Below, piece after piece: positions 1-64,000 of a stretch of 64,000 bases of DNA. The position numbers and the translations under genes were made by a program. How positions within the stretch are numbered: the first letter of the stretch is position 1; the number at the start of each line of letters is the position of its first letter. The DNA lies in assembly GCF_001677475.2 (NCBI RefSeq), contig NZ_CP015229.1; one strand, 5' to 3'. Below the pieces are notes generated by a model that saw only the letters and a list, made by a program, of their open reading frames with translations, had not been told where the DNA came from and did not search any database. The stretch comes from Escherichia coli (lineage in GTDB: Bacteria > Pseudomonadota > Gammaproteobacteria > Enterobacterales > Enterobacteriaceae).

Positions 1-1196
1 AAGTCGATGCGGTACGTGGATTCGGCGGCGAAGTGCTGCTTCATGGCGCGAACTTTGATGAAGCGAAAGCCAAAGCGATCGAACTGTCACAGCAGCAGGG
101 GTTCACCTGGGTGCCGCCGTTCGACCATCCGATGGTGATTGCCGGACAAGGCACGCTAGCGCTGGAACTGCTCCAACAGGACGCCCATCTCGACCGCGTA
201 TTTGTGCCAGTCGGCGGCGGTGGTCTGGCGGCAGGCGTAGCGGTGCTGATCAAACAGCTGATGCCGCAAATCAAAGTGATCGCCGTAGAAGCGGAAGACT
301 CCGCCTGCCTGAAAGCAGCGCTGGATGCGGGTCATCCCGTTGATCTGCCCCGTGTGGGGCTGTTTGCTGAAGGCGTCGCGGTAAAACGCATCGGCGATGA
401 AACCTTCCGTTTGTGCCAGGAGTATCTTGACGACATCATCACCGTCGATAGCGATGCCATCTGTGCGGCGATGAAAGATCTGTTCGAAGATGTGCGCGCG
501 GTGGCGGAACCTTCCGGCGCGCTGGCGCTGGCGGGGATGAAAAAATACATCGCCCAGCACAACATTCGCGGTGAACGGCTGGCGCATATTCTTTCCGGTG
601 CTAACGTGAACTTTCACGGTCTGCGCTACGTCTCGGAACGCTGCGAACTGGGCGAACAGCGTGAAGCGTTGTTGGCGGTGACCATTCCGGAAGAAAAGGG
701 CAGCTTCCTCAAATTCTGCCAGTTACTTGGTGGGCGCTCGGTCACCGAGTTCAACTACCGCTTTGCTGATGCCAAAAACGCCTGCATTTTTGTCGGCGTG
801 CGCCTGAGCCGCGGTCTCGAAGAGCGCAAAGAAATTTTGCAGATGCTCAACGACGGCGGCTACAGCGTGGTTGATCTCTCCGACGACGAAATGGCGAAGC
901 TACATGTGCGCTATATGGTTGGCGGGCGTCCATCGCATCCGTTGCAGGAACGCCTCTACAGCTTCGAATTCCCGGAATCACCGGGCGCGCTGCTGCGCTT
1001 CCTCAACACGCTGGGTACGCACTGGAACATCTCGCTGTTCCATTATCGCAGCCACGGTACCGACTACGGGCGCGTACTGGCGGCGTTCGAGCTTGGCGAT
1101 CATGAACCGGATTTTGAAACCCGGCTGAATGAACTGGGCTACGATTGCCACGACGAAACCAATAACCCGGCGTTCAGGTTCTTTTTGGCGGGTTAG
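1..1196 (+). CDS. ilvA: Threonine dehydratase (biosynthetic), C-terminal part; 5' end lies outside the window (codon frame starts at position 3)
   Basis: ORF 33..1196 translation ends ...[11 protein letters not shown] and matches IlvA C-terminus with ACT-like regulatory domains; frame is open back to the window edge. Confidence 0.9.
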   Translation, partial: VDAVRGFGGEVLLHGANFDEAKAKAIELSQQQGFTWVPPFDHPMVIAGQGTLALELLQQDAHLDRVFVPVGGGGLAAGVAVLIKQLMPQIKVIAVEAEDSACLKAALDAGHPVDLPRVGLFAEGVAVKRIGDETFRLCQEYLDDIITVDSDAICAAMKDLFEDVRAVAEPSGALALAGMKKYIAQHNIRGERLAHILSGANVNFHGLRYVSERCELGEQREALLAVTIPEEKGSFLKFCQLLGGRSVTEFNYRFADAKNACIFVGVRLSRGLEERKEILQMLNDGGYSVVDLSDDEMAKLHVRYMVGGRPSHPLQERLYSFEFPESPGALLRFLNTLGTHWNISLFHYRSHGTDYGRVLAAFELGDHEPDFETRLNELGYDCHDETNNPAFRFFLAG

Positions 1197-2083
1197 TGGT
1201 TCGGCAAAATCTTCCAGAACGCCTCAATCAGCGGCTCATGAAGCCGCTTTTTTTGTACGCACACGCCCAGCTCAAACGGCGTTTTTTCATCACTGCGCTC
1301 TAAAATCATCACGCGGTTACGCACCGGTTCCGGGCTGTTTTCCAGCACCACTTCTGGCAACAAGGCCACGCCGCAGCCGAGCGCCACCATCGAAACCATC
1401 GCTTCATGCCCGCCAACCGTGGCGTAAATCATCGGGTTGCTGATTTTGTTGCGTCGGAACCACAGTTCAATGCGGCGGCGTACCGGTCCCTGATCGGCCA
1501 TGATAAACGGCACTGTAGACCAGTCGGGCTTTTCGACAGATACCTGATTACGCACCGGGCAGGGCAGCGCGGGAGCAATCAGCACCACCGCCAGATTCTC
1601 CAGCATCGAAAACGCCACTGCGCCCGGCAAGGTTTCCGGTTTCCCGGCAATCGCCAGATCCGCTTCGCCAGTGACCACCTTTTCCATCGCATCGGCCGCA
1701 TCACCGGTAGTTAGTTTGATCTCCACTGACGGGTGTTCCGCGCGGAAGCGGTCGAGAATCGGCGGCAGATGGCTGTAAGCGGCGGTCACCGAGCAGAAGA
1801 TATGAAGCTCGCCGGAGAGCGATGGCCCTTGCTGGTCGATGGTGTGGCGCAGTTGCTGATACTGCAACAGCGTTTGTTGGGCGAAAACACGCAGTTCTTC
1901 GCCCGCTTCCGTCAGCGTCACCGTGCGGTTATCGCGCACAAACAGCGGCTGACCAAGATCTTCTTCCAGGCGCTGAATCTGTCGTGAAAGCGTAGACGGG
2001 CTAACGTGCATCGCCCGCGCGCTGCGGCCAAAATGGCGGCTTTCCGCCAGATGCAGGAAGGTTTTCAGATCGCGTAAATCCAA
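1193..2083 (-). CDS. ilvY: LysR-family transcriptional activator of ilvC
   Basis: Translation contains [44 protein letters not shown] wHTH; track ORF is N-terminally over-extended, likely TTG start near 2083; divergent from ilvC. Confidence 0.85.
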
Positions 2084-2232
2084 TGGCGCAGCCCTCAATG
2101 TTGACGTTGCAGAAATTGCAATGTGACGTTGTGAATATATCAATTTCCGCAATAAATTTCCTGTCATATAGTGAATTCAATCTCGCAAACGCGAACCGAA
2201 CAATAAGAAGCACAACATCACGAGGAATCACC
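2084..2232. promoter_or_regulatory. Divergent ilvY/ilvC promoter-operator region
   Basis: 149-nt intergenic spacer between divergently oriented LysR regulator and its target gene; AT-rich with palindromic segments. Confidence 0.5.
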
Positions 2233-3708
2233 ATGGCTAACTACTTCAATACACTGAATCTGCGCCAGCAGCTGGCACAGCTGGGCAAATGTCGCTTTAT
2301 GGGCCGCGATGAATTCGCCGATGGCGCGAGCTACCTTCAGGGTAAAAAAGTAGTCATCGTCGGCTGTGGCGCACAGGGTCTGAACCAGGGCCTGAACATG
2401 CGTGATTCTGGTCTCGATATCTCCTACGCTCTGCGTAAAGAAGCGATTGCCGAGAAGCGCGCGTCCTGGCGTAAAGCGACCGAAAATGGTTTTAAAGTGG
2501 GTACTTACGAAGAACTGATCCCGCAGGCGGATCTGGTGGTTAACCTGACGCCGGATAAGCAGCATTCCGACGTTGTGCGTTCCGTACAGCCGTTGATGAA
2601 AGATGGCGCGGCGCTGGGTTACTCGCACGGTTTCAACATCGTGGAAGTAGGCGAGCAGATCCGCAAAGACATCACCGTAGTAATGGTTGCGCCGAAATGC
2701 CCGGGCACCGAAGTGCGTGAAGAGTACAAACGTGGATTTGGCGTACCGACGCTTATCGCCGTTCACCCGGAAAACGATCCAAAAGGCGAAGGCATGGCGA
2801 TCGCGAAAGCCTGGGCGGCAGCGACCGGCGGTCACCGTGCAGGCGTGCTGGAATCGTCCTTCGTTGCGGAAGTGAAATCTGACCTGATGGGCGAGCAAAC
2901 CATCCTGTGCGGTATGTTGCAGGCTGGCTCTCTGCTGTGCTTCGACAAACTGGTGGAAGAAGGCACCGATCCGGCATACGCAGAAAAACTGATTCAGTTC
3001 GGCTGGGAAACCATCACCGAAGCACTGAAACAGGGCGGCATCACCCTGATGATGGACCGTCTCTCTAACCCGGCGAAACTGCGTGCTTATGCGCTGTCAG
3101 AACAGCTGAAAGAGATCATGGCACCGCTGTTCCAGAAACATATGGACGACATCATCTCCGGCGAATTCTCCTCCGGCATGATGGCGGACTGGGCCAACGA
3201 TGATAAGAAACTGCTGACCTGGCGTGAAGAAACCGGCAAAACCGCGTTTGAAACCGCGCCGCAGTATGAAGGCAAAATCGGCGAGCAGGAGTACTTCGAT
3301 AAAGGCGTACTGATGATCGCGATGGTGAAAGCGGGCGTTGAGCTGGCGTTCGAAACCATGGTCGATTCCGGCATCATTGAAGAGTCTGCATATTATGAAT
3401 CACTGCACGAGCTGCCACTGATTGCCAACACCATCGCCCGTAAGCGTCTGTACGAAATGAACGTGGTTATCTCTGATACCGCCGAGTACGGTAACTATCT
3501 GTTCTCTTACGCTTGTGTGCCGTTGCTGAAACCGTTTATGGCAGAGCTGCAACCGGGCGATCTGGGTAAAGCTATTCCGGAAGGTGCGGTAGATAACGCG
3601 CAACTGCGTGATGTGAACGAAGCGATTCGCTGCCATGCGATTGAGCAGGTAGGTAAGAAACTGCGCGGCTATATGACGGATATGAAACGTATTGCTGTTG
3701 CGGGTTAA
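2233..3708 (+). CDS. ilvC: Ketol-acid reductoisomerase
   Basis: Translation from ATG 2233 [28 protein letters not shown]..., 491 aa; upstream part of the track ORF is spurious. Confidence 0.95.
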
Positions 3709-3724
3709 TAGCGATTCAGAGTTC

Positions 3725-3749
3725 AAGGCCTTCTCCCGGAGAAGGCCTT
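3725..3749. terminator. Bidirectional hairpin terminator between convergent ilvC and ppiC
   Basis: Perfect inverted repeat aaggccttctc / gagaaggcctt with 3-nt loop. Confidence 0.6.
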
Positions 3750-3753
3750 GCTA

Positions 3754-4059
<306 letters not shown>

Positions 4060-4188
4060 TCAGTCAGGGAGGGGGGGGACATATATGGCAAAAGCCCGGA
4101 AAATCCGGGCTTCGCAGGTCCCTCAAGGGGAGAAAACTTAGGGCCTCTATGGGCTACAGAGTCATTATCGGGGATGGTGATTTTATTG

Positions 4189-4638
4189 TCAATTTATGAG
4201 CGATATGGCATTGATTGACTTGATGACTGCCCTCTGTATGTCTGCAACCAACTCATGTGGCAAACATTGATTAAGATACCCCCGATAAGTCCTTGCTCTG
4301 TTTAATCGGTTTCGACTGACTTGTTGTACCAGGTCGGCTTTAGCCCAACGTATCTGCTGATCAAAGAATTGCAGGTCATTGATAACATTACTGGCTATTT
4401 CAACATGCATTCCACGATTTAACTTGTCATGGTCGCGAGTGGTTGATAATGGAACGACGATACATGCGTTGCCATTAATTTTTCCGTTGAGCACGACAAC
4501 CAACCTATTTTTTATCATCTCAGGTGGAATGCGGCCATCGTAATACGTCGTGCTGAACTGTCCATTCTGGCTAACAGGATAGTTACCAAAGTTGCATTCC
4601 AGTATTTCACCAACCTTGGGGCTGAAATTAATCGCCAC
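4189..4638 (-). CDS. yifN: PemK/MazF-fold putative toxin-like protein (YifN-like), no partner antitoxin seen
   Basis: Translation ...VGEILECNFGNYPVSQ...RLVVVLNGK...ACIVVPLSTT resembles PemK/MazF fold; strong SD taaggagag 8 nt before a GTG at 4638; region is AT-rich. Confidence 0.65.
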   Translation of the reverse strand: MAINFSPKVGEILECNFGNYPVSQNGQFSTTYYDGRIPPEMIKNRLVVVLNGKINGNACIVVPLSTTRDHDKLNRGMHVEIASNVINDLQFFDQQIRWAKADLVQQVSRNRLNRARTYRGYLNQCLPHELVADIQRAVIKSINAISLIN

Positions 4639-4855
4639 GAGTAAACCTCTCCTTAGTAAACTCTGAAAAAGTAATAACACAACGTTACGACCCGATATTT
4701 TCTAAGTCTAATGGATTCATGATGAACTCCGGTTTCGGCCTTCCCTCTCTGATTTAAACATCCGCAGCCATCCGGTTAGCGGTTTTCACTCGGTCACATT
4801 CAAATGCGATTCTGCTACAATCCTCCCCCCCGTTCGAAGATTGAGCAATATACCT

Positions 4856-6877
4856 ATGCGTCTAAACCCCGGCCAACAACAAGCTGTCGAATTCGTTACC
4901 GGCCCCTGCCTGGTGCTGGCAGGCGCGGGTTCCGGTAAAACTCGTGTCATCACCAATAAAATCGCCCATCTGATCCGCGGTTGCGGTTATCAGGCGCGAC
5001 ATATCGCGGCGGTGACCTTTACCAATAAGGCGGCGCGCGAGATGAAAGAGCGTGTCGGGCAGACGCTGGGGCGCAAAGAGGCGCGCGGGCTGATGATCTC
5101 CACCTTCCACACGCTGGGGCTGGATATCATCAAGCGTGAGTACGCGGCGTTGGGGATGAAAGCGAACTTTTCGCTGTTTGATGACACCGATCAGCTGGCG
5201 TTGCTTAAAGAGCTGACCGAGGGGCTGATTGAAGATGACAAAGTCCTCCTGCAACAGCTGATTTCGACCATTTCTAACTGGAAGAACGATCTCAAAACAC
5301 CGTCCCAGGCGGCAGCAAGTGCGATTGGCGAGCGGGACCGTATTTTTGCCCATTGTTATGGGCTGTATGATGCACACCTGAAAGCCTGTAACGTTCTCGA
5401 CTTCGATGATCTGATTTTATTGCCGACGTTGCTGCTGCAACGCAATGAAGAAGTCCGCGAGCGCTGGCAGAACAAAATTCGCTACCTGCTGGTGGACGAA
5501 TATCAGGACACCAACACCAGCCAGTATGAACTGGTGAAACTGCTGGTGGGCAGCCGCGCGCGCTTTACCGTGGTGGGGGACGATGACCAGTCGATCTACT
5601 CCTGGCGCGGCGCACGTCCGCAAAACCTGGTGCTGCTGAGTCAGGATTTTCCGGCGCTGAAGGTGATTAAGCTTGAGCAGAACTACCGCTCTTCCGGACG
5701 TATTTTGAAAGCGGCGAACATCCTGATCGCCAATAATCCGCACGTCTTTGAAAAGCGTCTGTTCTCCGAACTGGGTTACGGCACAGAGCTAAAAGTTTTA
5801 AGCGCGAATAACGAAGAACATGAAGCCGAGCGCGTTACTGGCGAGCTGATCGCCCATCACTTCGTCAATAAAACGCAGTACAAAGATTACGCCATTCTTT
5901 ATCGCGGTAACCATCAGTCGCGGGTGTTTGAAAAATTCCTGATGCAAAACCGCATCCCGTACAAAATTTCTGGTGGTACGTCGTTTTTCTCTCGTCCTGA
6001 AATCAAGGACTTGCTGGCTTATCTGCGCGTGCTGACTAACCCGGACGATGACAGCGCATTTCTGCGTATCGTTAACACGCCGAAGCGAGAGATTGGCCCG
6101 GCGACGCTGAAAAAGCTGGGTGAGTGGGCGATGACGCGCAATAAAAGCATGTTTACCGCCAGCTTTGATATGGGCCTGAGTCAGACGCTTAGCGGACGTG
6201 GTTATGAAGCATTGACCCGCTTCACTCACTGGTTGGCAGAAATCCAGCGCCTGGCGGAGCGGGAGCCGATTGCTGCGGTGCGTGATCTAATCCATGGCAT
6301 GGATTATGAATCCTGGCTGTACGAAACATCGCCCAGCCCGAAAGCCGCCGAAATGCGCATGAAGAACGTCAACCAACTGTTTAGCTGGATGACGGAGATG
6401 CTGGAAGGCAGCGAACTGGATGAGCCGATGACGCTCACCCAGGTGGTGACGCGCTTTACTTTGCGCGACATGATGGAGCGTGGTGAGAGTGAAGAAGAGC
6501 TGGATCAGGTGCAACTGATGACTCTGCACGCGTCGAAAGGGCTGGAGTTTCCTTATGTCTACATGGTCGGTATGGAAGAAGGGTTTTTGCCGCACCAGAG
6601 CAGTATCGATGAAGATAATATCGATGAGGAGCGGCGGTTGGCCTATGTCGGCATTACCCGCGCCCAGAAGGAATTGACCTTTACGCTGTGTAAAGAACGC
6701 CGTCAGTACGGCGAACTGGTGCGCCCGGAGCCGAGCCGCTTTTTGCTGGAGCTGCCGCAGGATGATCTGATTTGGGAACAGGAGCGCAAAGTGGTCAGCG
6801 CCGAAGAACGGATGCAGAAAGGGCAAAGCCATCTGGCGAATCTGAAAGCGATGATGGCGGCAAAACGAGGGAAATAA
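4856..6877 (+). CDS. rep: ATP-dependent DNA helicase Rep
   Basis: Translation from ATG 4856 [31 protein letters not shown]..., 673 aa, UvrD/Rep SF1 helicase motifs. Confidence 0.95.
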
Positions 6878-6923
6878 TCAAGGCCGGAAAAGATGCGTCA
6901 GCATCGCATCCGGCACTTACTCA

Positions 6924-8408
6924 TTAATGCACTTCCAGCGGCCAGTGGACATAGCTCTGCCACTGGCTTTCCTGAGCAATAATCTCTTTACCTAGCGGAT
7001 GTTGGGTTAGCCAACCTTGCGGAAGCGTCAAGGTCAACAGTTCATGGTTAGCCTGTAATGTCATCTCTGGCACGAGATCGTCACGGCGACGGCTGGCAAA
7101 AATGATGGCCAGGCGTAGTAAACGGCAGAGTTGTTCTGCGACGCGCGGCGGTACGGCATTTTGCTGATGCAGCGATGAGAGATCGACCGGATTAGTCTGG
7201 TTGAGCAGTAGCGTCGCCAGCAATTTTTTCTGTGCGGGGGTAAAACCGGGAAGATCCAGATTACGTACCAGATAAGCAGCGTGTTGCGGCGCTTGTTTGA
7301 AGTCAACGCTCAGGCCGATTTCATGAAGCTGGCAGGCGCTGATGAGCAAATCGCGGCTTATTGCTTCAAGATGCCATTCTTTTTTCACCTGATCGAAGAA
7401 GTTAGCCGCAACTTTGGCTACGCGCTGTGCCTGATCAATATCGATCATAAAGCGGCGCTGAATATTACGCAGCGTACGGCTGCGAATATCCTGCTCGACA
7501 GTCAGATGCAACATGCCGTAGACCAGGCCTTCACGCAGCGCACCGCCCGCCAGGGTCATACACTGAATATTCAGTTCGGTAAAAATGGCTATCAGGATTG
7601 CCAGACCACTCGGGAACACTAACGCACGTTCCAGCGTCAGCCCGTCAATCTCCAGTTCCTCCAGCCGACCGCAATGAATGGCTCGCTGTTTCAGTTGCTG
7701 CAACTTTTCCAGGGTAATGCGTTCATCCATCCCCTGTGCCATCATGATTTCCTGTAACGCCTGCACGGTGCCGGAAGCGCCAACGCACACTTTCCAGCCG
7801 TGATACCGTAATTCATCGGCAACCGGACGTAACACTTCGCGTGCCGCTTTTTCTGCAGCATCAAAATTTTCCTGCCCCAGATTACGATCGGCAAAATAGC
7901 GTTCCAGCCAGGTCACGCAGCCCATCGACAGGCTGAACAACGAGGTGGTTTGTGCACCCGTGCCGGTTACCAGTTCAGTACTGGCACCGCCTATATCCAC
8001 CACCAGGCGCTGATCGGCACCGCCTGTTGTGTGGGCCACCCCCTGATAAATCAGGCGGGCTTCTTCTTCACCGCTGATGACTTTTACCGGGCAGCCAAGG
8101 ATTTCCTGTGCTTTGGCGATAAAATCACCCGCATTGACGGCTAGTCGTAATGTCGCCGTAGCGACAACGCGAATTTGCGAGGGAGGGATATCTTGCAGAC
8201 GTTCAGCAAACAGGCGCAAACATTGCCAACCGCGCTCCATTGCTTCATTAGACAGGGCATTTTCGCTGTTCAGGCCAGCAGCCAGACGCACTTTGCGTTT
8301 AATTCGCGTCAGCGTCTGGATGCTTCCAGCCACCTCGCGCACAACCAGCATATGAAAACTATTCGAACCGAGATCAATGGCTGCATACAGCGACGAGGTG
8401 GAACCCAT
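6924..8408 (-). CDS. gppA: Guanosine pentaphosphate phosphohydrolase / exopolyphosphatase family
   Basis: Translation [23 protein letters not shown]..., 494 aa from second Met of track ORF. Confidence 0.93.
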
Positions 8409-8542
8409 ACTCTTCATCCTTCAATCTGTCTCTGCGTTGGCTGCGTTCTTTCACCCAAATCACTTACTACAGCATGCGCATCGGGATTCATTCTCTTGCC
8501 ATCTTGATACAGTTTGAATGATTTTGAGTATGACATTTTTAT

Positions 8543-9808
8543 TTAACCTGAACGACGACGATTACGCGGAGCGCCAGTACGACGCGGACCATTGCCTGTA
8601 CGCGGGCGCGTGAGGCGCAGCGGTTTAGGCAGATCGGTCATCAATGCGTCCGGATTGTATTTGCTTACCGGAATTGAGTGACCAATATAGGTCTCAATAG
8701 CAGGCAAATTCAATGCATACTCTTCACATGCCAGGCTGATGGAATGACCACTTGCGCCTGCACGACCTGTACGACCAATACGGTGAACGTAATCTTCACA
8801 GTCATCGGGTAAATCGTAGTTAAAGACGTGCGTCACAGCCGGGATATGCAGGCCACGCGCGGCAACGTCGGTGGCAACCAGAATATCCAGATCCCCACGG
8901 GTAAATTCATCAAGAATACGCAGACGTTTTTTCTGCGCGACATCGCCTGTCAACAAACCGACACGATGACCATCTGCCGCCAGGTGGCCCCAGATCTCTT
9001 CACAACGGTGTTTAGTGTTGGCGAAAATAATCGCTCTGTCTGGCCACTCTTCTTCGATCAGCGTTTGCAGCAAACGCATTTTTTCTTCGTTAGAAGGGTA
9101 GAAAAGCTCTTCTTTAATACGGTGGCCCGTTTTCTGTTCCGGTTCCACTTCAATATATTCGGCATTGTTCATCTGCTCGAACGCCAGTTCACGTACCCGG
9201 TACGAAAGCGTGGCGGAGAACAGCATGTTGAGGCGCTGGTTTGCAGGCGGCATACGGCGGAACAGCCAGCGGATATCTTTAATAAAGCCCAGATCGTACA
9301 TACGATCGGCTTCGTCCAGTACCACTACCTGAATGGCACCGAGGTTAATGTGGTTCTGCTTGGCGTAGTCAATTAAACGCCCCGTGGTGCCAATCAGAAT
9401 GTCAACGCCGCTTTCCAGCACTTTCAGCTGTTTGTCGTAGCCATCACCACCGTAAGCCAGACCCAGCTTCAGGCCGGTAGCATCCGCCAGCGGTTCCGCG
9501 TCGGCGTGGATCTGCACGGCAAGTTCACGCGTCGGTGCCATAATTAAGGCACGCGGTTGATTCACCTTGCGATCGGCAATCGCGGGATGAGAGAGAAGAT
9601 AATGAAACGTTGACGTAAGAAACGCCATCGTTTTCCCGGTACCGGTTTGCGCCTGCCCGGCTACGTCACGACCCGCCAGCGTCAGCGGAAGGGCCAGTGC
9701 CTGAATGGGCGTACAGTTATGAAACCCTTTTTTTTCAAGGGCTTCTACAACCTTCGGATGCAGGGCGAAGTCGGAAAACTTCTGTTCTGTTAAATGTGTT
9801 TTGCTCAT
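8543..9808 (-). CDS. rhlB: ATP-dependent RNA helicase RhlB (DEAD-box)
   Basis: 421-aa translation with DEAD-box motifs ([25 protein letters not shown]) and Arg-rich C-terminus. Confidence 0.95.
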
Positions 9809-9938
9809 AGTGTGGTAGAATATCAGCTTACTATTGCTTTACGAAAGCGTATCCGGTGAAATAAAGTCAACCTTTAGTTGGTTAATGTTACACCAACAAC
9901 GAAACCAACACGCCAGGCTTATTCCTGTGGAGTTATAT

Positions 9939-10268
9939 ATGAGCGATAAAATTATTCACCTGACTGACGACAGTTTTGACACGGATGTACTCAAAGCGGA
10001 CGGGGCGATCCTCGTCGATTTCTGGGCAGAGTGGTGCGGTCCGTGCAAAATGATCGCCCCGATTCTGGATGAAATCGCTGACGAATATCAGGGCAAACTG
10101 ACCGTTGCAAAACTGAACATCGATCAAAACCCTGGCACTGCGCCGAAATATGGCATCCGTGGTATCCCGACTCTGCTGCTGTTCAAAAACGGTGAAGTGG
10201 CGGCAACCAAAGTGGGTGCACTGTCTAAAGGTCAGTTGAAAGAGTTCCTCGACGCTAACCTGGCGTAA
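9939..10268 (+). CDS. trxA: Thioredoxin 1
   Basis: Translation from ATG 9939 [41 protein letters not shown]..., 109 aa, WCGPC active site. Confidence 0.97.
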
Positions 10269-10337
10269 GGGAATTTCATGTTCGGGTGCCCCGTCGCTAA
10301 AAACTGGACGCCCGGCGTGAGTCATGCTAACTTAGTG

Positions 10338-10366
10338 TTGACTTCGTATTAAACATACCTTATTAA
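10338..10366 (+). promoter_or_regulatory. Candidate sigma70 promoter for rhoL-rho (-35 ttgact, 17-nt spacer, -10 tattaa)
   Basis: Hexamers read directly from sequence upstream of the rho leader. Confidence 0.45.
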
Positions 10367-10408
10367 GTTTGAATCTTGTAATGTCCAACGCTTCCCGTTT
10401 TATCTTAA

Positions 10409-10510
10409 ATGCGAAGTGAACAGATTTCTGGCTCGTCACTCAATCCGTCTTGTCGTTTCAGTTCTGCGTACTCTCCTGTGACCAGGCAGCGAAAAGACAT
10501 GAGTCGATGA
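10409..10510 (+). CDS. rhoL: rho operon leader peptide (33 aa) within the rho attenuator region
   Basis: Hand translation atg cga agt gaa... gives MRSEQISGSSLNPSCRFSSAYSPVTRQRKDMSR; below the 60-aa cutoff of the ORF track. Confidence 0.8.
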   Translation: MRSEQISGSSLNPSCRFSSAYSPVTRQRKDMSR

Positions 10511-10594
10511 CCGTAAACAGGCATGGATGATCCTGCCATACCATTCACAACATTAAGTTCGAGATTTACCCCAAGTTTAAGAACTCACACCACT

Positions 10595-11854
10595 ATGAAT
10601 CTTACCGAATTAAAGAATACGCCGGTTTCTGAGCTGATCACTCTCGGCGAAAATATGGGGCTGGAAAACCTGGCTCGTATGCGTAAGCAGGACATTATTT
10701 TTGCCATCCTGAAGCAGCACGCAAAGAGTGGCGAAGATATCTTTGGTGATGGCGTACTGGAGATATTGCAGGATGGATTTGGTTTCCTCCGTTCCGCAGA
10801 CAGCTCCTACCTCGCCGGTCCTGATGACATCTACGTTTCCCCTAGCCAAATCCGCCGTTTCAACCTCCGCACTGGTGATACCATTTCTGGTAAGATTCGC
10901 CCGCCGAAAGAAGGTGAACGCTATTTTGCGCTGCTGAAAGTTAACGAAGTTAACTTCGACAAACCTGAAAACGCCCGCAACAAAATCCTCTTTGAGAACT
11001 TAACCCCGCTGCACGCAAACTCTCGTCTGCGTATGGAACGTGGTAACGGTTCTACTGAAGATTTAACTGCTCGCGTACTGGATCTGGCATCACCTATCGG
11101 TCGTGGTCAGCGTGGTCTGATTGTGGCACCGCCGAAAGCCGGTAAAACCATGCTGCTGCAGAACATTGCTCAGAGCATTGCTTACAACCACCCGGATTGT
11201 GTGCTGATGGTTCTGCTGATCGACGAACGTCCGGAAGAAGTAACCGAGATGCAGCGTCTGGTAAAAGGTGAAGTTGTTGCTTCTACCTTTGACGAACCCG
11301 CATCTCGCCACGTTCAGGTTGCGGAAATGGTGATCGAGAAGGCGAAACGCCTGGTTGAGCACAAGAAAGACGTTATCATTCTGCTCGACTCCATCACTCG
11401 TCTGGCGCGCGCTTACAACACCGTTGTTCCGGCGTCAGGTAAAGTGCTGACCGGTGGTGTGGATGCCAACGCCCTGCATCGTCCGAAACGCTTCTTCGGT
11501 GCGGCGCGTAACGTAGAAGAGGGCGGCAGCCTGACCATTATCGCGACGGCGCTTATCGATACCGGTTCTAAAATGGACGAAGTTATCTACGAAGAGTTTA
11601 AAGGTACAGGCAACATGGAACTGCACCTCTCTCGTAAGATCGCTGAAAAACGCGTCTTCCCGGCTATCGACTACAACCGTTCTGGTACCCGTAAAGAAGA
11701 GCTGCTCACGACTCAGGAAGAACTGCAGAAAATGTGGATCCTGCGCAAAATCATTCACCCGATGGGCGAAATCGATGCAATGGAATTCCTCATTAATAAA
11801 CTGGCAATGACCAAGACCAATGACGATTTCTTCGAAATGATGAAACGCTCATAA
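10595..11854 (+). CDS. rho: Transcription termination factor Rho
   Basis: Translation from ATG 10595 [40 protein letters not shown]..., 419 aa. Confidence 0.97.
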
Positions 11855-11872
11855 ATTTGTCTTATGCCAAAA

Positions 11873-11903
11873 ACGCCACGTGTTTACGTGGCGTTTTGCT
11901 TTT
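11873..11903 (+). terminator. Intrinsic terminator downstream of rho
   Basis: Stem acgccacgt / acgtggcgt with gttt loop followed by tttgctttt. Confidence 0.6.
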
Positions 11904-12093
11904 ATATCTGTAATCTTAATGCCGCGCTGGCAATGTTAGGAAAATTCCTGGATTTTGCTGGTGTGTTATGCAATTTGCATATCAAATGGTTAATTTTTGC
12001 ACAGGACTGGTGGGTTCGGAACGGACTTTCCCTTCTGAATAAAGGTCTTCGTGGTTATACTTCTGCTAATAATTTTCTCTGAGAGCATGCATT

Positions 12094-13197
12094 GTGAATT
12101 TACTGACAGTGAGTACTGATCTCATCAGTATTTTTTTATTCACGACACTGTTTCTGTTTTTTGCCCGTAAGGTGGCAAAAAAAGTCGGTTTAGTGGATAA
12201 ACCTAACTTCCGCAAACGTCACCAGGGATTGATACCTCTCGTTGGGGGGATTTCGGTTTACGCAGGGATTTGCTTCACGTTCGGAATTGTCGATTACTAT
12301 ATTCCGCATGCATCTCTCTATCTCGCTTGTGCCGGTGTGCTTGTTTTCATTGGCGCGCTGGATGACCGTTTTGATATCAGCGTAAAAATCCGTGCAACCA
12401 TACAGGCCGCTGTTGGCATTGTTATGATGGTGTTCGGCAAACTTTATCTCAGTAGCCTGGGTTATATCTTTGGCTCCTGGGAGATGGTGCTCGGACCGTT
12501 TGGCTACTTCCTGACGCTATTTGCCGTCTGGGCGGCCATTAATGCGTTCAACATGGTTGATGGCATTGATGGCTTGCTGGGCGGGTTGTCCTGCGTCTCG
12601 TTTGCAGCAATCGGTATGATTTTGTGGTTCGACGGGCAAACCAGCCTTGCAATCTGGTGTTTTGCGATGATCGCCGCCATCCTGCCATACATCATGCTTA
12701 ACCTTGGTATCCTGGGTCGCCGCTACAAAGTCTTTATGGGTGATGCGGGCAGTACGCTGATTGGTTTTACCGTTATCTGGATCCTGCTCGAAACGACCCA
12801 GGGCAAAACCCATCCCATCAGCCCGGTTACCGCTTTGTGGATAATCGCCATTCCGCTAATGGATATGGTGGCGATTATGTACCGTCGCCTGCGTAAAGGC
12901 ATGAGTCCGTTCTCTCCTGATCGCCAGCATATTCACCATTTGATCATGCGTGCCGGGTTTACTTCCCGCCAGGCGTTTGTGCTGATTACCCTTGCCGCAG
13001 CTCTGCTCGCCTCCATTGGGGTGCTGGCAGAATATTCTCATTTTGTCCCGGAGTGGGTCATGCTGGTGCTCTTTTTGCTAGCATTCTTCCTCTATGGATA
13101 TTGCATTAAGCGTGCCTGGAAAGTTGCTCGCTTTATTAAGCGCGTAAAACGCAGACTGCGTAGAAATCGTGGTGGCAGCCCCAATTTAACCAAATAA
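12094..13197 (+). CDS. wecA: UDP-GlcNAc:undecaprenyl-phosphate GlcNAc-1-phosphate transferase (ECA/O-antigen initiation)
   Basis: 367-aa polytopic membrane protein, GTG start, MNLLTVSTDLISIFLFTTLFLFFARKVAKKVGLVDKPNFRKRHQ... Confidence 0.95.
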   Translation: MNLLTVSTDLISIFLFTTLFLFFARKVAKKVGLVDKPNFRKRHQGLIPLVGGISVYAGICFTFGIVDYYIPHASLYLACAGVLVFIGALDDRFDISVKIRATIQAAVGIVMMVFGKLYLSSLGYIFGSWEMVLGPFGYFLTLFAVWAAINAFNMVDGIDGLLGGLSCVSFAAIGMILWFDGQTSLAIWCFAMIAAILPYIMLNLGILGRRYKVFMGDAGSTLIGFTVIWILLETTQGKTHPISPVTALWIIAIPLMDMVAIMYRRLRKGMSPFSPDRQHIHHLIMRAGFTSRQAFVLITLAAALLASIGVLAEYSHFVPEWVMLVLFLLAFFLYGYCIKRAWKVARFIKRVKRRLRRNRGGSPNLTK

Positions 13198-13208
13198 ATG
13201 AGGATGTG

Positions 13209-14255
13209 ATGACACAACCAATGCCTGGGAAACCGGCCGAAGACGCTGAAAATGAACTGGATATTCGTGGGTTGTTTCGTACCTTGTGGGCTGGGAAGCT
13301 ATGGATTATTGGCATGGGGCTGGCGTTTGCGTTAATCGCGCTGGCGTATACTTTTTTTGCTCGTCAGGAGTGGAGCTCGACGGCGATTACCGATCGTCCA
13401 ACGGTGAATATGCTGGGGGGATATTACTCGCAGCAGCAATTTTTGCGTAACCTGGATGTCCGTTCAAACATGGCTTCTGCCGACCAATCATCGGTCATGG
13501 ACGAAGCCTATAAAGAGTTTGTTATGCAACTGGCCTCGTGGGATACCCGCAGAGAGTTCTGGCTGCAAACCGACTATTACAAACAGCGGATGGTGGGCAA
13601 CAGCAAAGCCGATGCGGCGTTGCTGGATGAAATGATTAACAACATCCAGTTTATCCCCGGAGACTTTACCCGCGCGGTCAATGACAGCGTGAAGCTTATT
13701 GCCGAAACCGCGCCTGACGCTAATAACCTGTTACGTCAGTATGTTGCTTTTGCCAGCCAGCGTGCAGCCAGCCATCTGAATGATGAGCTGAAAGGCGCAT
13801 GGGCGGCACGCACCATCCAGATGAAAGCTCAGGTGAAGCGTCAGGAAGAGGTGGCGAAAGCCATCTACGACCGCCGGATGAACAGCATTGAGCAGGCGCT
13901 GAAAATTGCTGAGCAGCATAATATTTCGCGCAGTGCGACAGATGTGCCTGCCGAGGAATTACCTGATTCAGAAATGTTCCTGCTTGGGCGTCCAATGCTC
14001 CAGGCTCGACTGGAAAATTTACAGGCCGTCGGTCCGGCCTTTGATCTCGACTATGATCAGAATCGGGCCATGTTAAACACCCTGAATGTTGGTCCAACCC
14101 TGGATCCGCGTTTTCAGACCTATCGCTATTTGCGTACGCCGGAAGAACCGGTAAAACGCGATAGCCCACGTCGTGCCTTCCTGATGATTATGTGGGGCAT
14201 TGTCGGGGGGCTGATCGGGGCTGGTGTCGCATTAACCCGCCGTTGCTCGAAATAG
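13209..14255 (+). CDS. wzzE: ECA polysaccharide chain-length modulation protein
   Basis: Translation [37 protein letters not shown]..., Wzz-type topology. Confidence 0.93.
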
Positions 14256-14310
14256 CAACACTGCTGCGGTGAGCGCAAAGGCGCTCGCCGCTTATTCGAA
14301 GAGAATCGAT

Positions 14311-15441
14311 GTGAAAGTACTGACTGTATTTGGTACGCGCCCGGAAGCCATCAAGATGGCTCCGTTGGTGCATGCGTTGGCAAAAGATCCTTTTTTTGAG
14401 GCTAAAGTTTGCGTCACTGCGCAGCATCGGGAGATGCTCGATCAGGTGCTGAAACTCTTTTCCATTGTACCTGACTACGATCTCAACATAATGCAGCCAG
14501 GACAGGGCCTGACAGAGATAACCTGTCGGATTCTGGAAGGGCTAAAACCAATTCTTGCCGAGTTCAAACCAGACGTCGTGCTGGTTCACGGCGATACTAC
14601 GACGACGCTGGCAACCAGCCTGGCGGCGTTTTATCAGCGTATTCCTGTTGGTCACGTTGAGGCTGGTCTGCGCACGGGCGATCTCTATTCGCCGTGGCCG
14701 GAAGAGGCTAACCGTACATTGACCGGGCATCTGGCGATGTATCACTTCTCTCCAACCGAAACTTCCCGGCAAAACTTGCTGCGTGAAAATGTTGCTGACA
14801 GCCGAATCTTCATTACCGGTAATACAGTTATTGATGCACTGTTATGGGTGCGTGACCAGGTGATGAGCAGCGATACGCTGCGTTCAGAACTGGCGGCAAA
14901 TTACCCGTTTATCGACCCCAATAAAAAAATGATTCTGGTGACCGGTCACAGGCGTGAGAGCTTCGGTCGTGGCTTTGAAGAAATCTGCCATGCGCTGGCA
15001 GACATCGCCACCACGCATCAGGACATCCAGATTGTCTATCCAGTGCATCTCAACCCGAACGTCAGAGAGCCGGTCAATCGCATTCTGGGGCATGTGAAAA
15101 ATGTCATTCTGATCGATCCCCAGGAGTATTTACCGTTTGTCTGGCTGATGAACCACGCCTGGCTGATTTTGACCGACTCAGGCGGCATTCAGGAAGAGGC
15201 GCCTTCGCTGGGGAAACCGGTGCTGGTGATGCGCGATACCACTGAGCGTCCGGAAGCGGTGACGGCGGGTACGGTGCGTCTGGTAGGCACGGATAAGCAG
15301 CGAATTGTCGAGGAAGTGACGCGTCTTTTAAAAGACGAAAACGAATATCAAGCTATGAGCCGCGCCCATAACCCGTATGGTGATGGTCAGGCATGCTCTC
15401 GCATTCTGGAAGCGTTAAAAAATAATCGGATATCACTATGA
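14311..15441 (+). CDS. wecB: UDP-N-acetylglucosamine 2-epimerase
   Basis: Translation from GTG 14311 [23 protein letters not shown]..., 376 aa. Confidence 0.95.
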
Positions 15442-16700
15442 GTTTTGCGACCATTTCTGTTATCGGACTGGGTTACATCGGGCTGCCTACAGCAGCTGCG
15501 TTTGCCTCACGGCAAAAACAGGTGATTGGTGTCGATATCAACCAACACGCGGTTGATACCATCAATCGTGGCGAAATCCATATCGTCGAGCCTGATTTGG
15601 CGAGCGTAGTAAAAACTGCCGTAGAAGGCGGTTTTTTACGAGCGAGCACGACGCCAGTTGAAGCGGATGCCTGGCTGATTGCTGTACCCACGCCGTTTAA
15701 AGGCGATCATGAGCCAGATATGACCTACGTTGAATCGGCTGCTCGCTCCATTGCGCCAGTGCTGAAAAAAGGCGCGCTGGTGATCCTTGAATCCACCTCG
15801 CCGGTGGGGTCAACCGAGAAGATGGCAGAATGGTTAGCAGAGATGCGTCCGGATCTCACTTTCCCACAGCAGGTGGGCGAGCAGGCGGACGTCAACATTG
15901 CTTACTGCCCGGAACGCGTGTTACCGGGCCAGGTTATGGTCGAGCTGATTAAAAACGATCGCGTGATTGGTGGTATGACGCCGGTTTGTTCGGCCCGCGC
16001 CAGCGAACTGTACAAGATTTTCCTCGAAGGTGAGTGTGTCGTCACTAACTCGCGGACGGCGGAAATGTGTAAGCTCACCGAAAACAGCTTCCGCGATGTG
16101 AATATCGCTTTTGCTAATGAATTGTCGCTGATTTGTGCCGATCAGGGGATTAACGTCTGGGAACTGATTCGCCTGGCGAATCGTCACCCTCGCGTTAATA
16201 TTCTTCAGCCTGGTCCTGGCGTGGGCGGTCACTGCATCGCTGTTGATCCGTGGTTTATTGTGGCACAGAACCCGCAGCAGGCGCGGCTTATCCGTACCGC
16301 GCGCGAAGTGAACGATCACAAACCTTTCTGGGTTATCGATCAGGTGAAAGCGGCGGTGGCTGATTGCCTGGCGGCTACCGATAAACGCGCCAGTGAACTG
16401 AAAATCGCCTGCTTTGGTCTGGCGTTTAAACCGAATATTGATGACCTGCGCGAAAGCCCGGCGATGGAAATCGCTGAACTGATCGCCCAGTGGCACAGCG
16501 GCGAAACGCTGGTTGTTGAGCCTAACATCCACCAGTTGCCGAAGAAACTGACCGGGCTTTGTACTCTGGCGCAGCTTGACGAGGCGCTGGCAACGGCAGA
16601 TGTGCTGGTGATGTTGGTCGATCATAGTCAGTTCAAAGTTATCAATGGCGACAATGTCCATCAGCAGTATGTCGTCGATGCCAAAGGAGTTTGGCGCTGA
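15438..16700 (+). CDS. wecC: UDP-N-acetyl-D-mannosamine dehydrogenase
   Basis: 420-aa translation [23 protein letters not shown]... with NAD-binding GxGxxG; 4-nt overlap with wecB and with rffG. Confidence 0.95.
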
Positions 16701-17767
16701 TGAGAAAGATTCTGATAACAGGTGGTGCCGGGTTTATTGGCTCGGCGCTGGTGCGTTATATCATCAACGAAACGAGCGATGCGGTGGTAGTGGTCGATAA
16801 GCTGACCTACGCCGGAAACCTGATGTCGCTGGCACCGGTCGCGCAAAGCGAGCGCTTTGCCTTTGAGAAAGTTGATATCTGCGATCGGGCAGAACTGGCG
16901 CGCGTATTCACTGAGCATCAGCCAGACTGTGTCATGCATCTGGCAGCCGAAAGCCATGTTGACCGTTCTATTGACGGCCCGGCAGCGTTTGTTGAAACCA
17001 ACATTGTCGGGACTTATACATTGCTTGAAGCGGCGCGGGCTTACTGGAATGCGCTGACGGAAGATAAAAAATCAGCGTTCCGTTTTCATCATATCTCCAC
17101 CGACGAAGTATATGGTGACCTGCACTCGACGGATGATTTCTTCACCGAAACCACGCCGTATGCGCCGAGCAGCCCTTATTCCGCGTCAAAAGCCAGCAGC
17201 GACCATCTGGTGCGCGCCTGGCTGCGGACCTATGGTCTGCCGACGCTTATCACCAACTGCTCGAATAACTACGGCCCTTACCACTTTCCGGAAAAACTGA
17301 TCCCGCTGATGATCCTCAATGCGCTGGCGGGTAAACCGCTGCCGGTATATGGCAACGGGCAGCAAATCCGTGACTGGCTGTATGTGGAAGATCACGCCCG
17401 CGCGCTGTATTGCGTGGCGACCACCGGGAAAGTCGGTGAAACCTATAATATTGGTGGTCACAACGAGCGTAAGAATCTCGATGTTGTGGAAACCATTTGC
17501 GAGCTGCTGGAAGAACTGGCTCCGAACAAGCCGCACGGCGTGGCGCACTATCGTGACCTGATCACCTTTGTCGCTGACCGTCCGGGGCATGATCTGCGTT
17601 ATGCCATTGATGCTTCGAAAATTGCCCGTGAACTTGGCTGGCTGCCGCAGGAAACCTTTGAAAGTGGAATGCGTAAAACGGTTCAGTGGTATCTGGCTAA
17701 TGAAAGCTGGTGGAAGCAGGTGCAGGACGGCAGCTATCAGGGCGAGCGTTTAGGTCTGAAAGGCTAA
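16700..17767 (+). CDS. rffG: dTDP-glucose 4,6-dehydratase
   Basis: Translation [21 protein letters not shown]..., 355 aa. Confidence 0.95.
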
Positions 17768-17785
17768 TTTTCAGCGGAGGCAAAC

Positions 17786-18667
17786 ATGAAAGGTATTATC
17801 CTGGCGGGCGGTTCCGGTACCCGATTGCATCCGATTACGCGCGGCGTATCGAAGCAACTGTTGCCGATTTACGATAAGCCAATGATTTACTATCCGCTGT
17901 CGGTGCTGATGCTGGCCGGTATCCGCGAAATTCTCATCATCACTACGCCGGAAGATAAAGGTTATTTCCAGCGCCTGCTGGGCGATGGTAGTGAGTTCGG
18001 TATCCAGCTGGAATATGCCGAACAGCCCAGCCCGGACGGTCTGGCGCAGGCCTTTATCATCGGTGAAACCTTCCTCAACGGTGAACCTTCTTGTCTGGTG
18101 CTGGGCGATAACATCTTCTTCGGACAGGGCTTCAGTCCGAAGCTGCGTCATGTTGCGGCGCGCACGCAAGGCGCGACGGTATTTGGCTATCAGGTGATGG
18201 ACCCGGAACGCTTTGGCGTCGTGGAGTTTGACGACAATTTCCGCGCTATCTCGCTGGAAGAAAAGCCAAAACAGCCGAAATCAAACTGGGCGGTGACCGG
18301 GCTTTATTTCTACGACAGTAAAGTCGTGGAGTACGCAAAGCTGGTGAAGCCGTCGGAGCGTGGTGAACTGGAGATCACCTCCATCAACCAGATGTACCTC
18401 GAGGCGGGTAACCTGACCGTTGAACTGCTCGGGCGCGGATTTGCCTGGCTGGACACTGGCACTCACGACAGCCTGATTGAAGCCAGCACCTTTGTACAGA
18501 CGGTGGAGAAACGCCAGGGCTTTAAGATTGCCTGCCTGGAAGAGATCGCCTGGCGTAACGGCTGGCTTGATGACGAAGGCGTGAAGCGCGCCGCCAGCTC
18601 GCTGGCGAAAACTGGCTACGGCCAATATCTGCTGGAGTTACTTCGTGCCCGTCCGCGCCAGTATTGA
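17786..18667 (+). CDS. rffH: Glucose-1-phosphate thymidylyltransferase
   Basis: 293-aa translation [41 protein letters not shown]... Confidence 0.95.
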
Positions 18668-19319
18668 GCCACTCACCTGGGAAAACGCCTTCTTTGGTGT
18701 TAACAGCGCCATCGTGCGTATCACGCCTGAAGCACCGCTCCTGACGTCAGACGCCTTAGCGCCGTGGTCACGGGTGCAGGCCAAAATTGCGGCATCAAAT
18801 ACGGGTGAACTGGATGCCCTGCAACAGCTGGGATTCTCCCTGGTCGAAGGTGAAGTTGATTTGGCTCTACCCGTGAACAATGTCAGTGATAGTGGTGCAG
18901 TAGTGGCACAAGAGACCGATATTCCCGCATTACGTCAGTTAGCCAGCGCCGCATTTGCGCAAAGCCGTTTTCGTGCGCCATGGTATGCGCCTGACGCCAG
19001 CGGTCGCTTTTATGCACAGTGGATTGAAAATGCCGTGCGCGGCACCTTTGATCATCAATGTCTGATTTTACGTGCGGCGTCCGGCGCTATTCGCGGCTAT
19101 GTCTCTTTACGGGAACTCAATGCGACAGATGCGCGAATTGGCCTGCTGGCTGGACGCGGTGCAGGTGCTGAGCTGATGCAAACGGCGCTAAACTGGGCGT
19201 ATGCTCGCGGTAAAACAACTTTGCGGGTGGCGACCCAGATGGGCAACACCGCCGCGCTTAAACGATACATACAAAGTGGTGCGAATGTAGAAAGCACCGC
19301 GTACTGGTTATACAGGTGA
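18645..19319 (+). CDS. wecD: dTDP-fucosamine acetyltransferase (GNAT); start uncertain, ORF overlaps rffH by 23 nt
   Basis: 224-aa ORF in the ECA cluster ending ...[25 protein letters not shown]. Confidence 0.85.
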
Positions 19320-19323
19320 TCAC

Positions 19324-20454
19324 ATGATTCCATTTAACGCACCGCCGGTGGTGGGAACCGAACTCGACTATATGCAGTCGGCAATGGGTAGCGGCAAACT
19401 GTGCGGCGATGGCGGTTTTACCCGTCGCTGCCAGCAGTGGCTGGAGCAACGTTTTGGCAGCGCCAAAGTGTTACTGACGCCATCCTGCACCGCTTCGCTG
19501 GAGATGGCGGCGCTGCTGCTCAATATCCAGCCTGGCGATGAAGTGATCATGCCGAGCTACACCTTTGTCTCCACCGCCAATGCCTTTGTGCTGCGTGGCG
19601 CAAAAATCGTTTTTGTGGATGTTCGCCCGGACACCATGAACATCGACGAAACGTTGATTGAAGCGGCGATCACCGACAAAACGCGCGTTATCGTGCCGGT
19701 CCATTACGCGGGTGTGGCCTGCGAAATGGACACCATTATGGCGTTGGCGAAAAAGCATAATTTGTTTGTGGTGGAAGATGCCGCTCAGGGCGTGATGTCC
19801 ACTTACAAAGGGCGTGCGCTTGGAACCATTGGTCATATTGGCTGCTTTAGCTTCCATGAAACCAAAAACTACACGGCGGGCGGTGAAGGCGGCGCGACGC
19901 TGATTAACGATAAAGCGTTGATCGAACGAGCCGAGATCATCCGTGAAAAAGGCACAAACCGCAGCCAGTTCTTCCGTGGTCAAGTCGATAAATATACCTG
20001 GCGCGATATCGGCTCCAGCTATTTGATGTCCGATCTGCAAGCTGCGTACCTGTGGGCGCAACTGGAAGCAGCGGATCGTATCAACCAGCAACGTCTGGCG
20101 CTGTGGCAAAACTACTACGATGCGTTAGCGCCTCTGGCGAAAGCCGGGCGTATCGAGCTGCCGTCGATTCCCGATGGCTGCGTGCAGAACGCGCATATGT
20201 TCTACATTAAACTGCGGGATATTGATGACCGGAGCGCGTTGATTAACTTTCTGAAAGAAGCGGAAATCATGGCGGTGTTCCATTACATTCCGCTGCACGG
20301 TTGTCCTGCGGGGGAACGCTTTGGTGAGTTCCACGGTGAAGATCGCTACACCACCAAAGAGAGCGAGCGCCTGCTGCGCCTGCCGCTGTTCTACAACCTG
20401 TCGCCCGTCAATCAGCGTACGGTAATTGCGACTTTATTGAACTACTTCTCCTGA
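19324..20454 (+). CDS. wecE: dTDP-4-oxo-6-deoxy-D-glucose transaminase (PLP-dependent)
   Basis: 376-aa DegT/DnrJ/EryC1-type aminotransferase translation. Confidence 0.95.
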   Translation: MIPFNAPPVVGTELDYMQSAMGSGKLCGDGGFTRRCQQWLEQRFGSAKVLLTPSCTASLEMAALLLNIQPGDEVIMPSYTFVSTANAFVLRGAKIVFVDVRPDTMNIDETLIEAAITDKTRVIVPVHYAGVACEMDTIMALAKKHNLFVVEDAAQGVMSTYKGRALGTIGHIGCFSFHETKNYTAGGEGGATLINDKALIERAEIIREKGTNRSQFFRGQVDKYTWRDIGSSYLMSDLQAAYLWAQLEAADRINQQRLALWQNYYDALAPLAKAGRIELPSIPDGCVQNAHMFYIKLRDIDDRSALINFLKEAEIMAVFHYIPLHGCPAGERFGEFHGEDRYTTKESERLLRLPLFYNLSPVNQRTVIATLLNYFS

Positions 20455-20455
20455 T

Positions 20456-21706
20456 ATGTCGTTGGCAAAAGCGTCCTTGTGGACGGCGGCCAGTACACTG
20501 GTCAAGATTGGTGCCGGGTTACTGGTCGGTAAGTTGCTGGCGGTGTCATTTGGTCCGGCGGGGCTTGGGCTGGCGGCAAATTTCCGCCAGTTGATTACCG
20601 TGCTCGGCGTGCTTGCCGGGGCTGGCATCTTTAACGGTGTAACCAAATACGTTGCCCAGTACCATGATAATCCGCAACAGCTGCGCCGCGTGGTCGGCAC
20701 TTCATCAGCGATGGTACTTGGTTTCTCTACGCTGATGGCGCTGGTTTTTGTGCTGGCGGCAGCCCCAATTAGCCAGGGATTGTTTGGTAATACCGACTAT
20801 CAGGGGCTGGTGCGTTTAGTGGCGTTGGTGCAAATGGGGATCGCCTGGGGCAACCTGTTACTGGCGTTGATGAAAGGCTTTCGCGATGCCGCAGGTAATG
20901 CGTTATCCCTGATTGTTGGCAGCCTGATTGGCGTTCTCGCGTACTACGTCAGTTACCGTTTGGGCGGTTATGAAGGGGCGTTGCTGGGGCTGGCGTTGAT
21001 TCCCGCGCTGGTGGTGATTCCTGCCGTCATCATGCTAATTAAGCGTGGTGCAATCCCGTTAAGCTATCTGAAACCCAGCTGGGATAACGGCCTGGCAGGG
21101 CAGTTGAGCAAATTTACGCTCATGGCGTTGATTACGTCGGTGACCTTGCCCGTTGCTTACATCATGATGCGTAAACTGCTGGCGGCGCAGTATAGCTGGG
21201 ATGAGGTGGGGATCTGGCAAGGGGTGAGCAGTATTTCCGATGCCTACCTGCAATTTATTACGGCATCGTTCAGCGTATATTTGCTGCCCACGTTGTCGCG
21301 GCTAACGGAAAAGCGCGATATCACCCGGGAAGTGGTTAAATCGCTGAAATTCGTCTTACCGGCAGTGGCGGCGGCGAGTTTTACCGTCTGGTTGCTGCGT
21401 GATTTTGCTATCTGGCTGCTGTTGTCGAATAAATTTACCGCTATGCGCGATCTCTTTGCCTGGCAGTTAGTGGGTGATGTGTTAAAAGTGGGCGCTTATG
21501 TCTTTGGTTATCTGGTGATCGCCAAAGCGTCACTGCAGTTTTATATTCTGGCGGAAGTCAGCCAGTTCACTTTATTGATGGTATTTGCCCACTGGCTAAT
21601 CCCTGCGCATGGTGCACTGGGCGCGGCGCAGGCCTATATGGCAACCTATATCGTCTATTTTTCTCTTTGTTGTGGCGTGTTTTTACTCTGGCGTAGGCGG
21701 GCATGA
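20456..21706 (+). CDS. wzxE: ECA lipid III flippase
   Basis: 416-aa polytopic membrane protein in the ECA cluster. Confidence 0.93.
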
Positions 21707-22782
21707 CTGTACTGATTCACGTACTGGGATCGGATATCCCTCACCATAACCGAACCGTTTTGCGGTTTTTCAATGACGCGCTGGCCGCGACGAGCGAGCA
21801 CGCGCGCGAGTTTATGGTTGTTGGCAAGGACGACGGCTTAAGTGATAGCTGTCCGGCGCTTTCTGTGCAATTTTTCCCTGGGAAAAAATCGCTGGCGGAA
21901 GCGGTCATCGCGAAAGCAAAAGCTAACCGTCAGCAGCGATTTTTTTTCCACGGTCAGTTCAATCCCACACTGTGGCTGGCTCTGCTGAGTGGTGGCATTA
22001 AGCCCAGCCAGTTTTTCTGGCATATCTGGGGGGCAGACCTGTATGAGCTTTCCAGTGGCTTGAGATATAAGCTTTTTTACCCACTACGTCGCCTGGCGCA
22101 AAAGCGAGTCGGCTGTGTATTTGCCACCCGCGGTGATTTGAGCTTTTTTGCCAAAATGCATCCAAAGGTGCGGGGCGAACTGCTGTACTTCCCGACGCGG
22201 ATGGACCCTTCTCTCAATACGATGGCGAACGATCGGCAACGTGAAGGGAAAATGACCATTCTGGTGGGGAACTCCGGTGACCGCAGCAATGAACATATTG
22301 CTGCCTTGCGCGCCGTTTATCAGCAATTTGGCGATACGGTAAAAGTGGTGGTGCCGATGGGATATCCGCCTAATAACGAAGCGTACATCGAGGAAGTTCG
22401 TCAGGCGGGGCTGGAGTTATTCAGCGAAGAAAATCTGCAAGTTCTGAGCGAAAAACTGGAATTTGACGCCTATCTGACGCTACTTCGCCAGTGCGATCTC
22501 GGCTACTTTATTTTTGCCCGCCAGCAGGGCATTGGTACGCTTTGCTTACTGATTCAGGCGGGCATTCCTTGTGTGCTTAACCGGGAAAATCCGTTCTGGC
22601 AGGATATGACGGAACAGCATTTACCGGTGCTGTTTACTACCGACGATCTCAACGAGGATATTGTGCGTGAAGCGCAGCGCCAGTTGGCGTCGGTGGATAA
22701 AAACACCATTGCCTTCTTTAGCCCGAACTATCTGCAAGGCTGGCAGCGGGCGTTGGCTATTGCCGCCGGGGAGGTTGCATGA
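21703..22782 (+). CDS. wecF: TDP-Fuc4NAc:lipid II Fuc4NAc transferase
   Basis: 359-aa translation [25 protein letters not shown]...; 4-nt overlaps with both neighbours. Confidence 0.93.
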
Positions 22783-24131
22783 GTCTGCTGCAATTCAGTG
22801 GCCTGTTTGTTGTCTGGCTGCTCTGCACGCTGTTTATTGCCACGCTGACCTGGTTTGAGTTTCGCCGTGTGCGCTTTAACTTCAATGTCTTCTTTTCATT
22901 GCTGTTTTTGCTCACCTTTTTCTTCGGCTTCCCGCTGACCAGCGTGCTGGTATTTCGCTTTGATGTTGGTGTCGCGCCGCCAGAAATCTTGTTGCAGGCG
23001 TTGCTTTCTGCGGGCTGTTTCTACGCGGTTTACTATGTCACCTACAAAACCCGCCTACGCAAACGCGTTGCTGATGTACCGCGCCGTCCGCTGTTTACCA
23101 TGAACCGCGTGGAGACCAATCTTACGTGGGTGATCCTGATGGGCATCGCGCTGGTAAGCGTCGGCATCTTCTTCATGCACAACGGCTTTTTGCTGTTCCG
23201 GCTTAACTCCTACAGTCAGATCTTCTCCAGTGAAGTCTCCGGCGTGGCGTTAAAACGCTTCTTTTACTTTTTCATCCCGGCGATGCTGGTGGTCTACTTT
23301 CTGCGCCAGGACAGCAAAGCGTGGCTGTTTTTCCTCGTCAGCACGGTCGCTTTTGGCTTGCTGACTTATATGATTGTCGGCGGCACTCGCGCCAATATCA
23401 TCATCGCATTCGCTATCTTCCTGTTTATTGGCATTATTCGCGGCTGGATTTCGTTGTGGATGCTGGCGGCGGCGGGCGTGCTGGGGATTGTTGGCATGTT
23501 CTGGCTGGCTCTAAAACGCTATGGAATGAATGTGAGCGGCGATGAAGCGTTCTATACGTTTCTCTATCTCACTCGCGACACCTTCTCGCCGTGGGAGAAT
23601 CTGGCGTTGCTGTTGCAGAACTACGACAACATCGACTTCCAGGGCCTGGCTCCAATTGTCCGCGATTTCTATGTCTTTATCCCTTCCTGGCTGTGGCCGG
23701 GTCGCCCGAGTATGGTGCTGAACTCAGCCAACTACTTTACCTGGGAAGTGCTGAATAACCACTCCGGACTGGCGATCTCGCCTACGCTTATAGGCTCACT
23801 GGTGGTGATGGGCGGCGCGTTGTTCATCCCGCTCGGGGCGATTGTGGTTGGACTGATCATCAAATGGTTCGACTGGCTGTATGAGCTGGGCAACCGCGAG
23901 ACTAATCGCTATAAGGCTGCGATATTGCACAGTTTCTGCTTTGGGGCGATCTTCAATATGATCGTGCTGGCACGTGAAGGGCTGGATTCGTTTGTCTCAC
24001 GCGTAGTCTTTTTTATCGTGGTCTTCGGCGCATGTCTGATGATCGCAAAACTGTTGTACTGGCTTTTTGAAAGCGCCGGACTCATTCATAAACGTACAAA
24101 ATCATCGCTCCGGACGCAGGTTGAAGGATAA
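22779..24131 (+). CDS. wzyE: ECA polymerase
   Basis: 450-aa polytopic membrane protein. Confidence 0.93.
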
Positions 24132-24133
24132 CA

Positions 24134-24874
24134 ATGAATAACAACACCACGGCACCGACCTATACGCTGCGTGGCTTACAGTTGATTGGTTGGCGTGATA
24201 TGCAGCACGCCCTTGATTATCTGTTTGCTGACGGGCAGCTTAAGCAGGGAACGCTGGTTGCCATTAATGCTGAAAAAATGCTGACCATTGAAGATAACGC
24301 CGAGGTCAGGGAGTTAATTAACGCTGCCGAATTTAAATATGCGGATGGCATCAGCGTTGTACGTTCAGTACGTAAAAAGTACCCGCAGGCGCAGGTTTCC
24401 CGCGTTGCCGGTGCCGATCTCTGGGAAGAGCTGATGGCGCGCGCAGGCAAAGAAGGGACGCCGGTATTTCTTGTGGGCGGTAAACCTGAAGTGCTGGCGC
24501 AAACTGAAGCTAAACTACGCAACCAGTGGAATGTGAATATCGTTGGCAGTCAGGATGGTTATTTTAAACCCGAGCAGCGTCAGGCGCTGTTTGAACGAAT
24601 TCATGCCAGTGGAGCGCAAATCGTCACCGTTGCGATGGGATCGCCAAAGCAGGAGATCTTCATGCGCGACTGCCGTCTGGTGCATCCAGATGCGCTGTAT
24701 ATGGGTGTTGGCGGGACTTACGATGTTTTCACCGGTCACGTAAAACGCGCACCGAAAATCTGGCAAACGCTGGGACTGGAGTGGCTCTACCGCCTGCTTT
24801 CGCAGCCGAGCCGCATTAAGCGTCAGCTTCGTTTGCTGCGTTATTTACGCTGGCACTACACCGGCAACCTCTGA
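24134..24874 (+). CDS. wecG: UDP-ManNAcA transferase
   Basis: 246-aa translation, last gene of the ECA cluster. Confidence 0.93.
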
Positions 24875-24892
24875 TTTTCCTCTCTTTGTAAA

Positions 24893-24930
24893 GCGACGGA
24901 GTGGTCACTCCGTCGCCTGTCTGCTTTTTT
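24893..24930 (+). terminator. Intrinsic terminator after the ECA operon
   Basis: Stem gcgacggagtg / cactccgtcgc with gtc loop followed by ctgtctgctttttt. Confidence 0.65.
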
Positions 24931-25064
24931 ATTACACAAAGCATTCAAATTTTTAATGCTTTATTTGCCATTTCTCCTGAATTACGAAAACATTCGCAAC
25001 ACTCGATGTACCCATAACGATAACCGGTAACACCGGAAAGCATGCAAACACAACACGAGGATTT

Positions 25065-26450
25065 ATGGCAGATAACAAACCAGAGCTACAGCGTGGGCTG
25101 GAAGCTCGACATATCGAACTCATCGCCCTGGGGGGCACCATTGGCGTCGGCCTGTTTATGGGGGCCGCCAGTACCCTGAAATGGGCCGGGCCATCCGTAT
25201 TGTTGGCCTATATCATCGCCGGGCTGTTCGTCTTTTTCATCATGCGTTCAATGGGTGAAATGTTGTTCCTCGAACCGGTTACCGGTTCGTTCGCCGTTTA
25301 TGCGCATCGTTATATGAGCCCGTTCTTTGGCTATCTCACCGCCTGGTCTTACTGGTTTATGTGGATGGCGGTGGGGATCTCTGAAATCACCGCCATTGGC
25401 GTTTATGTCCAGTTCTGGTTCCCGGAGATGGCGCAGTGGATACCTGCATTGATCGCGGTGGCGCTGGTGGCGTTGGCGAATCTGGCGGCGGTGCGGTTGT
25501 ACGGCGAAATCGAGTTCTGGTTCGCGATGATCAAAGTCACCACGATTATCGTGATGATTGTCATTGGCCTGGGCGTGATTTTCTTTGGCTTTGGCAATGG
25601 CGGGCAGTCGATTGGTTTTAGCAATCTCACAGAGCATGGCGGTTTTTTTGCGGGTGGCTGGAAAGGGTTCCTGACCGCATTGTGTATTGTGGTAGCGTCC
25701 TACCAGGGTGTGGAGCTGATTGGCATCACCGCTGGTGAAGCGAAGAATCCGCAGGTGACGCTGCGCAGTGCCGTAGGCAAGGTGCTGTGGCGGATCCTGA
25801 TTTTCTACGTAGGCGCGATTTTCGTTATCGTCACCATCTTCCCGTGGAATGAAATAGGCAGCAACGGCAGCCCGTTCGTACTGACTTTTGCCAAAATCGG
25901 TATTACCGCAGCGGCGGGCATTATCAACTTTGTGGTGCTGACGGCTGCGCTCTCTGGCTGTAACAGCGGCATGTACAGTTGCGGACGTATGCTCTACGCA
26001 CTGGCGAAAAACCGTCAGTTACCGGCGGCGATGGCGAAAGTTTCCCGTCACGGCGTACCAGTTGCGGGTGTGGCAGTATCTATTGCTATTCTGCTAATTG
26101 GCTCATGCCTGAACTACATCATTCCCAATCCGCAGCGTGTGTTTGTCTACGTCTACAGTGCCAGCGTGCTTCCGGGGATGGTGCCATGGTTTGTGATATT
26201 GATAAGCCAGCTGCGTTTTCGGCGAGCACATAAAGCGGCGATTGCCAGCCATCCGTTCCGCTCAATCCTGTTCCCGTGGGCCAACTACGTAACAATGGCA
26301 TTCCTGATTTGCGTTTTGATCGGCATGTACTTTAATGAAGATACGCGTATGTCGCTGTTTGTCGGCATCATCTTTATGCTGGCGGTGACGGCGATTTATA
26401 AAGTTTTTGGCCTTAATCGCCACGGTAAAGTGCATGAACTGGAGGAATAA
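25065..26450 (+). CDS. yifK: APC-family amino acid permease
   Basis: 461-aa 12-TM amino acid permease translation [31 protein letters not shown]... Confidence 0.93.
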
Positions 26451-26502
26451 TCAGCAAAACGCACAAACCGTAACCAAACGCGCAATTTATTTAAAAAGGG
26501 AC

Positions 26503-26531
26503 TAGACAGAGGGGGGGGAAGTCCGTATTAT
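26503..26531 (+). promoter_or_regulatory. Candidate tRNA operon promoter (-35 tagaca, 17-nt spacer containing a G8 run, -10 tattat, GC-rich discriminator)
   Basis: Hexamers and spacing read directly; GC-rich discriminator ccacccccg is typical of stable-RNA promoters. Confidence 0.5.
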
Positions 26532-26552
26532 CCACCCCCGCAACGGCGCTAA

Positions 26553-26629
<77 letters not shown>

Positions 26630-26686
26630 TTTAGTCCCGGCGCTTGAGCTGCGGTGGTAGTAATGCCGCGTAACAAGATTTGTAGT

Positions 26687-26763
26687 GGTGGCTATAGCTC
26701 AGTTGGTAGAGCCCTGGATTGTGATTCCAGTTGTCGTGGGTTCGAATCCCATTAGCCACCCCA
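26687..26763 (+). tRNA. hisR: tRNA-His (anticodon GTG)
   Basis: ggtggctatagctcagttggtagagccctggattgtgattccag...ccacccca with the extra 5' G typical of tRNA-His. Confidence 0.95.
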
Positions 26764-26783
26764 TTATTAGAAGTTGTGACAAT

Positions 26784-26870
26784 GCGAAGGTGGCGGAATT
26801 GGTAGACGCGCTAGCTTCAGGTGTTAGTGTCCTTACGGACGTGGGGGTTCAAGTCCCCCCCCTCGCACCA
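26784..26870 (+). tRNA. leuT: tRNA-Leu (anticodon CAG), class II with long variable arm
   Basis: 87-nt sequence gcgaaggtggcggaattggtagacgcgctagcttcaggtgttagtgtccttacggacgtgggggttcaagtcccccccctcgcacca. Confidence 0.95.
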
Positions 26871-26912
26871 CGACTTTAAAGAATTGAACTAAAAATTCAA
26901 AAAGCAGTATTT

Positions 26913-26989
26913 CGGCGAGTAGCGCAGCTTGGTAGCGCAACTGGTTTGGGACCAGTGGGTCGGAGGTTCGAATCCTCTCTCGCCGACCA
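26913..26989 (+). tRNA. proM: tRNA-Pro (anticodon TGG)
   Basis: cggcgagtagcgcagcttggtagcgcaactggtttgggaccagtgggtcggaggttcgaatcctctctcgccgacca. Confidence 0.95.
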
Positions 26990-26995
26990 ATTTTG

Positions 26996-27020
26996 AACCC
27001 CGCTTCGGCGGGGTTTTTTG
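26996..27020 (+). terminator. Intrinsic terminator of the tRNA operon
   Basis: ccccgcttcggcgggg hairpin followed by tttttgtttt. Confidence 0.7.
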
Positions 27021-27135
27021 TTTTCTGTGCATTTCGTCACTCTCCCTTCGCAATAAACGCCCGTAATAACTCATTGCCCCACGGTATGATTTCGCCCCTA
27101 ACGTATTGAAGGATGACTTCAGGCAAGGAGCGACC

Positions 27136-28371
27136 ATGCTGCAACAGGTTCCAACGCGTGCTTTTCATGTGATGGCAAAACCGAGCGGTTCCGATTGTAA
27201 TCTGAACTGTGACTACTGTTTTTATCTCGAAAAACAATCCATTTACCGCGAAAAGCCAGTCATGCATATGGACGATGACACGCTGGAAGCGTATGTCCGT
27301 CACTATATCGCTGCCAGCGAAACCCAAAACGAAGTGGCTTTTACCTGGCAGGGTGGCGAACCAACGTTACTCGGGCTGGATTTTTACCGCCGTGCCTTGG
27401 TACTACAGGCGAAATATGGTGCTGGCAGGAAGATAAGTAACAGCTTCCAGACTAACGGCGTTCTGCTTGATGACGAATGGTGTGCATTTCTGGCAGAAAA
27501 TCATTTTCTTGTTGGGTTATCGCTGGATGGTCCGGCTGAGATCCACAATCAATATCGCGTGACCAAAGGCGGCAGACCAACGCATAAGCTGGTGATGCGT
27601 GCCCTGACGCTCCTGCAAAAACATCATGTCGACTATAACGTGCTGGTCTGCGTAAATCGCACCAGCGCGCAGCAACCGTTGCAGGTTTATGATTTTTTGT
27701 GCGATGCGGGAGTCGAATTCATCCAGTTTATTCCGGTGGTCGAGCGCCTGGCTGATGAAACAGCTGCCCGCGATGGACTGAAACTACATGCGCCTGGTGA
27801 TATTCAGGGGGAACTGACGGAATGGTCGGTGCGCCCCGATGAATTTGGTGAATTTCTGGTAGCGATTTTCGACCACTGGATCAAACGCGACGTCGGCAAG
27901 ATTTTCGTGATGAATATCGAATGGGCGTTTGCCAATTTTGTCGGTGCGCCGGGTGCGGTTTGCCATCATCAGCCAACCTGTGGGCGCTCGGTGATTGTTG
28001 AGCACAACGGCGACGTTTACGCCTGCGATCACTATGTTTATCCGCAATATCGACTGGGGAATATGCATCGGCAAACAATTGCAGAAATGATCGATTCCCC
28101 GCAACAGCAGGTGTTTGGTGAAGATAAATTTAAGCAATTACCGGCGCAGTGTCGCAGTTGTAACGTGTTAAAAGCGTGCTGGGGAGGTTGCCCGAAACAC
28201 CGCTTCATGCTCGATGCCAGCGGCAAACCGGGACTGAATTATTTGTGTGCCGGGTATCAGCGTTATTTCCGCCATCTACCGCCATATCTTAAAGCAATGG
28301 CTGATTTGCTGGCGCACGGTCGCCCGGCCAGCGACATTATGCAGGTACATTTGCTGGTGGTGAGTAAGTAG
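27136..28371 (+). CDS. aslB: Anaerobic sulfatase-maturating enzyme (radical SAM)
   Basis: Translation from ATG 27136 MLQQVPTRAFHVMAKPSGSDCNLNCDYCFYLEK..., CxxxCxxC radical-SAM motif. Confidence 0.93.
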   Translation: MLQQVPTRAFHVMAKPSGSDCNLNCDYCFYLEKQSIYREKPVMHMDDDTLEAYVRHYIAASETQNEVAFTWQGGEPTLLGLDFYRRALVLQAKYGAGRKISNSFQTNGVLLDDEWCAFLAENHFLVGLSLDGPAEIHNQYRVTKGGRPTHKLVMRALTLLQKHHVDYNVLVCVNRTSAQQPLQVYDFLCDAGVEFIQFIPVVERLADETAARDGLKLHAPGDIQGELTEWSVRPDEFGEFLVAIFDHWIKRDVGKIFVMNIEWAFANFVGAPGAVCHHQPTCGRSVIVEHNGDVYACDHYVYPQYRLGNMHRQTIAEMIDSPQQQVFGEDKFKQLPAQCRSCNVLKACWGGCPKHRFMLDASGKPGLNYLCAGYQRYFRHLPPYLKAMADLLAHGRPASDIMQVHLLVVSK

Positions 28372-28397
28372 AAATCGGCGGCCGCCTGCGGTTGATT

Positions 28398-28434
28398 GCC
28401 GGATGCGATGCTGACCGCATCTTATCCGGCCTAC
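28398..28434. repeat. REP element (first of a convergent pair)
   Basis: gccggatgcgatgctgaccgcatcttatccggcctac matches the enterobacterial REP palindromic consensus. Confidence 0.7.
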
Positions 28435-28467
28435 AGAACGTTACAATTTATTGAATTTGCAAGGCTT

Positions 28468-28501
28468 GTAGGCCGGATAAGGCGTTCACGCCGCATCCGG
28501 C
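28468..28501. repeat. REP element (inverted copy)
   Basis: gtaggccggataaggcgttcacgccgcatccggc. Confidence 0.7.
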
Positions 28502-28537
28502 AAGGTCAGTGTGGCCCGATGTAGCGATATCGCCGGC

Positions 28538-30193
28538 TTAATCAGATTTAATCTGCGCGCGTGGTGGATATTTTTTCAGGATCTCCATATATGCGTGCAT
28601 TTCGGTCTGTAGCGGTACACCCATCGGAATATGGCGCACGCCGATAGAGTCTCTTTCCTGCGGATCGGTGTACAGGTTAAACACCGACGATCCCGCCGTT
28701 TGCATTACTGTGCCGGTGAACCCACCCTGATACCCGCTCTGGGTATAAGCGTAAGGTTGCTGAATCAGGACGTGATACTTGAACTCATCCATACGCACAG
28801 CAGCGAGTTTACCGTTGAGGAAGTAGTGCTCGGCCTTACGGTTAGACTGACCATTTGTTCCCAGGAAGAAAGAAGCCTGGTCCACACCATCGATAAATGT
28901 GGTTTTCGGCACTAAATTCGCCACTTTCGCTCCAGGATGCCCTGCCAGATCCAGCGCGGTAGGGAAGAGATCTGCCAGATCGACAATACCGTCAGATTTA
29001 CGCGGTTGGATCATGCCTTTCCAGTAAACGAAGGTTGGCACACGAACGCCGCCTTCCCATGTAGAACCTTTCGCACCGCGGAACGGGGTGCGACCGTGCG
29101 GCGGAACTTCGGCTTCCGGACCGTTATCAGAGGTGAACACAATCAGCGTGTTATCAAGCTGACCGTTTTTCTCCAGTGCTTTATACAGATTGGCGAAGAT
29201 TTCGTTCATCTCCACCATGCAGTCGCCGTAAGAGGTGCGCGCCGGAGAGCTACCCGCATATTTCGCATTTGGGTAGTTATCGAAGTGACAGCCGCGAGTG
29301 CCGTAGTAGAGGAAGAAAGGCTTATCGCTCTTCGCCATCTTGTCGAGGAACTTAACGCCATATTCCATCCAGCGTTGATCCAGGTCTTCCATATATTTCG
29401 GCGTAATGTCGGCAATGGCCTCCTGTTCACCGCCGCGCACGGCATGAACGTCATCTTTGCTGAATGGCAGTTTTTGGATGTATTCAGAACGATCCGGGCT
29501 CAGGGCGACTTCCGGGTTGACATGAACATCACGCCATTCGGTATACATATCGGACACCGAGTTAAAGCCGCGGAAATCATCAAAGCCAACGTTCTGCGGC
29601 TGCGACTCTTTGTTTTCCCCCATATGCCATTTCCCGATGGCCTGGGTGACGTAACCCTGATCGTGCAGCAGTTGCGGCAGCGTGGTTAACCCTTGCAGCC
29701 CGCCCGGTTGCCCGTACATTGGCGGCATCAGAATGCCGTGGTGGATGGAGTATTGTCCGGTGAGAATGGTGGCGCGGGTTGGGGAAGAGCTTGGTTGAGA
29801 ATACGCCGAAGTTAAAATCAGCCCCTGGCTGGCAACGGCGTCGATATCTGGTGTAGGGTTACCCACTGCCACGCCGCCGCCGTTAAAGCCGACGTCCATC
29901 CAGCCCACATCATCCAGCAGGAAGATAACCACATTGGGCTTCTTACCGGTTTTTTTCTCAAGTTCTGCCAGCTTGTGCTGGGTTTCTTTATCCTGCGCCG
30001 GATGCTGCATTACTGGCATCATGTTGTCGGCAATAGTGGTCGCCGGTTTAACCAGATACTGGTTTGGGTGATCGTATCCGGAAAAGCCTTTGCGTGCGGT
30101 GGCAGTTGACGGGGTATCTGCTGCGCTGGCCATGAGAGGAAGAGCGGCGGCGACAGCAACAACAAGAAGTTTGGGTGAAAACGAAAATTCCAT
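28538..30193 (-). CDS. aslA: Arylsulfatase-family periplasmic sulfatase
   Basis: 551-aa translation with signal peptide [24 protein letters not shown] and sulfatase core. Confidence 0.93.
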
Positions 30194-30607
30194 GCAAAAT
30201 GCTCCGGTTTCATGTCATCAAAATGATGACGTAATTAAGCATTGATAATTGAGATCCCTCTCCCTGACAGGATGATTACATAAATAATAGTGACAAAAAT
30301 AAATTATTTATTTATCCAGAAAATGCATTGGAAAATCAGGAGAGCGTTTTCAATCCTACCTCTGGCGCAGTTGATATGTAAGGCAGGTTTATTATATCGC
30401 GTTGATTATTGATGCTGTTTTTAGTTTTAACGGCAATTAATATATGTGTTATTAATTGAATAAATTTTATCATTCATAATAAGTATGTGTAGAATCAAGC
30501 TCAGGGTAAATATTCACTCAGGAAGTTATTACTCAGGAAGCAAAGAGGATTACAGAATTATCTCATAACAAGTGTTAAGGGATGTTATTTCCCGATTCTC
30601 TGTGGCA

Positions 30608-30824
30608 TAATAAACGAGTAGATGCTCATTCCATCTCTTATGTTCGCCTTAGTGCCTCATAAACTCCGGAATGACGCAGAGCCGTTTACGGTGCTTATCG
30701 TCCACTGACAGATGTCGCTTATGCCTCATCAGACACCATGGACACAACGTTGAGTGAAGCACCCACTTGTTGTCATACAGACCTGTTTTAACGCCTGCTC
30801 CGTAATAAGAGCAGGCGTTTTTTT
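30608..30824 (+). ncRNA. glmZ: GlmZ small regulatory RNA (GlmY/GlmZ cascade controlling glmS)
   Basis: Recognised sequence gtagatgctcattccatctcttatgttcgccttagtgcctcataaactccggaatgacgcagagcc... ending in terminator gcctgctccgtaataagagcaggcgttttttt; located between aslA and hemY; ends approximate. Confidence 0.85.
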
Positions 30825-30871
30825 ATGTATCAGAAAGGTCCCGGAGGTGCTTGCCTCCGGGTGAGAAAGAA

Positions 30872-32068
30872 CTACTGTGGCGGGTTGTTCTGCAACGTTA
30901 ACATCAAACCGTCGCGGCGCATCGCTGCAGCTTCTTCTGGTTTGTGCAGTCTGTCCAGCGCGTCGGCAAGCCATGCGTAATCGTAGGCGTCCGGACGTTG
31001 TTTCAGCGCTGCGCGGAAGGCGAGCGATGCTTCCTGCCATTCTCCGTGCTTCATCAGCGACTGACCCAGTGTGCTCCACAACAGCGGGCGATCGCCGACG
31101 TTTTTGATCTGTTGGCGCAGCACTTTTTCCAGCTGTTCCGGGTTATTGGTTTTCAGACGCGGGATCGGCAGCAGTAGGCGATCGTCATACTGGCGTTTCA
31201 GGCCGTCGATGATAATTTGCTGGGCAGTATCATGATCGTCACATTCAATAAGATGTTCCGCCATTGCCACCTGCAACGCTACCTGATGACGCGTTTTCCG
31301 GCTTTGGTTTTTCCACCAGTTACGCAAACCTTCGCTACCGTTATCGGCACGAGCCTGATCCATCAGGCCAATCCATGCCTGTTGTTCCAGCATTGCACGA
31401 TGTTCTTCATCACCAACATGGGCTTTCGCCATTGATGGGATGATATCCAGCAGCGAACTCCATGCCCCTGTGCGGATATACGCCTGTTCCGCCAGACGTA
31501 ATACTTCCGGATGGCGTGGCGTAACTTCCAGCAGCTTATCCACGCCGTGGCGTGCAGCGTGGTTTTCATTACGGGCCAGTTGCAGACGTACACGGGTGAT
31601 TTCTACCGGAATGGTGTCATTACCGGCCAGCTCCGCTGCGCGTTCCAGATGTTGGTTGGCGCGTGCTTCATCACCACGTTGTTGCGCGGCTTCGGCAGCC
31701 AGTAGATAGTTCACCACCGGTTGTTCAGCGTGATCGGCATTTTTCGCCATCAGCTTTTCAACTTGCTGATAATCGCCTTCCGCCAGTTTCAGCAGCGCCT
31801 GTTCGGTCTGCTTACGGGCACGGCGACGCTTACGTCCGACAAACCACCCACGGGTGTGCGCGCCAGTGCGGAAGATCCGCCGCAGTAGCCACTCAATGGC
31901 AAACAGCACTACCATCGCCAGAATCAAAATAATCGCCAGGCCCGTGACGCTGGTTTCGATATTGTAGTTGTCGGTCTGGATCAGCACATAACCCTGATGA
32001 CCGGCAATCATCGGGCCAACCACGATCCCCGCAATCAGCAACACAAAGAGCAATAACACTTTTAGCAT
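30872..32068 (-). CDS. hemY: Heme biosynthesis-associated TPR membrane protein HemY
   Basis: 398-aa translation MLKVLLLFVLLIAGIVVGPMIAGHQGYVLIQTDNYNIETS... Confidence 0.93.
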   Translation of the reverse strand: MLKVLLLFVLLIAGIVVGPMIAGHQGYVLIQTDNYNIETSVTGLAIILILAMVVLFAIEWLLRRIFRTGAHTRGWFVGRKRRRARKQTEQALLKLAEGDYQQVEKLMAKNADHAEQPVVNYLLAAEAAQQRGDEARANQHLERAAELAGNDTIPVEITRVRLQLARNENHAARHGVDKLLEVTPRHPEVLRLAEQAYIRTGAWSSLLDIIPSMAKAHVGDEEHRAMLEQQAWIGLMDQARADNGSEGLRNWWKNQSRKTRHQVALQVAMAEHLIECDDHDTAQQIIIDGLKRQYDDRLLLPIPRLKTNNPEQLEKVLRQQIKNVGDRPLLWSTLGQSLMKHGEWQEASLAFRAALKQRPDAYDYAWLADALDRLHKPEEAAAMRRDGLMLTLQNNPPQ

Positions 32069-32070
32069 GG

Positions 32071-33288
32071 TTATTCTCCTTGCGGCGCGGCTGCCGGAGT
32101 ATCAGCTTGCGGTGCAGGTGCAGGTGCAGGTGCAGGTGCAGGTGCAGGTGCAGGTGCAGGTTTAGCTTCCGTTGTCCCCGCTGCCGGTTGTGCCAACAGG
32201 TTACGCACGCGAGTCTGCATCAGTTTTTCCAGCATCGCCTGGCTTTGCAGGGTTTCCGGAAGATCCATCGAGATATTTTGCTGGCTTAACTGGTCCACCT
32301 CGTCGAGGAATGCTTTGGTGGTGGCATCATCAGTATCGTAGTAAGCACGTACCCAGGTGGAGACGTTCTCCAGCGCCTGGCGATAAGTCTCTTCCTGATG
32401 ACGCGGTACAGCTTGTGCAGCGACCAGCAGGCGAGAGCGAATATTTTCGCGCAGATAGATATCCTGATTTGGCGCTAACAGCGGTACGGCGGTGTCATCA
32501 CGACGGCGAATCGTAATGAAGTTGTCCATAAAGTTCTGCCAGCTTTTTTGCAGATTGATACGCCATTCGCTGATGGAACTGGAAAGCTCTTCACCGTCGG
32601 AATCCATCGGCGAACCATCGCTGTCATTATCGGCCAGACGCAGGTTATCTACCTGATTTGAAAGCTGATTAAGCTTAAGGATGATGCCGTCATAATCCAC
32701 CTGCGATACTGCAGAAAGGCTGGCGATATCATCGGTAATTGCCCGACGAACGGTAATCAGACTCGGGTCATTCATATCCGCCAGGCTGGCATCTGCACTT
32801 TTCAGCAACGCTGCAGCGGTCGTGACGTCTTGATCGCTCCACAGCTTCCGTCCTGCGAGTTTCACCAGAAAATCGGCCTGAGCCAGCAGCCAGGTTTTAG
32901 CATCGCTGCCGGAAATGGTGGCGACCTTTTGTTGGACTTCATCCAACTGTTTTGCCAGCGTTTCTTGCTGACGATTCGCCTGCTTAAGCTGTGCAGCTTG
33001 TTGCTTAATAATGCCTTCCAGCTCGGCTTTTTGGCTCTCCTGGGCTTTTTGCAATGCCGTCAGTTGGTTAGCCAGGGCATCGCTGGTGGCGGTCTGATTG
33101 ACGGCCTGTTGTTTACCCCAGCCATACAAACCGACGCCCGCCGCCAGAGCAATCGCGATAGCCACCGCGCTGAGAATCAATGCGGTATTGTTCTTACTCT
33201 TTTTTTCTGTTGCGACAGGTTGTGACGTGGTGTCCACGGCCTCCCTGGTCTCTTCAACCACGGCGGAGGTTTTTTCTTGTTCCGTCAT
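32071..33288 (-). CDS. hemX: HemX (uroporphyrinogen-III C-methyltransferase homolog / membrane protein)
   Basis: 405-aa translation; C-terminal (PA)n tract encoded by the hexanucleotide repeat at 32111..32160. Confidence 0.9.
32111..32160. repeat. Tandem hexanucleotide repeat (GGTGCA)x8 inside hemX, encoding a Pro-Ala repeat
   Basis: Read directly: ggtgcaggtgcaggtgcaggtgcaggtgcaggtgcaggtgcaggtgcagg. Confidence 0.95.
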
Positions 33289-33309
33289 TATGGCTTCCTG
33301 TTATGAGAG

Positions 33310-34050
33310 TTATTGTAATGCCCGTAAAAGCGCATCGTTGTCAGCGTTATCGGCGACCTTAATGTCTTGCCAGCCCAGTTCCCGGGCGAGTTTCGCCAAA
33401 CGCTCACTGACGACCAATAGTCGACAGTGTAGTAACCAGTGCTCACGATACCATTGTGGGATCAGCGACCAGAGTTGCTGCAACATTTCACCGCTGGTAA
33501 CAACGACCGTCGTCACCTCGCGGGATTGCCAGCGCATCGCTTCTTCTGCACCATCGTAATGGATTGCGCATCGTTGATAACATTCACAAAAAGTGACCTC
33601 AGCACCGCGCGCCGTCAGGGTATCCCCAATTAGCTCACGACCGCCATTGCCACGTAATATCAGCGCACGTTTGCCCGCAATATTTTGTAATTCAGGTAAT
33701 TGTAGCAAGACTTCGCTGATTTCCCGATCCTGCGGGTAGAGAATCTTCTGTCCGCTTACGGTATGTAGCGCCAGTGCGGTGGTGCGTCCAATGGCGAAAT
33801 AATCAGGTAGTCGGGGCCATTTACGATCTTGCTGATGCAGCTGTGATTGGGCAAAAGCAACCGCGTGTTGCGAGAGGGCAAACAACAGATCGCTCTCCCC
33901 CAGCGCTGCCAGTTGATCAGCAAGTTGCGGTAATTGTCGACCCGGAGAAAACTCAATCAGCGGAAAATGCCAGGCCACCTGCCCCAGTGTGCGCAGACGG
34001 CTCACTAACTCTTCTCCAGCGGGAGACGGGCGGGTGACCAGGATACTCAT
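33310..34050 (-). CDS. hemD: Uroporphyrinogen-III synthase
   Basis: 246-aa translation [34 protein letters not shown]... Confidence 0.93.
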
Positions 34051-34988
34051 GCCGGGGCGTCTCCGTTATAGACTTCAGCAAGGATCTCGCGCGCGCCGTT
34101 ATTCAGTAGCTCTTCTGCCAGCGAAATCCCCATTTGTTCGGCATCTTGCGGCGCACCGCGGCGTTCACCGCGAATAATCTGCGAACCGTCCGGCGCGCCG
34201 ACCAGCGCACGCAGCCAGATTTCGCCATCAATAAGCTCGGCGTAGCTACCAATTGGCACCTGACATCCGCCTTCGAGACGGGTATTCATGGCGCGTTCTG
34301 CGGTAACGCGCAGTGCAGTTTCGTGGTGATTCAGCGCGGCAAGCAGCTCGCGAGTGCGTGTATCATCAAGGCGGCATTCAATGCCCACCGCACCTTGTCC
34401 TACCGCCGGAAGAGAAATCTCGGGTGGCAACGCGGCGCGAATACGTGACTCCAGACCTAAACGTTTTAGTCCGGCTACGGCAAGAATGATGGCATCGTAT
34501 TCGCCGTTATCCAGTTTGCTCAGGCGAGTGCCGACGTTGCCGCGCAGGGAGCGGATAATCAGATCCGGGCGGCGTTCAGCCAGTTGGCACTGGCGACGTA
34601 AACTGGACGTCCCGACGATACTGCCTGCCGGTAACGCATCCAGACTGTCATAGTTATTGGACACAAAGGCATCGCGAGGATCTTCACGCTCGCAAATAGT
34701 GACCAGCCCCAGACCTTGCGGGAATTCAACCGGCACATCTTTCATTGAATGTACGGCGATATCGGCGCGATTTTCGAGGAGCGCGATTTCCAGCTCTTTA
34801 ACAAATAAGCCTTTTCCGCCTACTTTCGCCAGCGGCGTATCAAGAATCACATCGCCGCGCGTCACCATCGGTACCAATTCAACGACCAGGCCCGGATGGC
34901 TCGCCATCAACTTGTCTTTGACATAGTGTGCCTGCCAGAGTGCAAGTGGGCTTTGGCGTGTGGCAATTCTTAAAACATTGTCTAACAT
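34047..34988 (-). CDS. hemC: Porphobilinogen deaminase (hydroxymethylbilane synthase)
   Basis: Translation [27 protein letters not shown]..., 313 aa from internal Met of track ORF; 4-nt overlap with hemD. Confidence 0.93.
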
Positions 34989-35203
34989 GCTTGTTACCGT
35001 CATTATCATCCGTGGTCCATCCTAACATCCTTGCCAGAGCGATGTCAGTGTTGTGGTGAAACGTAGACGCCTGCGCAAACCGTAAAATGAGGTCTGGCAG
35101 TGGATCCTGACAGGCGTTTCACGCCGTCGTAATAAGGAATTTACAGAGAATAAACGGTGCTACACTTGTATGTAGCGCATCTTTCTTTACGGTCAATCAG
35201 CAA

Positions 35204-35225
35204 GGTGTTAAATTGATCACGTTTT
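35204..35225. promoter_or_regulatory. Candidate CRP-like binding site in the hemC/cyaA divergent control region
   Basis: ggtgttaaattgatcacgtttt shows imperfect TGTGA-N6-TCACA symmetry; cyaA is known to be under cAMP-CRP control. Confidence 0.35.
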
Positions 35226-35374
35226 AGACCATTTTTTCGTCGTGAAACTAAAAAAACCAGGCGCGAAAAGTGGTAACGGTTACCTTTGACATACGAAATA
35301 TCCCGAATGCCGCGTGTTACCGTTGATGTTGGCGGAATCACAGTCATGACGGGTAGCAAATCAGGCGATACGTC

Positions 35375-37921
35375 TTGTACCTCTATATTGAGACTCTGAA
35401 ACAGAGACTGGATGCCATAAATCAATTGCGTGTGGATCGCGCGCTTGCTGCTATGGGGCCTGCATTCCAACAGGTCTACAGTCTACTGCCGACATTGTTG
35501 CACTATCACCATCCGCTAATGCCGGGTTACCTTGATGGTAACGTTCCCAAAGGCATTTGCCTTTACACGCCTGATGAAACTCAACGCCACTACCTGAACG
35601 AGCTTGAACTGTATCGTGGAATGTCAGTACAGGACCCACCGAAAGGTGAGCTTCCAATTACTGGTGTATACACCATGGGCAGCACCTCGTCCGTAGGGCA
35701 AAGTTGTTCCTCTGACCTGGATATTTGGGTCTGTCATCAATCCTGGCTCGATAGCGAAGAGCGCCAGTTACTACAACGTAAATGCAGCTTGCTGGAAAGC
35801 TGGGCCGCCTCGCTGGGTGTGGAAGTCAGCTTCTTCCTGATTGATGAAAACCGCTTCCGTCATAATGAAAGCGGCAGCCTGGGGGGTGAAGATTGTGGCT
35901 CCACCCAGCATATACTGCTGCTTGACGAATTTTATCGTACCGCCGTGCGTCTCGCCGGTAAGCGTATTCTGTGGAATATGGTGCCGTGCGACGAAGAAGA
36001 GCATTACGACGACTATGTGATGACGCTTTACGCGCAGGGCGTGCTGACGCCAAATGAATGGCTGGATCTCGGTGGCTTAAGCTCGCTTTCTGCTGAAGAG
36101 TACTTTGGTGCCAGCCTTTGGCAGCTCTACAAAAGTATCGATTCTCCATACAAAGCGGTGCTGAAAACACTGCTGCTGGAAGCCTATTCCTGGGAATACC
36201 CGAACCCACGTTTGCTGGCGAAAGATATCAAACAGCGTTTGCACGACGGCGAGATTGTATCGTTTGGTCTCGATCCGTACTGCATGATGCTGGAGCGTGT
36301 TACTGAATACCTGACGGCGATTGAAGATTTTACCCGTCTGGATTTAGTACGTCGCTGCTTCTATTTAAAAGTGTGCGAAAAACTCAGCCGTGAACGCGCT
36401 TGCGTAGGCTGGCGTCGCGCAGTGTTGAGCCAGTTAGTGAGCGAGTGGGGTTGGGACGAAGCTCGTCTGACAATGCTCGATAACCGCGCTAACTGGAAGA
36501 TTGATCAGGTGCGTGAGGCGCACAACGAGTTGCTCGACGCGATGATGCAGAGCTACCGTAATCTGATCCGCTTTGCGCGTCGCAATAACCTTAGCGTCTC
36601 CGCCAGCCCGCAGGATATTGGCGTACTGACGCGTAAACTGTATGCCGCGTTTGAAGCGTTACCGGGTAAAGTGACGCTGGTAAACCCGCAGATTTCGCCC
36701 GATCTCTCGGAACCGAACCTGACCTTTATTTATGTGCCGCCGGGCCGGGCTAACCGTTCCGGTTGGTATCTGTATAACCGCGCGCCAAACATTGAGTCGA
36801 TCATCAGCCATCAGCCGCTGGAATATAACCGTTACCTGAATAAACTGGTGGCGTGGGCATGGTTTAACGGCCTGCTGACCTCGCGTACCCGTTTGTATAT
36901 TAAAGGTAACGGCATTGTCGATTTGCCTAAGTTGCAGGAGATGGTCGCCGATGTGTCACACCATTTCCCGCTGCGCCTGCCTGCACCGACGCCAAAAGCG
37001 CTCTACAGCCCGTGTGAAATTCGCCATCTGGCGATTATCGTTAACCTGGAATATGACCCGACAGCTGCGTTCCGCAATCAGGTGGTGCATTTTGATTTCC
37101 GTAAGCTGGATGTCTTCAGCTTTGGCGAGAATCAAAATTGCCTGGTAGGTAGCGTTGACCTGCTGTACCGCAACTCGTGGAACGAAGTGCGTACGCTGCA
37201 CTTTAACGGCGAGCAATCGATGATCGAAGCCCTGAAAACCATTCTCGGCAAAATGCATCAGGATGCCGCACCGCCAGATAGCGTGGAAGTCTTCTGTTAT
37301 AGCCAGCATCTGCGCGGGTTAATCCGTACTCGCGTGCAGCAACTGGTTTCTGAGTGTATTGAATTGCGTCTTTCCAGCACCCGCCAGGAAACCGGGCGTT
37401 TCAAGGCGCTGCGCGTTTCTGGTCAAACCTGGGGCTTGTTCTTCGAACGCCTGAATGTATCGGTACAGAAACTGGAAAACGCCATCGAGTTTTATGGCGC
37501 TATTTCGCATAACAAACTACACGGCCTGTCAGTGCAGGTTGAAACCAATCACGTCAAATTACCGGCGGTGGTGGACGGCTTTGCCAGCGAAGGGATCATC
37601 CAGTTCTTCTTCGAAGAAACGCATGACGAGAATGGCTTTAATATTTACATTCTCGACGAAAGCAACCGGGTTGAGGTGTATCACCACTGCGAAGGCAGCA
37701 AAGAGGAGCTGGTGCGTGACGTCAGTCGCTTCTACTCGTCATCGCACGACCGTTTTACCTACGGCTCAAGCTTCATCAACTTCAACCTGCCGCAGTTCTA
37801 TCAGATTGTGAAGGTTGATGGTCGTGAACAGGTGATTCCGTTCCGCACCAAATCGATTGGCAACATGCCGCCTGCCAATCAGGATCACGACACGCCGCTA
37901 TTACAGCAGTATTTTTCGTGA
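35375..37921 (+). CDS. cyaA: Class I adenylate cyclase
   Basis: 848-aa translation [42 protein letters not shown]...; TTG start codon at 35375. Confidence 0.95.
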
Positions 37922-37960
37922 TGAGCGTGCCGGAAAGCGAAGCTTATCCGGCATGCAATA

Positions 37961-38281
37961 TTAGCGGAAACTGACTGTTTCACCCGCCTGCTGCGTCGCC
38001 GCCTGTTCCAGCAAATCCCAGAAGGTTTCGCCGCTACGATCACAAATCCACTCATCGCCTTTCAGATCAAAATGGTAGCCGCCCTGTTTGGTTGCCAGCC
38101 ATACCTGGTGCAGCGGTTCCTGGCGGTTGATAATGATTTTGCTGCCGTTTTCAAAGGTAATGGTCAGTACACCGCCGTTGATTTCGCAGTCGATATCGCT
38201 GTCGCCATCCCAGTCGTCCAGGCGTTCTTCAATGGTCAGCCAGAGTTGATCAGCCAGGCGATGAAATTCACTGTCGTTCAT
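37961..38281 (-). CDS. cyaY: Frataxin homolog (iron-sulfur cluster assembly)
   Basis: 106-aa translation [63 protein letters not shown]... Confidence 0.93.
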
Positions 38282-38743
38282 TGTTGTATCCTGTTTTTAA
38301 GTGATGGCGGCAGTATAGCGGCATGGGGTCAGGGCTTCAAAGTTTGCACCTCTGCGGCTGCGTTACGGCATGATTCATCCGTCACCGGAATAATGATGTC
38401 TCTGTGTAGCGAAAGATTTGTCTCTTCATTAGGGCGCAGTTACACCACGCCTTTCCCTGTTTCTGGTAAACATTATGATCAGGTTTACCGAGCGAGCATC
38501 CTCACGCTGACGGAACTAAAAAAGCCAACAAACAAACCACATTGCGATAGTGCATAAAGCCATCCTGGCACGAGGTGCCGATCACGAAACTGCCAGCAAA
38601 ACATAAATCGCCACGTGTAAGCGTTATACTCGCAGCATTTCCTCACTTTTCAGACTTCATAAAGAGTCGCTAAACGCTTGCTTTTACGCCTTCTCCTGCG
38701 ATGATAGAAAGCAGAAAGCGATGAACTTTACAGGCAATCCATA

Positions 38744-38947
38744 ATGAAAAACGTGTTTAAGGCACTCACTGTATTACTTACTCTCTTCAGCCTGACGGGC
38801 TGCGGTCTGAAAGGTCCGCTCTATTTCCCGCCTGCAGATAAAAACGCACCGCCGCCGACCAAACCGGTAGAGACGCAAACGCAATCCACGGTGCCGGATA
38901 AAAACGACCGTGCCACTGGCGATGGTCCATCCCAGGTGAATTACTAA
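38744..38947 (+). CDS. lptM: Small lipoprotein YifL/LptM
   Basis: 67-aa translation MKNVFKALTVLLTLFSLTGCGLKGP... with lipobox LTGC. Confidence 0.85.
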   Translation: MKNVFKALTVLLTLFSLTGCGLKGPLYFPPADKNAPPPTKPVETQTQSTVPDKNDRATGDGPSQVNY

Positions 38948-38983
38948 AAGTCAGTTTCTGTACCCGCGTGATTGGAGTAAATG

Positions 38984-39808
38984 ATGCAGTTCTCGAAAAT
39001 GCATGGCCTTGGCAACGATTTTATGGTCGTCGACGCGGTAACGCAGAATGTCTTTTTTTCACCGGAGCTGATTCGTCGCCTGGCGGATCGGCACCTGGGG
39101 GTAGGGTTTGACCAACTGCTGGTGGTTGAGCCACCGTATGATCCTGAACTGGATTTTCACTATCGCATTTTTAATGCTGATGGCAGTGAAGTGGCGCAGT
39201 GCGGCAACGGCGCGCGCTGCTTTGCCCGTTTTGTGCGTCTGAAAGGGCTGACCAATAAGCGCGATATCCGCGTCAGCACCGCCAACGGGCGGATGGTTCT
39301 GACCGTCACCGATGATGATCTGGTTCGCGTAAACATGGGCGAGCCCAACTTCGAACCTTCCGCTGTGCCGTTTCGCGCTAACAAAGCGGAAAAGACCTAT
39401 ATTATGCGCGCCGCCGAGCAGACAATCTTATGTGGCGTGGTGTCGATGGGAAATCCGCACTGCGTGATTCAGGTCGATGATGTCGATACCGCGGCGGTAG
39501 AAACGCTTGGTCCTGTTCTGGAAAGCCACGAGCGTTTTCCGGAGCGCGCCAATATCGGTTTTATGCAAGTGGTTAAGCGCGAGCATATTCGTTTACGCGT
39601 TTATGAGCGTGGGGCAGGAGAAACCCAGGCCTGCGGCAGCGGCGCATGTGCGGCGGTGGCGGTAGGGATTCAGCAAGGTTTGCTGGCCGAAGAAGTACGC
39701 GTGGAACTCCCCGGCGGTCGTCTTGATATCGCCTGGAAAGGTCCGGGTCACCCGTTATATATGACTGGCCCGGCGGTACATGTCTACGACGGATTTATTC
39801 ATCTATGA
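38984..39808 (+). CDS. dapF: Diaminopimelate epimerase
   Basis: Translation [25 protein letters not shown]..., 274 aa. Confidence 0.95.
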
Positions 39809-40512
39809 AGCAACCAGGGGAAGAACTGCAGGAAACACTCACGGAGCTTGATGACCGGGCGGTTGTCGATTATCTGATTAAAAATCCTGAGTTTTTTATC
39901 CGCAATGCGCGCGCAGTTGAAGCGATACGTGTGCCGCATCCGGTACGCGGCACCGTTTCGTTGGTCGAATGGCACATGGCCCGTGCACGTAATCATATTC
40001 ATGTTCTGGAAGAGAACATGGCGTTGTTGATGGAGCAGGCTATCGCCAACGAAGGGCTGTTTTATCGCTTACTCTACTTGCAGCGCAGTCTCACCGCCGC
40101 CAGCAGTCTCGATGATATGCTGATGCGCTTTCACCGCTGGGCGCGCGATCTCGGCCTGGCGGGTGCGAGTCTGCGCCTGTTTCCGGATCGCTGGCGCTTA
40201 GGTGCGCCGTCGAACCACACTCATCTGGCATTAAGCCGTCAGTCTTTCGAACCGCTGCGTATTCAGCGTTTGGGGCAGGAACAGCACTATCTTGGGCCAC
40301 TTAACGGACCAGAGCTGCTGGTGGTGCTACCGGAAGCGAAAGCGGTGGGATCGGTGGCGATGTCGATGCTGGGAAGCGATGCTGATTTGGGTGTCGTGCT
40401 GTTTACCAGTCGCGATGCCAGTCACTATCAACAAGGGCAGGGAACGCAGTTACTTCATGAAATTGCGCTGATGTTGCCGGAGCTTCTGGAGCGTTGGATT
40501 GAACGCGTATGA
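39805..40512 (+). CDS. yigA: DUF484-family protein
   Basis: 235-aa ORF between dapF and xerC, 4-nt overlaps on both sides. Confidence 0.85.
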
Positions 40513-41405
40513 CCGATTTACACACCGATGTAGAACGCTACCTACGTTATCTGAGCGTGGAGCGTCAGCTTAGCCCGATAACCCTGCTTAACTATCAGCG
40601 TCAGCTTGAGGCGATCATCAATTTTGCCAGTGAAAACGGCCTGCAAAGCTGGCAGCAATGTGATGTGACGATGGTGCGCAATTTTGCTGTACGCAGTCGC
40701 CGTAAAGGGCTGGGAGCAGCAAGTCTGGCGTTACGGCTCTCTGCGCTACGTAGCTTTTTTGACTGGCTGGTCAGCCAGAACGAACTCAAAGCTAACCCGG
40801 CGAAAGGTGTTTCGGCACCGAAAGCGCCGCGTCATCTGCCGAAAAACATCGACGTCGACGATATGAATCGGCTGCTGGATATTGATATCAACGATCCCCT
40901 TGCTGTACGCGACCGTGCAATGCTGGAAGTGATGTACGGCGCGGGTCTGCGTCTTTCCGAGCTGGTGGGGCTGGATATAAAACACCTCGACCTGGAGTCC
41001 GGCGAAGTGTGGGTGATGGGGAAAGGCAGCAAAGAGCGCCGCCTGCCGATTGGTCGCAACGCTGTGGCGTGGATTGAGCACTGGCTTGATTTGCGCGACC
41101 TGTTTGGTAGCGAAGACGACGCGCTTTTTCTGTCGAAACTGGGCAAGCGTATCTCCGCGCGTAATGTGCAGAAACGCTTTGCCGAATGGGGCATAAAACA
41201 AGGGCTGAATAATCACGTTCACCCGCATAAATTACGTCACTCGTTCGCTACGCATATGCTGGAGTCGAGCGGCGATCTTCGTGGTGTGCAGGAGCTGCTG
41301 GGTCATGCCAACCTCTCCACCACGCAAATCTATACTCATCTTGATTTTCAACACCTTGCCTCGGTGTACGATGCGGCGCATCCACGCGCCAAACGGGGGA
41401 AATAA
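40509..41405 (+). CDS. xerC: Tyrosine site-specific recombinase XerC (chromosome dimer resolution)
   Basis: 298-aa translation with C-terminal [10 protein letters not shown]...LLGH...TTQIYTHL tyrosine recombinase motifs; core operon context, not a mobile-element integrase. Confidence 0.93.
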
Positions 41406-42121
41406 TGCGTTTTTACCGGCCTTTGGGGCGCATCTCGGCGCTCACCTTTGACCTGGATGATACCCTTTACGATAACCGTCCGGTGATTTTGCGCACCGAG
41501 CGAGAGGCGCTTACCTTTGTGCAAAATTATCATCCGGCGCTGCGCAGCTTCCAGAATGAAGATCTGCAACGCCTGCGCCAGGCGGTACGGGAAGCGGAAC
41601 CCGAGATTTATCACGACGTGACGCGCTGGCGTTTTCGTTCGATTGAACAAGCCATGCTCGACGCCGGGCTGAGTGCCGAAGAAGCCAGTGCAGGCGCACA
41701 CGCAGCAATGATCAACTTTGCCAAATGGCGCAGCCGAATCGATGTCCCGCAGCAAACCCACGACACCTTAAAACAGCTGGCGAAGAAATGGCCGCTGGTG
41801 GCGATCACCAACGGTAACGCCCAGCCGGAGCTGTTTGGTTTAGGGGATTATTTTGAGTTTGTGTTGCGCGCTGGCCCGCACGGGCGCTCAAAACCGTTCA
41901 GCGATATGTACTTCCTGGCGGCGGAAAAACTCAACGTGCCGATCGGCGAGATCTTACATGTCGGGGACGATCTCACCACTGACGTGGGTGGGGCAATTCG
42001 CAGCGGAATGCAGGCCTGTTGGATCAGACCGGAAAATGGCGATCTGATGCAAACCTGGGACAGCCGTTTACTCCCGCATCTGGAAATTTCCCGGTTGGCA
42101 TCTCTGACCTCGCTGATATAA
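41405..42121 (+). CDS. yigB: HAD-superfamily phosphatase
   Basis: 238-aa translation with N-terminal [13 protein letters not shown] motif I. Confidence 0.9.
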
Positions 42122-42130
42122 TCAGCAAAT

Positions 42131-42146
42131 CTGTATATATACCCAG
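42131..42146. promoter_or_regulatory. LexA (SOS) box upstream of uvrD
   Basis: ctgtatatatacccag fits CTGT-N8-ACAG with one mismatch; uvrD is a known SOS gene. Confidence 0.7.
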
Positions 42147-42204
42147 CTTTTTGGCGGAGGGCGTTGCGCTTCTCCGCCCAACCTATTTTTACGCGGCGGT
42201 GCCA

Positions 42205-44367
42205 ATGGACGTTTCTTACCTGCTCGACAGCCTTAATGACAAACAGCGCGAAGCGGTGGCCGCGCCACGCAGCAACCTTCTGGTGCTGGCGGGCGCGGGC
42301 AGTGGTAAGACGCGCGTACTGGTGCATCGTATCGCCTGGCTGATGAGCGTGGAAAACTGCTCGCCATACTCGATTATGGCGGTAACGTTTACCAACAAAG
42401 CGGCGGCAGAGATGCGTCATCGTATTGGGCAGCTGATGGGCACCAGCCAGGGCGGCATGTGGGTCGGCACCTTCCACGGGCTGGCGCACCGTCTGCTGCG
42501 TGCGCACCATATGGACGCCAATCTGCCGCAGGATTTTCAGATCCTCGACAGCGAGGACCAGCTACGCCTGCTCAAACGCCTAATCAAGGCGATGAACCTC
42601 GACGAGAAGCAGTGGCCGCCGCGCCAGGCAATGTGGTACATCAACAGCCAGAAAGATGAAGGCCTGCGTCCACATCATATTCAAAGCTACGGTAATCCGG
42701 TGGAGCAGACCTGGCAGAAGGTGTATCAGGCGTATCAGGAAGCGTGTGACCGCGCGGGCCTGGTGGACTTCGCCGAGCTGCTGCTACGTGCTCACGAGTT
42801 GTGGCTTAACAAGCCGCATATCCTTCAGCACTATCGCGAACGGTTTACCAATATCCTGGTGGACGAATTCCAGGATACCAACAACATTCAATACGCGTGG
42901 ATCCGCCTGCTGGCGGGCGATACCGGCAAAGTGATGATCGTTGGCGATGACGATCAGTCAATCTACGGCTGGCGCGGAGCGCAGGTGGAGAATATTCAGC
43001 GTTTCCTCAATGATTTCCCCGGTGCTGAAACTATCCGTCTGGAGCAGAACTACCGCTCTACCAGCAATATTCTGAGCGCCGCGAACGCCCTGATTGAAAA
43101 CAACAACGGGCGTTTGGGTAAAAAACTGTGGACCGATGGCGCGGACGGTGAGCCTATTTCCCTCTATTGCGCTTTTAACGAACTCGACGAAGCGCGTTTT
43201 GTGGTTAACCGTATCAAGACCTGGCAGGACAACGGTGGGGCGCTTGCCGAGTGCGCCATTCTCTACCGCAGCAACGCCCAGTCGCGTGTACTGGAAGAGG
43301 CCTTATTACAGGCGAGTATGCCGTACCGTATTTACGGCGGGATGCGCTTCTTCGAACGCCAGGAAATCAAAGATGCGCTCTCGTATCTGCGCCTGATTGC
43401 CAACCGTAACGACGACGCGGCCTTTGAGCGTGTGGTGAATACGCCAACGCGGGGTATTGGTGACCGGACGCTGGACGTGGTACGTCAGACATCGCGCGAT
43501 CGCCAGTTAACACTCTGGCAGGCATGTCGTGAACTGTTGCAGGAAAAAGCCCTCGCCGGACGTGCTGCCAGTGCCTTGCAACGGTTTATGGAACTGATCG
43601 ACGCCTTAGCGCAGGAAACTGCCGATATGCCGCTGCATGTACAGACTGACCGGGTCATTAAAGACTCCGGCCTGCGCACCATGTACGAGCAGGAGAAGGG
43701 CGAAAAAGGCCAGACGCGTATCGAAAACTTAGAGGAACTGGTGACGGCGACGCGCCAGTTCAGCTACAACGAAGAAGACGAAGATTTAATGCCGCTGCAG
43801 GCGTTCCTCTCCCATGCGGCACTGGAAGCAGGTGAAGGGCAGGCGGATACCTGGCAGGATGCGGTGCAGTTGATGACGCTACACTCGGCGAAAGGTCTGG
43901 AGTTCCCGCAGGTGTTTATCGTCGGTATGGAAGAGGGCATGTTCCCAAGCCAGATGTCGCTGGATGAAGGCGGACGTCTGGAAGAAGAACGCCGTCTGGC
44001 CTACGTTGGCGTAACCCGCGCGATGCAGAAACTGACGCTGACCTACGCGGAAACCCGCCGTCTGTATGGCAAAGAAGTTTACCATCGCCCGTCGCGCTTT
44101 ATCGGCGAGCTGCCGGAAGAGTGTGTGGAAGAGGTGCGCCTGCGCGCCACGGTAAGCCGCCCGGTCAGCCATCAACGGATGGGTACGCCGATGGTCGAGA
44201 ACGACAGCGGCTACAAGCTCGGCCAGCGCGTACGCCACGCTAAGTTTGGTGAAGGCACCATCGTCAATATGGAAGGCAGTGGCGAGCATAGCCGTTTGCA
44301 GGTGGCATTCCAGGGCCAGGGTATTAAATGGCTGGTGGCGGCTTACGCCCGGTTGGAGACGGTGTGA
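42205..44367 (+). CDS. uvrD: DNA helicase II
   Basis: Translation from ATG 42205 [38 protein letters not shown]..., 720 aa. Confidence 0.95.
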   Translation: MDVSYLLDSLNDKQREAVAAPRSNLLVLAGAGSGKTRVLVHRIAWLMSVENCSPYSIMAVTFTNKAAAEMRHRIGQLMGTSQGGMWVGTFHGLAHRLLRAHHMDANLPQDFQILDSEDQLRLLKRLIKAMNLDEKQWPPRQAMWYINSQKDEGLRPHHIQSYGNPVEQTWQKVYQAYQEACDRAGLVDFAELLLRAHELWLNKPHILQHYRERFTNILVDEFQDTNNIQYAWIRLLAGDTGKVMIVGDDDQSIYGWRGAQVENIQRFLNDFPGAETIRLEQNYRSTSNILSAANALIENNNGRLGKKLWTDGADGEPISLYCAFNELDEARFVVNRIKTWQDNGGALAECAILYRSNAQSRVLEEALLQASMPYRIYGGMRFFERQEIKDALSYLRLIANRNDDAAFERVVNTPTRGIGDRTLDVVRQTSRDRQLTLWQACRELLQEKALAGRAASALQRFMELIDALAQETADMPLHVQTDRVIKDSGLRTMYEQEKGEKGQTRIENLEELVTATRQFSYNEEDEDLMPLQAFLSHAALEAGEGQADTWQDAVQLMTLHSAKGLEFPQVFIVGMEEGMFPSQMSLDEGGRLEEERRLAYVGVTRAMQKLTLTYAETRRLYGKEVYHRPSRFIGELPEECVEEVRLRATVSRPVSHQRMGTPMVENDSGYKLGQRVRHAKFGEGTIVNMEGSGEHSRLQVAFQGQGIKWLVAAYARLETV

Positions 44368-44371
44368 CGTT

Positions 44372-44402
44372 GCGGAATGCGGTGCGCCACACCGCATTCC
44401 GC
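44372..44402. terminator. Palindromic hairpin (13-bp stem) between convergent uvrD and the DUF62 gene; candidate bidirectional terminator
   Basis: gcggaatgcggtg cgcca caccgcattccgc read directly. Confidence 0.55.
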
Positions 44403-44411
44403 ATCAGCACC

Positions 44412-45314
44412 TTACTTAGCGCACTTCTTCACATCAATATTCCAGTTAGCACCAGACGCAACCTGATGTTTCTGCGCGAAATTAGCCATATTCAGCGCCA
44501 CGGAAACATTCAATAAGCTGTTCAGATACACCATCGGCTGTCCTTCCGGCACATCGCCGAAGCTTGCGACATACGGCATTTTCCCTGCGTATTTTTGCTG
44601 GGAACCTTCGGAAATGGTCACACACAACGTGTCGTTGAGTTTGATTCCTGCCTGATTCAGCAACTCGTCGCTGATATTGCTCCAGACGTTGCCGTACTGA
44701 ATATCGAGAATCGGGATATTGCCCTTCACTTCACCTTTTGTTGCTTTTGCTTTCTGATAAGAAAGTTCGACAACTTTTGCAGGAAGCTCTGGCCCCACCT
44801 GTTCGAACGTAATCGCCCCGGAAGCCAGACGCGCCCCTGTGTAGGCATATACATCGCGACCATGGAAGGTATATGACTTTTCGGAACCTTTCAGGCGGTT
44901 GGTTTTTTCATCGATTTGCCGGACGCTCTCAATACCCAGCGATTCCGCCACCAAAGTGAGCGTACCGTTATCCGGTGAAACGAAGTATTGACCGTTTTTG
45001 GTTTTCAGCACTACCGATTTACGGTCAGTGCCTACGCCCGGATCGACCACACTGACAAATACCGAACCTTGCGGCCAGTAGCTGGCTGTCTGATACAGGC
45101 GGTAAGCGCCTTCCCAGATGTTATACGGTGGAATTTCGTGTGTTAAATCAAATATTTTAAGATTATGGTCAACACCGAATGCGACCCCTTTCATCGCCGA
45201 GACGGCACCATCTTTCAGGCTAAAATCAGTTTGTAAAATCAAAGCGTTATCCGCATAAGCGGATGATGATCCCAGACACGTTAATAAAAATAACGTTGCG
45301 AGCGTTTTTTTCAT
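44412..45314 (-). CDS. Secreted DUF62 / SAM hydroxide adenosyltransferase-fold (fluorinase-chlorinase superfamily) protein
   Basis: 300-aa translation; N-terminal signal peptide MKKTLATLFLLTCLGSSSAYA; blocks LILQTDFSLKDGAVSAMKGVAFGV...DLTHEIPPYNIWEGA, FVSPDNGTL, YGNVWSNI, FGDVPEGQPMVYLNS align with conserved blocks of the family as I remember them from SalL-type proteins. Confidence 0.7.
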   Translation of the reverse strand: MKKTLATLFLLTCLGSSSAYADNALILQTDFSLKDGAVSAMKGVAFGVDHNLKIFDLTHEIPPYNIWEGAYRLYQTASYWPQGSVFVSVVDPGVGTDRKSVVLKTKNGQYFVSPDNGTLTLVAESLGIESVRQIDEKTNRLKGSEKSYTFHGRDVYAYTGARLASGAITFEQVGPELPAKVVELSYQKAKATKGEVKGNIPILDIQYGNVWSNISDELLNQAGIKLNDTLCVTISEGSQQKYAGKMPYVASFGDVPEGQPMVYLNSLLNVSVALNMANFAQKHQVASGANWNIDVKKCAK

Positions 45315-45396
45315 TTTTGTTTCCCTTCATTTATCTGATAATTTTCCAGCTGTGTAGCCAGCCCCAGTTTGTCTGGCCTCCTCGAGTGTACAATGC

Positions 45397-46161
45397 TTAA
45401 CCTTTCCGCTCGACGGAAATCATGGTAACAAAAGGATAGCGTTGCCACGGGATTGCCCCGCCTTTCATATACATATGTGAAATCGTGCCATCAAGATAAA
45501 GCAGCTGCTCAACGTTCAGTTTCGCTTTGGCATAACAGGCAAAATCATAAAAATTTGTCGCCTGCTGGCTCAACAAAAACACGGCGCTCCCTTGTTTATT
45601 AATCCCAACACCGTTACGAATTTTACGTGAGGCGACGTTGGGATGAATACGCGGATTAATTACGCCGTTTTCCATCAACATTGGCCCTGACTGCACCGCA
45701 AACTGAATCTCTTTACTGGTTTTGAAGGCATCCAGACGAACGATGCCGACTTTATCTCCCGCGACATAAAACACGCCGCCAGGACGGATAAAGAAATTCC
45801 CTTCACCTGAAGCGAGATTTAACGCCACCTTCTGCTGACCGTTTTCGATGTACAAACCGAGCGGCGCATAGCTTTCATCATAGATGCCGCCGTTCATCGC
45901 CATCTGCACCTGACCCTGACTATTCATATCCGCCAGCAGAGCATGTAACGTTCCCCACGCTTCGGCATTGGCTTTTTGCCAGTACATTTTCACCCGCTCT
46001 GTTTGAGGATTAACGGTATACGCCTGTACGGTCAGCGCCGGATCTGAGAGTGCGCAATCATCAGCGGCAACAGCAAACAAGGGAAGTAAGGTGAGGGCGA
46101 GAAAAATCCGTTTGAGATTCAAGGTGATCATTCCTTTACCAATGAGTAGCCGATGCGCCAT
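45397..46161 (-). CDS. yigE: DUF2233-family (phosphodiester glycosidase-like) secreted protein
   Basis: 254-aa translation with signal-like N-terminus ...LKRIFLALTLLPLFAVAA. Confidence 0.85.
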   Translation of the reverse strand: MAHRLLIGKGMITLNLKRIFLALTLLPLFAVAADDCALSDPALTVQAYTVNPQTERVKMYWQKANAEAWGTLHALLADMNSQGQVQMAMNGGIYDESYAPLGLYIENGQQKVALNLASGEGNFFIRPGGVFYVAGDKVGIVRLDAFKTSKEIQFAVQSGPMLMENGVINPRIHPNVASRKIRNGVGINKQGSAVFLLSQQATNFYDFACYAKAKLNVEQLLYLDGTISHMYMKGGAIPWQRYPFVTMISVERKG

Positions 46162-46377
46162 TATAGGTCCTGGATGTGGGATTTTTTTATCCTGTTAGCG
46201 ACCTTGACGAGTACCAAAAAGCGCGAAGTTCAACTATTGTTCTGTGGTGTTCTGTTGCGTGTTGACGGCAAAATTTTGCTGGCGTAACATGCGCGCACGA
46301 TCACTCTAAGAGGACATTCGCCTTGGACACACCCAGTAGATACTGGCTCACTATCCTGTCATCCAGGATCAACTCCT

Positions 46378-46405
46378 AAGGCTATCCCTTTTTGCTGATA
46401 GCCTT
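46378..46405 (+). promoter_or_regulatory. Stem-loop in the long corA 5' leader
   Basis: aaggctatc / gatagcctt 9-bp stem with 10-nt loop, about 125 nt upstream of the corA start. Confidence 0.35.
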
Positions 46406-46530
46406 AGCGGTTGTCAGCGACCTCAATTTTTCCCGTCGCGCTGAGTCAGGCTGTTTAATGGTCTGAAACCCAATTTGTTTCTGTGTGCCCACCGAACTGT
46501 CCGATATTTTAAGCATTGGGAGTCCCGGTC

Positions 46531-47481
46531 ATGCTGAGCGCATTTCAACTGGAAAATAACCGACTGACCCGGCTGGAAGTCGAAGAGTCACAACCCCTTG
46601 TAAATGCAGTATGGATTGATCTTGTCGAACCGGACGACGACGAGCGACTGCGCGTACAATCTGAACTTGGTCAGAGCCTGGCAACCCGCCCGGAACTGGA
46701 AGACATCGAAGCATCGGCACGTTTCTTTGAAGACGATGACGGCCTGCATATTCACTCCTTCTTCTTCTTTGAAGATGCGGAAGATCACGCCGGTAACTCC
46801 ACTGTGGCATTTACCATCCGTGATGGTCGTCTGTTTACTCTGCGTGAGCGTGAACTGCCTGCATTCCGTCTGTATCGTATGCGTGCCCGTAGCCAGTCGA
46901 TGGTAGACGGTAATGCCTACGAGCTGCTGCTGGATCTGTTCGAAACCAAAATCGAACAGTTGGCAGATGAAATTGAAAATATCTATAGCGACCTGGAGCA
47001 GTTGAGCCGGGTGATTATGGAAGGGCATCAGGGCGATGAGTACGACGAGGCGCTCTCCACGCTGGCGGAACTGGAAGATATCGGCTGGAAAGTTCGCCTG
47101 TGTCTGATGGATACCCAGCGCGCGCTCAACTTCCTGGTACGTAAAGCACGCTTACCGGGTGGGCAACTGGAGCAGGCGCGTGAAATCCTGCGAGATATCG
47201 AATCCCTGCTGCCGCATAACGAATCCCTGTTCCAGAAGGTGAACTTCCTGATGCAGGCGGCGATGGGCTTTATCAACATCGAGCAGAACCGCATCATCAA
47301 AATCTTCTCGGTGGTATCCGTCGTGTTCCTGCCGCCGACGCTGGTCGCTTCCAGCTATGGGATGAACTTTGAGTTTATGCCGGAACTGAAGTGGAGTTTC
47401 GGCTACCCTGGCGCGATTATCTTTATGATCCTCGCGGGCCTGGCACCGTATCTGTACTTTAAGCGCAAGAACTGGTTGTAA
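46531..47481 (+). CDS. corA: Magnesium/cobalt transport protein CorA
   Basis: Translation [31 protein letters not shown]..., 316 aa, C-terminal [11 protein letters not shown] motif. Confidence 0.95.
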
Positions 47482-47490
47482 AAATAAGGC

Positions 47491-47515
47491 GGTGGCTTAG
47501 CCTGGCTAAGCCACC
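47491..47515. terminator. Hairpin between convergent corA and yigF
   Basis: ggtggcttag / ctaagccacc inverted repeat with 5-nt loop. Confidence 0.5.
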
Positions 47516-47521
47516 TGTTAT

Positions 47522-47902
47522 TCAAAGGCTCCAGGTATTTAACCCTTTTACCTCTTTCTCATAAAACCATTTGTTCGTGTTAACAGCAACATAGGCTGCT
47601 ACGGCAATTCCCAGAATGTTAACGCCAATTAGTGCACCAACAAATAGAGATAGAATGCCAAGTAATAGAACTATAATTGCTTTTTTCCATAATCCTAGAA
47701 CAAATAAATAGATCCAGGAACAGAAGAAAGCAATGAAATTCATTTGAATAGTTAATCGTTGTCTTACTTTTAATGTTTTAAATGCTGCTTTATATTCTGG
47801 TGTTGCCCCCCAGAATCCAGGAAAGCCATGTTGATCATAAAAATTAAATCGGTATTTCCATTTTTCACTTAATGAACCATCGTTCATATATTCCTTACTC
47901 AT
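47522..47902 (-). CDS. yigF: Small inner-membrane protein of unknown function
   Basis: Translation MSKEYMNDGSLSEKWKYRFNFYDQHGFPGFWGATPEYKAAFK... with two TM segments; AT-rich. Confidence 0.8.
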   Translation of the reverse strand: MSKEYMNDGSLSEKWKYRFNFYDQHGFPGFWGATPEYKAAFKTLKVRQRLTIQMNFIAFFCSWIYLFVLGLWKKAIIVLLLGILSLFVGALIGVNILGIAVAAYVAVNTNKWFYEKEVKGLNTWSL

Positions 47903-47915
47903 AAATACACCATAA

Positions 47916-48296
47916 CTATTGTTTTGATGAATCAGTAGGTGCAAGCATTAGCATACTGAAAGTGGAAAAATAACAAATCAAAAAAATCATCGAACCATTG
48001 CCTGAACAATCAAAATGTTCGGCTATCATTGTGATGATAGAGATGATATATACTGCTAATGTACCAAAAACATAAGTTTTTATATATATGAAACCACTAT
48101 CACGGAGTCGTTGGCAATTCATGTTGATGACGAGATAATGGAGTGCGATGGTAGAGACAATAACAAGAAAACCTGCGTCCCCATCGTTAAAAAAGATAAT
48201 AAGAAAGGCAAAAATGAAATTTATTAAAATAAATGAAAATATATAACGACGTCTGGAAATCTTACCGTTAGATGTTGGGATAAATATACGCAACAT
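47916..48296 (-). CDS. yigG: Small inner-membrane protein of unknown function; start uncertain (could be 48332 or 48356)
   Basis: Translation ...[36 protein letters not shown]...; AT-rich. Confidence 0.75.
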
Positions 48297-48390
48297 AAAT
48301 TTTACATCCTTGTGTGAGTCTCCTGTCAGCATGGCAATATGCCCACTCTCATGCAAGAGTCGGCATATTTTTTCAGAATATATTTATTTT

Positions 48391-49281
48391 TTATTTGGAC
48401 GTTCTACGCTGCGTATAAATCGCATCCATCACAAAAATTGCCAGCGCCACCCAAATAAAGGCGAAAGTCACCATCTTATCGGCACCCGGTTTTTCACCAT
48501 AAAACGTCACAGCCAGCAGGAACATCAGTGTCGGGCCAATGTACTGGAAAAAGCCTAACGTTGAGAGACGCAGGCGTGTCGCAGCTGCAGTAAAACACAA
48601 CAGCGGTACGGTAGTGACAATACCGGCAGCGATCAGCAGTAAATTCAGCGATATCGGGTTTTGCCCCATATGGCTGGTTGCGCTGTCGGCAATAGCAAAC
48701 AGGTAAATCGCCGCCACGGGCAGCAACCACATGGTTTCGATTAACATGCCGGTTTGCGCTTCAACGGCAATCTTCTTTCGTACCAGGCCGTAGAAGGCAA
48801 AACTAAACGCCAGCCCCAGCGCGATGATCGGCAGTGAACCAAAAGTCCACAACTGAACCAACACGCCACATATCGCCAGAATCACCGCCAGCCATTGCAT
48901 CCGGCGGAATCGCTCGCCGAGGAAAATCATCCCCAGCACAATGTTCACCAGCGGATTAATAAAGTAACCAAGGCTTGCTTCCAGCATATGGTGATTGTTC
49001 ACCGCCCAGATAAACAGTAGCCAGTTGCCACCAATCAGCACGGCAGAGACTGCCAGCATAAAAATTTTCTGTGGCGTCCGAATCAGCGTTTTTAAATAGG
49101 ACCACTGGCGGCAAATGCTCATCAGCACCACCATAAAGAAAAACGACCAGATCACGCGATGCGTCAGGATCTCATCGGCGGGCACGTAGTAAATCAGCTT
49201 GAAGTACGCTGGCGCAATACCCCAAATAAAATAAGCGGCAAGAGCGAGTAATACGCCCTGCCGCGTTTGTTTTGCATCCAT
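48391..49281 (-). CDS. rarD: DMT-superfamily transporter RarD
   Basis: 296-aa 10-TM translation MDAKQTRQGVLLALAAYFIWGIAPAYFKLIYYVPADEILTHRVIWSFFFM... Confidence 0.9.
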   Translation of the reverse strand: MDAKQTRQGVLLALAAYFIWGIAPAYFKLIYYVPADEILTHRVIWSFFFMVVLMSICRQWSYLKTLIRTPQKIFMLAVSAVLIGGNWLLFIWAVNNHHMLEASLGYFINPLVNIVLGMIFLGERFRRMQWLAVILAICGVLVQLWTFGSLPIIALGLAFSFAFYGLVRKKIAVEAQTGMLIETMWLLPVAAIYLFAIADSATSHMGQNPISLNLLLIAAGIVTTVPLLCFTAAATRLRLSTLGFFQYIGPTLMFLLAVTFYGEKPGADKMVTFAFIWVALAIFVMDAIYTQRRTSK

Positions 49282-49332
49282 CGGGAATACTCATTTTTAA
49301 TTGGTAACAGCAGTTTACCTGCTTTTACGTTA

Positions 49333-49800
49333 TCAACCTACCATATAGGTGGCGGTGGCACTGGCAATATAAAGCTGTTCTTCATTGTGTAATTCAACGC
49401 GGGCGACGGCGACTTTATTGCCTGCACGCAACAGGCTACTGGTAGCAGTAAAACGCTCGCCCCTACCTGGGCGCAGATAATCAACGCGAAGATCAATGGT
49501 CCCCATCCGCGATAGCCGCTGGCGTAGTTCATCTTCACTGATGGTTTCGTGGCGGGTTAAGGTACTTCCCACGCACACCAGACCTGCGGCGACATCCAGC
49601 GCCGACGCAATGACCCCGCCGTGCAAAATGCTTTGCGCCCAGTTGCCCACCATCATCGGCTGATTTTTAAAGGCCAGCTGTGCGAACTCTTTTTCGTAAC
49701 GCTCCAGTTCCATCCCCAATGCGCGGTTAAATGGCATGTGATAAACAAACATCTCACCCACTAATTTCAGGGCTTGTTCAGCGGTCAGTACGGCAGACAT
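49333..49800 (-). CDS. yigI: Hotdog-fold thioesterase (PaaI-like)
   Basis: Translation [37 protein letters not shown]... Confidence 0.85.
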
Positions 49801-49964
49801 ATCATCCTTACACTTCATTGGTTAATGAAATGTTGATTTTATGCTTCTTTGTTGTTGGTTTCTACTTTAGGAAGGGATAACTAACGGCTATGGAGTTAAG
49901 TATGTAAAATAGCCCGCAGAAAAATATTCACCTTATCAATAATTCGTTACGGAGAACACGACCG

Positions 49965-50834
49965 ATGCGGACTCTGCAGGGCTGGTTGTTGCCGGTGTTT
50001 ATGTTGCCTATGGCAGTATATGCACAAGAGGCAACGGTGAAAGAGGTGCATGACGCGCCAGCGGTGCGTGGCAGTATTATCGCCAATATGCTGCAGGAGC
50101 ATGACAATCCGTTCACGCTCTATCCTTATGACACTAACTACCTCATCTACACACAAACCAGCGATCTGAATAAAGAAGCGATTGCCAGTTACGACTGGGC
50201 GGAAAATGCGCGTAAGGATGAAGTAAAGTTTCAGTTGAGCCTGGCATTTCCGCTGTGGCGTGGGATTTTAGGCCCGAACTCGGTATTGGGTGCGTCTTAT
50301 ACGCAAAAATCCTGGTGGCAACTGTCCAATAGCGAAGAGTCTTCACCGTTTCGTGAAACCAACTACGAACCGCAATTGTTCCTCGGTTTTGCCACCGATT
50401 ACCGTTTTGCAGGTTGGACGCTGCGCGATGTGGAGATGGGGTATAACCACGACTCTAACGGGCGTTCAGACCCGACCTCCCGCAGCTGGAACCGCCTTTA
50501 TACTCGCCTGATGGCAGAAAACGGTAACTGGCTGGTAGAAGTGAAGCCGTGGTATGTGGTGGGTAATACTGACGATAACCCGGATATCACCAAATATATG
50601 GGTTACTACCAGCTTAAAATCGGCTATCACCTCGGTGATGCGGTATTGAGTGCGAAAGGACAGTACAACTGGAACACGGGCTACGGCGGCGCGGAGTTAG
50701 GCTTAAGTTACCCGATCACCAAACATGTGCGCCTTTATACTCAGGTTTACAGCGGCTATGGCGAATCGCTCATCGACTATAACTTCAACCAGACCCGTGT
50801 CGGTGTGGGGGTTATGCTAAACGATTTGTTTTGA
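49965..50834 (+). CDS. pldA: Outer membrane phospholipase A
   Basis: 289-aa translation with signal peptide and C-terminal ...NQTRVGVGVMLNDLF beta-barrel end. Confidence 0.93.
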   Translation: MRTLQGWLLPVFMLPMAVYAQEATVKEVHDAPAVRGSIIANMLQEHDNPFTLYPYDTNYLIYTQTSDLNKEAIASYDWAENARKDEVKFQLSLAFPLWRGILGPNSVLGASYTQKSWWQLSNSEESSPFRETNYEPQLFLGFATDYRFAGWTLRDVEMGYNHDSNGRSDPTSRSWNRLYTRLMAENGNWLVEVKPWYVVGNTDDNPDITKYMGYYQLKIGYHLGDAVLSAKGQYNWNTGYGGAELGLSYPITKHVRLYTQVYSGYGESLIDYNFNQTRVGVGVMLNDLF

Positions 50835-50917
50835 TGAACGGTTGAGTGGTTGGCAAATCTGGAATCCAGCATCCAGGATTACCCTCTCAGAGACTAAAAG
50901 CATTGCAGTTTCTCGCG

Positions 50918-50948
50918 CAGGCGCTGAAAATAGCGCCTGTTTTTATTT
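50918..50948 (+). terminator. Intrinsic terminator after pldA
   Basis: caggcgct / agcgcctg stem with gaaaat loop followed by tttttattt. Confidence 0.65.
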
Positions 50949-50966
50949 CAGGCAATCGGGGTGAAT

Positions 50967-52796
50967 GTGGCGCAGGCGGAAGTGTTGAATCTGGAGTCCG
51001 GAGCTAAACAGGTTTTACAAGAAACCTTTGGCTACCAACAGTTTCGCCCCGGCCAGGAAGAAATTATCGACACTGTGCTTTCCGGCCGCGATTGCCTCGT
51101 CGTCATGCCCACTGGTGGCGGAAAATCCCTTTGCTATCAAATCCCTGCCTTATTGCTAAACGGCCTTACCGTGGTTGTTTCACCGCTGATTTCGTTGATG
51201 AAAGATCAGGTGGATCAACTGCAAGCCAACGGGGTGGCGGCGGCGTGCCTTAACTCGACGCAAACCCGCGAGCAGCAACTTGAAGTGATGACAGGCTGCC
51301 GCACCGGGCAAATTCGTCTGCTTTATATCGCCCCGGAACGCCTGATGCTGGATAACTTTCTTGAGCATCTGGCGCACTGGAATCCGGTGTTATTAGCCGT
51401 TGATGAAGCGCACTGTATCTCCCAATGGGGCCACGATTTCCGCCCGGAATATGCCGCGCTCGGTCAGTTGCGCCAGCGGTTCCCGACGCTGCCGTTTATG
51501 GCGCTGACTGCCACAGCCGACGACACCACGCGCCAGGATATCGTGCGCCTGCTGGGGCTGAACGATCCGCTGATTCAAATCAGCAGTTTTGACCGTCCGA
51601 ATATTCGCTACATGCTGATGGAGAAATTCAAACCGCTCGATCAGTTGATGCGCTACGTGCAGGAACAGCGCGGTAAGTCCGGCATTATCTACTGCAACAG
51701 CCGGGCGAAAGTAGAAGACACCGCTGCGCGCCTGCAAAGCAAGGGTATTAGCGCGGCGGCCTATCATGCCGGGCTGGAAAATAATGTCCGCGCCGACGTG
51801 CAGGAAAAATTTCAGCGCGATGACCTGCAAATTGTGGTGGCGACGGTGGCGTTCGGCATGGGCATCAATAAACCAAACGTTCGCTTCGTGGTGCATTTTG
51901 ATATTCCGCGCAATATCGAATCCTATTATCAAGAAACCGGACGCGCCGGGCGTGATGGCCTGCCCGCGGAAGCGATGCTGTTTTACGATCCGGCTGATAT
52001 GGCGTGGCTGCGCCGTTGTCTGGAAGAGAAGCCGCAGGGGCAGTTGCAGGATATCGAGCGCCACAAACTCAATGCGATGGGCGCGTTTGCCGAAGCGCAA
52101 ACTTGCCGTCGTCTGGTATTGCTGAACTATTTTGGTGAAGGGCGTCAGGAGCCGTGCGGAAACTGCGATATTTGCCTCGATCCGCCGAAACGGTACGATG
52201 GTTCAACCGATGCACAGATTGCCCTTTCCACCATTGGTCGGGTGAATCAGCGTTTTGGTATGGGTTATGTGGTGGAAGTGATTCGCGGTGCTAATAATCA
52301 GCGTATCCGCGACTATGGTCATGACAAACTGAAAGTCTATGGCATGGGCCGTGATAAAAGCCATGAACATTGGGTTAGCGTGATCCGCCAGCTGATTCAC
52401 CTCGGCCTGGTGACGCAAAATATTGCCCAGCATTCTGCCCTACAACTGACAGAGGCCGCACGCCCGGTGCTGCGCGGCGAATCCTCTTTGCAACTTGCCG
52501 TGCCGCGTATCGTGGCGCTCAAACCGAAAGCGATGCAGAAATCCTTCGGCGGCAATTACGATCGCAAACTGTTCGCCAAATTACGCAAACTGCGTAAATC
52601 GATTGCCGATGAAAGTAATGTCCCGCCGTACGTGGTATTTAACGACGCAACCTTGATTGAGATGGCGGAACAGATGCCGATCACTGCCAGCGAAATGCTC
52701 AGCGTTAACGGCGTTGGGATGCGCAAGCTGGAACGCTTTGGCAAACCGTTTATGGCGCTGATTCGTGCGCATGTCGATGGCGATGACGAAGAGTAG
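50967..52796 (+). CDS. recQ: ATP-dependent DNA helicase RecQ
   Basis: Translation from GTG 50967 [34 protein letters not shown]..., 609 aa. Confidence 0.95.
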
Positions 52797-52859
52797 TCAG
52801 CAGGATAAAAAAGTGCCAGGATGAAGACTCCGTAAACGCTTCCCCCGCGAGTCTAATGT

Positions 52860-53480
52860 ATGTTGATGTTATTCCTCACCGTCGCCATGGTGCACATTGT
52901 GGCGCTTATGAGCCCCGGTCCCGATTTCTTTTTTGTCTCTCAGACCGCTGTCAGTCGTTCCCGTAAAGAAGCGATGATGGGCGTGCTGGGCATTACCTGC
53001 GGCGTAATGGTTTGGGCTGGGATTGCGTTGCTTGGCCTGCATTTGATTATCGAAAAAATGGCCTGGCTGCATACGCTAATTATGGTGGGCGGTGGCCTGT
53101 ATCTCTGCTGGATGGGTTACCAGATGCTACGCGGCGCACTGAAAAAAGAGGCTGTATCTGCGCCTGCACCACAGGTTGAGCTGGCGAAAAGCGGGCGCAG
53201 TTTCCTGAAAGGCTTACTGACCAATCTCGCCAATCCGAAAGCGATTATCTACTTTGGCTCGGTGTTCTCGCTGTTTGTTGGCGATAACGTCGGCACTACC
53301 GAACGCTGGGGCATTTTTGCGTTGATTATTATCGAAACGCTGGCGTGGTTTACCGTTGTTGCCAGCCTGTTTGCGCTACCGCAAATGCGCAGGGGTTATC
53401 AACGTCTGGCGAAGTGGATCGACGGTTTTGCCGGAGCGTTATTTGCCGGATTTGGCATTCATTTGATTATTTCGCGTTGA
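52860..53480 (+). CDS. rhtC: Threonine efflux protein (LysE/RhtB family)
   Basis: 206-aa LysE-type translation MLMLFLTVAMVHIVALMSPGPDFFFVSQTAVSRSRKEAMMGVLGI... Confidence 0.93.
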   Translation: MLMLFLTVAMVHIVALMSPGPDFFFVSQTAVSRSRKEAMMGVLGITCGVMVWAGIALLGLHLIIEKMAWLHTLIMVGGGLYLCWMGYQMLRGALKKEAVSAPAPQVELAKSGRSFLKGLLTNLANPKAIIYFGSVFSLFVGDNVGTTERWGIFALIIIETLAWFTVVASLFALPQMRRGYQRLAKWIDGFAGALFAGFGIHLIISR

Positions 53481-53499
53481 TGCCAGACGCATTATCAGA

Positions 53500-53533
53500 G
53501 TAGGTCGGATAAGGCGTTTACGCCGCATCCGAC
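53500..53533. repeat. REP element between convergent rhtC and rhtB
   Basis: gtaggtcggataaggcgtttacgccgcatccgac. Confidence 0.7.
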
Positions 53534-53540
53534 ATTATTT

Positions 53541-54161
53541 TCAGGCATGTCTTGCCGATGCCAACAGCGCCCCCACCAGCATAAACAGCGAGCCGAATAT
53601 CTTATTCAGCGCCTTCATCTGTTTCGGCCCTTTAATCCAGAGTGCGATTCGTTGGGCGAGGGTGGCGTAACCGATCATCACAATAATATCGACCACAATA
53701 GTGGTGACGCCGAGCACGATATACTGCATCAGTTGCGGCTGTTGCGGCATGATGAATTGCGGAAATAGCGCCGCCAGAAACACAATACTTTTGGGATTGG
53801 TGAGATTCACAAAAACTGCGCGCTGGAACAAATGTCGACGTGATTGAGTAGAGGCCAGCGATTTAAGATCAATTGCGCCAGCGGCGCGCCACTGCTGGAT
53901 CCCAAGCCAAATCAGATAAGCTGCGCCCGCCCACTTCAACACTTCAAACGCAATCACTGAGCGGGAAAACAGCGTCCCCAAACCTACGCCAACCAGCACA
54001 ATATGAATCGCCAGTCCGGTCTGAAGCCCAGCAATAGACGCCACCGCGCCGCGATAACCGTGGTTGAGCGAGGTGGTCATGGTGTTGATTGCGCCAGAGC
54101 CTGGCGACAGGCTTAAAATGATCGATGTCAGCAGGTAGGCAAACCACCATTCTAAGGTCAT
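53541..54161 (-). CDS. rhtB: Homoserine/homoserine-lactone efflux protein (LysE/RhtB family)
   Basis: 206-aa translation [39 protein letters not shown]... Confidence 0.93.
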
Positions 54162-54271
54162 GATGAACTCCCGGTGTGTCTATTTTTGTGCCACAATACG
54201 CTACTGTCGCAGCGTTGTGTCAGGCACGCTTAAAAAAACGATTTTACGTGGTTTAAGAGGCAGATTACCCG

Positions 54272-55294
54272 ATGTTTCAGCAGCAAAAAGACTGGGAAAC
54301 AAGAGAAAACGCGTTTGCTGCTTTTACCATGGGACCGCTGACTGATTTCTGGCGTCAGCGTGATGAAGCAGAGTTTACTGGTGTGGATGACATTCCGGTG
54401 CGCTTTGTCCGTTTTCGCGCACAGCACCATGACCGGGTGGTAGTCATCTGCCCGGGGCGTATTGAGAGCTACGTAAAATATGCGGAACTGGCCTACGACC
54501 TGTTCCATTTGGGGTTTGATGTCTTAATCATCGACCATCGCGGGCAGGGACGTTCCGGTCGCCTGTTAGCCGATCCGCATCTCGGGCATGTTAATCGCTT
54601 TAATGATTATGTTGATGATCTGGCGGCATTCTGGCAACAGGAGGTTCAGCCCGGTCCGTGGCGTAAACGCTATATACTGGCGCACTCGATGGGCGGTGCG
54701 ATCACCACATTATTTCTGCAACGCCATCCTGGGGTATGCGACGCCATTGCGCTAACTGCGCCAATGTTTGGGATCGTGATTCGTATGCCGTCATTTATGG
54801 CACGGCAGATCCTCAACTGGGCCGAAGCGCATCCACGTTTCCGCGATGGCTATGCAATAGGCACCGGGCGCTGGCGCGCGTTGCCGTTTGCTATCAACGT
54901 ACTGACCCACAGCAGACAGCGATATCGACGTAACTTACGCTTCTATGCTGATGACCCAACGATTCGCGTCGGTGGGCCGACCTACCATTGGGTACGCGAA
55001 AGTATTCTGGCTGGCGAACAGGTGTTAGCCGGTGCGGGTGATGACGCCACGCCAACGCTTCTCTTACAAGCTGAAGAGGAACGCGTGGTGGATAACCGCA
55101 TGCACGACCGTTTTTGTGAACTCCGCACCGCCGCGGGCCATCCTGTCGAAGGTGGACGGCCGTTGGTAATTAAAGGTGCGTACCATGAGATCCTTTTTGA
55201 AAAGGACGCAATGCGCTCAGTCGCGCTCCACGCCATCGTTGATTTTTTCAACAGGCATAACTCACCCAGCGGAAACCGCTCTACAGAGGTTTAA
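54272..55294 (+). CDS. pldB: Lysophospholipase L2
   Basis: 340-aa alpha/beta hydrolase with GHSMGG nucleophile elbow. Confidence 0.93.
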   Translation: MFQQQKDWETRENAFAAFTMGPLTDFWRQRDEAEFTGVDDIPVRFVRFRAQHHDRVVVICPGRIESYVKYAELAYDLFHLGFDVLIIDHRGQGRSGRLLADPHLGHVNRFNDYVDDLAAFWQQEVQPGPWRKRYILAHSMGGAITTLFLQRHPGVCDAIALTAPMFGIVIRMPSFMARQILNWAEAHPRFRDGYAIGTGRWRALPFAINVLTHSRQRYRRNLRFYADDPTIRVGGPTYHWVRESILAGEQVLAGAGDDATPTLLLQAEEERVVDNRMHDRFCELRTAAGHPVEGGRPLVIKGAYHEILFEKDAMRSVALHAIVDFFNRHNSPSGNRSTEV

Positions 55295-55301
55295 ATTTCT
55301 T

Positions 55302-56102
55302 ATGTACCAGGTTGTTGCGTCTGATTTAGATGGCACGTTACTTTCTCCCGACCATACGTTATCCCCTTACGCCAAAGAAACTCTGAAGCTGCTCACCGCG
55401 CGCGGCATCAACTTTGTGTTTGCGACCGGTCGTCACCACGTTGATGTGGGGCAAATTCGCGATAATCTGGAGATTAAGTCTTACATGATTACCTCCAATG
55501 GTGCGCGCGTTCACGATCTGGATGGTAATCTGATTTTTGCTCATAACCTGGATCGCGACATTGCCAGCGATCTGTTTGGCGTAGTCAACGACAATCCGGA
55601 CATCATTACTAACGTTTATCGCGACGACGAATGGTTTATGAATCGCCATCGCCCGGAAGAGATGCGCTTTTTTAAAGAAGCGGTGTTCAAATATGCGCTG
55701 TATGAGCCTGGATTACTGGAGCCGGAAGGCGTCAGCAAAGTGTTTTTCACCTGCGATTCCCATGAACAACTGCTGCCGCTGGAGCAGGCGATTAACGCTC
55801 GCTGGGGCGATCGCGTCAACGTCAGTTTCTCTACCTTAACCTGTCTGGAAGTGATGGCGGGCGGCGTGTCGAAAGGCCATGCGCTGGAAGCAGTGGCGAA
55901 GAAACTGGGCTACAGCCTGAAGGATTGTATTGCGTTTGGTGACGGGATGAACGACGCCGAAATGCTGTCGATGGCGGGGAAAGGCTGCATTATGGGCAGT
56001 GCGCACCAGCGTCTGAAAGATCTGCATCCGGAGCTGGAAGTGATTGGTACTAATGCCGACGACGCGGTGCCGCATTATCTGCGTAAACTCTATTTATCGT
56101 AA
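55302..56102 (+). CDS. yigL: HAD-family (Cof-type) sugar/pyridoxal phosphate phosphatase
   Basis: Translation from ATG 55302 MYQVVASDLDGTLLSPDHTLSPYAKETLKLLTARGINFVFATGRHH..., 266 aa. Confidence 0.9.
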   Translation: MYQVVASDLDGTLLSPDHTLSPYAKETLKLLTARGINFVFATGRHHVDVGQIRDNLEIKSYMITSNGARVHDLDGNLIFAHNLDRDIASDLFGVVNDNPDIITNVYRDDEWFMNRHRPEEMRFFKEAVFKYALYEPGLLEPEGVSKVFFTCDSHEQLLPLEQAINARWGDRVNVSFSTLTCLEVMAGGVSKGHALEAVAKKLGYSLKDCIAFGDGMNDAEMLSMAGKGCIMGSAHQRLKDLHPELEVIGTNADDAVPHYLRKLYLS

Positions 56103-56177
56103 TCGTTCTTTATTTGGTCAGTTGTCAACCTGATACTTCGCTACAATGGATACTCGTTAATCAAAGAGTTTTCCATT

Positions 56178-57077
56178 GTGGCGCTACTTATCATCACCAC
56201 GATTCTGTGGGCCTTCTCCTTTAGCTTTTATGGCGAGTACCTTGCGGGGCACGTCGATAGCTATTTTGCGGTGCTGGCGCGCGTTGGCCTGGCGGCACTC
56301 GTTTTTCTGCCGTTTCTGCGTACCCGTGGCAATAGCCTGAAAACAGTCGGCCTGTATATGCTGGTGGGCGCGATGCAGCTCGGCGTGATGTATATGCTGA
56401 GTTTCCGCGCCTATCTCTACCTGACGGTCTCTGAACTGCTGCTGTTTACCGTGCTGACGCCGCTCTACATCACGCTGATTTATGACATTATGAGCAGACG
56501 TCGTCTGCGCTGGGGCTATGCCTTTAGCGCCTTGCTGGCGGTGATTGGTGCCGGGATTATTCGCTATGATCAGGTCACCGACCATTTCTGGACTGGCTTG
56601 TTGCTGGTGCAACTCTCCAATATCACTTTTGCCATCGGCATGGTGGGTTACAAACGCCTGATGGAAACTCGCCCGATGCCGCAGCATAACGCCTTTGCGT
56701 GGTTCTATCTTGGCGCGTTCCTGGTGGCGGTAATTGCATGGTTCTTGCTGGGCAATACGCAGAAAATGCCGGAAACAACGCTGCAATGGGGCATTCTGGT
56801 ATTTCTTGGCGTGGTGGCTTCAGGGATTGGCTACTTTATGTGGAACTACGGCGCGACGCAGGTGGACGCCGGAACGCTCGGCATTATGAACAATATGCAC
56901 GTTCCGGCAGGGCTGCTGGTTAACCTGGCTATCTGGCACCAACAGCCGCACTGGCCAACGTTTATTACAGGCGCGCTGGTGATCCTGGCCTCACTGTGGG
57001 TGCATCGTAAGTGGGTCGCTCCGCGCTCTTCACAAACGGCAGATGATCGCAGGCGTGATTGCGCGCTGAGCGAATAA
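56178..57077 (+). CDS. yigM: DMT/EamA-family transporter (biotin transporter YigM/BioP)
   Basis: 299-aa 10-TM translation; 3' end overlaps the convergent metR by 113 nt. Confidence 0.85.
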
Positions 57078-57918
57078 ACGCTTCCGTAACTGGCTGACGC
57101 TGCTCTCCATCGCGCACGGCGGCGTAAAGTCGGCTCCACAAGCCTTCGCCCAGGGTTTTGGTCACCACCAGAACCTGGCGTTCAAAACTCTCTACTACCC
57201 AATGCGGTAGCGCGGCAATACCCATCCGCGCGGCAACCATCTGAATCAACAATAAGGTGTTATCGACGCTTTTCAGTGACGGGCTGACGCCTGCCGGCTG
57301 AAGAAAATGCCGCCAGACATCCAGTCGACTACGCTGTACCGGATAAATCAACAGCGTCTCGCTGGCTAGATCTTCCGGTGTAATTCGCGTTTTCGCCGCC
57401 AGTGGATGGTCAGGTGCTAACACCAGACGCACTTCATAATCGAACATCGGCGAATAATGCAGGCCACTGCGCGGCAGAATATCGGAGGTCATCACCAGAT
57501 CCAGCTCGCCCTGCTGCAACGCAGGCTGCGGGTCAAACGTTACGCCTGATTTAAAATCCATCTCGACCTGCGGCCAGTTCTTATGGAAATTTTCTAACGC
57601 GGGTGTCAGCCACTGAATACAGCTATGGCACTCAATGGCAATACGCAGGCGCGTTTGCTGCGGTTCATTGCAGGCTTGCAGTGCCTGACTGATTTGCGGC
57701 AGTACCTGGTTTGCCAGTTGCAATAGGATTTCTCCCTGCGGCGTAAAACGTAGCGGCTGGCTTTTACGCACAAATAGCCGGAAGCCAAGGCGTTGTTCCA
57801 GATCGCTAAACTGGTGAGACAGGGCGGATTGCGTCTGATGCAACGTCGCCGCAGCGGCTGCGAGCGAGCCGCAATTCCGCAACGCTTGTAGCGTTTTCAG
57901 GTGTTTTACTTCGATCAT
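56965..57918 (-). CDS. metR: LysR-family transcriptional activator of metE/metH
   Basis: 317-aa translation [63 protein letters not shown]...; divergent from metE. Confidence 0.95.
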
Positions 57919-58035
57919 GAAAGTCCTTCACTTCGGCATGAATAATTTGCGCTTGAGGAATATACAGTAACCGCCAATTATGGATGTGTAAACATCTGGA
58001 CGGCTAAATACTAAAAATTCCATAAGGGGCATATA
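57919..58035. promoter_or_regulatory. metR/metE divergent control region (MetR and MetJ sites expected)
   Basis: 117-nt spacer; contains aaacatctggacggctaaat with tandem met-box-like octamers (consensus AGACGTCT). Confidence 0.5.
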
Positions 58036-60297
58036 ATGACAATTCTTAATCACACCCTCGGTTTCCCTCGCGTTGGCCTGCGTCGCGAGCTGAAAAAAGC
58101 GCAAGAAAGTTATTGGGCGGGGAACTCCACGCGTGAAGAATTACTGGCAGTAGGGCGTGAATTGCGTGCTCGTCACTGGGATCAACAAAAGCAGGCGGGT
58201 ATCGACCTGCTGCCGGTGGGCGATTTTGCCTGGTACGATCATGTTCTGACCACCAGCCTGCTGCTGGGTAACGTTCCGGCGCGTCATCAGAATAAAGACG
58301 GTTCGGTGGATATCGACACCCTGTTCCGTATTGGTCGCGGTCGTGCGCCAACTGGTGAACCTGCGGCGGCGGCAGAAATGACCAAATGGTTTAACACCAA
58401 CTATCACTACATGGTGCCGGAATTCGTTAAAGGCCAACAGTTCAAACTGACCTGGACGCAGCTGCTGGATGAAGTAGACGAGGCGCTGGCGTTGGGTCAC
58501 AAGGTGAAACCTGTGCTTCTGGGGCCGGTTACCTGGCTGTGGCTGGGTAAGGTGAAAGGTGAACAGTTTGACCGCCTGAGCCTGCTGAACGACATTCTGC
58601 CGGTTTATCAGCAGGTTCTGGCAGAACTGGCCAAACGTGGTATTGAGTGGGTACAGATTGACGAACCGGCGCTGGTGCTGGAACTGCCGCAGGCGTGGCT
58701 GGATGCGTATAAACCTGCTTACGATGCACTCCAGGGGCAGGTGAAACTGCTGCTGACCACCTATTTTGAAGGTGTAACGCCAAACCTTGACACGATTACT
58801 GCGCTGCCTGTTCAGGGGCTGCATGTGGACCTTGTACATGGTAAAGATGACGTTGTTGAACTGCACAAGCGTTTGCCTTCTGACTGGTTGCTGTCTGCGG
58901 GTCTGATCAATGGTCGTAACGTCTGGCGCGCCGATCTCACCGAGAAATATGCGCAAATTAAGGACATTGTCGGCAAACGTGATTTGTGGGTGGCATCTTC
59001 CTGCTCACTGCTGCATAGCCCCATCGACCTGAGCGTGGAAACGCGTCTTGATGTAGAAGTGAAAAGCTGGTTTGCCTTCGCCCTACAAAAATGCCATGAA
59101 CTGGCACTGCTGCGCGATGCGCTGAACAGTGGTGACACGGCAGCTCTGGCAGAGTGGAGCGCCCCAATTCAGGCGCGTCGTCACTCAACCCGCGTACATA
59201 ATCCGGCGGTAGAAAAGCGTCTGGCAGCGATCACCGCCCAGGACAGCCAGCGTGAGAATGTCTATGAAGTGCGTGCCGAAGCTCAGCGTGCGCGTTTTAA
59301 ACTGCCAGCGTGGCCGACCACCACGATTGGTTCTTTCCCGCAAACCACGGAAATTCGTACCCTGCGTCTGGATTTCAAAAAGGGTAATCTCGACGCCAAC
59401 AACTACCGCACGGGCATTGCGGAACATATCAAGCAGGCCATTGTTGAGCAGGAACGTTTAGGACTGGATGTGCTGGTACATGGCGAGGCTGAGCGTAATG
59501 ACATGGTGGAATACTTTGGCGAGCACCTCGACGGGTTTGTCTTTACGCAAAACGGTTGGGTACAGAGCTACGGTTCCCGCTGCGTGAAGCCACCGATTGT
59601 TATTGGTGACGTTAGCCGCCCGGCACCGATTACCGTGGAGTGGGCGAAGTATGCGCAATCGCTGACCGACAAACCGGTGAAAGGGATGCTGACCGGCCCG
59701 GTGACGATTCTCTGCTGGTCGTTCCCGCGTGAAGATGTCAGCCGTGAAACCATCGCCAAACAAATTGCGCTGGCGCTGCGTGATGAAGTGGCGGACCTGG
59801 AAGCCGCAGGAATTGGCATCATCCAGATTGATGAACCGGCGCTGCGCGAAGGTTTACCGCTGCGTCGCAGCGACTGGGATGCCTATCTCCAGTGGGGCGT
59901 GGAGGCTTTCCGTATCAACGCCGCCGTGGCGAAAGATGACACACAAATCCACACTCACATGTGTTACTGCGAGTTCAACGACATCATGGATTCGATTGCT
60001 GCACTGGACGCAGACGTCATCACCATCGAAACCTCGCGTTCTGACATGGAGTTGCTGGAGTCGTTCGAAGAGTTTGATTATCCGAATGAAATCGGTCCAG
60101 GCGTCTATGACATTCACTCGCCAAACGTACCGAGCGTGGAATGGATTGAAGCCTTGCTGAAGAAAGCGGCAAAACGCATTCCGGCAGAGCGCCTGTGGGT
60201 CAACCCGGACTGTGGCCTGAAAACGCGCGGCTGGCCAGAAACCCGCGCGGCACTGGCGAACATGGTGCAGGCGGCGCAGAATTTGCGTCGGGGATGA
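58036..60297 (+). CDS. metE: Cobalamin-independent methionine synthase
   Basis: 753-aa translation [48 protein letters not shown]... Confidence 0.96.
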
Positions 60298-60333
60298 TGA
60301 ATATTAACGAGTCACTGTAAATTGCAGTACGAT

Positions 60334-60364
60334 AATGGCTTCCAGCACTGGAAGCCATTTTGCT
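60334..60364 (+). terminator. Intrinsic terminator after metE
   Basis: aatggcttcca / tggaagccatt stem followed by ttttgct. Confidence 0.65.
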
Positions 60365-60390
60365 ATGTGTGCTGGGTATTAAAAGGATTC

Positions 60391-61287
60391 TCAGGAACAG
60401 AAAATTAATTGCGGATTTCTTAAATATTCCATGCACCACTGGCAGGCTTTGCCCATACCATCGGAACGAGCGGCAAGAAATAACTTGGTGGCGTGTTTAT
60501 GTTCGCGCATTGGCTTTTTAAGCAATTTACCGCTGTTTAATAATGGCAATGCCAGATGATGTGGAATATAGCCAATACCGACGTTTTGTTCTATTAAGGC
60601 GATTGCCGTAGCGAAGTCAGGAACAAAAATGGGTTTTTGTCCTTCCAACAGCCAGGCTTGCATCGGGGGAAAGTTAACGGAGGTATCGCGGATACAAACC
60701 GCCGGATAATGACGCAATTCACTGTTTTCTAATGGATGCCGCTTCGCTGCCAGTGGGTGGAGTGGGCTGACGACAAAATCCCATTCCATTTGTCCGATCG
60801 GTTCGCTAATGATGCCTTCACTGCTTGGCACTGCATGAGGAGCACCGTAGACCAGATCGGCACGCTTACTGTACAGAGCATCCCAGCAGCCGTTGTATAC
60901 CTCAAGATCAACCGTCAGCGTTGTTGATGTGAATTGCCGTTCAAAATCTCGAATAAATGCCACCAGCAAATCACCAGGAATAATATTGTTCACCGCAATT
61001 GTTAGTTCACGCTCAATACCATCGTGAATCAGCACTGTGTTGCGCTTTAATGCTTCCAGGTCGCCAAGAATAGTTTTGCTATGTTCGATGAAGTAACTCC
61101 CCGCCGGAGATAATTCAATATAGCGTCCCTTACGAATGAACAGTTCAACGCCCAGGCTCTCTTCCGCTTTCTTGATGGTGTAACTGATGGCGGAAGGGAC
61201 TTTATTTAACTGCTCGGCTGCGGTGGTAATGCTCTGGTGTCTGGCGACCAGATGAATAACACGAAGCGTTTCGTCTGAGATGAACAT
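60391..61287 (-). CDS. LysR-family regulator, AllS-like (allantoin-regulon activator paralog)
   Basis: 298-aa translation MFISDETLRVIHLVARHQSITTAAEQLNKVPSAISYTIKKAEESLGVELF...; motifs NDGIERE...IAVNN, W-DFVVSPLHPLA, YPAVCIRD, GQKPIFVPD, GIGYIP resemble AllS as I remember it. Confidence 0.75.
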   Translation of the reverse strand: MFISDETLRVIHLVARHQSITTAAEQLNKVPSAISYTIKKAEESLGVELFIRKGRYIELSPAGSYFIEHSKTILGDLEALKRNTVLIHDGIERELTIAVNNIIPGDLLVAFIRDFERQFTSTTLTVDLEVYNGCWDALYSKRADLVYGAPHAVPSSEGIISEPIGQMEWDFVVSPLHPLAAKRHPLENSELRHYPAVCIRDTSVNFPPMQAWLLEGQKPIFVPDFATAIALIEQNVGIGYIPHHLALPLLNSGKLLKKPMREHKHATKLFLAARSDGMGKACQWCMEYLRNPQLIFCS

Positions 61288-61364
61288 AAGGCTCCCTGGT
61301 CAGTGGTAAAGTGGCTGAATCTCTCCAGATTCAGCCGTAATCATTGCTTGAGTATACTCAGGAA

Positions 61365-62588
61365 TTAGCGGCGTTGACTTGCCCGACTGAGAATCGCATA
61401 CGCGATACATGCCACCAGAATCGAGTCTACCGAAGGGATCGTCGTCAGGGTGAATAAGCCTTTGACGGTCATAAAGCCAACCGCTGCGCCTATGATCCAT
61501 GCCGCGAATGTCAGCACTTTAATCTGTGACTCCTGGGCTAACACTGACTCTTGATAGCCATTACGGCGATAAAGGAAAAAGTCAGCGATATAAATTCCGG
61601 CAACGGGTGGCGTGGCGATACCGAGGAACAGCAGAAACGGAATAAACCACGCCATAATATCCAGACTGCCTACGATGGCGGAAAGGATACCCAGCGCCAC
61701 GGTAATCTGCCATTTTGGAAAGCGGGTAAGCAGTGTGGAAACCACCAGCGTGCCCTGGAACATATTGCCCGCGTTACCGGTGACGCAGGCGAAAATCAAC
61801 AACAGCGCCGCGGGCAGAACCGCACCGAATACCGCCATAGCACCCAGTAAAGATCCCTGACCACTAATGGCGCTCGGCGTTGCACCCGCCCAGTAGAGCA
61901 GAGGGTAGGCAACCAGAAACGTCACGCTTGCGGCAATCAGCGCATGTTTGCGGTTATGCACAAAACTACCGAAATCAGGCAGTGTGGCAACCAGCACAAT
62001 AATGGTGCCAACAACGGTGGAAACGGCGACACCCGTATTCATCTCCACAATCGCCGCTGGTGCTGTCACTTCGGTATGGGTTGCCACATAGAGGATGTAA
62101 CACAGCACCAGCGCGATAACCGGCACGGCAACCTGGGCAATTTTTCCCAGAACGGCAAAACCAAATGCCGTAGAGGCGATAAAAATGACACAGCCAGCCG
62201 CCACTAACAGTGCTAGTGGAACTTCCAGTCCATGTTGAGCCAGTAAGTCATGTACCGAATGACCAAACATATTGGCGGTAACGGCAATCCAGCCGAACAG
62301 ACTTATCGCCATCAAAATGTTAATGGCGATGGCCCCTTTTTCGCCAAACGAATATTTCACAATGCCATACGTTGGCAGGCGGGCTTTTTCTCCCACGCTA
62401 ATAGTGATGGCTGAAAGTAAGGTCAGAATGACGCCGCCTAACAATACGACGCTAATTAAACTGCCGCTGGAAAGTTGATTGCCGAGGCTTGAGGATGACA
62501 ACAGCACAGGTGTGACGGCAATACCCAACAAAATCATGGCAATACGCAATCCTGATGCCGTATTCAGACTCTCTTCTTTTTTACGCAT
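61365..62588 (-). CDS. NCS1-family permease, CodB-like (cytosine/purine/ureide-type transporter)
   Basis: 407-aa polytopic membrane protein; blocks YSFGEKG, LPDFGSFVHNRK, PPVAGIYIADFFLYRR align with CodB FSFGVKG, TADFVRFGRNAK, PPVGGVIIADYLMNRR. Confidence 0.75.
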   Translation of the reverse strand: MRKKEESLNTASGLRIAMILLGIAVTPVLLSSSSLGNQLSSGSLISVVLLGGVILTLLSAITISVGEKARLPTYGIVKYSFGEKGAIAINILMAISLFGWIAVTANMFGHSVHDLLAQHGLEVPLALLVAAGCVIFIASTAFGFAVLGKIAQVAVPVIALVLCYILYVATHTEVTAPAAIVEMNTGVAVSTVVGTIIVLVATLPDFGSFVHNRKHALIAASVTFLVAYPLLYWAGATPSAISGQGSLLGAMAVFGAVLPAALLLIFACVTGNAGNMFQGTLVVSTLLTRFPKWQITVALGILSAIVGSLDIMAWFIPFLLFLGIATPPVAGIYIADFFLYRRNGYQESVLAQESQIKVLTFAAWIIGAAVGFMTVKGLFTLTTIPSVDSILVACIAYAILSRASQRR

Positions 62589-62613
62589 AGTATGTTCCCT
62601 TTAAAAATGCGCG

Positions 62614-63003
62614 TTACACAGTATGAAAATGCCCGGTGTATTTGCGCCAGCTACCCAGTTCTGTAATTTCCCGTTGGCCTTCTGTGAGCCAGTTTTCAGC
62701 CAGTACACCGAGCACTTCGCTACCATCGGCAAGTTTGATTTTGCCTATTGCCAGCCCGGCAGGTTCGCTCATTAACAGAGCGGCAAAACTGGCCAGCGGT
62801 AGTTGCCAAATTTCTACGTCGACGTGTGTTCCACCTTCATTCACGCGAATCATTCCTGGATGGCGATCGTTAATACTCCACAGCCGGTAATGGGCGTCAG
62901 TTCTGTCTTCACGGACAAAAATGCCGCCCGCTTTTTGCATATTTGGGTTAAGTTCCAGGCCGCGCATCAGTGTTCCGTTAACGGCTAAAAGCGTTGTAGT
63001 CAT
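62614..63003 (-). CDS. Stand-alone AIG2/GGCT-fold protein resembling the C-terminal domain of allophanate hydrolase
   Basis: 129-aa translation MTTTLLAVNGTLMRGLELNPNMQKAGG...AHYRLWSI...VDVEIWQLPLASFAALL...LAIGKIKLADGSEVLGVLAE...ELGSWRKY follows the conserved pattern of that domain as I remember it. Confidence 0.6.
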   Translation of the reverse strand: MTTTLLAVNGTLMRGLELNPNMQKAGGIFVREDRTDAHYRLWSINDRHPGMIRVNEGGTHVDVEIWQLPLASFAALLMSEPAGLAIGKIKLADGSEVLGVLAENWLTEGQREITELGSWRKYTGHFHTV

Positions 63004-63019
63004 TATGTTCTCCAGAAAA

Positions 63020-63976
63020 TTAAAGGGTTATCCATGTACCGCTCTGATGCGCCAGGGCCGCTTTTATGGTTTGCGGTGAGGTAATCAGGCCGCTGGCCTG
63101 TTTGCCTTGTTGCTGGCTGGTATTGATGAAATCAACAATGGCTTCCACTTTGGGTTGCATACTGCCGACACCAAATTGACCTTCCCGCAACAGTGTTTGC
63201 GCTTCGGCAACGCTAATGGCGTCGAGCCACTGTTGTTGTGGTGTACCAAAGTTAATCGCCACTTTTTCTACTCCGGTGGGTATCACCAGCAGATCCGCAC
63301 CTAACTGACTGGCGAGCAGCGCGGAGGCCAGATCTTTATCGATCACGGCTTCCACACCTTTCAGTTGTTGCCCGTCTCGCACCACCGGAATGCCGCCGCC
63401 GCCGCAGGCAATAACCAGATATCCCTGTCGCACCAGATGAGCGATGGTGTTGTGTTCAATAATTTCCAGTGGCGCAGGAGAGGGAACCGTACGCCGCCAC
63501 CCGCGCCCGGCATCCTCCATCAGAGTCCAGCCGAGCTGCTGCTGGCGTTGTTGGGCCGTTGCTTCATCGAGAAACGCGCCAATCGGTTTACTGGGGCTGG
63601 CGAAAGCATCGTCATGTGGGCTAACTCGCGTTTGTGTCACTAGCGCAATTACCGGTTTGTTTATGCCACGGCGAGCGAGTTCGTTATGCAGCGCCTTCTG
63701 GAACATGTAGCCAATTGCGCCTTGTGTATCACCCACGGCGTAATCAAGCGGAACCGGAGAAACTTCGTTACAAGCAAGTTCAGAGCGACGCAGAATAAAG
63801 CCCACCTGCGGTCCATTACCGTGGGTTAGCACCAGATCCCATCCGGCTTCAACCATATCAACGATATGCTGCACGCTTTCCATCACTGCAACATATTGAT
63901 CGGGAATACTATTGTGTTGATCGTCTTGAATGAGCGCATTGCCGCCAACCGCGACAACAGCCAGTGGCTTAACCAT
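63020..63976 (-). CDS. Carbamate kinase-family protein (YahI/YbcF/YqeA-like paralog)
   Basis: 318-aa translation MVKPLAVVAVGGNALIQDD...DLVLTHGNGPQVG...DTQGAIGYM...KPIGAF...EDAGRGWRR...ACGGGGIPVV...VIDKDL; SD aaaggag 7 nt upstream of ATG. Confidence 0.85.
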   Translation of the reverse strand: MVKPLAVVAVGGNALIQDDQHNSIPDQYVAVMESVQHIVDMVEAGWDLVLTHGNGPQVGFILRRSELACNEVSPVPLDYAVGDTQGAIGYMFQKALHNELARRGINKPVIALVTQTRVSPHDDAFASPSKPIGAFLDEATAQQRQQQLGWTLMEDAGRGWRRTVPSPAPLEIIEHNTIAHLVRQGYLVIACGGGGIPVVRDGQQLKGVEAVIDKDLASALLASQLGADLLVIPTGVEKVAINFGTPQQQWLDAISVAEAQTLLREGQFGVGSMQPKVEAIVDFINTSQQQGKQASGLITSPQTIKAALAHQSGTWITL

Positions 63977-64000
63977 GATGATTCTCCTTTGCGACGATCT

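Follow-up and report, generated by a model that had tools for sequence, protein, structure and literature searches.

G/C homopolymer runs upstream of ppiC, rep and argX in Escherichia coli are probably lineage-specific alleles rather than switches

The analysed window, a stretch of 64,000 nucleotides from Escherichia coli, contains G/C homopolymer runs upstream of ppiC (4071-4078, G8 on the plus strand and C8 in the sense of ppiC), upstream of rep (4825-4831, C7, plus strand) and between the -35 and -10 boxes of the argX promoter (26511-26518, G8, plus strand). These are very probably three unrelated and ordinary runs in non-coding control regions, each of them a lineage-specific allele and not a switch.

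Placement of the runs and the homopolymer error control

The positions of the three runs given in the original prediction are confirmed exactly by the sequence, and so is the anatomy described there, with one tract in the promoter spacer of a tRNA operon and two tracts upstream of ppiC and rep. The distances to the gene starts hold as well: 35 nt lie between the tract and the start codon of ppiC, which is on the minus strand and ends at 4035, and the C7 run stops 24 nt before the rep ATG (4856-4858). All three tracts are located in promoter or leader regions. The original prediction had overlooked a fourth run, C8 at 26855-26862 (plus strand). This run is in the tRNA-Leu(CAG) gene (26784-26870), close to its 3' end.

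The gene order in this part of the window is ilvC, ppiC (minus strand), an orphan PemK/MazF-like toxin gene (minus strand), rep (plus strand), gppA, rhlB, trxA and rhoL-rho, as annotated in matching E. coli genomes. It continues with the wec/rff enterobacterial common antigen cluster, thrP and argX-hisR-leuT-proM. The identity of the window to all lineages examined is fairly uniform, 97-99%, and the closest of 5,426 complete E. coli genomes to the 24 kb at 3500-27500 has 98.6% identity. The DNA thus comes from a lineage, or a Shigella, absent from that collection.

The number of G/C runs is not above chance. Runs of at least 7 G or C give seven heptamer matches in the whole window, compared to 5.56 +/- 2.68 in dinucleotide shuffles, and 38 of 100 such shuffles reach at least the observed count. 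The placement of the four runs is non-random, although the window-wide count is ordinary. All four fall into the 8.4% of the annotated 23.2-kb stretch that does not code for protein, and shuffles predict 0.13 runs there. Three or more non-coding runs occurred in 0.05% of 2,000 shuffles, and four or more in none. In this placement test the shuffles were first-order, approximately preserving the dinucleotide composition, and covered the annotated 23.2-kb stretch. Since all four runs are non-coding, some of them could be selected features and not neutral ones. In RNA folding neither tract was paired, and the overall folds were no better than those of shuffles (z = -0.89 and -0.20). A separate asymmetry was seen on the plus strand of the whole window, where T runs of at least 6 (41) are twice as frequent as A runs of at least 6 (19).

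According to the available text of the survey of Ishiya and Nakashima (2022, PMC8928963), homopolymeric tracts in Escherichia are common and strain-specific, A/T tracts being 11.6 times more frequent than G/C tracts. The runs considered here are similar to the tracts described in that text, which are mononucleotide runs of at least 6, intergenic, near genes and of strain-specific length, and they belong to its rarer G/C type. The ppiC, rep and argX tract loci are not mentioned in the same text (PMC8928963).

Tract lengths were surveyed by searching short tract-centred segments against 5,426 complete E. coli genomes. The lengths were derived from the match span, from counts of exact matches obtained with synthetic length variants, and from the sequences fetched. 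The C8 run of leuT is functionally constrained and served as a control for homopolymer assembly error. An exact match to the 95-bp leuT segment is found in 5,093 of 5,425 genomes, and two of 60 evenly sampled rows are one nucleotide shorter, which sets the error baseline at about 3%. Two fetched assemblies read C7 in leuT, with a tRNA of 86 nt, and one of the two, L010, also has C5 in the rep run and four frameshifted genes.

In this comparison the lengths are not invariant at ppiC and rep, whereas argX differs by substitution. The tracts had been thought to be probably fixed. This does not hold for ppiC, where the run is G6, G7 or G8, interrupted or absent, nor for rep, where it is C6, C7 or absent. 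At argX it stands for the length of the spacer, which is 17 bp in essentially all E. coli, but not for its sequence, as a T/G substitution distinguishes strains.

The argX promoter and its spacer

The promoter containing the G8 run at 26511-26518 is the known pArgX, which is already characterised. Its core (26503-26531, plus strand, found by promoter scan) consists of the -35 box TAGACA, the 17-bp spacer GAGGGGGGGGAAGTCCG and the -10 box TATTAT, with an A/T-rich region upstream and the GC-rich discriminator CCACCCCC downstream. It drives the argX-hisR-leuT-proM tRNA operon (26553-26989, plus strand, identified by ARAGORN and annotation). In K-12 this promoter was studied experimentally and is inhibited by ppGpp and modulated by DksA (Lyzen et al. 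2016, PMC5137449). The core from -40 to +5 retains the ppGpp/DksA regulation (PMC5137449). The transcription start, as deduced from the published primers and the -265/+135 limits (PMC5137449), is at approximately 26540-26541. The G8 run is thus at about -30 to -23, between the -35 and -10 boxes.

The window and the characterised K-12 pArgX have the same -35 box, -10 box, 17-bp spacing, GC-rich discriminator and A/T-rich upstream region, and over the 100 nt compared upstream of the tRNA they differ at a single base. This base is in the tract: K-12 has GGGGTGGG, whereas the window has the uninterrupted G8, the difference being a T-to-G substitution. The G8 allele is the product of a single substitution in a G-rich spacer (GGGGTGGG to GGGGGGGG).

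The G8 allele is present in 311 of 5,425 genomes; four of its exact matches were sampled, and each is O157:H7. Nine fetched genomes of other lineages, including K-12, all have GGGGTGGG with the same spacing. G7 was found in eight genomes and G9 in two, which amounts to 3.1% of the G-run allele (10/321) and is indistinguishable from the leuT control. The argX segment spans exactly 90 bp, with no net length change, in 59 of 60 sampled E. coli, and the single length exception (L009, strain ET474) differs upstream of the -35 box.

For comparison between species, 80 Enterobacteriaceae species were collected via the adjacent thrP gene; in 77 of these species the argX promoter could be read. All 77 have a spacer of 17 bp, and all 77 have 21 nt between the -10 box and the tRNA. 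At the position of the tract 28 different octamers occur in these species. The commonest one is the uninterrupted G8, observed in 12 species, among them Raoultella, Phytobacter, Pseudescherichia vulneris, a Citrobacter and an Escherichia species. At the same position E. albertii has GGGGCGGG and Klebsiella has GGGGTAGG. Thus the allele of the window, unlike that of K-12 pArgX, is common to O157:H7-type genomes and 12 of 77 Enterobacteriaceae species.

Differences in spacer length between strains were sought in the 60 sampled E. coli and the 77 species; none was found, and a T/G substitution was observed instead. No length change is fixed even where the argX G8 has long existed. The change in -35/-10 spacing that had been expected from slippage in this tract was therefore not seen, and strong selection for the 17-bp spacing means that slippage products do not persist at argX.

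Two further observations concern this region. In strain ET474 the sequence upstream of the argX -35 box is AAAAATTGACTAGACA, compared to AAAAGGGACTAGACA elsewhere, which creates an overlapping TTGACT beside the normal -35 box. In O157:H7 strain PV15-279 the argX operon contains two tRNA-Leu genes (L006, 23406-23718), whereas the window and K-12 have one.

The rep promoter and the ppiC upstream region

The rep promoter found by consensus scan (4793-4821, plus strand) consists of GTCACA, a 17-bp spacer ending in TGc, and TACAAT, that is, it has an extended -10 box. The motif TTCTGCTACAAT is kept upstream of rep in Citrobacter amalonaticus, Mangrovibacter and Pectobacterium. Because of this conservation across genera, TGcTACAAT is almost certainly the real rep promoter. 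Both the sequence definition and the conservation place it among the extended -10 (TGn) sigma-70 promoters. A rep homologue labelled Salmonella has a different upstream region with no TGCTACAAT.

The first base of the C7 run is 4 nt past the -10 hexamer, which places the run in the discriminator or the initially transcribed region. In each genus TTCTGCTACAAT is followed by a pyrimidine-rich stretch, the distance from the -10 box to the run-ending purine being 8-10 nt. The C-run is almost certainly the E. coli form of the pyrimidine-rich stretch after the extended -10 box of rep.

The rep promoter is carried by 4,010 genomes. The exact C7 is present in 388 of them, and the rest (about 3,600) apparently have C6. 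All 53 other full-length sampled rep rows are one nucleotide shorter than C7, and the shorter rep loci fetched from sound assemblies, K-12 and O157:H7 among them, all have C6. In the other 1,416 genomes nothing matches the rep upstream sequence of the window. The pyrimidine stretch would thus be constrained in composition yet tolerant of small differences in length, with E. coli lineages probably holding either C6 (most of them) or C7 (approximately 10% of the promoter-bearing genomes, including the window). The C6/C7 difference appears to be nearly neutral.

The C-run covers positions 4-10 after the -10 box, and these include the usual start positions. Reiterative transcription at homopolymeric starts is known for pyrBI, codBA and upp in E. 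coli and pyrG in B. subtilis. In the known E. coli cases the run consists of T, and UTP or CTP is sensed in the control of pyrimidine genes. The rep promoter is similar to these systems in that the run starts 4 nt after the -10 box and initiation may fall inside the homopolymer. However, the run consists of C and not of T, and initiation inside the C-run with reiterative transcription is a possibility suggested by the position of the run and otherwise unsupported.

The orphan toxin gene of the PemK/MazF family between ppiC and rep (4189-4638, minus strand, from annotation and translation) encodes 149 amino acids and is intact in the window. Its stop codon is at 4189-4191, and there is no antitoxin gene adjacent to it. 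Its reading frame is broken in K-12, where a single T has been lost, and in strain A15, where G5 has become G4. Homopolymer slippage was considered for the K-12 frameshift and rejected, since the deleted T falls outside any run. The toxin gene belongs to an island of about 780 bp, located between ppiC and the rep promoter, that the fetched B2-like genome L008 does not have. In this genome, the sole fetched representative without the island, the gap between ppiC and rep is only 86 bp, with no toxin gene and with a different -10 region, and the position homologous to the rep C-run reads CCCCTCCC. In Mangrovibacter and Pectobacterium ppiC and rep are adjacent as well.

Between the toxin gene and the ppiC-side tract, directly before the latter, there is a strong hairpin of 10 pairs, GAAGCCCGGA-UUU-UCCGGGCUUU, followed by UUUUGCC (4091-4113, minus strand, in both minimum-energy and centroid folds). 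Having a GC-rich hairpin and a U-tract, it is an intrinsic terminator. A simple terminator scan missed it because the U-run is short. The ppiC-side tract is 12 nt downstream of the U-tract of this terminator, and its C8 is unpaired in the predicted RNA folds.

A promoter-like site, TTGACA-17-GATAAT (4164-4192, minus strand, 11 of 12 matches, from the consensus scan only), overlaps the toxin stop codon. As a candidate distal promoter of ppiC, it would give a transcript that has to read through the terminator. The terminator hairpin is about 45 nt after this site and could make an attenuated ppiC leader. On the plus strand an ORF of 18 codons (MAKARKIRASQVPQGEKT, 4085-4141) starts 6 nt downstream of GGGAGGGGGGGG, which resembles a strong ribosome-binding site. 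This ORF, antisense to the ppiC leader and with the G-run as its Shine-Dalgarno-like sequence, overlaps the terminator hairpin and was set aside as unsupported.

The ppiC upstream region exists in three structural types, namely long, short, and without the toxin island. The long type, found in K-12 and O157, contains an extra 45 bp between direct repeats AATTGTCAG, and its run is interrupted, reading GGGAG[T/G]GGCTGGT. In the short type, represented by the window and 545 genomes, the run is uninterrupted; among complete E. coli genomes the uninterrupted ppiC run was found only in this 545-genome haplotype. The extra 45 bp of K-12 and O157 hold an extended -10-like motif TGcTAAAAT. As the short haplotype is without these 45 bp (at 4036-4070 in the window), ppiC may be transcribed differently in the lineages carrying it.

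Within the short haplotype G6 was seen in 37 of 60 sampled rows (about 62%) and G7 in 21 of 60 (about 35%), and the AAACATT SNP is linked to G6 in 31 of the 31 sampled rows that carry this SNP. The exact G8 is present, in addition to the window, in one genome only, that of strain A15. The run probably belongs to a rapidly evolving piece of intergenic DNA, bounded by the terminator of the inserted toxin gene and the ribosome-binding site of ppiC, where occasional slippage by one base over evolutionary time would yield G6, G7 and rarely G8 in one haplotype. The differences between G6, G7 and G8 seem to be close to neutral.

Inheritance of tract lengths and alternative explanations

Inheritance was compared over 3.3 kb around ppiC-rep in 19 fetched loci and the window. 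Among loci separated by 0-1 SNPs over the 3.3 kb (four groups, 10 genomes) no tract differences were found. Loci with identical flanks share tract lengths, which corresponds to single-step changes on the timescale of haplotype divergence and otherwise stable inheritance. The G8 allele of ppiC occurs in two distant backgrounds, as strain A15 is 6 SNPs from a group with G7/C6, and the nearest neighbour of the window has G7/C7. Each background is nearest a G7, and thus G8 arose at least twice from G7. A metagenome scan for short-haplotype alleles yielded two contigs, one having G7 with C7 and the other G6 with the linked SNP. We infer that slippage is the mutational mechanism.

One alternative is that some or all of the length variation, including the G8 of ppiC in the window, is homopolymer error of sequencing or assembly. 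Errors of this kind do exist, as demonstrated by the leuT C8 being one nucleotide short in two of 60 sampled assemblies and by assembly L010, in which the aberrant rep and leuT runs are joined with four frameshifted genes. Moreover, the argX G7 and G9 variants occur at the same rate as the leuT shortfall. The ppiC G8 is very rare (one of 545 genomes and the window), and thus the length call in the window could be an error of +1. On the other hand, the leuT C8 of the window itself is correct, and one-base over-calls are probably rarer than under-calls. The main alleles, C6 and C7 at rep and G6 and G7 at ppiC, are each found in hundreds of genomes, follow the flanking SNP haplotypes perfectly in the sample, and recur in the two metagenome contigs. 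This haplotype linkage already refutes the error explanation for the population alleles, and as a whole it is unlikely.

Another possibility is that the alleles, whether they differ by tract length or by substitution, serve as adaptive tuning knobs, with different settings fixed by different lineages. At rep the pyrimidine run would set the position of the start site or the stability of the open complex, or would permit reiterative transcription; at argX the G-rich spacer would set sensitivity to supercoiling or ppGpp. The non-random placement of the runs in non-coding DNA, the pyrimidine-rich stretch after the rep -10 box in four genera and the G-rich argX spacer in many genera are consistent with this, as is the control of pArgX by ppGpp/DksA through the core from -40 to +5 (PMC5137449). 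However, both elements drift freely between genera: the 77 species have 28 argX octamers, and the distance from the rep -10 box to the run-ending purine varies from 8 to 10 nt. This free drift indicates weak constraint on composition and not on the exact run, and adaptive tuning is improbable. It is rather less probable still that the rep pyrimidine run is functional, C6 and C7 giving different Rep levels, and the argX G8, as opposed to GGGGTGGG, shifts tRNA control. If so, the rep run would set the choice of start site, the stability of the open complex or CTP-dependent reiterative transcription, and in O157:H7-type strains the spacer allele of pArgX would change how sensitive four tRNAs are to supercoiling or ppGpp.

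The least plausible explanation is that the runs are contingency loci, in which frequent and reversible slipped-strand length changes switch or tune expression of ppiC, rep or the tRNA operon; their promoter or leader positions, their concentration in non-coding DNA, the several lengths at ppiC and rep and the repeated origin of G8 from G7 would agree with it, but it is highly unlikely, as identical flanks always have identical tract lengths, the SNP-marked haplotype has G6 in 31 of 31 sampled genomes, the length variants of the O157:H7-type G8 (3.1%) equal the error baseline of the constrained C8, and all 77 species, 12 of them with G8, have an argX spacer of 17 bp. High-frequency reversible length change was not seen among close relatives (four groups, 10 genomes), and with no variation among near-identical genomes none of the three tracts behaves as a contingency locus. 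The description of the runs as classic slipped-strand sites is thus not borne out with respect to rapid switching.

Phase variation by poly-G or poly-C runs between the -35 and -10 boxes is known for opc and porA of Neisseria and for the fim genes of Bordetella. The argX promoter is similar to these promoters in that a G/C run is inside the spacer, so that gain or loss of one base would change the distance between the boxes. Unlike them, it has no length variation above the error baseline in E. coli, and its products are essential tRNAs and not a surface antigen. As the length of the spacer does not vary, the argX promoter does not qualify as phase-variable. More generally, the genes concerned encode a prolyl isomerase, a helicase and essential tRNAs. 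These are housekeeping products, unlike the surface and restriction functions typical of contingency loci.

The reading of the three runs as ordinary lineage-specific alleles has little consequence beyond the removal of a candidate: the argX spacer, where a length change would clearly matter, is constant across the family, and the ppiC and rep tracts are ordinary lineage markers. The leuT C8 run is a convenient internal gauge of homopolymer error in complete E. coli assemblies. The location of the rep promoter is secure thanks to its conservation across genera, and the ppiC-rep intergenic region has three structural types, each of which tracks lineage.

Follow-up and report, generated by a model that had tools for sequence, protein, structure and literature searches.

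A structured small RNA gene beside yifN, a PemK/MazF-family gene of Escherichia coli, and its possible role as an RNA antitoxin

The yifN gene of Escherichia coli is probably part of a two-gene module with a small RNA gene, rather than the orphan that it was called in the original prediction. The spacer at 4036-4188 of the window (the whole 64-kb stretch of DNA that was analysed) holds a promoter-driven, structured small RNA gene that was overlooked at the time. This RNA accompanies every YifN-family gene examined, in Gamma- and Betaproteobacteria, so the orphan label is probably wrong. The two genes are proposed here to be a type III-like toxin-antitoxin pair, in which the RNA antitoxin would bind the toxin directly; the proposal falls only just short of being probable. 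An unlinked antitoxin, one of the options raised originally, becomes unnecessary, and the search for a small RNA antitoxin suggested then pointed in the right direction. The features of the locus are shown in Table 1.

Table 1. Features of the yifN locus (positions in the window)
Feature	Position	Strand	Details and basis
yifN CDS	4189..4638	minus	ORF list; 149 aa, GTG start 4638-4636, TGA stop 4191-4189; intact allele
Shine-Dalgarno region of yifN, TAAGGAGAGG	4646..4655	minus	Direct sequence reading
In-frame upstream extension of yifN (candidate alternative start)	4639..4680	minus	ORF list; GTG at 4680-4678, giving a 163-aa isoform
Sigma-70-type promoter of the small RNA	4164..4192	minus	-35 TTGACA 4192-4187, 17-nt spacer, -10 GATAAT 4169-4164
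YifN-associated small RNA, ~70-75 nt, 5'-GUAGCCCAUAGAGGCCCUAAGUUUUCUCCCCUUGAGGGACCUGCGAAGCCCGGAUUUUCCGGGCUUUUGCC	4083..4157 (runs 4157->4083)	minus	Covariance model R1, 85.6 bits, E = 2.4e-19
Hairpin 1 of the RNA, GCC[CAUAGA]GGC	4143..4154	minus	Consensus fold
Hairpin 2 of the RNA, CCC[CUUGA]GGG, preceded by a U/C-rich linker	4120..4130	minus	Consensus fold
Terminator hairpin, GCGAAGCCCGG-AUUUU-CCGGGCUUUUGC	4088..4115	minus	Ten-pair helix
Low-GC islet (792 bp) with yifN and the RNA, between ppiC and rep	4048..4839	.	Four-way alignment, ST131 annotation, composition profile

The strong Shine-Dalgarno sequence and the GTG start of yifN were confirmed as predicted, with taaggagagg lying 7-10 nt 5' of the GTG on the minus strand. 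Both the annotated start and an in-frame upstream start were seen by Ribo-RET (bioRxiv 10.1101/520783). The start at 4638 is favoured because homologues start with MAINF or MPINF. The product aligns over its full length with its counterparts in other genera and has all the residues that are invariant in the family, so that the term toxin remnant, considered earlier, does not fit this allele. A homologue from E. coli strain 165, 99.3% identical to yifN of the window, is annotated as a PemK/MazF family toxin. When compared with the K-12 allele, as had been suggested, yifN of the window is intact, whereas K-12 yifN is frameshifted by a 1-bp deletion and annotated as a pseudogene. The K-12 frameshift is carried by at least 1228 E. 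coli genomes, K-12 among them. The strand had been left unstated in the earlier description, in which the flanking spacers were inspected for ORFs only.

The module is located in a segment with a G+C content of 0.42-0.44 (over 4100-4850), compared with 0.51-0.60 in ilvC, ppiC and rep, which bears out the earlier remark that the segment is lower in GC than rep and ppiC. In ST131/B2 strains the islet is replaced by approximately 59 unrelated bases, as seen in the four-way alignment and the ST131 genome annotation. With a coverage of at least 80%, 3988 of 5426 E. coli genomes contain the islet. The RNA region is kept, at an identity of at least 95%, by every one of the 4015 genomes that have any match; this set of 4015 and the set of genomes with the yifN frameshift were counted separately. 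In Superficieibacter, the position between ppiC and rep is likewise occupied.

The PemK/MazF signature noted originally was upheld by a profile search. YifN matches Pfam PemK_toxin (PF02452) with 42.7 bits (gathering cut-off 23.1 bits; E = 7.5e-11) over profile positions 14-108 of 109, and this is its sole significant Pfam match. An AlphaFold2 model of moderate confidence only (mean pLDDT 79, pTM 0.74; pLDDT below 50 in loop 35-41) suggests the SH3-like beta-barrel of the MazF/Kid fold. In a Foldseek search of the PDB with this model, the best 40 matches were all MazF structures (probability 1.00, E down to 8.5e-6; TM 0.66-0.78, normalised to the target), and CptN was among the fold matches, weakly (4rmo_A, E = 0.023). 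No PDB sequence was matched by phmmer or by the YifN profile. In a profile-profile alignment with an hhalign probability of only 17%, E40, R45 and S65 of YifN fall on E24, R29 and T52 of MazF. R29 and T52 are the catalytic residues of E. coli MazF, and the alignment was made with four MazF-family reference sequences. Given the low hhalign probability and the lack of a PDB sequence found by the profile, the mapping of the catalytic residues combines a weak alignment with the fold. The three YifN residues are invariant in 24 diverse YifN proteins. Since the MazF catalytic positions are kept, YifN is, judging from these positions and the modelled fold, most likely a sequence-specific endoribonuclease toxin. 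In PHROGs it matches only phrog_15698, a family of unknown function.

Neither flank (4036-4188, 4639-4855) had been thought to contain an antitoxin ORF, and a listing of ORFs agrees. No antitoxin-like ORF of at least 20 aa is present on the yifN strand of either spacer, where the only candidates were the in-frame N-terminal extension of yifN and a 20-aa TTG ORF inside the terminator; among all ORFs of at least 20 aa on both strands of 4030-4870, none was plausible as a protein antitoxin. When the ORFs lying up to 1.5 kb from 32 homologue loci were compared all against all by BLAST, only genus-level synteny was found, and no protein neighbour was conserved across genera in the contig and plasmid contexts of the YifN homologues. 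A 58-aa PrlF-like gene 3' of one metagenomic homologue was rejected as a truncated fragment beyond the RNA terminator. Also rejected were the small upstream genes on pCAR1, for which there is neither a Pfam match nor conservation in other contexts. In some remoter relatives an upstream protein gene abuts, encoding an HTH protein in Acinetobacter and a 126-aa protein in Fluviibacter; these could be the real antitoxins in their clades.

The small RNA starts approximately 32 nt 3' of the yifN stop, on the same strand, and is the sole match to its covariance model in the window. The promoter is near consensus (11 of 12 matches in a promoter scan), its -35 element overlapping the TGA stop of yifN. 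In 40 of 46 distinct contexts a -35/-10 pair ends 6-7 nt before the first base of the RNA, and the spacer sequences vary. The stem of hairpin 1 shows compensatory change in remote relatives, to GGC/GCC in P. syringae PP1 and to CGG/CCG in Glaesserella pHN61, and the loop form C[A/U]U[A/U]GA is retained there. Compensatory CG to UA changes occur in hairpin 2, the stem of which is UCC/GGA, GCC/GGC or CGG/CCG across clades. In the terminator helix, changes on both sides are seen in 6 of the 10 pairs, with 99.3% of cells paired, and indels in the terminator loop are not multiples of three; the MFE fold has a z of -2.6. This terminator would be common to the ends of the small RNA and of the yifN mRNA. 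For the RNA, 98.8% of cells are paired and 8 pairs have changed on both sides, values that were reached by none of 500 shuffles. At the same position in other genera the RNA is 75-90% identical in nucleotides, whereas the adjoining proteins are only 41-86% identical. In K-12, an RNA was detected downstream of yifN, on the same strand, by northern blot (PMC4681348). The RNA is therefore regarded as a real gene, on the basis of its identity, the promoter at a fixed distance, covariation, the non-triplet indels and the K-12 northern blot. When 3600-5000 was scanned against Rfam 15 (E up to 1, permissive filters), only two chance-level viral matches were obtained, both inside the coding sequence. 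A ToxI-like repeat array was rejected, as neither Tandem Repeats Finder nor a repeat finder detected one.

Linkage to YifN was found from both sides. With the covariance model, the RNA was located next to each of the 29 YifN-family genes taken from other genomes, many of these loci being outside the set used to build the model. A blind scan of metagenomes with a pattern for the RNA only gave 42 loci, and in 35 of these a YifN match immediately precedes the RNA in the same orientation (29 reaching the C-terminus, 6 truncated or separated remnants). Two further loci are convergent, and YifN or a remnant is present in the same locus for 37 of the 42. RNA-only copies make up 6 of the 42 metagenome loci and occur also on Yersinia ruckeri pLT. 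Among the loci examined, no YifN-family gene was seen without the RNA. RNA without toxin thus occurs and the reverse was not seen, an asymmetry of dependency as expected of a toxin and an antitoxin. In Shewanella and Limnohabitans the RNA adjoins the yifN homologue but is convergent with it, which argues that it acts in trans and is not a 3'UTR element.

The arrangement extends to relatives at approximately 32-38% identity, downstream of which two hairpins and a terminator are found, with fully compensated stems (GCC/GGC, GGC/GCC, CGG/CCG); in the Acinetobacter relative the two RNA units are an exact tandem repeat. Conjugative and mobilisable plasmids also carry homologues, close to par and rep genes. 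On pCAR1 the homologues are part of an extended run of small genes, all in one direction and accompanied by an orphan methylase, and this setting is reminiscent of an establishment or anti-defence region. No BLAST match to the RNA was found in sequenced phages. A weak, convergent covariance-model match (18.8 bits) beside a 27%-identical PemK-like gene in small Vibrio elements is only suggestive.

These data make it very unlikely that yifN stands alone as a toxin-like gene, be it domesticated, silent or kept neutral by a factor encoded elsewhere, and that the conserved element is no more than a 3' stabiliser, a terminator or a small RNA that hitch-hikes without any relation to yifN. A bare terminator would not retain a fixed-distance promoter, two hairpins with conserved loops and such identity across orders, the convergent RNA of Shewanella and Limnohabitans cannot serve as a 3'UTR element of yifN, and hitch-hiking is hard to credit against the co-occurrence at all fetched genes and at most blind matches. 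The solitary reading does agree with the lack of a protein antitoxin at the locus and with the failure of PADLOC and NCBIfam to recognise YifN; it agrees as well with the dispensability of yifN, which approximately one quarter of E. coli genomes lack and many others have in frameshifted form.

In the type III-like pair that is preferred here, the RNA would act as antitoxin by binding YifN directly, in the manner of type III systems. The two hairpin units of the RNA, which are similar and lie approximately 25 nt apart, would fill both RNA-binding sites of a YifN dimer, and the RNA may be a pseudo-substrate that is not cleaved, or only slowly. It would be held in excess by strong constitutive transcription. 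Loss of the module or of its transcription would free YifN, as the more stable protein, with plasmid addiction or abortive infection as the possible outcome. The RNase activity and toxicity of YifN, the neutralisation by the RNA and the mode of binding are all predicted properties.

An antitoxin that base-pairs with yifN mRNA in a type I-like manner, blocking its translation or triggering its decay, is quite improbable. Pairing could involve, for example, the C/U-rich linker of the RNA with the Shine-Dalgarno region, or the RNA 5' end with the codons for R97-W98-A99-K100. In E. coli, Superficieibacter, Pantoea and Xenorhabdus, an uninterrupted stretch of 8-11 pairs, counting G-U, is possible between the linker (UAAGUUUUCUCC) and -13 to -3 of the cognate mRNA, but this site is not retained in Pseudomonas or Serratia. 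At the invariant Trp-Ala codons, UGGGCUA is likewise complementary to the RNA 5' end (UAGCCCA), extending to 10-11 bp in Pantoea and in a Legionellaceae MAG, but RNA position 3 pairs with the third base of the Ala codon in 10 of 21 loci, so that covariation with the Trp-Ala-Lys codons is at about chance. The sites given by RNAduplex are inconsistent, and the longest complementary stretch has no cognate advantage (mean 9.22 nt for cognate and 9.20 nt for non-cognate combinations). Moreover, the RNA is far more conserved than the yifN mRNA leaders, and YifN, a 149-aa soluble enzyme, is unlike the type I peptide toxins.

It is also rather unlikely that the two genes are a linked pair of another kind, in which YifN would be an RNA-binding or RNA-processing protein and the RNA an effector on host or plasmid targets, comparable to FinO-FinP and ProQ-type partners. 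A pure chaperone would not need the residues at the MazF catalytic positions, which are invariant in the YifN family; the protein is often pseudogenised with the RNA retained, which is the classic decay pattern of toxin-antitoxin systems; and no target of such an effector was identified. The persistence of RNA-only copies on plasmids, some with the promoter intact (L092, L070, Y. ruckeri pLT), is nevertheless in keeping with an effector, as are the maintenance and expression of the RNA in K-12 despite the broken yifN, the conserved sequence of its single-stranded parts and the setting of the pCAR1 homologues. The U-rich linker and the terminator are features found in ordinary trans-acting sRNAs, and the RNA also occurs without YifN, so it could have targets of its own.

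As a broader and more tentative proposal, YifN and the RNA may constitute an unrecognised class of toxin-antitoxin systems, in which a PemK/MazF RNase would be neutralised by its own two-hairpin RNA and not by a MazE-type protein. The module occurs in Gamma- and Betaproteobacteria, both on plasmids and on chromosomes, and structured RNAs also lie downstream in remoter branches of PemK, which have their own; K-12 would contain a dead toxin and a live antitoxin RNA. No description of such a toxin-RNA pairing was found in Rfam 15 or in the openly searchable papers. The MazF/PemK toxins are the textbook type II family, whose antitoxins are taken to be proteins. If true, a branch with a small RNA in this role would bridge type II and type III systems and explain hundreds of pipeline-annotated "type II toxin" genes that apparently have no antitoxin. 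It would also provide a candidate function for the small RNA seen on K-12 northern blots, which was never explained; the RNA family is new to Rfam. The RNA-only plasmid copies could be anti-addiction elements, with a bearing on plasmid competition. Natural E. coli backgrounds of three kinds, islet-free (B2), toxin-dead (K-12) and intact (window), make simple genetics feasible.

With the type II systems MazEF, PemIK (Kis-Kid) and ChpBIK, YifN has the toxin fold and the Pfam family in common, as well as the Arg and Thr/Ser catalytic positions and the conserved Glu. In contrast to these systems, yifN has no upstream gene for a MazE/PemI-type protein antitoxin, and the adjoining, co-transcribed protein antitoxin gene that defines type II was not found. 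YifN is also approximately 35-40 residues longer, with an insertion of about 20 residues in the beta1-beta2 loop region, and its sequence similarity is too low for any PDB sequence match. The type I systems tisB/istR-1 and ralR/ralA, in which the RNA antitoxin is trans-encoded, likewise have a small RNA with its own promoter beside the toxin gene. YifN, however, does not belong to the small membrane peptides, nor is the RNA antisense to yifN, and complementarity between the two that is conserved or cognate-specific was not found.

In known type III systems the antitoxin RNA is an array of tandem repeats that precedes the toxin gene in the same operon, with a terminator between array and toxin gene. 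The yifN locus resembles ToxIN, CptIN and TenpIN in having a toxin of Kid/MazF-like fold (the RNase role being predicted for YifN) beside a small structured RNA gene, in the repeated units of the RNA, in its carriage by both plasmids and chromosomes, and in the lack of a protein antitoxin. It differs in that YifN belongs to PF02452 and not to the ToxN, CptN or TenpN sequence families, and in that the RNA lies downstream, occasionally convergent, and has its own promoter. The upstream repeat array is missing at yifN, the RNA having only two loosely similar hairpin units with no tandem repeat detectable in E. coli. The downstream position, the lack of repeats and the loose similarity of the two units count against the type III-like reading. 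AvcID is classed as type III, and AvcI is a non-repetitive small RNA that neutralises the AvcD deaminase post-translationally (PMC10511110). AvcD is a deoxycytidylate deaminase and not an RNase, and the gene arrangement and the RNA are unrelated to those of yifN, but AvcID is a precedent for a non-repetitive small RNA antitoxin against a protein toxin.

The gene set of the window (ilvC, ppiC, yifN, rep, gppA) is that of E. coli, and positions 3700-4900 share 99.3% identity with strain 165. The yifN open reading frame of the original prediction is real, with its GTG start and Shine-Dalgarno sequence on the minus strand. The PemK/MazF signature claimed for its translation was recovered by an HMM search (Pfam PemK_toxin, 42.7 bits; cut-off 23.1). 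According to the composition profile, G+C content is 0.42-0.44 over 4100-4850 versus 0.51-0.60 in the neighbouring genes, and the ORF listing holds no candidate antitoxin of at least 20 aa on either flank, both as previously described. While all factual statements of the original prediction were thus confirmed, its label 'orphan' is probably wrong, because a conserved RNA gene adjoins and tracks yifN. In retapamulin ribosome profiling, yifN translation initiates at two places, the annotated start and an in-frame start upstream of it (bioRxiv 10.1101/520783).

Features of the yifN locus and of remoter RNAs (positions refer to the window)
Feature	Position	Strand	Description
yifN ORF	4189-4638	minus	149 aa, GTG start, TGA stop
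yifN Shine-Dalgarno sequence	7-10 nt 5' of GTG start	minus	TAAGGAGAGG
In-frame upstream GTG of yifN	4639-4680 (GTG at 4680)	minus	would add 14 residues
RNA promoter, sigma-70-type	4192-4164	minus (yifN strand)	TTGACA-17-GATAAT, 11/12 consensus matches (promoter scan)
RNA, covariance model match	4083-4157	minus	single match in the 64-kb window, 85.6 bits
RNA hairpin 1			GCC[CAUAGA]GGC (consensus fold)
RNA hairpin 2			CCC[CUUGA]GGG, behind a U/C-rich linker (consensus fold)
RNA terminator helix			10 bp (consensus fold)
P. syringae PP1 RNA			TTGACA-17-TATTAT; GGC[CUUUGA]GCC, GCC[UUCGA]GGC, terminator; 33.8 bits
Glaesserella pHN61 RNA			CGG[CUUAGA]CCG, CGG[CAUAGA]CCG, terminator
Acinetobacter p3AsACE RNA			exact tandem repeat UAGCC[GCAA]GGCAAGUUAA x2, then terminator

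An AlphaFold2 model of YifN built on 24 homologues (pLDDT 79, pTM 0.74) has MazF structures as its best 40 PDB matches, and CcdB and the type III toxin CptN match it only weakly. In a profile-profile alignment of low probability (17%) with four sequences that we take to represent the MazF family (MazF, Kid and ChpBK sequences), E40, R45 and S65 of YifN align with MazF E24, R29 and T52, presumably catalytic. The main difference from MazF is an insertion of about 20 residues after the first strand, where model confidence is low. By profile, modelled fold and aligned catalytic positions, YifN is a PemK/MazF family protein. Proteins of about 150 aa related to YifN are found in Klebsiella, Pantoea, Serratia, Photorhabdus, Xenorhabdus, Pseudomonas, Aeromonas, Shewanella, Roseateles and others, and on 134 plasmids, including IncP-7 pCAR1, pND6-1, the large plasmid of P. 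savastanoi 1448A and many plasmids of E. coli and Klebsiella. The family is compact, with 30 clusters (at 50% identity) at E <=1e-30 and 126 at E <=1e-10 in an exhaustive profile search over 1.84 billion representatives; 22 positions are invariant across 24 diverse members. Annotation pipelines label every member "type II toxin"; no annotated antitoxin is present in the inspected loci of the clade, and no conserved protein neighbour was found across genera in the homologue loci. On pCAR1 (NC_004444.1 79041-93487) the homologue lies within about 20 small co-directional genes of unassigned function, a run that also holds an orphan N6 DNA methylase, a GNAT acetyltransferase and a Ser/Thr phosphatase; by analogy, the region resembles plasmid establishment or anti-defence regions.

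Both yifN spacers were compared by BLAST with the homologue loci. Conservation of the upstream spacer is confined to the closest genus. In the downstream spacer, a stretch of about 75 nt (4085-4159) has 75-90% identity at almost all loci, including those on Pseudomonas plasmids and in a Legionellaceae MAG, where protein identity is just 45-60%. The yifN stop codon falls within the -35 hexamer of the RNA promoter, and the conserved stretch starts 6 nt past this promoter and ends at a GC-rich hairpin with a U-run. The transcript predicted from this stretch reads 5'-GUAGCCCAUAGAGGCCCUAAGUUUUCUCCCCUUGAGGGACCUGCGAAGCCCGGAUUUUCCGGGCUUUUGCC. A K-12 RNA-seq study reported a new, northern-confirmed RNA "downstream of yifN on the same strand" (PMC4681348). 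A TTGAxx -35 element and a -10 element with a 16-17-nt spacer, ending 6-7 nt ahead of the RNA's first G, are present in 40 of 46 distinct upstream contexts, among which the spacer sequences vary. No Rfam 15 family matches the RNA.

The consensus fold, from an alignment of 23 non-identical copies, consists of three helices. In an alignment of 50 copies (43 distinct), which was fitted to the model and is thereby biased towards the structure, pairing holds in 98.8% of cells, and both sides have changed in 8 of the 16 pairs. None of 500 column shuffles matched the observed values, and sliding the partners abolishes the signal. Indels in the loop of the terminator have lengths not divisible by three, which speaks against a hidden peptide. 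After 1000 generations of simulated microgravity, MG1655 carried a C->T change in the ppiC-yifN spacer, 78 nt from yifN (PMC5460176). Coordinate conversion (K-12 NC_000913.3 about 3959933-3959936, window about 4110-4113) maps it to the 5' arm of the terminator helix, with the reported base off by one.

The covariance model of the RNA gave one match beside each of 29 YifN-family genes from GTDB genomes (29/29); the Rahnella, Roseateles, Rubrivivax and P. thracensis loci were absent from its training set. Neither the ST131 locus nor the surroundings of three very distant PemK genes (Sutterella, an alphaproteobacterium) gave a match. A reverse search of a metagenome collection, with a pattern from the RNA alone, returned 42 loci: 29 have a YifN gene on the same strand whose end lies 38-91 nt upstream of the RNA, in five more the YifN match is short of the C-terminus or otherwise incomplete, one has a YifN fragment 2.2 kb off, and six are without YifN, two of these with little upstream sequence. 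BLAST matched the RNA in 97 plasmid records, with YifN at the expected offset in every record that could be cross-checked. Conservation of the RNA gene and its linkage to yifN are well supported, and mere hitch-hiking of the RNA with yifN seems a less likely reading. The RNA of Shewanella and Limnohabitans directly adjoins the yifN 3' end in convergent orientation, so it is an independent trans-acting unit and not a 3'UTR element. The Yersinia ruckeri plasmid pLT (L053) carries the full-length RNA beside a rep gene, without YifN. RNA-only copies lie on plasmid-like contigs near rep, parA/parM-like and relaxase genes (L053, L068, L070, L073, L092, L093); a good promoter is kept in L092 and L070 and lost in L073 and L093. 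Such copies may be anti-addiction elements or decay remnants.

Alignment of the window with K-12, strain 165 and an ST131 genome shows yifN of the window to be intact. The K-12 gene has a 1-bp deletion near codon 70 and is for this reason annotated as a pseudogene. In the ST131 genome all of 4048-4839 is absent, and ppiC and rep are instead separated by about 59 unrelated bases. At >=80% coverage, 3988 of 5426 complete E. coli genomes contain this segment, and the ppiC-rep position is likewise occupied in Superficieibacter. A 36-mer with the K-12 deletion occurs in 1228 genomes and the matching intact 37-mer in 1088; the other genomes have SNPs within the probe region. The promoter and RNA are found in 4015 E. 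coli genomes, all at >=80% coverage and >=95% identity. A G-rich tract GGGAGGGGGGGG (4066-4078) and a C-rich tract CCTCCCCCCC (4822-4832) lie near the two ends of the islet, and their lengths vary by strain (G8 vs G7, C7 vs C6 in strain 165 and K-12). K-12 also has a 45-bp insertion beside ppiC, flanked by a TAATTGTCAG direct repeat.

The same RNA design, with different sequences, recurs in relatives at about 32-38% identity. All three remote RNAs of the table have the start of hairpin 1 at position 4 and that of hairpin 2 at position 28-32. Stem changes between clades are fully compensated and the loop form C[A/U]U[A/U]GA is kept, so the RNA is made up of two units about 25 nt apart. Some Burkholderiales RNAs have three units. 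Metagenomic Burkholderiales-like contigs (L046-L049) encode a 168-aa homologue, an RNA with three hairpins and, next after the homologue, a 655-aa trypsin-like protease; L048 has a second YifN copy on the other side of the protease gene. Some relatives at <=32% identity have a protein gene abutting upstream and other conserved downstream structures. Remoter PemK-like relatives (about 26-31% identity; L100, L106; L101, L102, L107) are followed by other conserved non-coding elements, one group sharing GGAGAUUGCAAUCC downstream and another GAUGACAAG...CCCUUUGUC(A/U)UUUC around a terminator; RNAs downstream of the gene may thus be a general trait of this branch of the superfamily. Vibrio phage 10N.237.312.C11_PE001 (L097, 13.5 kb), one of the small Vibrio elements classed under Tectiliviricetes, has a 27%-identical PemK-like gene directly after a LexA-like repressor gene; a weak RNA-model match (18.8 bits, starting GUAGCC) lies about 220 nt downstream, convergent. 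In a TARA metagenome contig (L104, 1477 bp) a 154-aa relative adjoins a Cas6f/Csy4 gene, and the contig ends with ...GTAGCCCT about 85 nt past the stop codon, the expected RNA start point.

MazF proteins form dimers that have two symmetric grooves for binding RNA. An RNA antitoxin would, by type III logic, bind the YifN toxin directly. This reading fits the two similar hairpin units and the strong promoter, as well as an RNA that was never missing where the toxin is present, sometimes occurs alone and is kept after toxin decay. Base pairing of the RNA with yifN mRNA is a weakened alternative: some loci do allow short pairings with the Shine-Dalgarno region or Trp-Ala codons, but cognate pairing is no better than non-cognate (9.22 vs 9.20 nt), and covariation tested at one specific site was at chance (10/21). 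It is also possible that YifN is a dedicated RNA-binding protein serving a regulatory sRNA, in a partnership outside toxin-antitoxin function. The RNA is probably an antitoxin by one mechanism or another; action through direct protein binding is proposed tentatively, and the functional steps (RNase activity, toxicity, neutralisation) are all putative.

A literature search that had most subscription journals outside its range found no paper tying a downstream small RNA to YifN or to any toxin of the PemK/MazF family. Type II systems are defined by a protein antitoxin, which the yifN locus does not have. The locus is like type III systems in logic; those, however, combine a toxin of the ToxN, CptN or TenpN sequence families with an upstream tandem-repeat array, whereas YifN is outside all three families and no such array is present. 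As these two defining features are lacking, the locus is not assigned to a known type III family. AvcID sets a precedent for an RNA antitoxin that is not repetitive (PMC10511110). The most fitting description of the yifN-RNA locus is a candidate new variant among toxin-antitoxin systems with an RNA antitoxin.

Follow-up and report, generated by a model that had tools for sequence, protein, structure and literature searches.

A probably Escherichia-specific reading frame, rhoL, on the conserved leader RNA of rho

Between trxA and rho, Escherichia coli carries a short reading frame, rhoL, that is annotated as the leader peptide of the rho operon. The question raised by this locus is whether the peptide, or its translation, takes part in Rho autoregulation, or whether the part of the leader that works is the RNA on which the reading frame lies. 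We analyzed the locus in a 64,000-nt stretch of E. coli DNA (contig NZ_CP015229.1, assembly GCF_001677475.2), here called the window, and all positions are counted from its first letter. We favor, with moderate confidence, a reading in which rhoL is an Escherichia-specific ORF, translated weakly and situated upon a conserved RNA attenuator, and in which its peptide is not the effector.

Identity of the rhoL reading frame

The gene order at the locus is trxA - rhoL - rho - wecA, with rhoL on the same strand as rho:

8543-9808, minus strand: rhlB
9939-10268: trxA, the upstream neighbor of rhoL
10409-10510, plus strand: rhoL ORF, ATG start, 33 codons plus TGA (from the ORF listing, the NF007433 match and the MG1655 coordinates)
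10595-11854, plus strand: rho CDS, 419 aa
from 12094: wecA, downstream of rho

The 33-codon ORF that the initial annotation had placed in the rho leader was recovered at these positions with exactly the translation given there, MRSEQISGSSLNPSCRFSSAYSPVTRQRKDMSR. It was also rightly said to fall below the ORF track, the 60-aa default of the ORF lister being longer than its 33 aa. The ORF starts 140 nt past the trxA stop (10268), and the rho ATG (10595) lies 84 nt beyond its end. When the 326-nt trxA-rho spacer was dinucleotide-shuffled 5000 times, 40% of the shuffles had an ATG ORF of at least 33 codons on the plus strand, and the share rose to 75% once GTG and TTG starts were allowed. As a bare ORF, rhoL is within chance; what stands above chance is that it is identical with an annotated gene.

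Window coordinates equal MG1655 coordinates minus 3,955,822, so that 10409-10510 corresponds to MG1655 3966231-3966332, which is rhoL (b3782); rho starts at 3966417 in MG1655. The ORF has the sequence, position and neighbors of rhoL of E. coli K-12 (b3782, EG12428; WP_001295255.1), with 0 differences from MG1655. The window leader differs from that of K-12 by one SNP upstream of the ORF (10383, G for T), 26 nt 5′ of the rhoL ATG, and 10 further differences from MG1655 were seen between 9878 and 12178 (2.3 kb compared). A 331-nt query around the ORF (10270-10600) matched 5425 of 5426 complete E. coli genomes; the best match was 99.7%, and thus no genome of the collection matches this stretch exactly. 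Twenty E. coli rows were sampled down the ranking as far as the most divergent one (96.4% identity), and in each of them the RefSeq annotation read "rhoL: rho operon leader peptide RhoL". Against NCBIfam NF007433, an equivalog named "rho operon leader peptide RhoL" with a curated cutoff of 85 bits, the peptide scored 95.2 bits over its full length (residues 1-33 of 33), and it also has the location belonging to this family (rho leader, same strand, between trxA and rho). A Pfam search with the peptide gave no match. Because of the MG1655 identity, the RefSeq annotation and the NF007433 match, rhoL is already known and named, as the initial annotation had assumed.

The accompanying claim that such ORFs are easily lost in automated annotation held in part. 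It did not apply to the NCBI pipeline, which annotated rhoL in all the sampled rows, but it applied to other callers: no gene was called at rhoL in 3 of 10 E. coli contigs from non-NCBI pipelines (a mixed collection). Exactly those three contigs carried a call for a 72-aa ORF downstream of rho (11864-12082, plus strand). The 72-aa ORF runs across the rho intrinsic terminator (11870-11897), and its being called is probably an artifact of the gene callers.

Comparison of the leader among relatives

Rho loci came from two sources, a set with one genome for each species and contigs that encode exact Rho variants, and yielded 35 distinct Enterobacteriaceae leaders sharing the core GTCGTTTCAGTTCTG. 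The nucleotides under rhoL were nearly invariant from 10443 to 10500. An ATG at the rhoL position was found only in E. coli and E. albertii. The site read GCG, GTG, ACG or TAA in Citrobacter werkmanii, Citrobacter sp. FP75, Superficieibacter, Enterobacter-like strains and several unlabelled genomes, and in three lineages the rhoL frame was without any ATG, GTG or TTG start. The stop in this frame ranged from +26 to +146 relative to the core. Other lineages carried unrelated ATG ORFs in other frames, and approximately half of the related lineages had some ATG ORF across the core, with differing frames; one Citrobacter-like group had a 42-codon ATG ORF in the rhoL frame. A leader peptide would be expected to keep its start, frame and stop in the relatives that share the leader, and rhoL did not.

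Among 20 representative leaders, variable columns in rhoL were spread over codon positions 1, 2 and 3 as 15:17:16, compared with 2:2:54 in the first 100 codons of rho from the same genomes. Nonsynonymous codon differences from E. coli outnumbered synonymous ones in 17 of 19 rhoL comparisons; the totals for rho were 238 synonymous and 13 nonsynonymous. Against the 85-bit cutoff of NF007433, a divergent E. coli allele scored 87.9, E. albertii 84.4 and the non-Escherichia ORFs 54-73. Only seven rhoL-related peptides came out of a profile-free scan across 1.84 billion representative proteins. The three non-Escherichia ones that were looked up occurred on one contig each, with non-ATG starts or in a frameshifted assembly. 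A RhoL-like peptide beginning MKRIIPGSS (GCA_022437905.1, CP092528.1) was discounted as unreliable because rho on that contig (1990-2769) is full of frameshifts, which suggest uncorrected long-read errors. Judged by these comparisons, the rhoL ORF is Escherichia-specific and without protein-level constraint.

No sensor feature was found in rhoL when we looked for a regulatory codon run and a conserved arrest motif. RhoL has 9 Ser among its 33 residues (27%), scattered and in mixed codons, and evolution of L-serine tolerance has yielded mutations in rho or in the trxA/rhoL spacer (PMC7382830). A serine-sensing leader was rejected as probably a coincidence, there being no codon run and no conservation of the Ser residues; the high Ser content arises because C/U-rich RNA yields UCN codons.

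Consensus structures of the leader were predicted with RNAalifold:

10389-10418, plus strand: hairpin 1 (CGCUUCC CGUUU...AAAUG CGAAGUG), its outer helix predicted by RNAalifold, local fold -8.9 kcal/mol
10430-10512, plus strand: long composite hairpin of the consensus, covering rhoL codons 8-33 and the stop
10430-10442/10500-10512, 10447-10457/10488-10498 and 10461-10471/10480-10487: the three stacked helices of the long hairpin
10520-10537, plus strand: hairpin 3 (GGCAUGG AUGAU CCUGCC), from RNAalifold, almost invariant
10557-10584, plus strand: hairpin 4 (GUUCGAGAUUU...AAGUUUAAGAAC), just 5′ of the rho start, pairs mostly invariant

The rhoL AUG (10409-10411) sits in the 3′ arm of hairpin 1, in which alignment pair 54/99 was AU in 9, GU in 7 and GC in 3 leaders and pair 56/97 was UA in 17 and GU in 1. 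Standard pairs filled 96.7% of the alignment cells in the full set of six leader helices, compared with 33-43% when the partners were slid by 1-3 columns. Five pairs had changed on both sides (a number reached by 10 of 500 shuffles), three of them in the outer helix of the long hairpin, and the covariation score was 0.107 against 0.091 in the shuffles (reached by 1 of 500). Covariation support is modest, since the structure came from the tested alignment itself and most pairs never vary. Hairpin 3, being almost invariant, gives no covariation evidence; related forms of it were found in Yersinia and Photorhabdus. The folding energy of the whole leader was not unusual (z = -1.22), and Rfam covariance models gave 0 matches in 10270-10600 at E-values up to 1. 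Across the whole span of the Rfam search (9700-12300), the only real match was the TrxA 5′ UTR thermometer, RF02773, just 5′ of trxA (9869-9968, plus strand; 78.8 bits, gathering score 58). Taken together, the alignments suggest that the conserved working part of the rho leader is RNA rather than peptide.

Two other candidate frames lie in the leader. A mini-ORF of nine codons (10527-10556, plus strand; ATG ATC CTG CCA TAC CAT TCA CAA CAT TAA, MILPYHSQH) ends 38 nt 5′ of the rho ATG, and hairpin 3 has the AUG of this mini-ORF in its loop. The mini-ORF was kept, with the same start, length and stop, in E. albertii, Citrobacter werkmanii, Superficieibacter, two Enterobacter-like strains, Yersinia and Photorhabdus. 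It was lost in three labelled species, and in 11 distinct metagenome leaders that have the surrounding block there was no ATG at the site (ATC or AAT, for example), several also being without the in-frame stop. We therefore rejected it as a real conserved uORF; since start and stop are lost where the block persists, its conservation is more simply, and probably, that of the RNA block. An ATG at 10523, in frame with rho, would add 24 residues to Rho (10523-10594, plus strand; 443 aa listed). Use of this extension is unlikely, a 2-nt deletion breaking the frame in three lineages.

Promoter, Rho loading and termination

Three further features describe how the leader may be transcribed and terminated:

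10305-10333, plus strand: putative rho promoter (rhoLp), with -35-like TGGACG (10305-10310), a 14-nt gap and an extended -10, TGcTAACTT (10325-10333)
10532-10594, plus strand: C-rich, G-poor tract (20 C and 6 G in 63 nt), including the weak rho ribosome-binding region
10645-10682, plus strand: published Rho-dependent termination zone, 50-90 nt inside rho (PMC7815308, supplementary files 2 and 3)

CTGGACGCCCG and TGCTAA were invariant in the 35 distinct Enterobacteriaceae leaders. A promoter scan gave no flag at 10305-10333, and an evolution study mentions a rhoLp promoter within the trxA/rhoL spacer. Because the invariant elements fit a -35 and an extended -10, transcription would start near 10340, which would give a leader of approximately 255 nt. 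A hairpin past the trxA stop (10283-10323, plus strand; CGGGTG...CGCCCG) overlaps the putative -35; in Citrobacter it reads CGGGCG...CGCCCG, a U-G pair having become C-G, and published Term-seq 3′ ends lie at 10320 and 10323. The trxA transcript seems to end in a stretch that is interleaved with the rho promoter.

By attenuation in the leader, Rho lowers its own production (Barik 1985; Matsumoto 1986, as cited elsewhere). Term-seq with bicyclomycin placed a Rho-dependent 3′ end at MG1655 3966467, which is window position 10645 (Rho score 7.07, marked "Yes"; PMC7815308). The same paper lists a Rho termination region at MG1655 3966504, which is 10682 (score 7.8, P = 1.3e-215). In a rho R66S mutant, RNA polymerase ChIP signal within rho was 12-fold higher when normalized to rhoL. 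The leader has what an attenuator of this type should have, namely length and, ahead of the termination points, a rut-like region rich in C and poor in G. The C/G ratio was 1.5-2.7 in 60-nt windows across 10510-10644. The tract at 10532-10594, which begins 22 nt past the end of the rhoL ORF, was the part of the leader conserved furthest, in Yersinia, Photorhabdus, Acerihabitans and unlabelled metagenome contigs, and it is the most plausible Rho loading (rut) region. According to the reading that we favor, Rho would load on this tract, with the C/U-rich 5′ arm of the long hairpin as a possible second loading site. Loaded Rho would then catch the polymerase early in rho and terminate transcription at 10645-10682. 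Translation of rhoL would be weak and its peptide would not be the effector; if translation mattered at all, ribosome occupancy would open the long hairpin, as a modulatory, lineage-specific layer.

This scheme resembles the published Rho autoregulatory attenuator, which concerns the same locus and Rho-dependent termination in the leader and early CDS (Barik 1985; Matsumoto 1986; for the small RNA SraL, Silva 2019), and the locus indeed has its C-rich, G-poor tract ahead of the zone of termination. In the text that could be reached, those descriptions are RNA-based (5′ UTR, rut site, sRNA pairing) and translation of rhoL is not invoked. In Salmonella, SraL pairs with the rho 5′ UTR (Silva 2019, as cited elsewhere), and work on that organism treats the rhoL region as 5′ UTR. 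Our best predicted duplex with SraL (RyjA) had -25.6 kcal/mol at 10443-10472, within the invariant core. The prediction was set aside as uninformative because shuffled leaders did equally well (mean -26.2 kcal/mol, with 52% reaching the observed value).

The initial annotation had called rhoL an element of Rho autoregulation. For the leader RNA this stands. It is not established for the peptide, which showed no coding conservation beyond Escherichia.

Translation of rhoL and competing explanations

The rhoL ORF is not silent, since a Ribo-RET study reported an initiation signal of 10.87 RPM there, rising to 42.46 RPM (3.9-fold) in low Mg2+; absence of a translation signal, which the initial annotation had named as the result that would count against its claim, was thus not what profiling found. 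The sequence features of rhoL argue for weak initiation. No Shine-Dalgarno pairing was found upstream of its ATG (anti-Shine-Dalgarno energy 0 kcal/mol, compared with a weak -1.4 at the rho start and -5.9 at trxA), and the AUG bases had an unpaired probability of approximately 0 in the local fold ensemble (hairpin of -8.9 kcal/mol).

In the strongest competitor of the favored reading, rhoL would be a genuine leader peptide with a regulatory function, whose translation would open the long hairpin or cover part of the Rho loading region and so set how often Rho terminates before rho. We regard this as possible but doubtful. The annotation and the EcoCyc list of leader peptides, in which rhoL appears, speak for it, as does the Ribo-RET signal with its increase in low Mg2+. 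The ORF also overlaps the conserved hairpin and ends shortly before the C-rich tract, and Term-seq has mapped an RNA 3′ end inside it at MG1655 3966322 (window 10500, plus strand) in LB at OD 2.0 and in M63, that is, in stationary phase and minimal medium (PMC7815308). Against these points, start, stop position and frame were unconserved even in Citrobacter despite conserved leader nucleotides, the codon positions showed no coding signature, and the AUG is paired and without a Shine-Dalgarno sequence. In wild-type cells, RNA polymerase occupancy within rho did not change significantly upon tetracycline treatment (P = 0.1); in the uORF-controlled topAI operon, by contrast, tetracycline relieves termination. 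The papers that could be reached contained no test of rhoL translation by mutation and no start-codon mutant.

In tnaC (tna operon), mgtL/mgtA and toiL (topAI-yjhQ), as at rhoL, a short ORF in a long leader lies upstream of a Rho-dependent termination zone, but rhoL differs in giving no evidence of a conserved ORF, an arrest motif or a sensor motif. The leaders of amino-acid attenuation (trpL, hisL, leuL, thrL, pheL and ilvL) share with rhoL the short ORF in a hairpin leader and the same EcoCyc list. Unlike them, rhoL has no regulatory codon run, and no terminator/antiterminator alternative was identified; a scan of the rho leader found no intrinsic terminator after rhoL. "Leader peptide of Rho autoregulation" is an annotation label, and the interspecies comparison argues against a conserved coding role.

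Several observations sit less easily with the favored reading, in which the RNA is the attenuator and the peptide is not the effector. Initiation at rhoL is detected and induced 3.9-fold in low Mg2+. Deletion of rhoL gives a mild RpoS-related phenotype, though the conserved RNA is removed with it. Regulatory uORFs need not keep their peptide sequence, and one Citrobacter-like group has the 42-codon ORF in the same frame. Covariation in the leader is modest, and both the transcription start and the rut site are predicted. A combined possibility, tentative and rather unlikely in our judgment, is that rhoL is an Escherichia innovation over an older RNA attenuator, in which ribosomes starting at the hairpin-buried AUG, and doing so more often in low Mg2+, would open the long hairpin and alter the access of Rho to the rho mRNA.

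It is improbable that rhoL is a functionless chance ORF, with pervasive low-level initiation as the source of the profiling signal and a name that is a historical label. ORFs of its size were common in shuffled spacers, the scatter of ATG ORFs over the core in differing frames is what chance predicts, and the missing coding signature and poor predicted initiation context would fit as well. Yet every sampled E. coli, and E. albertii too, had kept the ATG and frame, the initiation signal is regulated by Mg2+, and any ribosome there would necessarily disturb the conserved hairpin.

That RhoL is a small trans-acting protein, with the RpoS stress response as one conceivable target, is very improbable: rhoL transposon mutants and the deletion cluster with rpoS mutants and show transiently lower gadB promoter activity, but the peptide is unconserved past Escherichia with mostly nonsynonymous changes and has no Pfam domain. 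The deletion also alters the rho leader, so that an altered Rho level is the simpler cause of its phenotype. An IS2 insertion in the rho leader lowers Rho. One study, which found this phenotype to be mild and transient, terms rhoL "poorly annotated".

E. coli annotation has included rhoL for decades, and so finding it in the window matters little in itself. Its name calls for caution: "leader peptide" implies a translation-coupled mechanism, for which the comparison of sequences gives no support. If the combined possibility were true, the Rho level would follow translational capacity or Mg2+ in Escherichia and not in Citrobacter and the other relatives that have no ATG. Deletions and disruptions of rhoL would probably perturb the attenuator RNA and the Rho level rather than remove a peptide. 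The peptide is limited to Escherichia and evolves like non-coding sequence, and the RNA underlying it is conserved and structured.

Follow-up and report, generated by a model that had tools for sequence, protein, structure and literature searches.

The DNA analysed here carries, near the 3' end of the E. coli hemX gene, an uninterrupted run of GGTGCA hexanucleotides, which raises the question of what kind of locus this is, how freely its length changes between strains, and whether such changes have any consequence for the HemX protein or for the adjoining hemY gene. The answer that is very probably correct, and to which the evidence below points from several sides, is that the array represents the known VNTR locus CVN014, situated in the 3' end of hemX, that its copy number is altered most probably by slippage, and that these alterations stay in frame and are most likely neutral or nearly so.

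In the raw sequence of the window (by which the whole 64 kb stretch under analysis is meant), eight GGTGCA units occupy positions 32111-32158 and are followed by GGT. Tandem Repeats Finder reports the array at 32111-32161 with a period of 6, 8.5 copies, 100% matches, 0 indels, a score of 102 and the unit GGTGCA, and the hemX array is the sole exception in a window where the same program finds no array of more than 2.3 copies elsewhere. The self-match run at a lag of 6 measures 45 nt at the array and 9 at the runner-up elsewhere in the window, while the longest such run over 200 shuffles is 12, and the random expectation for lag-6 runs as long as that of the array is ~5e-23. The GGTGCA array is genuine and far above chance.

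The 405-residue ORF that contains the array matches the Pfam HemX family PF04375 (E = 4e-108, 360.9 bits, cut-off 25.9) over residues 130-363, which correspond to profile positions 2-235 of 236. Read in coding phase, the array consists of eight CCT GCA (Pro-Ala) pairs followed by CCG (Pro), that is, HemX residues 377-393 (window 32110-32160), after which 12 residues remain before the stop codon. The initial annotation had described eight perfect GGTGCA copies at 32111-32160, coordinates that are right to within one base according to Tandem Repeats Finder and the raw sequence, and had placed them in frame in minus-strand hemX as a (PA)n tract close to the C-terminus, on which the ORF and the codon phase agree. 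Its description of the tract as a linker is not supported, however, since residue 363 is the last of the Pfam domain, no folded domain lies beyond it and only 12 residues follow the tract, which thus forms a C-terminal tail that joins no two domains; an inter-domain Pro/Ala linker was rejected for a tract at residues 377-393 of 405, past the domain end. Proline-rich, extended, unstructured or rigid segments that do join two functional domains are found in the (Glu-Pro)/(Lys-Pro) region of TonB and in the Ala-Pro hinge of OmpA. The HemX tract resembles these in being built of alternating proline dipeptides within an envelope protein, but with 12 residues after it, it cannot serve as an inter-domain spacer.

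Features of the hemX-hemY region of the window, in order of position
Feature	Position	Strand	Description	Basis
hemY CDS	30872..32068	-	ATG 2 nt past the hemX stop	ORF list; annotation of homologous regions
CVN014-F site	32026..32049	+	TCCCCGCAATCAGCAAMACAAAGA; inside the 5' end of hemY	Exact match
hemX CDS	32071..33288	-	405 aa + stop	ORF list; Pfam; hemX annotation in all matching E. coli genomes
hemY Shine-Dalgarno	32076..32081	-	AAGGAG, inside the last hemX codons CAA GGA GAA TAA (Q-G-E-stop)	
Adjoining CCG codon	32110-32112	-	Pro393	
VNTR array	32111..32161	+ (hemX on -)	(GGTGCA)x8 + GGT on the + strand; coding strand (CCT GCA)x8 = residues 377-392, (PA)8	Tandem Repeats Finder; sequence; codon phase; chance test
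CVN014-R site	32165..32184	-	GCAGCRGGGACAACGGAAGC	Exact match

The generic E. coli MLVA scheme that includes CVN014 reportedly goes back to Lindstedt et al. 2007 and Lobersli et al. 2012, to whom later papers credit it. Within this scheme (GECM-7/GECM-10), CVN014 is a 6-bp locus, and its primers have been published in full (PMC8143711 Table 1, PMC8261245 Table 2). Both primers map to the window with 0 mismatches, each at a unique site, and converge around the array, where none would be expected by chance; the other primers of the ten-locus scheme have no match in the window. The resulting amplicon is 159 bp long, and since the allele number is defined as (product size - 111)/6, with 111 bp as the share outside the repeat (PMC8143711), it corresponds to (159-111)/6 = 8, an integer that equals the directly counted number of units. 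Judged by this primer mapping, the array in the window is CVN014, carrying allele 8, with no difference from that locus. Searches of the open literature found no published statement that CVN014 sits in hemX, and no paper that names hemX as the host of a tandem repeat, VNTR or MLVA locus, the one apparent match being a Salmonella SNP table; the link between the two therefore rests on the primer mapping of the present analysis.

The array is thereby an already known and in this sense ordinary element, a routine strain-typing marker in use since 2007, and its variability is what makes the locus useful in outbreak tracing. Sized by PCR, CVN014 has been found in all isolates with 2-12 repeats as the most variable locus, and ST131 carries 5 or 6 (PMC5217547 Table 3). 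Nine CVN014 alleles have been recorded within one ST131 collection (PMC3407997 Table 2), although allele numbering is one lower in that study, where ST131 is given as 4 and the ST10 complex as 1, while the (PS-111)/6 formula gives 5 and 2, respectively. The O157:H7 MLVA VNTRs (TR1-TR7 / Vhec / O157-n) are comparable to the hemX array in that they are perfect arrays of short units which change by whole units. Their units, however, are AAATAG, TGGCTC, TATCTT, TGCAAA, AAGGTG, an 18-mer and GACCAC for TR1-TR7, none of which is a rotation of GGTGCA or TGCACC, so the hemX array was rejected as one of the TR1-TR7 loci. In addition, some of the O157 VNTR loci have null alleles, so that certain O157 isolates yield no amplicon there, while the hemX array is part of a core gene shared by all E. 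coli.

To determine how copy number is distributed, a 401-nt query spanning the array was searched against 5,426 complete E. coli genomes, and the hemX-hemY array locus was matched in 5,425 of them. The hemX-hemY junction is unmatched in a single genome, and at least one genome has the locus in two places, one of them on a plasmid. Two systematic samples were then drawn, the first consisting of 60 records evenly spaced along the ranked matches to the 401-nt query, and the second of 60 rank-spaced records matched by a 300-nt query without the array. In the first sample the matched spans are 365-437 nt long and their offset from 401 is always a multiple of 6; in the second they range from 312 to 420 nt, compared with the 300-nt query, in steps of 6. 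Combined, the samples yield 118 alleles with 2-20 units, together with one complex allele that is present in both. The numbers of genomes are 19 with 2 units, 4 with 3, 8 with 4, 19 with 5, 20 with 6, 12 with 7, 15 with 8, 4 with 9, 3 with 10, 5 with 11, 1 with 12, 3 with 13, 3 with 14, 1 with 17 and 1 with 20, and Simpson's D is ~0.90 in the first sample. These frequencies describe systematic samples from a database skewed towards laboratory and clinical clones, and are not a census. The upper end of the range is likewise to be read as a minimum of at least 20 units, because a synthetic 26-unit query aimed at the longest alleles returned up to 18 units, its ranking having tracked flank identity rather than array length.

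One genome per length was fetched over the range of 2-14 units, and each of these alleles proved to be a pure (GGTGCA)n array with identical immediate flanks. The annotated hemX CDS measures 1170+6n nt for n = 2-14, and hemX is intact at each fetched length. The prediction that copy number varies between strains in 6-nt steps without a frameshift is thus borne out by the 118 genomes, and the number of units in hemX, counted across many E. coli genomes, is not identical everywhere. The comparison with K-12 made in the initial annotation also holds, since hemX of C600 is 1182 nt long (393 aa, 2 units) and the HemX encoded in the window is therefore 12 aa longer, so that the estimate of about six extra units turns out to be exact (8 units versus 2). 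The published ubiquity and variability of CVN014 and its ST131 alleles of 5 and 6 agree with the genome counts (5,425/5,426; 2-20 units). What the present analysis adds to the typing literature is the explicit mapping of CVN014 onto the Pro-Ala tail of HemX, the survey of complete genomes, by which the range of alleles now reaches 20 units or more, and the observation that O157:H7 genomes differ among themselves in their long alleles, while the K-12 laboratory derivatives in the samples all keep 2 units.

Variation is not confined to differences between distant lineages. Every K-12 laboratory derivative in the samples has 2 units, as do the other genomes sampled with the same allele, while O157:H7 genomes have 5 and 13-17, and ST131 genomes have either 5 (an O25b:H4 genome) or 6 (O25b:H4-ST131 strain 4993). 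Common flank haplotypes also carry varied alleles, which extend from 4 to 14 units in one haplotype and from 5 to 13 in another. Judged by these sequence comparisons, copy number appears to change fast within lineages, as ST131, O157:H7 and the alleles with a common flank are all varied.

The sole non-pure allele met is that of strain P276M (locus L013, NZ_CP044293.1, ~160-245), hence not all alleles are pure. Its array is interrupted, reading (GGTGCA)4 GGTGGT GCAGGT GCAGCA (GGTGCA)7, and remains in frame (...PAAPAPPAPA...); since the annotation marks hemY of this strain as frameshifted and interrupted by a stop, a sequencing or assembly error is possible for its array as well. The window itself also stands somewhat apart. 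Positions 22000-44000 have a best match of 97.7% among the 5,426 complete E. coli genomes, with the aslA/aslB stretch (27000-30000) at 92.6-95.6% to the best genome and the hem operon at 98-99.6%, and a look-up among ~15 billion proteins found no exact copy of the 405-aa HemX. From these identities, the source strain appears to be without a close relative among the complete E. coli genomes, or may be a Shigella, a group that this genome collection excludes.

The Pro-Ala tail can be followed beyond E. coli. A P/A-rich tail is present across Escherichia and Citrobacter, and a comparison of HemX proteins revealed (PA)2-4 in Citrobacter species and no PA run in Salmonella HemX, while the terminal PQGE is identical in all three genera. 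In Citrobacter sedlakii, the site homologous to the PA tract carries (PAA)1 in a HemX of 394 aa (P0025/P0035), (PAA)2 in one of 397 aa (P0023/P0024) and (PAA)3 in one of 400 aa (P0006/P0007), which, on the evidence of the proteins, would represent an independent length polymorphism in 9-nt steps in the same tail. As to the protein itself, a search of solved structures found none for any HemX relative, and a Pfam search found no methyltransferase domain in HemX; the product name 'uroporphyrinogen-III C-methyltransferase' is a historical suggestion. HemX has been termed poorly characterised in a review (PMC2704936), and gentamicin sensitivity is reduced in a hemX deletion strain (PMC12282077).

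Downstream of the array, the end of hemX is closely interlocked with the start of hemY. The ORFs around hemX match hemY, hemD and hemC, and the order hemC, hemD, hemX, hemY is annotated likewise in homologous E. coli regions. At the junction, window 32066-32085 on the minus strand, the spacing of 2 nt between the hemX stop and the hemY ATG is, by its sequence, an arrangement typical of translational coupling. The hemY Shine-Dalgarno sequence lies downstream of the array at a fixed distance of 29 nt, so that its position is not altered by the number of units. In a folding model of the naked mRNA it is fully paired, which would fit a dependence on upstream translation, as in translational coupling. 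It may also be that PQGE is conserved in HemX because of the constraint imposed by the hemY ribosome-binding site rather than because of the protein.

The mechanism that best accounts for these observations is slipped-strand mispairing during replication, by which units would most probably be gained and lost both between and within lineages, with an instability that presumably rises with array length. Slippage is the accepted and predominant mechanism for VNTR units of up to 6 bp, and 6-bp VNTRs of E. coli O157 change at 4.4e-5 to 1.8e-3 per generation, faster above ~13 units (PMC3777172). The hemX array has the features expected of this type, as its copies are perfect and arranged head to tail and the fetched alleles of 2-14 units differ by whole units only. 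Since a unit is 6 nt long, each change in copy number keeps the hemX frame, and all that would change is how many Pro-Ala dipeptides stand in the C-terminal tail, a short stretch of low complexity located beyond the conserved HemX domain. The variation is probably tolerated because the array does nothing more than lengthen this tail, and the fact that the tail accommodates anything from (PA)2 to (PA)20 suggests that these length changes are in all likelihood neutral or close to it.

The ALTERNATIVES tested were phase variation, hemY regulation through mRNA structure, ssDNA hairpins and tolA-like tuning. Perfect short intragenic repeats are a classic substrate of phase variation, yet the possibility that the array acts as an on/off switch for hemX, or that it is an assembly artefact, can be set at next to nothing: the unit is a multiple of 3, the length steps among the 118 sampled alleles are all multiples of 6 and the annotation gives an intact hemX at all fetched lengths, so that a phase-variable contingency locus is excluded by the in-frame 6-nt unit, and an array that recurs across 5,425 complete genomes of independent origin, and whose length many published studies have determined by PCR, is not an artefact. 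RecA-dependent unequal recombination, rather than slippage, would be an improbable main driver of copy-number change, even though contractions of the tolA repeat depend on RecA (PMC3477136) and long O157 VNTRs often change by several units at once (PMC3777172). The O157:H7 alleles of the hemX array, which lie up to 12 units apart, also speak for recombination; the unit, however, is only 6 nt long and the whole array measures 12-120 nt. RecA normally needs homology that is far longer than this. Moreover, the tolA units are 15-18 bp long and its tract is longer, and slippage is held to be predominant for short-unit VNTRs (PMC3777172). Because TGCA is self-complementary, the array was also folded as ssDNA, and no special structure was found, the predicted hairpins of -9 to -11.5 kcal/mol being no better than those of shuffles (z = -0.75, -1.3); this unremarkable hairpin propensity does not discriminate between slippage and recombination.

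Two further proposals would give the number of units a function. According to the first, it regulates hemY through mRNA structure or translational coupling, a suggestion that gains some plausibility from the position of the Shine-Dalgarno sequence within the last hemX codons, from the 2 nt that separate the genes and from the full pairing of this sequence in the naked mRNA model, which fits a need for upstream translation. It is nevertheless very unlikely, as the modelled accessibility is the same for 0-26 units (0.00 for the Shine-Dalgarno sequence and 0.31 for the start region), the distance from the array stays constant at 29 nt, and the hemX frame is always kept, so that ribosomes reach the same stop codon. 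According to the second, selection acts on how long the Pro-Ala tail is, making it a 'tuning knob' for HemX function or envelope interactions, with lineages keeping their own optima, for which the closest precedent is the tolA repeat (Zhou, Michiels and Aertsen 2012, PMC3477136). Like the hemX array, this repeat lies in frame in a gene for an envelope protein, encodes a low-complexity, Ala-rich segment and varies from 8 to 16 units among E. coli isolates from nature, and its number of units alters how well cells withstand detergent, osmotic stress and phage (PMC3477136). The two differ in that the tolA units are imperfect and 15-18 bp long and those of hemX are pure and 6 bp long, and in that the tolA repeat is placed inside a long helical domain joining two functional domains, whereas the hemX array is placed in a terminal tail. 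RecA-dependent contraction and phenotypes have been demonstrated for tolA (PMC3477136), while the literature searched yielded no phenotype of hemX tract length. The altered gentamicin sensitivity of the hemX deletion strain (PMC12282077) and the retention of a P/A-rich tail in Escherichia and Citrobacter are consistent with tuning. Against it, lengths spread widely within single clones and single flank haplotypes, which resembles drift at a fast-mutating site rather than lineage optima, Salmonella HemX dispenses with the PA run entirely, and the tract lies outside the conserved domain with 12 residues after it. Selected tuning is hence about as improbable as recombination. By analogy with tolA, a marginally smaller chance still may be granted to the more specific idea that tail length is non-neutral and tunes HemX activity or a partnership with HemY in haem and respiratory-chain biogenesis. 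If this were true, the hypermutable array would let E. coli lineages vary traits linked to respiration, aminoglycoside uptake among them, in a fast and reversible way, and if tract length affected HemX, it would be a second envelope protein of E. coli, after the product of tolA, to be tuned by an in-frame repeat. Nothing in the way the lengths vary suggests tuning, and no result obtained here points to it; slippage at a known, in-frame and nearly neutral VNTR remains the preferred reading.

Some HemX database entries are of unusual length, and PA-tract expansion was considered for the very long ones and rejected, as they owe their length to duplications or a frameshift that are unrelated to the tract. 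A protein of 485 aa (P0001, ENA) has an internal tandem duplication of 80 residues in the region before the tail, one of 413 aa from Salmonella Berta (P0061) has a duplication of 24 residues across the transmembrane segment, and in one of 435 aa (P0093, JGI) the tail is frameshifted and read through into hemY; all three may be either assembly errors or real variants. Finally, further upstream in the operon, the mechanically called hemC ORF (34047-35009 on the minus strand) encodes 320 aa, whereas in the homologous region of strain CFSAN061761 hemC is annotated with 942 nt (313 aa); the extra length probably reflects the first in-frame start chosen by the ORF finder. The hemC and hemD genes overlap by 4 nt.

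Follow-up and report, generated by a model that had tools for sequence, protein, structure and literature searches.

A predicted exported DUF62 protein encoded between uvrD and yigE in Escherichia coli: a candidate periplasmic enzyme of S-adenosylmethionine scavenging

The characterised DUF62 hydrolases are all cytoplasmic and are read as enzymes that repair epimerised S-adenosyl-L-methionine (SAM) (PMC10491745), and the family has so far been explained only in these terms or as a source of rare halogenases. The mark that defines the hydrolases against the halogenases is a His-Arg-Asp triad, which the latter lack (PMC10491745). The E. coli protein considered here differs from the characterised hydrolases in carrying a predicted cleavable signal peptide, and our search of the literature brought up no account of DUF62 proteins that are exported or linked to transporters.

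The gene occupies the minus strand of the 64,000-nucleotide window (the whole stretch of E. coli DNA that was analysed), in the interval between uvrD and yigE to which the sequence-only reading had assigned it. The features to which we refer are the following.

42205..44367, plus strand: uvrD (DNA helicase II), the convergent core flanking gene, with its stop at 44367
44364..44410, no strand assigned: inverted repeat between the convergent uvrD and DUF62 stops (21-nt arms, 86% complementary, 5-nt loop)
44412..45314, minus strand: coding sequence of the predicted exported DUF62/SAM_HAT protein (ATG start, 300 aa; RefSeq WP_000751612.1 of EDL933)
44862..44864, minus strand: H151 codon (TFHGRD), the His of the triad, from the alignment (plus-strand 'atg' is minus-strand CAT)
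45021..45023, minus strand: R98 codon (GTDR), the Arg of the triad, from the alignment
45042..45044, minus strand: D91 codon (VVDPGVG), the Asp of the triad, from the alignment, with the triad as in PMC10491745
45252..45314, minus strand: predicted signal peptide, codons 1-21 (MKKTLATLFLLTCLGSSSAYA), from Sec/SPase I rules and conservation
45315..45396, minus strand: yigE-DUF62 spacer of 82 bp, with neither promoter nor terminator in a consensus scan
45322..45327, minus strand: Shine-Dalgarno-like AAGGGA, 7 nt 5' of the ATG, by direct sequence reading
45397..46161, minus strand: yigE, phosphodiester glycosidase family, with a signal peptide of its own; the same-strand upstream neighbour

RefSeq labels WP_000751612.1 'SAM hydrolase/SAM-dependent halogenase family protein', that is, at the family level only. 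The inverted repeat is likely a terminator hairpin shared by uvrD and the DUF62 gene. Given that the consensus scan of positions 44300-46500 for promoters and terminators returned nothing above chance and left the yigE-DUF62 spacer empty, co-transcription of the gene with yigE is probable. As a functional partner, yigE was rejected: it is kept with or without the DUF62 gene and is unlinked to it in every other taxon. A search for the MetJ operator (AGACGTCTAGACGTCT, up to 3 mismatches) gave zero matches within the window, so that met-regulon control in E. coli is without evidence.

The membership of the protein in DUF62, recognised in the sequence-only reading from conserved blocks, is borne out by comparisons of domains, sequence and fold. 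The paired Pfam domains (PF01887 + PF20257) are matched at residues 26-174 (SAM_HAT_N, E 4.8e-53) and 198-291 (SAM_HAT_C, E 6.7e-18); the sequence matches in PDB start with 2zbu (7e-44) and extend down through SalL, PH0463, MJ1651 and the fluorinases; and an AF2 model of the 300-aa protein (overall pLDDT 92.2) has only chains of DUF62 proteins, SalL or FlA among its top 40 Foldseek matches, led by 2zbu (E 1.3e-30, target-normalised TM 0.91), with SalL and PH0463 also matched at E~1e-30. The triad is intact, with D91, R98 and H151 aligned to the 2zbu motifs vvDygvgtsR and tfHgrd, and the positions that bind ribose, adenine and the methionine amine (D30, N209, D35, D204) are retained as well. 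In an alignment of 30 diverse homologues, the triad and ligand-binding residues are conserved, D30, R153 and D154 being invariant and D91 nearly so. The halogenase pocket (Tyr70/Gly131 of SalL, Ser158/Thr80 of FlA) is not present, and the triad stands in its place; the fluorinase model TIGR04507 is matched at 87 bits, under its cut-off of 400. Thus, by the presence of the intact triad, the protein is predicted to be a DUF62 protein of the SAM hydrolase type and not a halogenase, nor a binding protein that has lost catalysis. Furthermore, the scores against the NCBIfam '(R)-S-adenosyl-L-methionine hydrolase' equivalogs fall below the cut-offs (132.3 versus 350 bits for NF058624 and 114.6 versus 470 for NF053629), so that by these profiles the protein is a member of the family and not an equivalog of the characterised (R)-SAM hydrolases.

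The protein begins with MKKTLATLFLLTCLGSSSAYA, followed by DNALILQTDF. Sec export and SPase I cleavage call for a positive n-region, a hydrophobic stretch of 7-15 residues (h-region) and small residues at positions -3 and -1, and a rule-based check finds all three, namely the n-region MKK (+2), the h-region TLATLFLLTCLG (12 residues, mean Kyte-Doolittle 1.97) and the c-region SSSAYA, in which Ala occupies both -3 and -1. The AF2 model shows the N-terminus as a detached helix of low confidence (pLDDT 56-61 versus 92 overall), with residue 24 as the start of the first core strand; the predicted cleavage after A21 would leave D22 as the mature N-terminus, two residues ahead of that strand. A lipoprotein (SPase II) reading of LLTC13 was rejected under the lipobox criterion [LVI][ASTVI][GAS]C with Cys at least at position 15, Thr being at -1 and the Cys too early; Cys13 is also not conserved in H. 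pylori or Aeromonas. Lipoboxes do occur in some of the more distant homologues. Each of the 80 closest species-level homologues, which come from nine phyla, carries an N-terminal extension of the signal-peptide or lipoprotein kind (79 pass a hydrophobic-window test and the 80th is also signal-peptide-like), the presence of the extension being conserved and its sequence not. Among the top 150 representatives of 50%-identity clusters, we counted 68 sequences of exported-like type, 15 of them with a lipobox, as against 46 cytoplasmic-like and 8 ambiguous ones; the other 28 are fragments. The Sec signal peptide that had been proposed from the sequence alone is therefore supported both by the n/h/c rules and by conservation; the exported member that was regarded there as unexpected is no one-off, as predicted exported DUF62 proteins are a large clade across Gram-negative phyla. 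Cys231 and Cys298 are kept together in E. coli, H. pylori, Pasteurellaceae, Aeromonas, Neisseriales and Cellvibrionales and are both gone in two outliers, a joint presence and absence as expected for a candidate periplasmic disulfide.

Within E. coli, the gene was found in 2413 of 5426 complete genomes, the carriers including EDL933 and BL21, and in K-12-type genomes a 146-bp REP-containing spacer stands in its place, in agreement with the absence from K-12 and the accessory status given in the sequence-only reading. Of the outcomes that this reading had named as refuting it, none was observed. The gene-less O111:H8 and HS have a 146-bp spacer identical to the K-12 type. Instead of 'inserted', it is more apt to speak of a polymorphism with two states, the gene or the REP spacer, which is old within E. 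coli, with a dS of 0.10 between alleles. The dN/dS values, 0.066 in the comparison with H. pylori and 0.097 in that with EDL933, are those of a gene under strong purifying selection.

The nearest relative in our searches is HP0709 of Helicobacter pylori (jhp0648; UniProt O25413), and in one of these searches no homologue fell between 88% and 96% identity. Like the E. coli protein, HP0709 consists of 300 aa (88-91% amino acid and 83% nucleotide identity), and it shares with that protein the signal peptide, the Cys pair and a C-terminal KKC. Unlike the accessory E. coli gene, it apparently belongs to the core genome of H. pylori and H. acinonychis, and its place is between mraW/HP0708 and homA. 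HP0709 has a GC content of 44.5% within a locus of 38% GC. The nesting of the E. coli/H. pylori pair among Pasteurellaceae and Aeromonas genes indicates what would be an old horizontal transfer. HP0709 is expressed and, alongside metI, up 2.9-fold in biofilm; it is also listed in an outer membrane vesicle (OMV) proteome and seroreactive, two observations that speak indirectly for export. It carries a SNP for which a GWAS gave an association with gastric cancer. H. pylori itself has no de novo purine synthesis, being a purine auxotroph, and it requires methionine.

The gene stands alone amid unrelated housekeeping genes in E. coli, H. pylori, Aeromonas and Pasteurellaceae, so the functional context can come only from homologues with 43-65% identity. 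Across the loci of Aeromonas, Pasteurellaceae, Neisseriales and other gammaproteobacteria no conserved partner was found, the neighbours being sbcB, dnaB, glgCA, prpD and others. Further tight neighbours in diverse loci, namely HemW, isocitrate dehydrogenase, an RND pump, PRPP synthetase and a glycerophosphodiesterase, were set aside because their linkage looks lineage-specific and uninformative. In 17 of 80 loci, from Bacteroidota and one Cellvibrionales genome, a TonB-dependent receptor (Plug and barrel domains) is the immediate same-strand neighbour, in both gene orders; these receptors have about 900 aa with an N-terminal CarboxypepD_reg domain, match BtuB in the plug region only, and gave only generic plug or barrel matches in PDB and NCBIfam when searched for specificity. 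An amino-acid permease of the APC/LAT type is adjacent in Calditrichota and Bacteroidota (L038, L049, L061, L081) and metH is one or two genes away in Cytophagales, Bacteroidales and Synergistota (L025, L028, L049, L061), although these adjacencies are few, with four loci each and partly related genomes. An Rfam scan of 37 homologue loci gave as its only matches SAM riboswitches ahead of metH in L049 and L061; in these 37 loci the operons of TonB receptor and DUF62 genes were without an upstream riboswitch, and a cobalamin riboswitch was not found. The nearest non-exported relatives (43-52% identity) are located inside dedicated ECF transporter operons that consist of S, fused AA' and T components and at least two DUF62 paralogues. 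Ahead of one such operon lies a T-box leader (E 2e-20), in which the specifier loop reads AUG followed by A and the UGGU bulge fits an A73 tRNA such as tRNA-Met; the specifier is one nucleotide off the canonical register, so the predicted specificity for Met is probable, short of proof. The context of the homologues points to a putative methionine salvage coupled to uptake.

We propose that the protein is a periplasmic hydrolase that would convert exogenous SAM into adenosine and methionine, a hypothesis to which we assign an even chance; the substrate, the products and the physiological role are what we infer, next to the observed fold, catalytic residues, conserved export signal, purifying selection and neighbourhoods. 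Under this scenario, the protein would be exported by Sec and cleaved at A21|D22, the soluble mature enzyme would assemble in the periplasm, and the triad His151-Arg98-Asp91 would activate water for an attack on C5' of an adenosyl-sulfonium substrate. That substrate would most likely be SAM that reaches the periplasm from the environment or the host, in a pool that would include the spontaneously formed (R)-sulfonium epimer, and the products, adenosine and L-methionine, would be imported into the cell through inner-membrane transporters. To our knowledge, SAM itself is not taken up by E. coli and no SAM importer is known there; since adenosine and methionine are transportable and SAM is not, the enzyme would be the scavenging step. 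A different adenosyl donor, as suggested in the sequence-only reading, is less likely than SAM of extracellular origin, to which both the retention of the methionine-binding acids and the methionine-related gene surroundings of homologues point. The same logic may be shared by Bacteroidota and others, with a TonB-dependent outer-membrane receptor and an amino-acid permease, and by Firmicutes-like organisms, where an ECF transporter would feed cytoplasmic paralogues. In E. coli the gene would be optional and selectively maintained, and the H. pylori copy (HP0709) would be horizontally transferred. Extracellular SAM is chemically unstable, which makes its availability as a nutrient uncertain.

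Among the competing explanations, the one that survives best, unlikely as we consider it, is detoxification or defence in the periplasm, whereby the enzyme would destroy harmful adenosyl-sulfonium compounds before their entry, for instance the inactive (R)-SAM epimer or SAM-like nucleoside antimetabolites of competitors, with no feeding involved. The characterised cytoplasmic DUF62 enzymes indeed select non-biological (R,S)-SAM and are seen as repair or clean-up enzymes (PMC10491745), and the gene in E. coli is accessory and stands alone. However, the energy-consuming TonB/ECF importers and the T-box, a sensor of starvation, to which homologues are coupled speak for acquisition and against exclusion. 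Besides, external (R)-SAM is no obvious threat to E. coli given the lack of a known SAM importer.

A slightly smaller chance attaches to a substrate that is another amino-acid-bearing adenosyl compound, for example S-adenosyl-L-homocysteine (SAH), which would yield homocysteine for MetH, or decarboxylated SAM. The clade is distinct from the characterised equivalogs and the homocysteine-consuming metH adjoins the gene in several phyla, but an SN2 reaction at C5' depends on a good leaving group, SAH is the ligand bound in the PH0463 crystal 2wr8, apparently without turnover, and the conserved acids at the methionine amino group, which fit SAM or SAH alike, are no help for thioether cleavage.

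The binding protein without catalysis that the sequence-only reading envisaged, which in the periplasm would bind adenosine or SAM-like ligands and, for example, deliver them to a transporter, is improbable. The export signal and the transporter neighbours of some homologues are compatible with such a role; the full triad, the intact ligand positions, the strictly kept FHGRD and VVDPGVG and the strong purifying selection (dN/dS 0.06-0.10) speak against it, and the fold is unlike that of any known solute-binding protein family. Even less do we expect the absence of real export, with an internal start (for example TTG, Leu25) or a membrane anchor only and an ordinary cytoplasmic (R)-SAM repair hydrolase as the outcome: an in-frame TTG does occur at residue 25 and close homologues that lack the extension exist, but the ATG has a good Shine-Dalgarno sequence, some homologues have lipoboxes, the Cys pair co-varies and a signal-like extension persists throughout the 80 nearest homologues despite its unconserved sequence. 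Least probable of all is hydroxide attack at C5' of imported adenosylcobalamin, which would supply cob(I)alamin to MetH and for which the neighbouring TonB-dependent receptors and B12-dependent metH as well as the known nucleophilic dealkylation of alkylcobalamins (MMACHC/CblC) speak, but which we dropped because a cobalamin riboswitch was not found in the 37 loci, the more so as the large CarboxypepD_reg-bearing receptors resemble BtuB over the plug only and the DUF62 pocket keeps the methionine-binding acids and is presumably too small for a corrin.

Returning to scavenging of SAM, a broader version of this hypothesis can be advanced tentatively, with a probability somewhat short of an even chance. 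The exported DUF62 proteins and their ECF-linked cytoplasmic sisters would constitute a widespread, undescribed pathway for the acquisition of exogenous SAM as a source of methionine and adenosine, with entry via TonB receptors (Bacteroidota), ECF transporters (Firmicutes) or diffusion through porins (E. coli and H. pylori), and HP0709, which H. pylori would have obtained from a gammaproteobacterium resembling Escherichia, would serve this species as a nutritional factor. If true, DUF62 would have a second physiological role, the scavenging of an abundant cofactor derived from the host or the community, in a clade linked to receptors, permeases, ECF transporters, metH and methionine-sensing leaders, and a function would be at hand for HP0709, a conserved, immunogenic protein of an organism that depends on purine and methionine uptake. 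With BL21 and EDL933 as carriers and K-12 without the gene, the idea is directly testable in common strains. In practical terms, in vitro work on SAM-dependent enzymes in crude or periplasmic extracts could be affected by the putative SAM hydrolase of BL21, a common expression host, and the database names 'adenosyl-chloride synthase/salL' and 'acetolactate synthase' given to the protein are misannotations.

How, then, does the E. coli protein compare with the systems already known? With the DUF62 hydrolases PH0463, MJ1651, 2zbu of T. maritima and StDUF62/SaDUF62 of Salinispora it has in common the two-domain fold (target-normalised TM 0.86-0.91), the Pfam domains, the His-Arg-Asp triad and the contacts to ribose, adenine and methionine; it differs from the characterised ones in sequence, at 30-34% identity, and in that its clade neighbours are uptake systems, and the location expected of (R)-SAM repair hydrolases, the cytoplasm, in which SAM is produced and epimerises, is not the predicted one, a signal peptide or lipobox being present in each of its 80 nearest homologues. 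With the chlorinase SalL and the fluorinase FlA it shares the fold and the SN2 chemistry at C5' of SAM, but where SalL aligns YPETGT and TWYGKD, the E. coli protein has VDPGVGTDR and TFHGRD, and no natural-product cluster surrounds the E. coli gene. Enterobacteria possess several periplasmic hydrolases, such as the 5'-nucleotidase UshA, CpdB, AphA and Ggt, that cleave non-transportable compounds into transportable pieces, and it is these enzymes, unrelated to DUF62 in fold and chemistry, that by analogy would match the proposed logic of scavenging.

The protein encoded by the DUF62 gene in the window belongs, as the sequence-only reading had proposed, to the DUF62 family. Pfam recovers SAM_HAT_N (E 4.8e-53) and SAM_HAT_C (E 6.7e-18), the phmmer matches among PDB sequences are DUF62 proteins, chlorinases and fluorinases only (the top one being T. 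maritima 2zbu, 6.9e-44), and the best 40 Foldseek matches in the PDB to an AF2 model (mean pLDDT 92.2; alignment input of 30 sequences) all have the same fold, with E values down to 1e-30 and target-normalised TM scores of at most 0.91. The gene and its signals are located as follows.

Features of the DUF62 locus (window coordinates)
44412..45314, minus strand: DUF62 ORF, ATG start, 300 aa, N-terminus MKKTLATLFLLTCLGSSSAYADNALILQTDF
45322-45327, minus strand: AAGGGA, Shine-Dalgarno-like element seen in the sequence, 7 nt 5' of the DUF62 ATG
44364-44410: inverted repeat with 21-nt arms, between the uvrD and DUF62 stop codons

The His-Arg-Asp triad of the DUF62 SAM hydrolases (PMC10491745) is complete, with D91 in VVDPGVG, R98 in GTDR and H151 in TFHGRD, and these motifs align with vvDygvgtsR and tfHgrd of 2zbu, whereas the halogenase SalL has YPETGT and TWYGKD at the same positions. 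When 30 diverse relatives are aligned, the ribose-binding Asp (D30), N116, G117, R153 and D154 do not vary, D91 and its VDPxVG motif hardly do, and the acidic D35 and D204 are kept, presumably as counterparts of FlA D21 and D210, the acids that grip the methionine amino group in the fluorinase. The protein scores far below the curated cut-off of the NCBIfam (R)-SAM hydrolase equivalogs (132 bits vs 350) and reaches 87 bits against a fluorinase cut-off of 400. Given the Pfam, PDB and fold matches and the retained triad, yet scores under the cut-offs, the sequence identifies it as a genuine family member with catalytic residues that is not an equivalog of any studied enzyme. Many public records name it 'acetolactate synthase', and H. 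pylori papers use 'adenosyl-chloride synthase / salL'; both names misfit a sequence that retains the triad and shows no halogenase pocket.

The protein is, in our prediction, very probably exported. Residues 1-21 contain the regions of an SPase I signal peptide, namely an n-region MKK, an h-region of 12 residues with a mean hydropathy of 1.97 and a c-region SSSAYA that has Ala at both -3 and -1. The AF2 model shows these 21 residues as a separate low-confidence helix, with the first core strand starting from residue 24; cytoplasmic homologues begin 2-5 residues ahead of that strand (e.g. MKHALVFQSDFG). LLTC13 was ruled out as a lipobox, with Thr at -1 and a Cys that comes too early and is not conserved. 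The strongest argument for export is the conservation of the extension across species. In a homologue scan of one genome per species (GTDB), all of the 80 closest loci, which span Pseudomonadota, Campylobacterota (H. pylori), Bacteroidota, Verrucomicrobiota, Planctomycetota, Acidobacteriota, Calditrichota, Synergistota, Spirochaetota and Thermotogota, encode an N-terminal extension that is basic then hydrophobic, or has a lipobox, and the extension sequences themselves are not conserved; an automated hydrophobic-window test accepts 79 of the 80, and the last one (MKLKTFMLSATVWWGLSALALAQ) is likewise signal-peptide-like. Together with the rule-based n, h and c regions, this bears out the Sec-type signal peptide called by the sequence-only reading. 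C231 and the C-terminal C298 are retained jointly in the subclade of E. coli, H. pylori, Pasteurellaceae, Aeromonas, Neisseriales and Cellvibrionales and are both missing in two outlying sequences, a pattern that would fit a periplasmic disulfide.

N-terminal classes among the best 150 of the 50%-identity cluster representatives, from 8782 homologues
Exported-like: 68, of which 15 with lipobox-like motifs
Cytoplasmic-like: 46
Ambiguous: 8
Fragments: 28

In the window, uvrD (stop at 44367) is convergent with the DUF62 gene, and yigE lies 82 bp upstream on the same strand; since a consensus scan of the yigE-DUF62 spacer gave no promoter and no terminator, co-transcription with yigE is likely. 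By megablast, 2413 of 5426 complete E. coli genomes have the gene, each as a single chromosomal copy, and the carriers include O157:H7 EDL933 (WP_000751612.1), BL21 and other B strains, strain C, UPEC and O145; its product is annotated as 'SAM hydrolase/SAM-dependent halogenase family protein'. The uvrD-yigE locus exists in two states, because the gene-free genomes (K-12-type, HS and O111:H8) carry in its place a 146-bp spacer with REP/BIME-like sequence (…TGTAGGCCGGATAGGGCGTTTACGCCGCATCCGGCA…; L002:4069-4214 of the K-12-type locus vs window 44368-45396), the same in all three. The gene is thus accessory and absent from K-12, in line with the sequence-only reading. Its alleles diverge by up to 5-10% in nucleotides, none of the 2413 complete-genome copies exceeds 97.6% identity to the window allele, and the dS of 0.10 and dN/dS of 0.097 against EDL933 indicate a gene that is old in E. 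coli and under purifying selection. Of the 27 differences from EDL933, 15 fall in a 144-nt patch (window 44775-44918, gene nt 397-540) that may be a recombination tract. Q133 and T138, encoded within the patch, match Aeromonas and not other E. coli or H. pylori alleles. Just past corA there is another presence/absence polymorphism (window 47522-48356 vs L001:7224-8893 of EDL933 and L086:5841-7093 of O111:H8), with yigF-yigG in the window, K-12 and HS, and DUF943 and DUF3289/YPO3983-family genes in EDL933 and O111:H8, the EDL933 site also having a partial corA copy; the window combines the DUF62 gene with yigF-yigG, so the two polymorphisms are unlinked.

In a search of 5.8 billion proteins, the top 46 matches (96-99% identity) all belong to E. 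coli or Shigella. They are followed, with none in between, by proteins from H. pylori and H. acinonychis that are exactly 300 aa long and 87-88% identical. The H. pylori copy (L003:6001-6903, CP079055.1, compared with window 44412-45314), with uvrA/HP_OMP/mraW/small ORF on one side and a 660-aa ORF and, further off, rpoN on the other, sits at the HP0709 locus; primers 'jhp0648/HP0709' flank homA/B. The E. coli and H. pylori genes are 83% identical in nucleotides (88%, 96% and 64% at codon positions 1, 2 and 3) and their proteins 88-91% identical, with a dS of ~1.0 and a dN/dS of 0.066. The GC content of the H. pylori copy, 44.5%, is 6-7 points over its surroundings (locus 38%), and that of the E. 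coli copy is 47.6% vs 52% for the window. A neighbour-joining tree built from the mature regions places the two as sisters within a gammaproteobacterial group (identities: Pasteurellaceae 70-75%, Aeromonas 74-77%, a Neisseriales MAG 74%). The simplest reading would be an old transfer from the Escherichia lineage, or a related gammaproteobacterial donor, to the ancestor of H. pylori and H. acinonychis; we found no description of such an inter-phylum transfer in the literature, and no characterisation of HP0709 function in the part that is searchable. A GWAS found HP0709 SNPs associated with gastric cancer and names the gene 'adenosyl-chloride synthase' with 'conflicting annotations'; an OMV proteome lists the protein, it elicits serum antibodies, and in biofilm RNA-seq the gene is 2.9-fold up, alongside metI (2.2-fold).

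So what could an exported DUF62 protein do? The gene stands alone in E. coli, H. pylori, Aeromonas and Pasteurellaceae, where its neighbours are housekeeping genes unrelated to it. Clustering of neighbour ORFs in more distant members of this exported clade (57-67% identity) gave one dominant partner of 830-950 aa, present at 17 of 80 loci (Chitinophagaceae, Pedobacter, Flavihumibacter, Bacteroidales and one Cellvibrionales genome), which directly adjoins DUF62 on the same strand, in either gene order; the two genes overlap by as much as 40 nt or stand up to 270 nt apart. The partner is a TonB-dependent receptor, and the Bacteroidota copy that was scanned (L055) has Plug, beta-barrel and N-terminal CarboxypepD_reg domains. 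An APC/LAT-family amino-acid permease abuts DUF62 in L038 (Caldithrix, 4-nt overlap), in the Bacteroidales loci L049 and L061, and in comparison locus L081; metH is next to it, or almost next to it, in L025 (Siphonobacter), L028 (Dethiosulfovibrio, Synergistota), L049 and L061. Both L049 and L061 come from uncultured Bacteroidales genomes and have a SAM-I riboswitch (L049:2060-2169, L061:7098-7210) in front of a metH that directly follows the exported DUF62 gene, the order in L061 being TonB receptor, APC permease, exported DUF62, SAM-I riboswitch, metH. At four Opitutaceae/Verrucomicrobiota loci (L027, L040, L056, L063), a radical-SAM HemW-like gene runs into the exported DUF62 gene, ending 4 nt inside it or overlapping it, which may reflect synteny within the lineage or a connection through SAM.

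Of the relatives that are not exported, the nearest (43-52% identity; metagenomic, Firmicutes-like) lie inside dedicated ECF-transporter operons with a RibU-like-family S component, a fused double ATPase (AA'), a CbiQ-type T component and two, up to five, DUF62 paralogues in tandem. The multiple paralogues may form heterotrimers or act on different substrates.

ECF-DUF62 loci and leader
L103:1-7164; L101:344-2890; L088:1073-5855; L091:1531-6440; L094:6001-10913: ECF-DUF62 loci
L088:784-1002, plus strand: T-box leader before the operon, 89.5 bits (slightly under the Rfam gathering score of 93), E 2e-20

The 3' side of the L088 specifier loop reads AGAUGAA. With the canonical loop, which we take to be GAA-NNN-A as in the O. 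iheyensis glyQ leader, the in-register triplet is the stop codon UGA, and AUG then A lies one nucleotide off register; UGA is not credible as a specifier because the operon genes are intact under code 11. The antiterminator bulge UGGU fits a tRNA whose discriminator base is A73, for instance tRNA-Met, and does not fit tRNA-Asp or tRNA-Trp; the leader is probably Met-specific.

Three independent contexts, that is, receptor/permease/metH, ECF transporter and starvation-sensing leader, thus tie the subfamily to import and methionine, and with the SAM-hydrolase machinery intact, scavenging of SAM would be the most economical mechanism. To pass the outer membrane, exogenous SAM would use porins in E. 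coli and H. pylori and the TonB receptor elsewhere; the periplasmic enzyme would hydrolyse it to adenosine and L-methionine, to be imported via existing transporters. H. pylori lacks de novo purine synthesis and requires methionine (defined-medium studies of the 1990s), so both products would be needed nutrients. External SAM would be partly epimerised, and this would suit the family, other members of which are reported to be (R)-selective (PMC10491745). We consider adenosyl-sulfonium hydrolase activity likely and give the complete scavenging model an even chance.

Among the alternatives, detoxification of (R)-SAM or SAM-like antimetabolites seems unlikely, and a different adenosyl amino-acid substrate, for instance SAH to supply MetH, slightly less likely again: its cleavage would be chemically harder, and SAH is a bound ligand in the PH0463 structure 2wr8. 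That the protein is a non-catalytic binder, as the sequence-only reading had suggested, is contradicted by the conserved triad and is quite improbable. Lack of export, or a mis-called start, is more doubtful still in the face of the extension at 80 of 80 loci. De-adenosylation of adenosylcobalamin is the least likely, as no cobalamin riboswitches were found at 37 scanned homologue loci and the receptors match BtuB over the plug region only.

The existence of the gene is already known, since RefSeq catalogues it under a family-level name. In the literature open to our search we found no publication on exported DUF62 proteins, the TonB/ECF link or the E. coli/H. pylori relationship, and an earlier mention may exist. 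An exported DUF62 protein should be moderately surprising to specialists, and with the gene present in BL21 and EDL933 and absent from K-12 the idea can be tested at once. Compared with the known DUF62 enzymes, the fold and the catalytic apparatus are the same, the compartment would be different and the physiological role is probably different as well.

Follow-up and report, generated by a model that had tools for sequence, protein, structure and literature searches.

The yigE-corA spacer of an Escherichia coli genome very likely carries the known translation-coupled, Rho-dependent attenuator of corA

The corA leader in this Escherichia coli genome is in all likelihood a translation-coupled, Rho-dependent transcription attenuator, and the hairpin singled out in the original prediction is its ON helix. 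With equally high confidence, the flagged region corresponds to a regulatory leader that has been characterised before, that of corA with its upstream ORF (uORF) corL; it is real, and it is not new. The promoter, the uORF, the helices, their mutual exclusivity, and their conservation across the order are directly visible in the sequences compared here. The founding study of the Salmonella corA leader is reportedly that of Kriner and Groisman in 2015. Experimental dissections are available for two organisms, namely Salmonella (Kriner and Groisman 2017, PMC5314796) and E. coli (Vezina Bedard et al. 2024, PMC11552253). The leader in the window, by which we mean the whole analysed stretch of 64,000 nucleotides from contig NZ_CP015229.1 (assembly GCF_001677475.2), shares with the corA-corL leader of Salmonella enterica and E. 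coli the locus, promoter, uORF, stems A-E, Rho utilisation (rut) region, pause box, and termination zone. We found no substantive difference between the two. All positions below are those of the window, and all features are on its plus strand unless stated otherwise.

Locus, promoter and extent of the leader

The genes at the locus are, with their direction relative to corA, uvrD (same), a SAM-hydrolase family gene (opposite), yigE (opposite), and corA itself. RefSeq annotates yigE, ysgD, and corA here. The start codon of the minus-strand gene yigE ends at 46161 and the corA ATG begins at 46531, so the ~370 nt originally predicted to separate the two genes are exactly 369 nt (46162..46530). 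The corA CDS (46531..47481) encodes 316 aa and has a Shine-Dalgarno (SD) sequence GGGAG at 46518-22. The spacer contains three further short ORFs, at 46153-46287 (+), 46382-46516 (-), and 46423-46548 (-). These were set aside as genes; they lie over unconserved DNA or antisense to conserved RNA helices.

Positions 46100-46600 match many complete E. coli genomes at 100%, with at least 99% identity in 5441 of the 5443 matching records. The window sequence is identical to the E. coli sequences studied experimentally; the oligos of that study (PMC11552253) equal it except at deliberately mutated bases. The Salmonella coordinates map onto it base for base once a length difference is allowed for, the E. 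coli leader being 4 nt shorter, as it lacks 2 nt in the loop of stem D and another 2 nt in the stretch that runs from the pause box to the start codon. Given a leader identical to that of many sequenced E. coli, this strain would be expected to behave like K-12.

The promoter was located by a scan of 45900-46800, in which TTGACG-17-TAACAT is the sole sigma-70-like site. This corA promoter (46262..46290) has its -35 hexamer TTGACG at 46262-67, a 17-nt spacer, and its -10 hexamer TAACAT at 46285-90. For comparison we aligned the 300 nt preceding corA in 80 loci collected from other species of Enterobacterales. The alignment is poorly conserved before ~46253 and near-completely conserved from the -35 hexamer to the corA ATG. 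Both hexamers are approximately invariant in the 80 aligned regions, and each of the 79 loci with enough sequence has the motif GTAACATGCGC at 226-323 nt upstream of corA.

Because the conserved promoter sets the +1 at ~46297-46299, the corA 5' leader (5' UR; 46297..46530) is ~232-234 nt long. Thus, the long structured leader of the original prediction stands, but not its length of ~370 nt, and transcription starts ~232-234 nt upstream of corA rather than immediately in front of it. The rest of the 369-nt spacer is promoter DNA of the two divergent genes, and 46162-46261 is poorly conserved, divergent-promoter DNA. As to the exact +1, the sources differ by 2 nt. Setting it at A46297 puts the Salmonella mutations G24C25C26, G84G85C86, T97/C99, G105C106C107, and G121/G123 on the right bases. 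G46299 is implied by the E. coli oligos oFM4 (Ptet fusion) and corA41-71txR, and C46298 fits the letters of the published E. coli termination sites U211, G216, and U220. The leader has a whole-length fold of -79.4 kcal/mol (z = -3.45) and, like the known corA-corL leader, is of the 230-250-nt class, with a constitutive sigma-70 promoter directly upstream of corA driving its transcription.

The uORF corL and the two exclusive conformers

The original prediction omitted the key element of the leader, the 18-codon uORF corL/ysgD at 46323..46379. This uORF is 57 nt long, has a TTG start and a TAA stop, and encodes the peptide MDTPSRYWLTILSSRINS. RefSeq calls it ysgD, and corL is its name in the literature (PMC11552253, PMC5314796). 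Its SD sequence AGAGGA (46309..46314) lies 8 nt upstream of the TTG. We aligned 78 leaders, 77 of them distinct, ranging from Escherichia to Yersinia, Serratia, Pectobacterium, Dickeya, Pantoea, Erwinia, Hafnia, and Edwardsiella. The corL ORF with a TTG start is present in all 78, has 17-19 codons in 77, and ends with TAA in 77. The GAGGA of its SD is invariant in the 78 leaders. Across the same leaders the N-terminus of CorL is conserved as MD(T/A)PS(R/K/T)(Y/C)WL. The C-terminal half is highly variable, yet the nucleotides there still keep hairpin A2 and stems A and C. Within codons 2-9, all seven degenerate third positions are invariant or at least 90% conserved.

This pattern bears on the reading that CorL/YsgD is a trans-acting small protein, acting for example on CorA or Mg2+ homeostasis, with the leader structure being incidental. 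The first nine residues are almost invariant across the order, and tagged YsgD accumulates to a level detectable on blots (10.1101/511675). However, the conserved N-terminal half is also invariant at its third codon positions, and this points to a constraint on RNA or codons rather than on the protein. The variable C-terminal half, in which the nucleotides preserve the A2, A, and C helices, speaks against a trans-acting peptide as well, and so do the published effects of corL, which are in cis (PMC11552253). We consider this reading highly unlikely.

The 9-bp stem-loop at 46378..46405, on which the original prediction was based, does exist. The segment AAGGCTATC (46378-86) is fully complementary to GATAGCCTT (46397-405), with a 10-nt loop in between. 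The helix extends to 11 contiguous bp (46376-86 / 46397-407) with a folding energy of -14.3 kcal/mol (z = -4.73), a stability that was reached by none of the 200 shuffles. Five outer bp (46370-74 / 46409-13) bring it to 16 bp in all, with -20.4 kcal/mol and z = -6.04. The stem is not a stand-alone hairpin, however. It belongs to stem-loop C (46370..46413), which is one arm of a two-state switch and represents the ON, anti-termination conformer. Stem C excludes stems A and B, as its 3' arm is the 5' arm of B and its 5' arm, which also carries the corL stop codon, is the 3' arm of A. The compensatory mutant pair M1/M2 of Salmonella (G84-86 / G105-107) maps to 46380-82 / 46401-03 in stem C, and the mutagenic oligos for the 'ON-state' of E. 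coli target exactly the stem C region.

The OFF conformer is composed of stems A and B. Stem A (46320..46382) pairs 46320-26 with 46376-82 and additionally GAGG 46310-13 with CCUU 46387-90, the latter covering the SD of corL. It closes a three-way junction, reproduced by folding, with hairpins A1 (46333-46346) and A2 (46353-46369), and A2 shows covariation at four of its six pairs (UA/AU/CG). Stem A brings the corL start codon region together with the corL stop codon region; hence, as in the known leader, the UUG-start corL is located inside stem A with its start and stop codons in the two arms. Stem-loop B (46392..46420) pairs 46392-403 with 46409-420 to form 12 bp with the loop TTAGC (-16.7 kcal/mol, z = -5.13). 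The Salmonella positions T97/C99 and G121/G123 map onto it.

Two more stem-loops are located downstream. Stem-loop D (46417..46439), which forms together with stem C, pairs GCGAC 46417-21 with GUCGC 46435-39 around a 13-nt pyrimidine-rich loop, CCUCAAUUUUUCC, and has its 5' arm in common with stem B. The Salmonella positions G121/G123 and C143/C145 map to it once the 2-nt loop indel is allowed. We rejected another register for this stem (46415-19 / 46439-43), which is just 79.6% paired and leaves one pair unpaired in 41 of the 77 sequences, whereas the accepted register has 100% of its cells paired and, given the 2-nt loop indel, agrees with the Salmonella M5/M6 coordinates. Stem-loop E (46446..46466) pairs UCAGGC 46446-51 with GUCUGA 46461-66 (-7.4 kcal/mol, z = -4.42). 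It corresponds to Salmonella 152-172, with T152C153, G155G156, and G166-C169 on matching bases. In all, every Salmonella mutation coordinate falls on the right base of the window. Two other candidate elements were inspected. A hairpin over the SD and start codon of corA (46512-46535) was rejected, as it is no better than shuffles (-7.7 kcal/mol, z = -0.63). A GAAAC/GUUUC hairpin at 46465-81 is conserved (97.6% paired) and alone is thermodynamically negligible (-1.2 kcal/mol, z = -1.05).

The predicted fold switches as the transcript lengthens. A transcript ending at 46420 folds into A+B (-40.0 kcal/mol, z = -3.18), and one ending at 46443 folds into C+D (-44.3 kcal/mol, z = -3.63). This exclusivity of A+B and C+D is a feature of the known corA-corL leader, as are the stem-loop E (46446-66) and the consensus pause site that follow the switch.

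Both conformers are conserved among the 77 distinct leaders. The ON structure (A1, A2, C, D, and E) has 92.7% of its alignment cells paired, compared with 18-42% when the pairing is slid, and has 12 pairs with two-sided changes. The corresponding values for the OFF structure (A, A1, A2, B, and E) are 94.3%, 25-47%, and 8 pairs. By individual stem, the paired cells amount to 97-99% for A, 93.7% for B, 96.6% for C, 100% for D, and 94.3% for E. Two-sided changes occur at four pairs in C, for which the support goes well beyond chance, and at three covarying pairs in D, and E has three covarying pairs. The bases shared by B and C are instructive. With 46297 numbered as 1, A104->G gives a G.U pair in both B and C. 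In the case of G117->A, the pair in C is restored by C74->U, and the pair with U103 in B persists. Shared bases that vary solely as both helices tolerate are a mark of an element that is truly bistable. Across the sampled Enterobacterales, conservation thus covers the promoter, corL, and stems A-E, which modestly extends the published picture.

Rho-dependent termination and other possible modes of control

The rut region is placed at 46385..46471 by homology to Salmonella 89-177 (PMC5314796) and includes the pyrimidine tracts CCCTTTTT (46386-93) and CCTCAATTTTTCCC (46421-34). Its composition of 28% C, 23% G, and 33% T is overall not markedly C-rich or G-poor. Judging from the sequence, Rho would bind at 46385..46471 in this strain. 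Downstream of it is the near-invariant pause box GTTTCTGTGTG (46477..46487), which fits the G-10 / Y-1 / G+1 consensus and in which T46486 corresponds to U192, the major RNA polymerase (RNAP) pause of Salmonella. The Rho-dependent termination zone follows at 46507..46533. The E. coli sites U211 and G216-U220 correspond to ~46507-46518, and the Salmonella site U240 falls on the corA start codon (46531-33). These sites come from in vitro assays (PMC11552253, PMC5314796) and are placed by numbering with a tolerance of +/-2 nt.

That Rho is involved, that corA is inversely related to corL, and that Mg2+ elicits a response is taken from the work published on the two organisms. In the Salmonella leader, stems A+B alternate with C+D, followed by stem E and by pauses at U192 and U240 (PMC5314796). 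There, stem B exposes the rut region 89-177, while C+D hide it and also suppress pausing at U240; stem E promotes the activity of Rho and moves termination to beyond the U192 pause (PMC5314796). In E. coli, Mg2+ regulation of corA (20 vs 50 uM) requires the 5' UR and not the promoter, and the signal for the leader is intracellular Mg2+ (PMC11552253). RNA polymerase ChIP gives E. coli corA a Rho termination score of 3.3, and Rho/NusG increase the in vitro termination seen at U211 and G216-U220 from 24% to 55% (PMC11552253). An OFF-locked E. coli mutant is silent, and an ON-locked mutant loses part of the regulation (PMC11552253). Changing the corL start codon from UUG to AGG raises corA expression and changing it to AUG lowers it, and corL-lacZ goes up 1.7-fold at higher Mg2+ (PMC11552253).

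Combined with the helices described above, these data suggest the following mechanism. Transcription starts from the conserved sigma-70 promoter at ~46297-46299, and the first ~150 nt of RNA can fold in two exclusive ways. When corL is translated efficiently, ribosomes would occupy the 5' arm of stem C including the corL stop codon, such that stem-loop B (46392-46420) forms and the flanking pyrimidine tracts are left single-stranded. Rho would then load on these tracts, aided by stem-loop E, and terminate transcription at ~46507-46533, before or at the corA start codon. When corL is translated poorly, stem-loops C (46370-46413) and D (46417-46439) would bury the rut site, and RNA polymerase would read on into corA. 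In E. coli, higher intracellular Mg2+ means more corL translation and less corA expression. Among the sequence features of the leader, none was found to contradict this attenuator model. As to the original suggestion of post-transcriptional control of Mg2+ transporter expression, a long structured leader that regulates after transcription start is borne out (PMC11552253, PMC5314796), but control is not post-transcriptional in the classic sense, as it is mainly exerted through premature Rho-dependent termination inside the leader, i.e., by attenuation.

The regulation left in two E. coli mutants points to additional inputs. A corL start-codon knockout (AGG) retains 1.3-fold Mg2+ regulation, and a Rho R66S mutant retains 2.4-fold compared with 3.3-fold in the wild type (PMC11552253). 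Other inputs are therefore to be expected, for example RNase III, RNA-intrinsic Mg2+ effects, or translation initiation. Three other modes of control deserve consideration against this background.

The termination observed might be intrinsic. Stem-loop B with the T-run behind it (46392-46420, then CCTCAATTTTT) would in that case act as an intrinsic terminator of a trp-type attenuator. A consensus scan does flag 46392-46420 with its tail as terminator-like, but it gave two such sites where 1.0 is expected by chance. Termination of ~24% is seen in vitro without Rho (PMC11552253), but the mapped products U211-U220 end ~90-100 nt downstream of stem B and double with Rho/NusG (PMC11552253). Moreover, the T-run is interrupted and begins 6 nt after the stem, and the tract is unconserved, reading CTTAAAAG, CGTTCTG, and TGTTTTTG at variable spacing in Serratia, Rahnella, and Pectobacterium. 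We rejected an intrinsic terminator at stem B, which is extremely improbable given the offset and unconserved T-run and mapped 3' ends ~90 nt downstream.

The residual Mg2+ regulation raises the question of whether the leader acts first and foremost as a riboswitch that senses Mg2+ directly, comparable to the 'Mg2+ sensor' proposed for mgtA, in which Mg2+ selects A+B over C+D and corL is secondary. The 1.3-fold regulation left in the corL-AGG mutant would agree with that (PMC11552253), and the architecture resembles the mgtA leader in having a uORF-containing three-way junction followed by alternative stems (PMC11552253). In Salmonella, Mg2+-dependent folding of the mgtA leader alone modulates Rho termination in vitro, according to a report that PMC11552253 cites. 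On the other hand, corL start-codon changes shift corA expression strongly in both directions, and the authors are uncertain whether Mg2+ alters how the corA leader is folded (PMC11552253). We ran cmscan on 45800-46900 against all 4227 families of Rfam 15 and obtained no Mg2+-sensing leader and no curated family at E <= 10; the output contained five sub-threshold chance matches (mir-76, AaHKsRNA54, tracrRNA, and two snoRNA families). Rfam includes the mgtA Mg sensor and the M-box/ykoK riboswitch, and the lack of a match at E <= 10 extends to them. A leader that is primarily a riboswitch is unlikely, although direct sensing of Mg2+ may be a secondary input, given the 1.3-fold regulation that survives without corL initiation.

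It is also conceivable that the helices are mainly substrates of RNase III that set the half-life of corA mRNA, which would amount to purely post-transcriptional control of decay. Stem C offers a duplex of 16 bp and stem B one of 12 bp. Lim et al. in 2012 reportedly found that RNase III controls corA mRNA degradation in E. coli. But control of decay leaves the conserved uORF, the exclusive pairing, and the Rho effects unexplained. As the main function of the helices it is decidedly unlikely; RNase III decay is more likely an additional layer on top of the Rho-dependent attenuation.

A predicted long-range closure, and relation to other leaders

Folding of the whole leader suggested a further element. 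In the minimum-free-energy fold, C+D are enclosed by four predicted long-range helices. These pair GGACA 46312-16 with UGUCC 46498-502, UUCG 46317-20 with CGAA 46493-96, CACAC 46328-32 with GUGUG 46483-87 at the major pause, and CUGGCUCA 46343-50 with UGAGUCAG 46442-49, the last of which is the left arm of stem E. We tentatively propose that the ribosome-free (ON) leader may be closed by such conserved long-range helices, which would connect the 5' half and SD of corL (46312-46350) to boxes in the 3' part, although we rate this as possible rather than probable.

When the 77 leaders were folded independently, the long-range helices had a pairing probability above 0.5 in 66-78% of them; hairpins A1 and E, which compete with these helices, did so in ~20%. 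Of the alignment cells of the long-range helices, 88% are paired compared with 21-37% when slid, figures that are to be read with the structure having been derived from one of the aligned sequences. RNAalifold gives GGA/UCC as the closing helix. Hairpin A1 explains just two of the seven conserved third positions in corL codons 2-9. The long-range partners are nearly invariant and hence offer few true compensatory changes, and in 310 of 500 shuffles the number of covarying pairs is matched. Beyond the Enterobacteriaceae, the CACAC/GUGUG helix is lost.

If the closure were true, ribosome occupancy of corL would be physically coupled to how accessible the downstream rut dinucleotides are, to whether stem E forms, and to pausing of the polymerase. 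The 2017 Salmonella paper left unexplained the effect that C+D have on a pause over 100 nt away, noted that RNA coming out of the polymerase might pair with an upstream segment of the leader, and found that stem E is apparently not the predominant conformer in vitro (PMC5314796). A closed ON leader could explain both the effect of C+D on the distant pause and the non-dominance of stem E.

The corA leader has its closest parallel in the mgtA leader with mgtL, the Mg2+-responsive, Rho-dependent attenuator of Salmonella, and both control a Mg2+ importer. Each has a three-way junction enclosing a uORF and alternates between conformers, A+B vs C, of which one exposes the rut site; in each, translation of the uORF is inverse to expression of the downstream gene (PMC11552253). 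Nevertheless, no homology of sequence or structure is detectable between the two (no Rfam match). MgtL is rich in proline, but CorL contains just one proline, along with few acidic residues. Unlike mgtA, corA also responds to Mn2+, and in E. coli mgtA, in contrast to corA, no sign of Rho termination was detected (PMC11552253). More broadly, corA resembles the trp, his, and pheA leaders and the Rho-dependent tnaC and mgtCBR leaders in that the ribosome position on a leader ORF picks the helices and hence decides on premature termination. It differs from classical leader-peptide attenuators in using a Rho-dependent terminator rather than an intrinsic hairpin with a U-tract, and a shortage of a cognate amino acid is not obviously what it responds to.

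The flagged stem-loop is therefore explained by published work, and the lead that remains is the predicted closure of the leader by long-range helices. In enteric bacteria CorA is the main Mg2+ channel, and for a long time it passed as constitutive. Its leader shows the cell tying Mg2+ supply to its translation status through Rho.

Constraint and compensation in corL

The short upstream ORF of the corA leader, corL (also ysgD; 46323-46379, plus strand, 18 codons with a TTG start), was inspected in an alignment of 78 Enterobacterales corA leaders, 77 of them distinct. In codons 2-9 of corL (codons 1-9 occupy 46323-46349 of the window), conservation at every degenerate third position is complete or reaches at least 90%. 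Synonymous variation is, by contrast, present in the first codons of corA, as in CTG/TTG/CTA, AGC/AGT, and GCA/GCG/GCT. Hairpin A1 within corL (46333-46346) accounts for only part of this third-position conservation.

The leader of Yersinia aldovae departs from the others at the end of corL. It lacks the TAA stop, the sequence there being CGAAGG, and the reading frame continues to 25 codons. The T-to-G change that removes the stop is offset by an A-to-C change in the other arm of stem C, the anti-termination helix (46370-46413), which stays perfectly paired. At the two alignment columns involved, 86 and 117, Yersinia aldovae has the sole GC pair.

The 3' half of the leader

Downstream, the conserved UGUCC box (46498-46502, in the 46498-46510 region of the window) could form a long-range pairing with GGACA (46312-46316) in the SD region of corL. 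The sequence AUAUUUU begins 3 nt 3' of the box, near the mapped termination site U211, and this U-tract is kept within the Enterobacteriaceae only. In vitro, termination without Rho amounts to ca. 24% in the E. coli corA leader, and U211 is among the mapped sites (PMC11552253). The putative UGUCC/GGACA pairing together with AUAUUUU would resemble, in its geometry, a terminator whose hairpin is built by long-range pairing.

Four Pantoea leaders (L067, L069, L078, and L081) have a right arm of stem E (46446-46451/46461-46466 in the window) that is changed or lacks recognisable alignment, and carry an extra hairpin-like insertion of about 20-40 nt upstream of the UGUCC box. The leader of Serratia sp. 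Ag1 reaches 323 nt through an insertion of about 75 nt in its 3' half. The Pantoea and Serratia changes indicate a leader whose 3' half is far less fixed than its switch region.

The neighbourhood of corA

Directly downstream of corA, strains differ from one another. The window has yigF/yigG-type genes (DUF2628/YigG; 47522-48356, minus strand), whereas the O157:H7 record (L001, 3924-5501) has in their place DUF943 and DUF3289 genes and, after these, a second "CorA family" sequence, a truncated pseudogene. On the other side, uvrD and yigE flank a gene for a 300-aa product (44412-45314, minus strand), which RefSeq labels as a SAM hydrolase/SAM-dependent halogenase (S-adenosyl-L-methionine hydroxide adenosyltransferase) family protein; the N-terminus of its product is signal-peptide-like. 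Coverage of the 5.1-kb segment 44300-49400 reaches 80% or more in just 3650 of the 5426 E. coli genomes, which indicates that some of this neighbourhood varies between strains.
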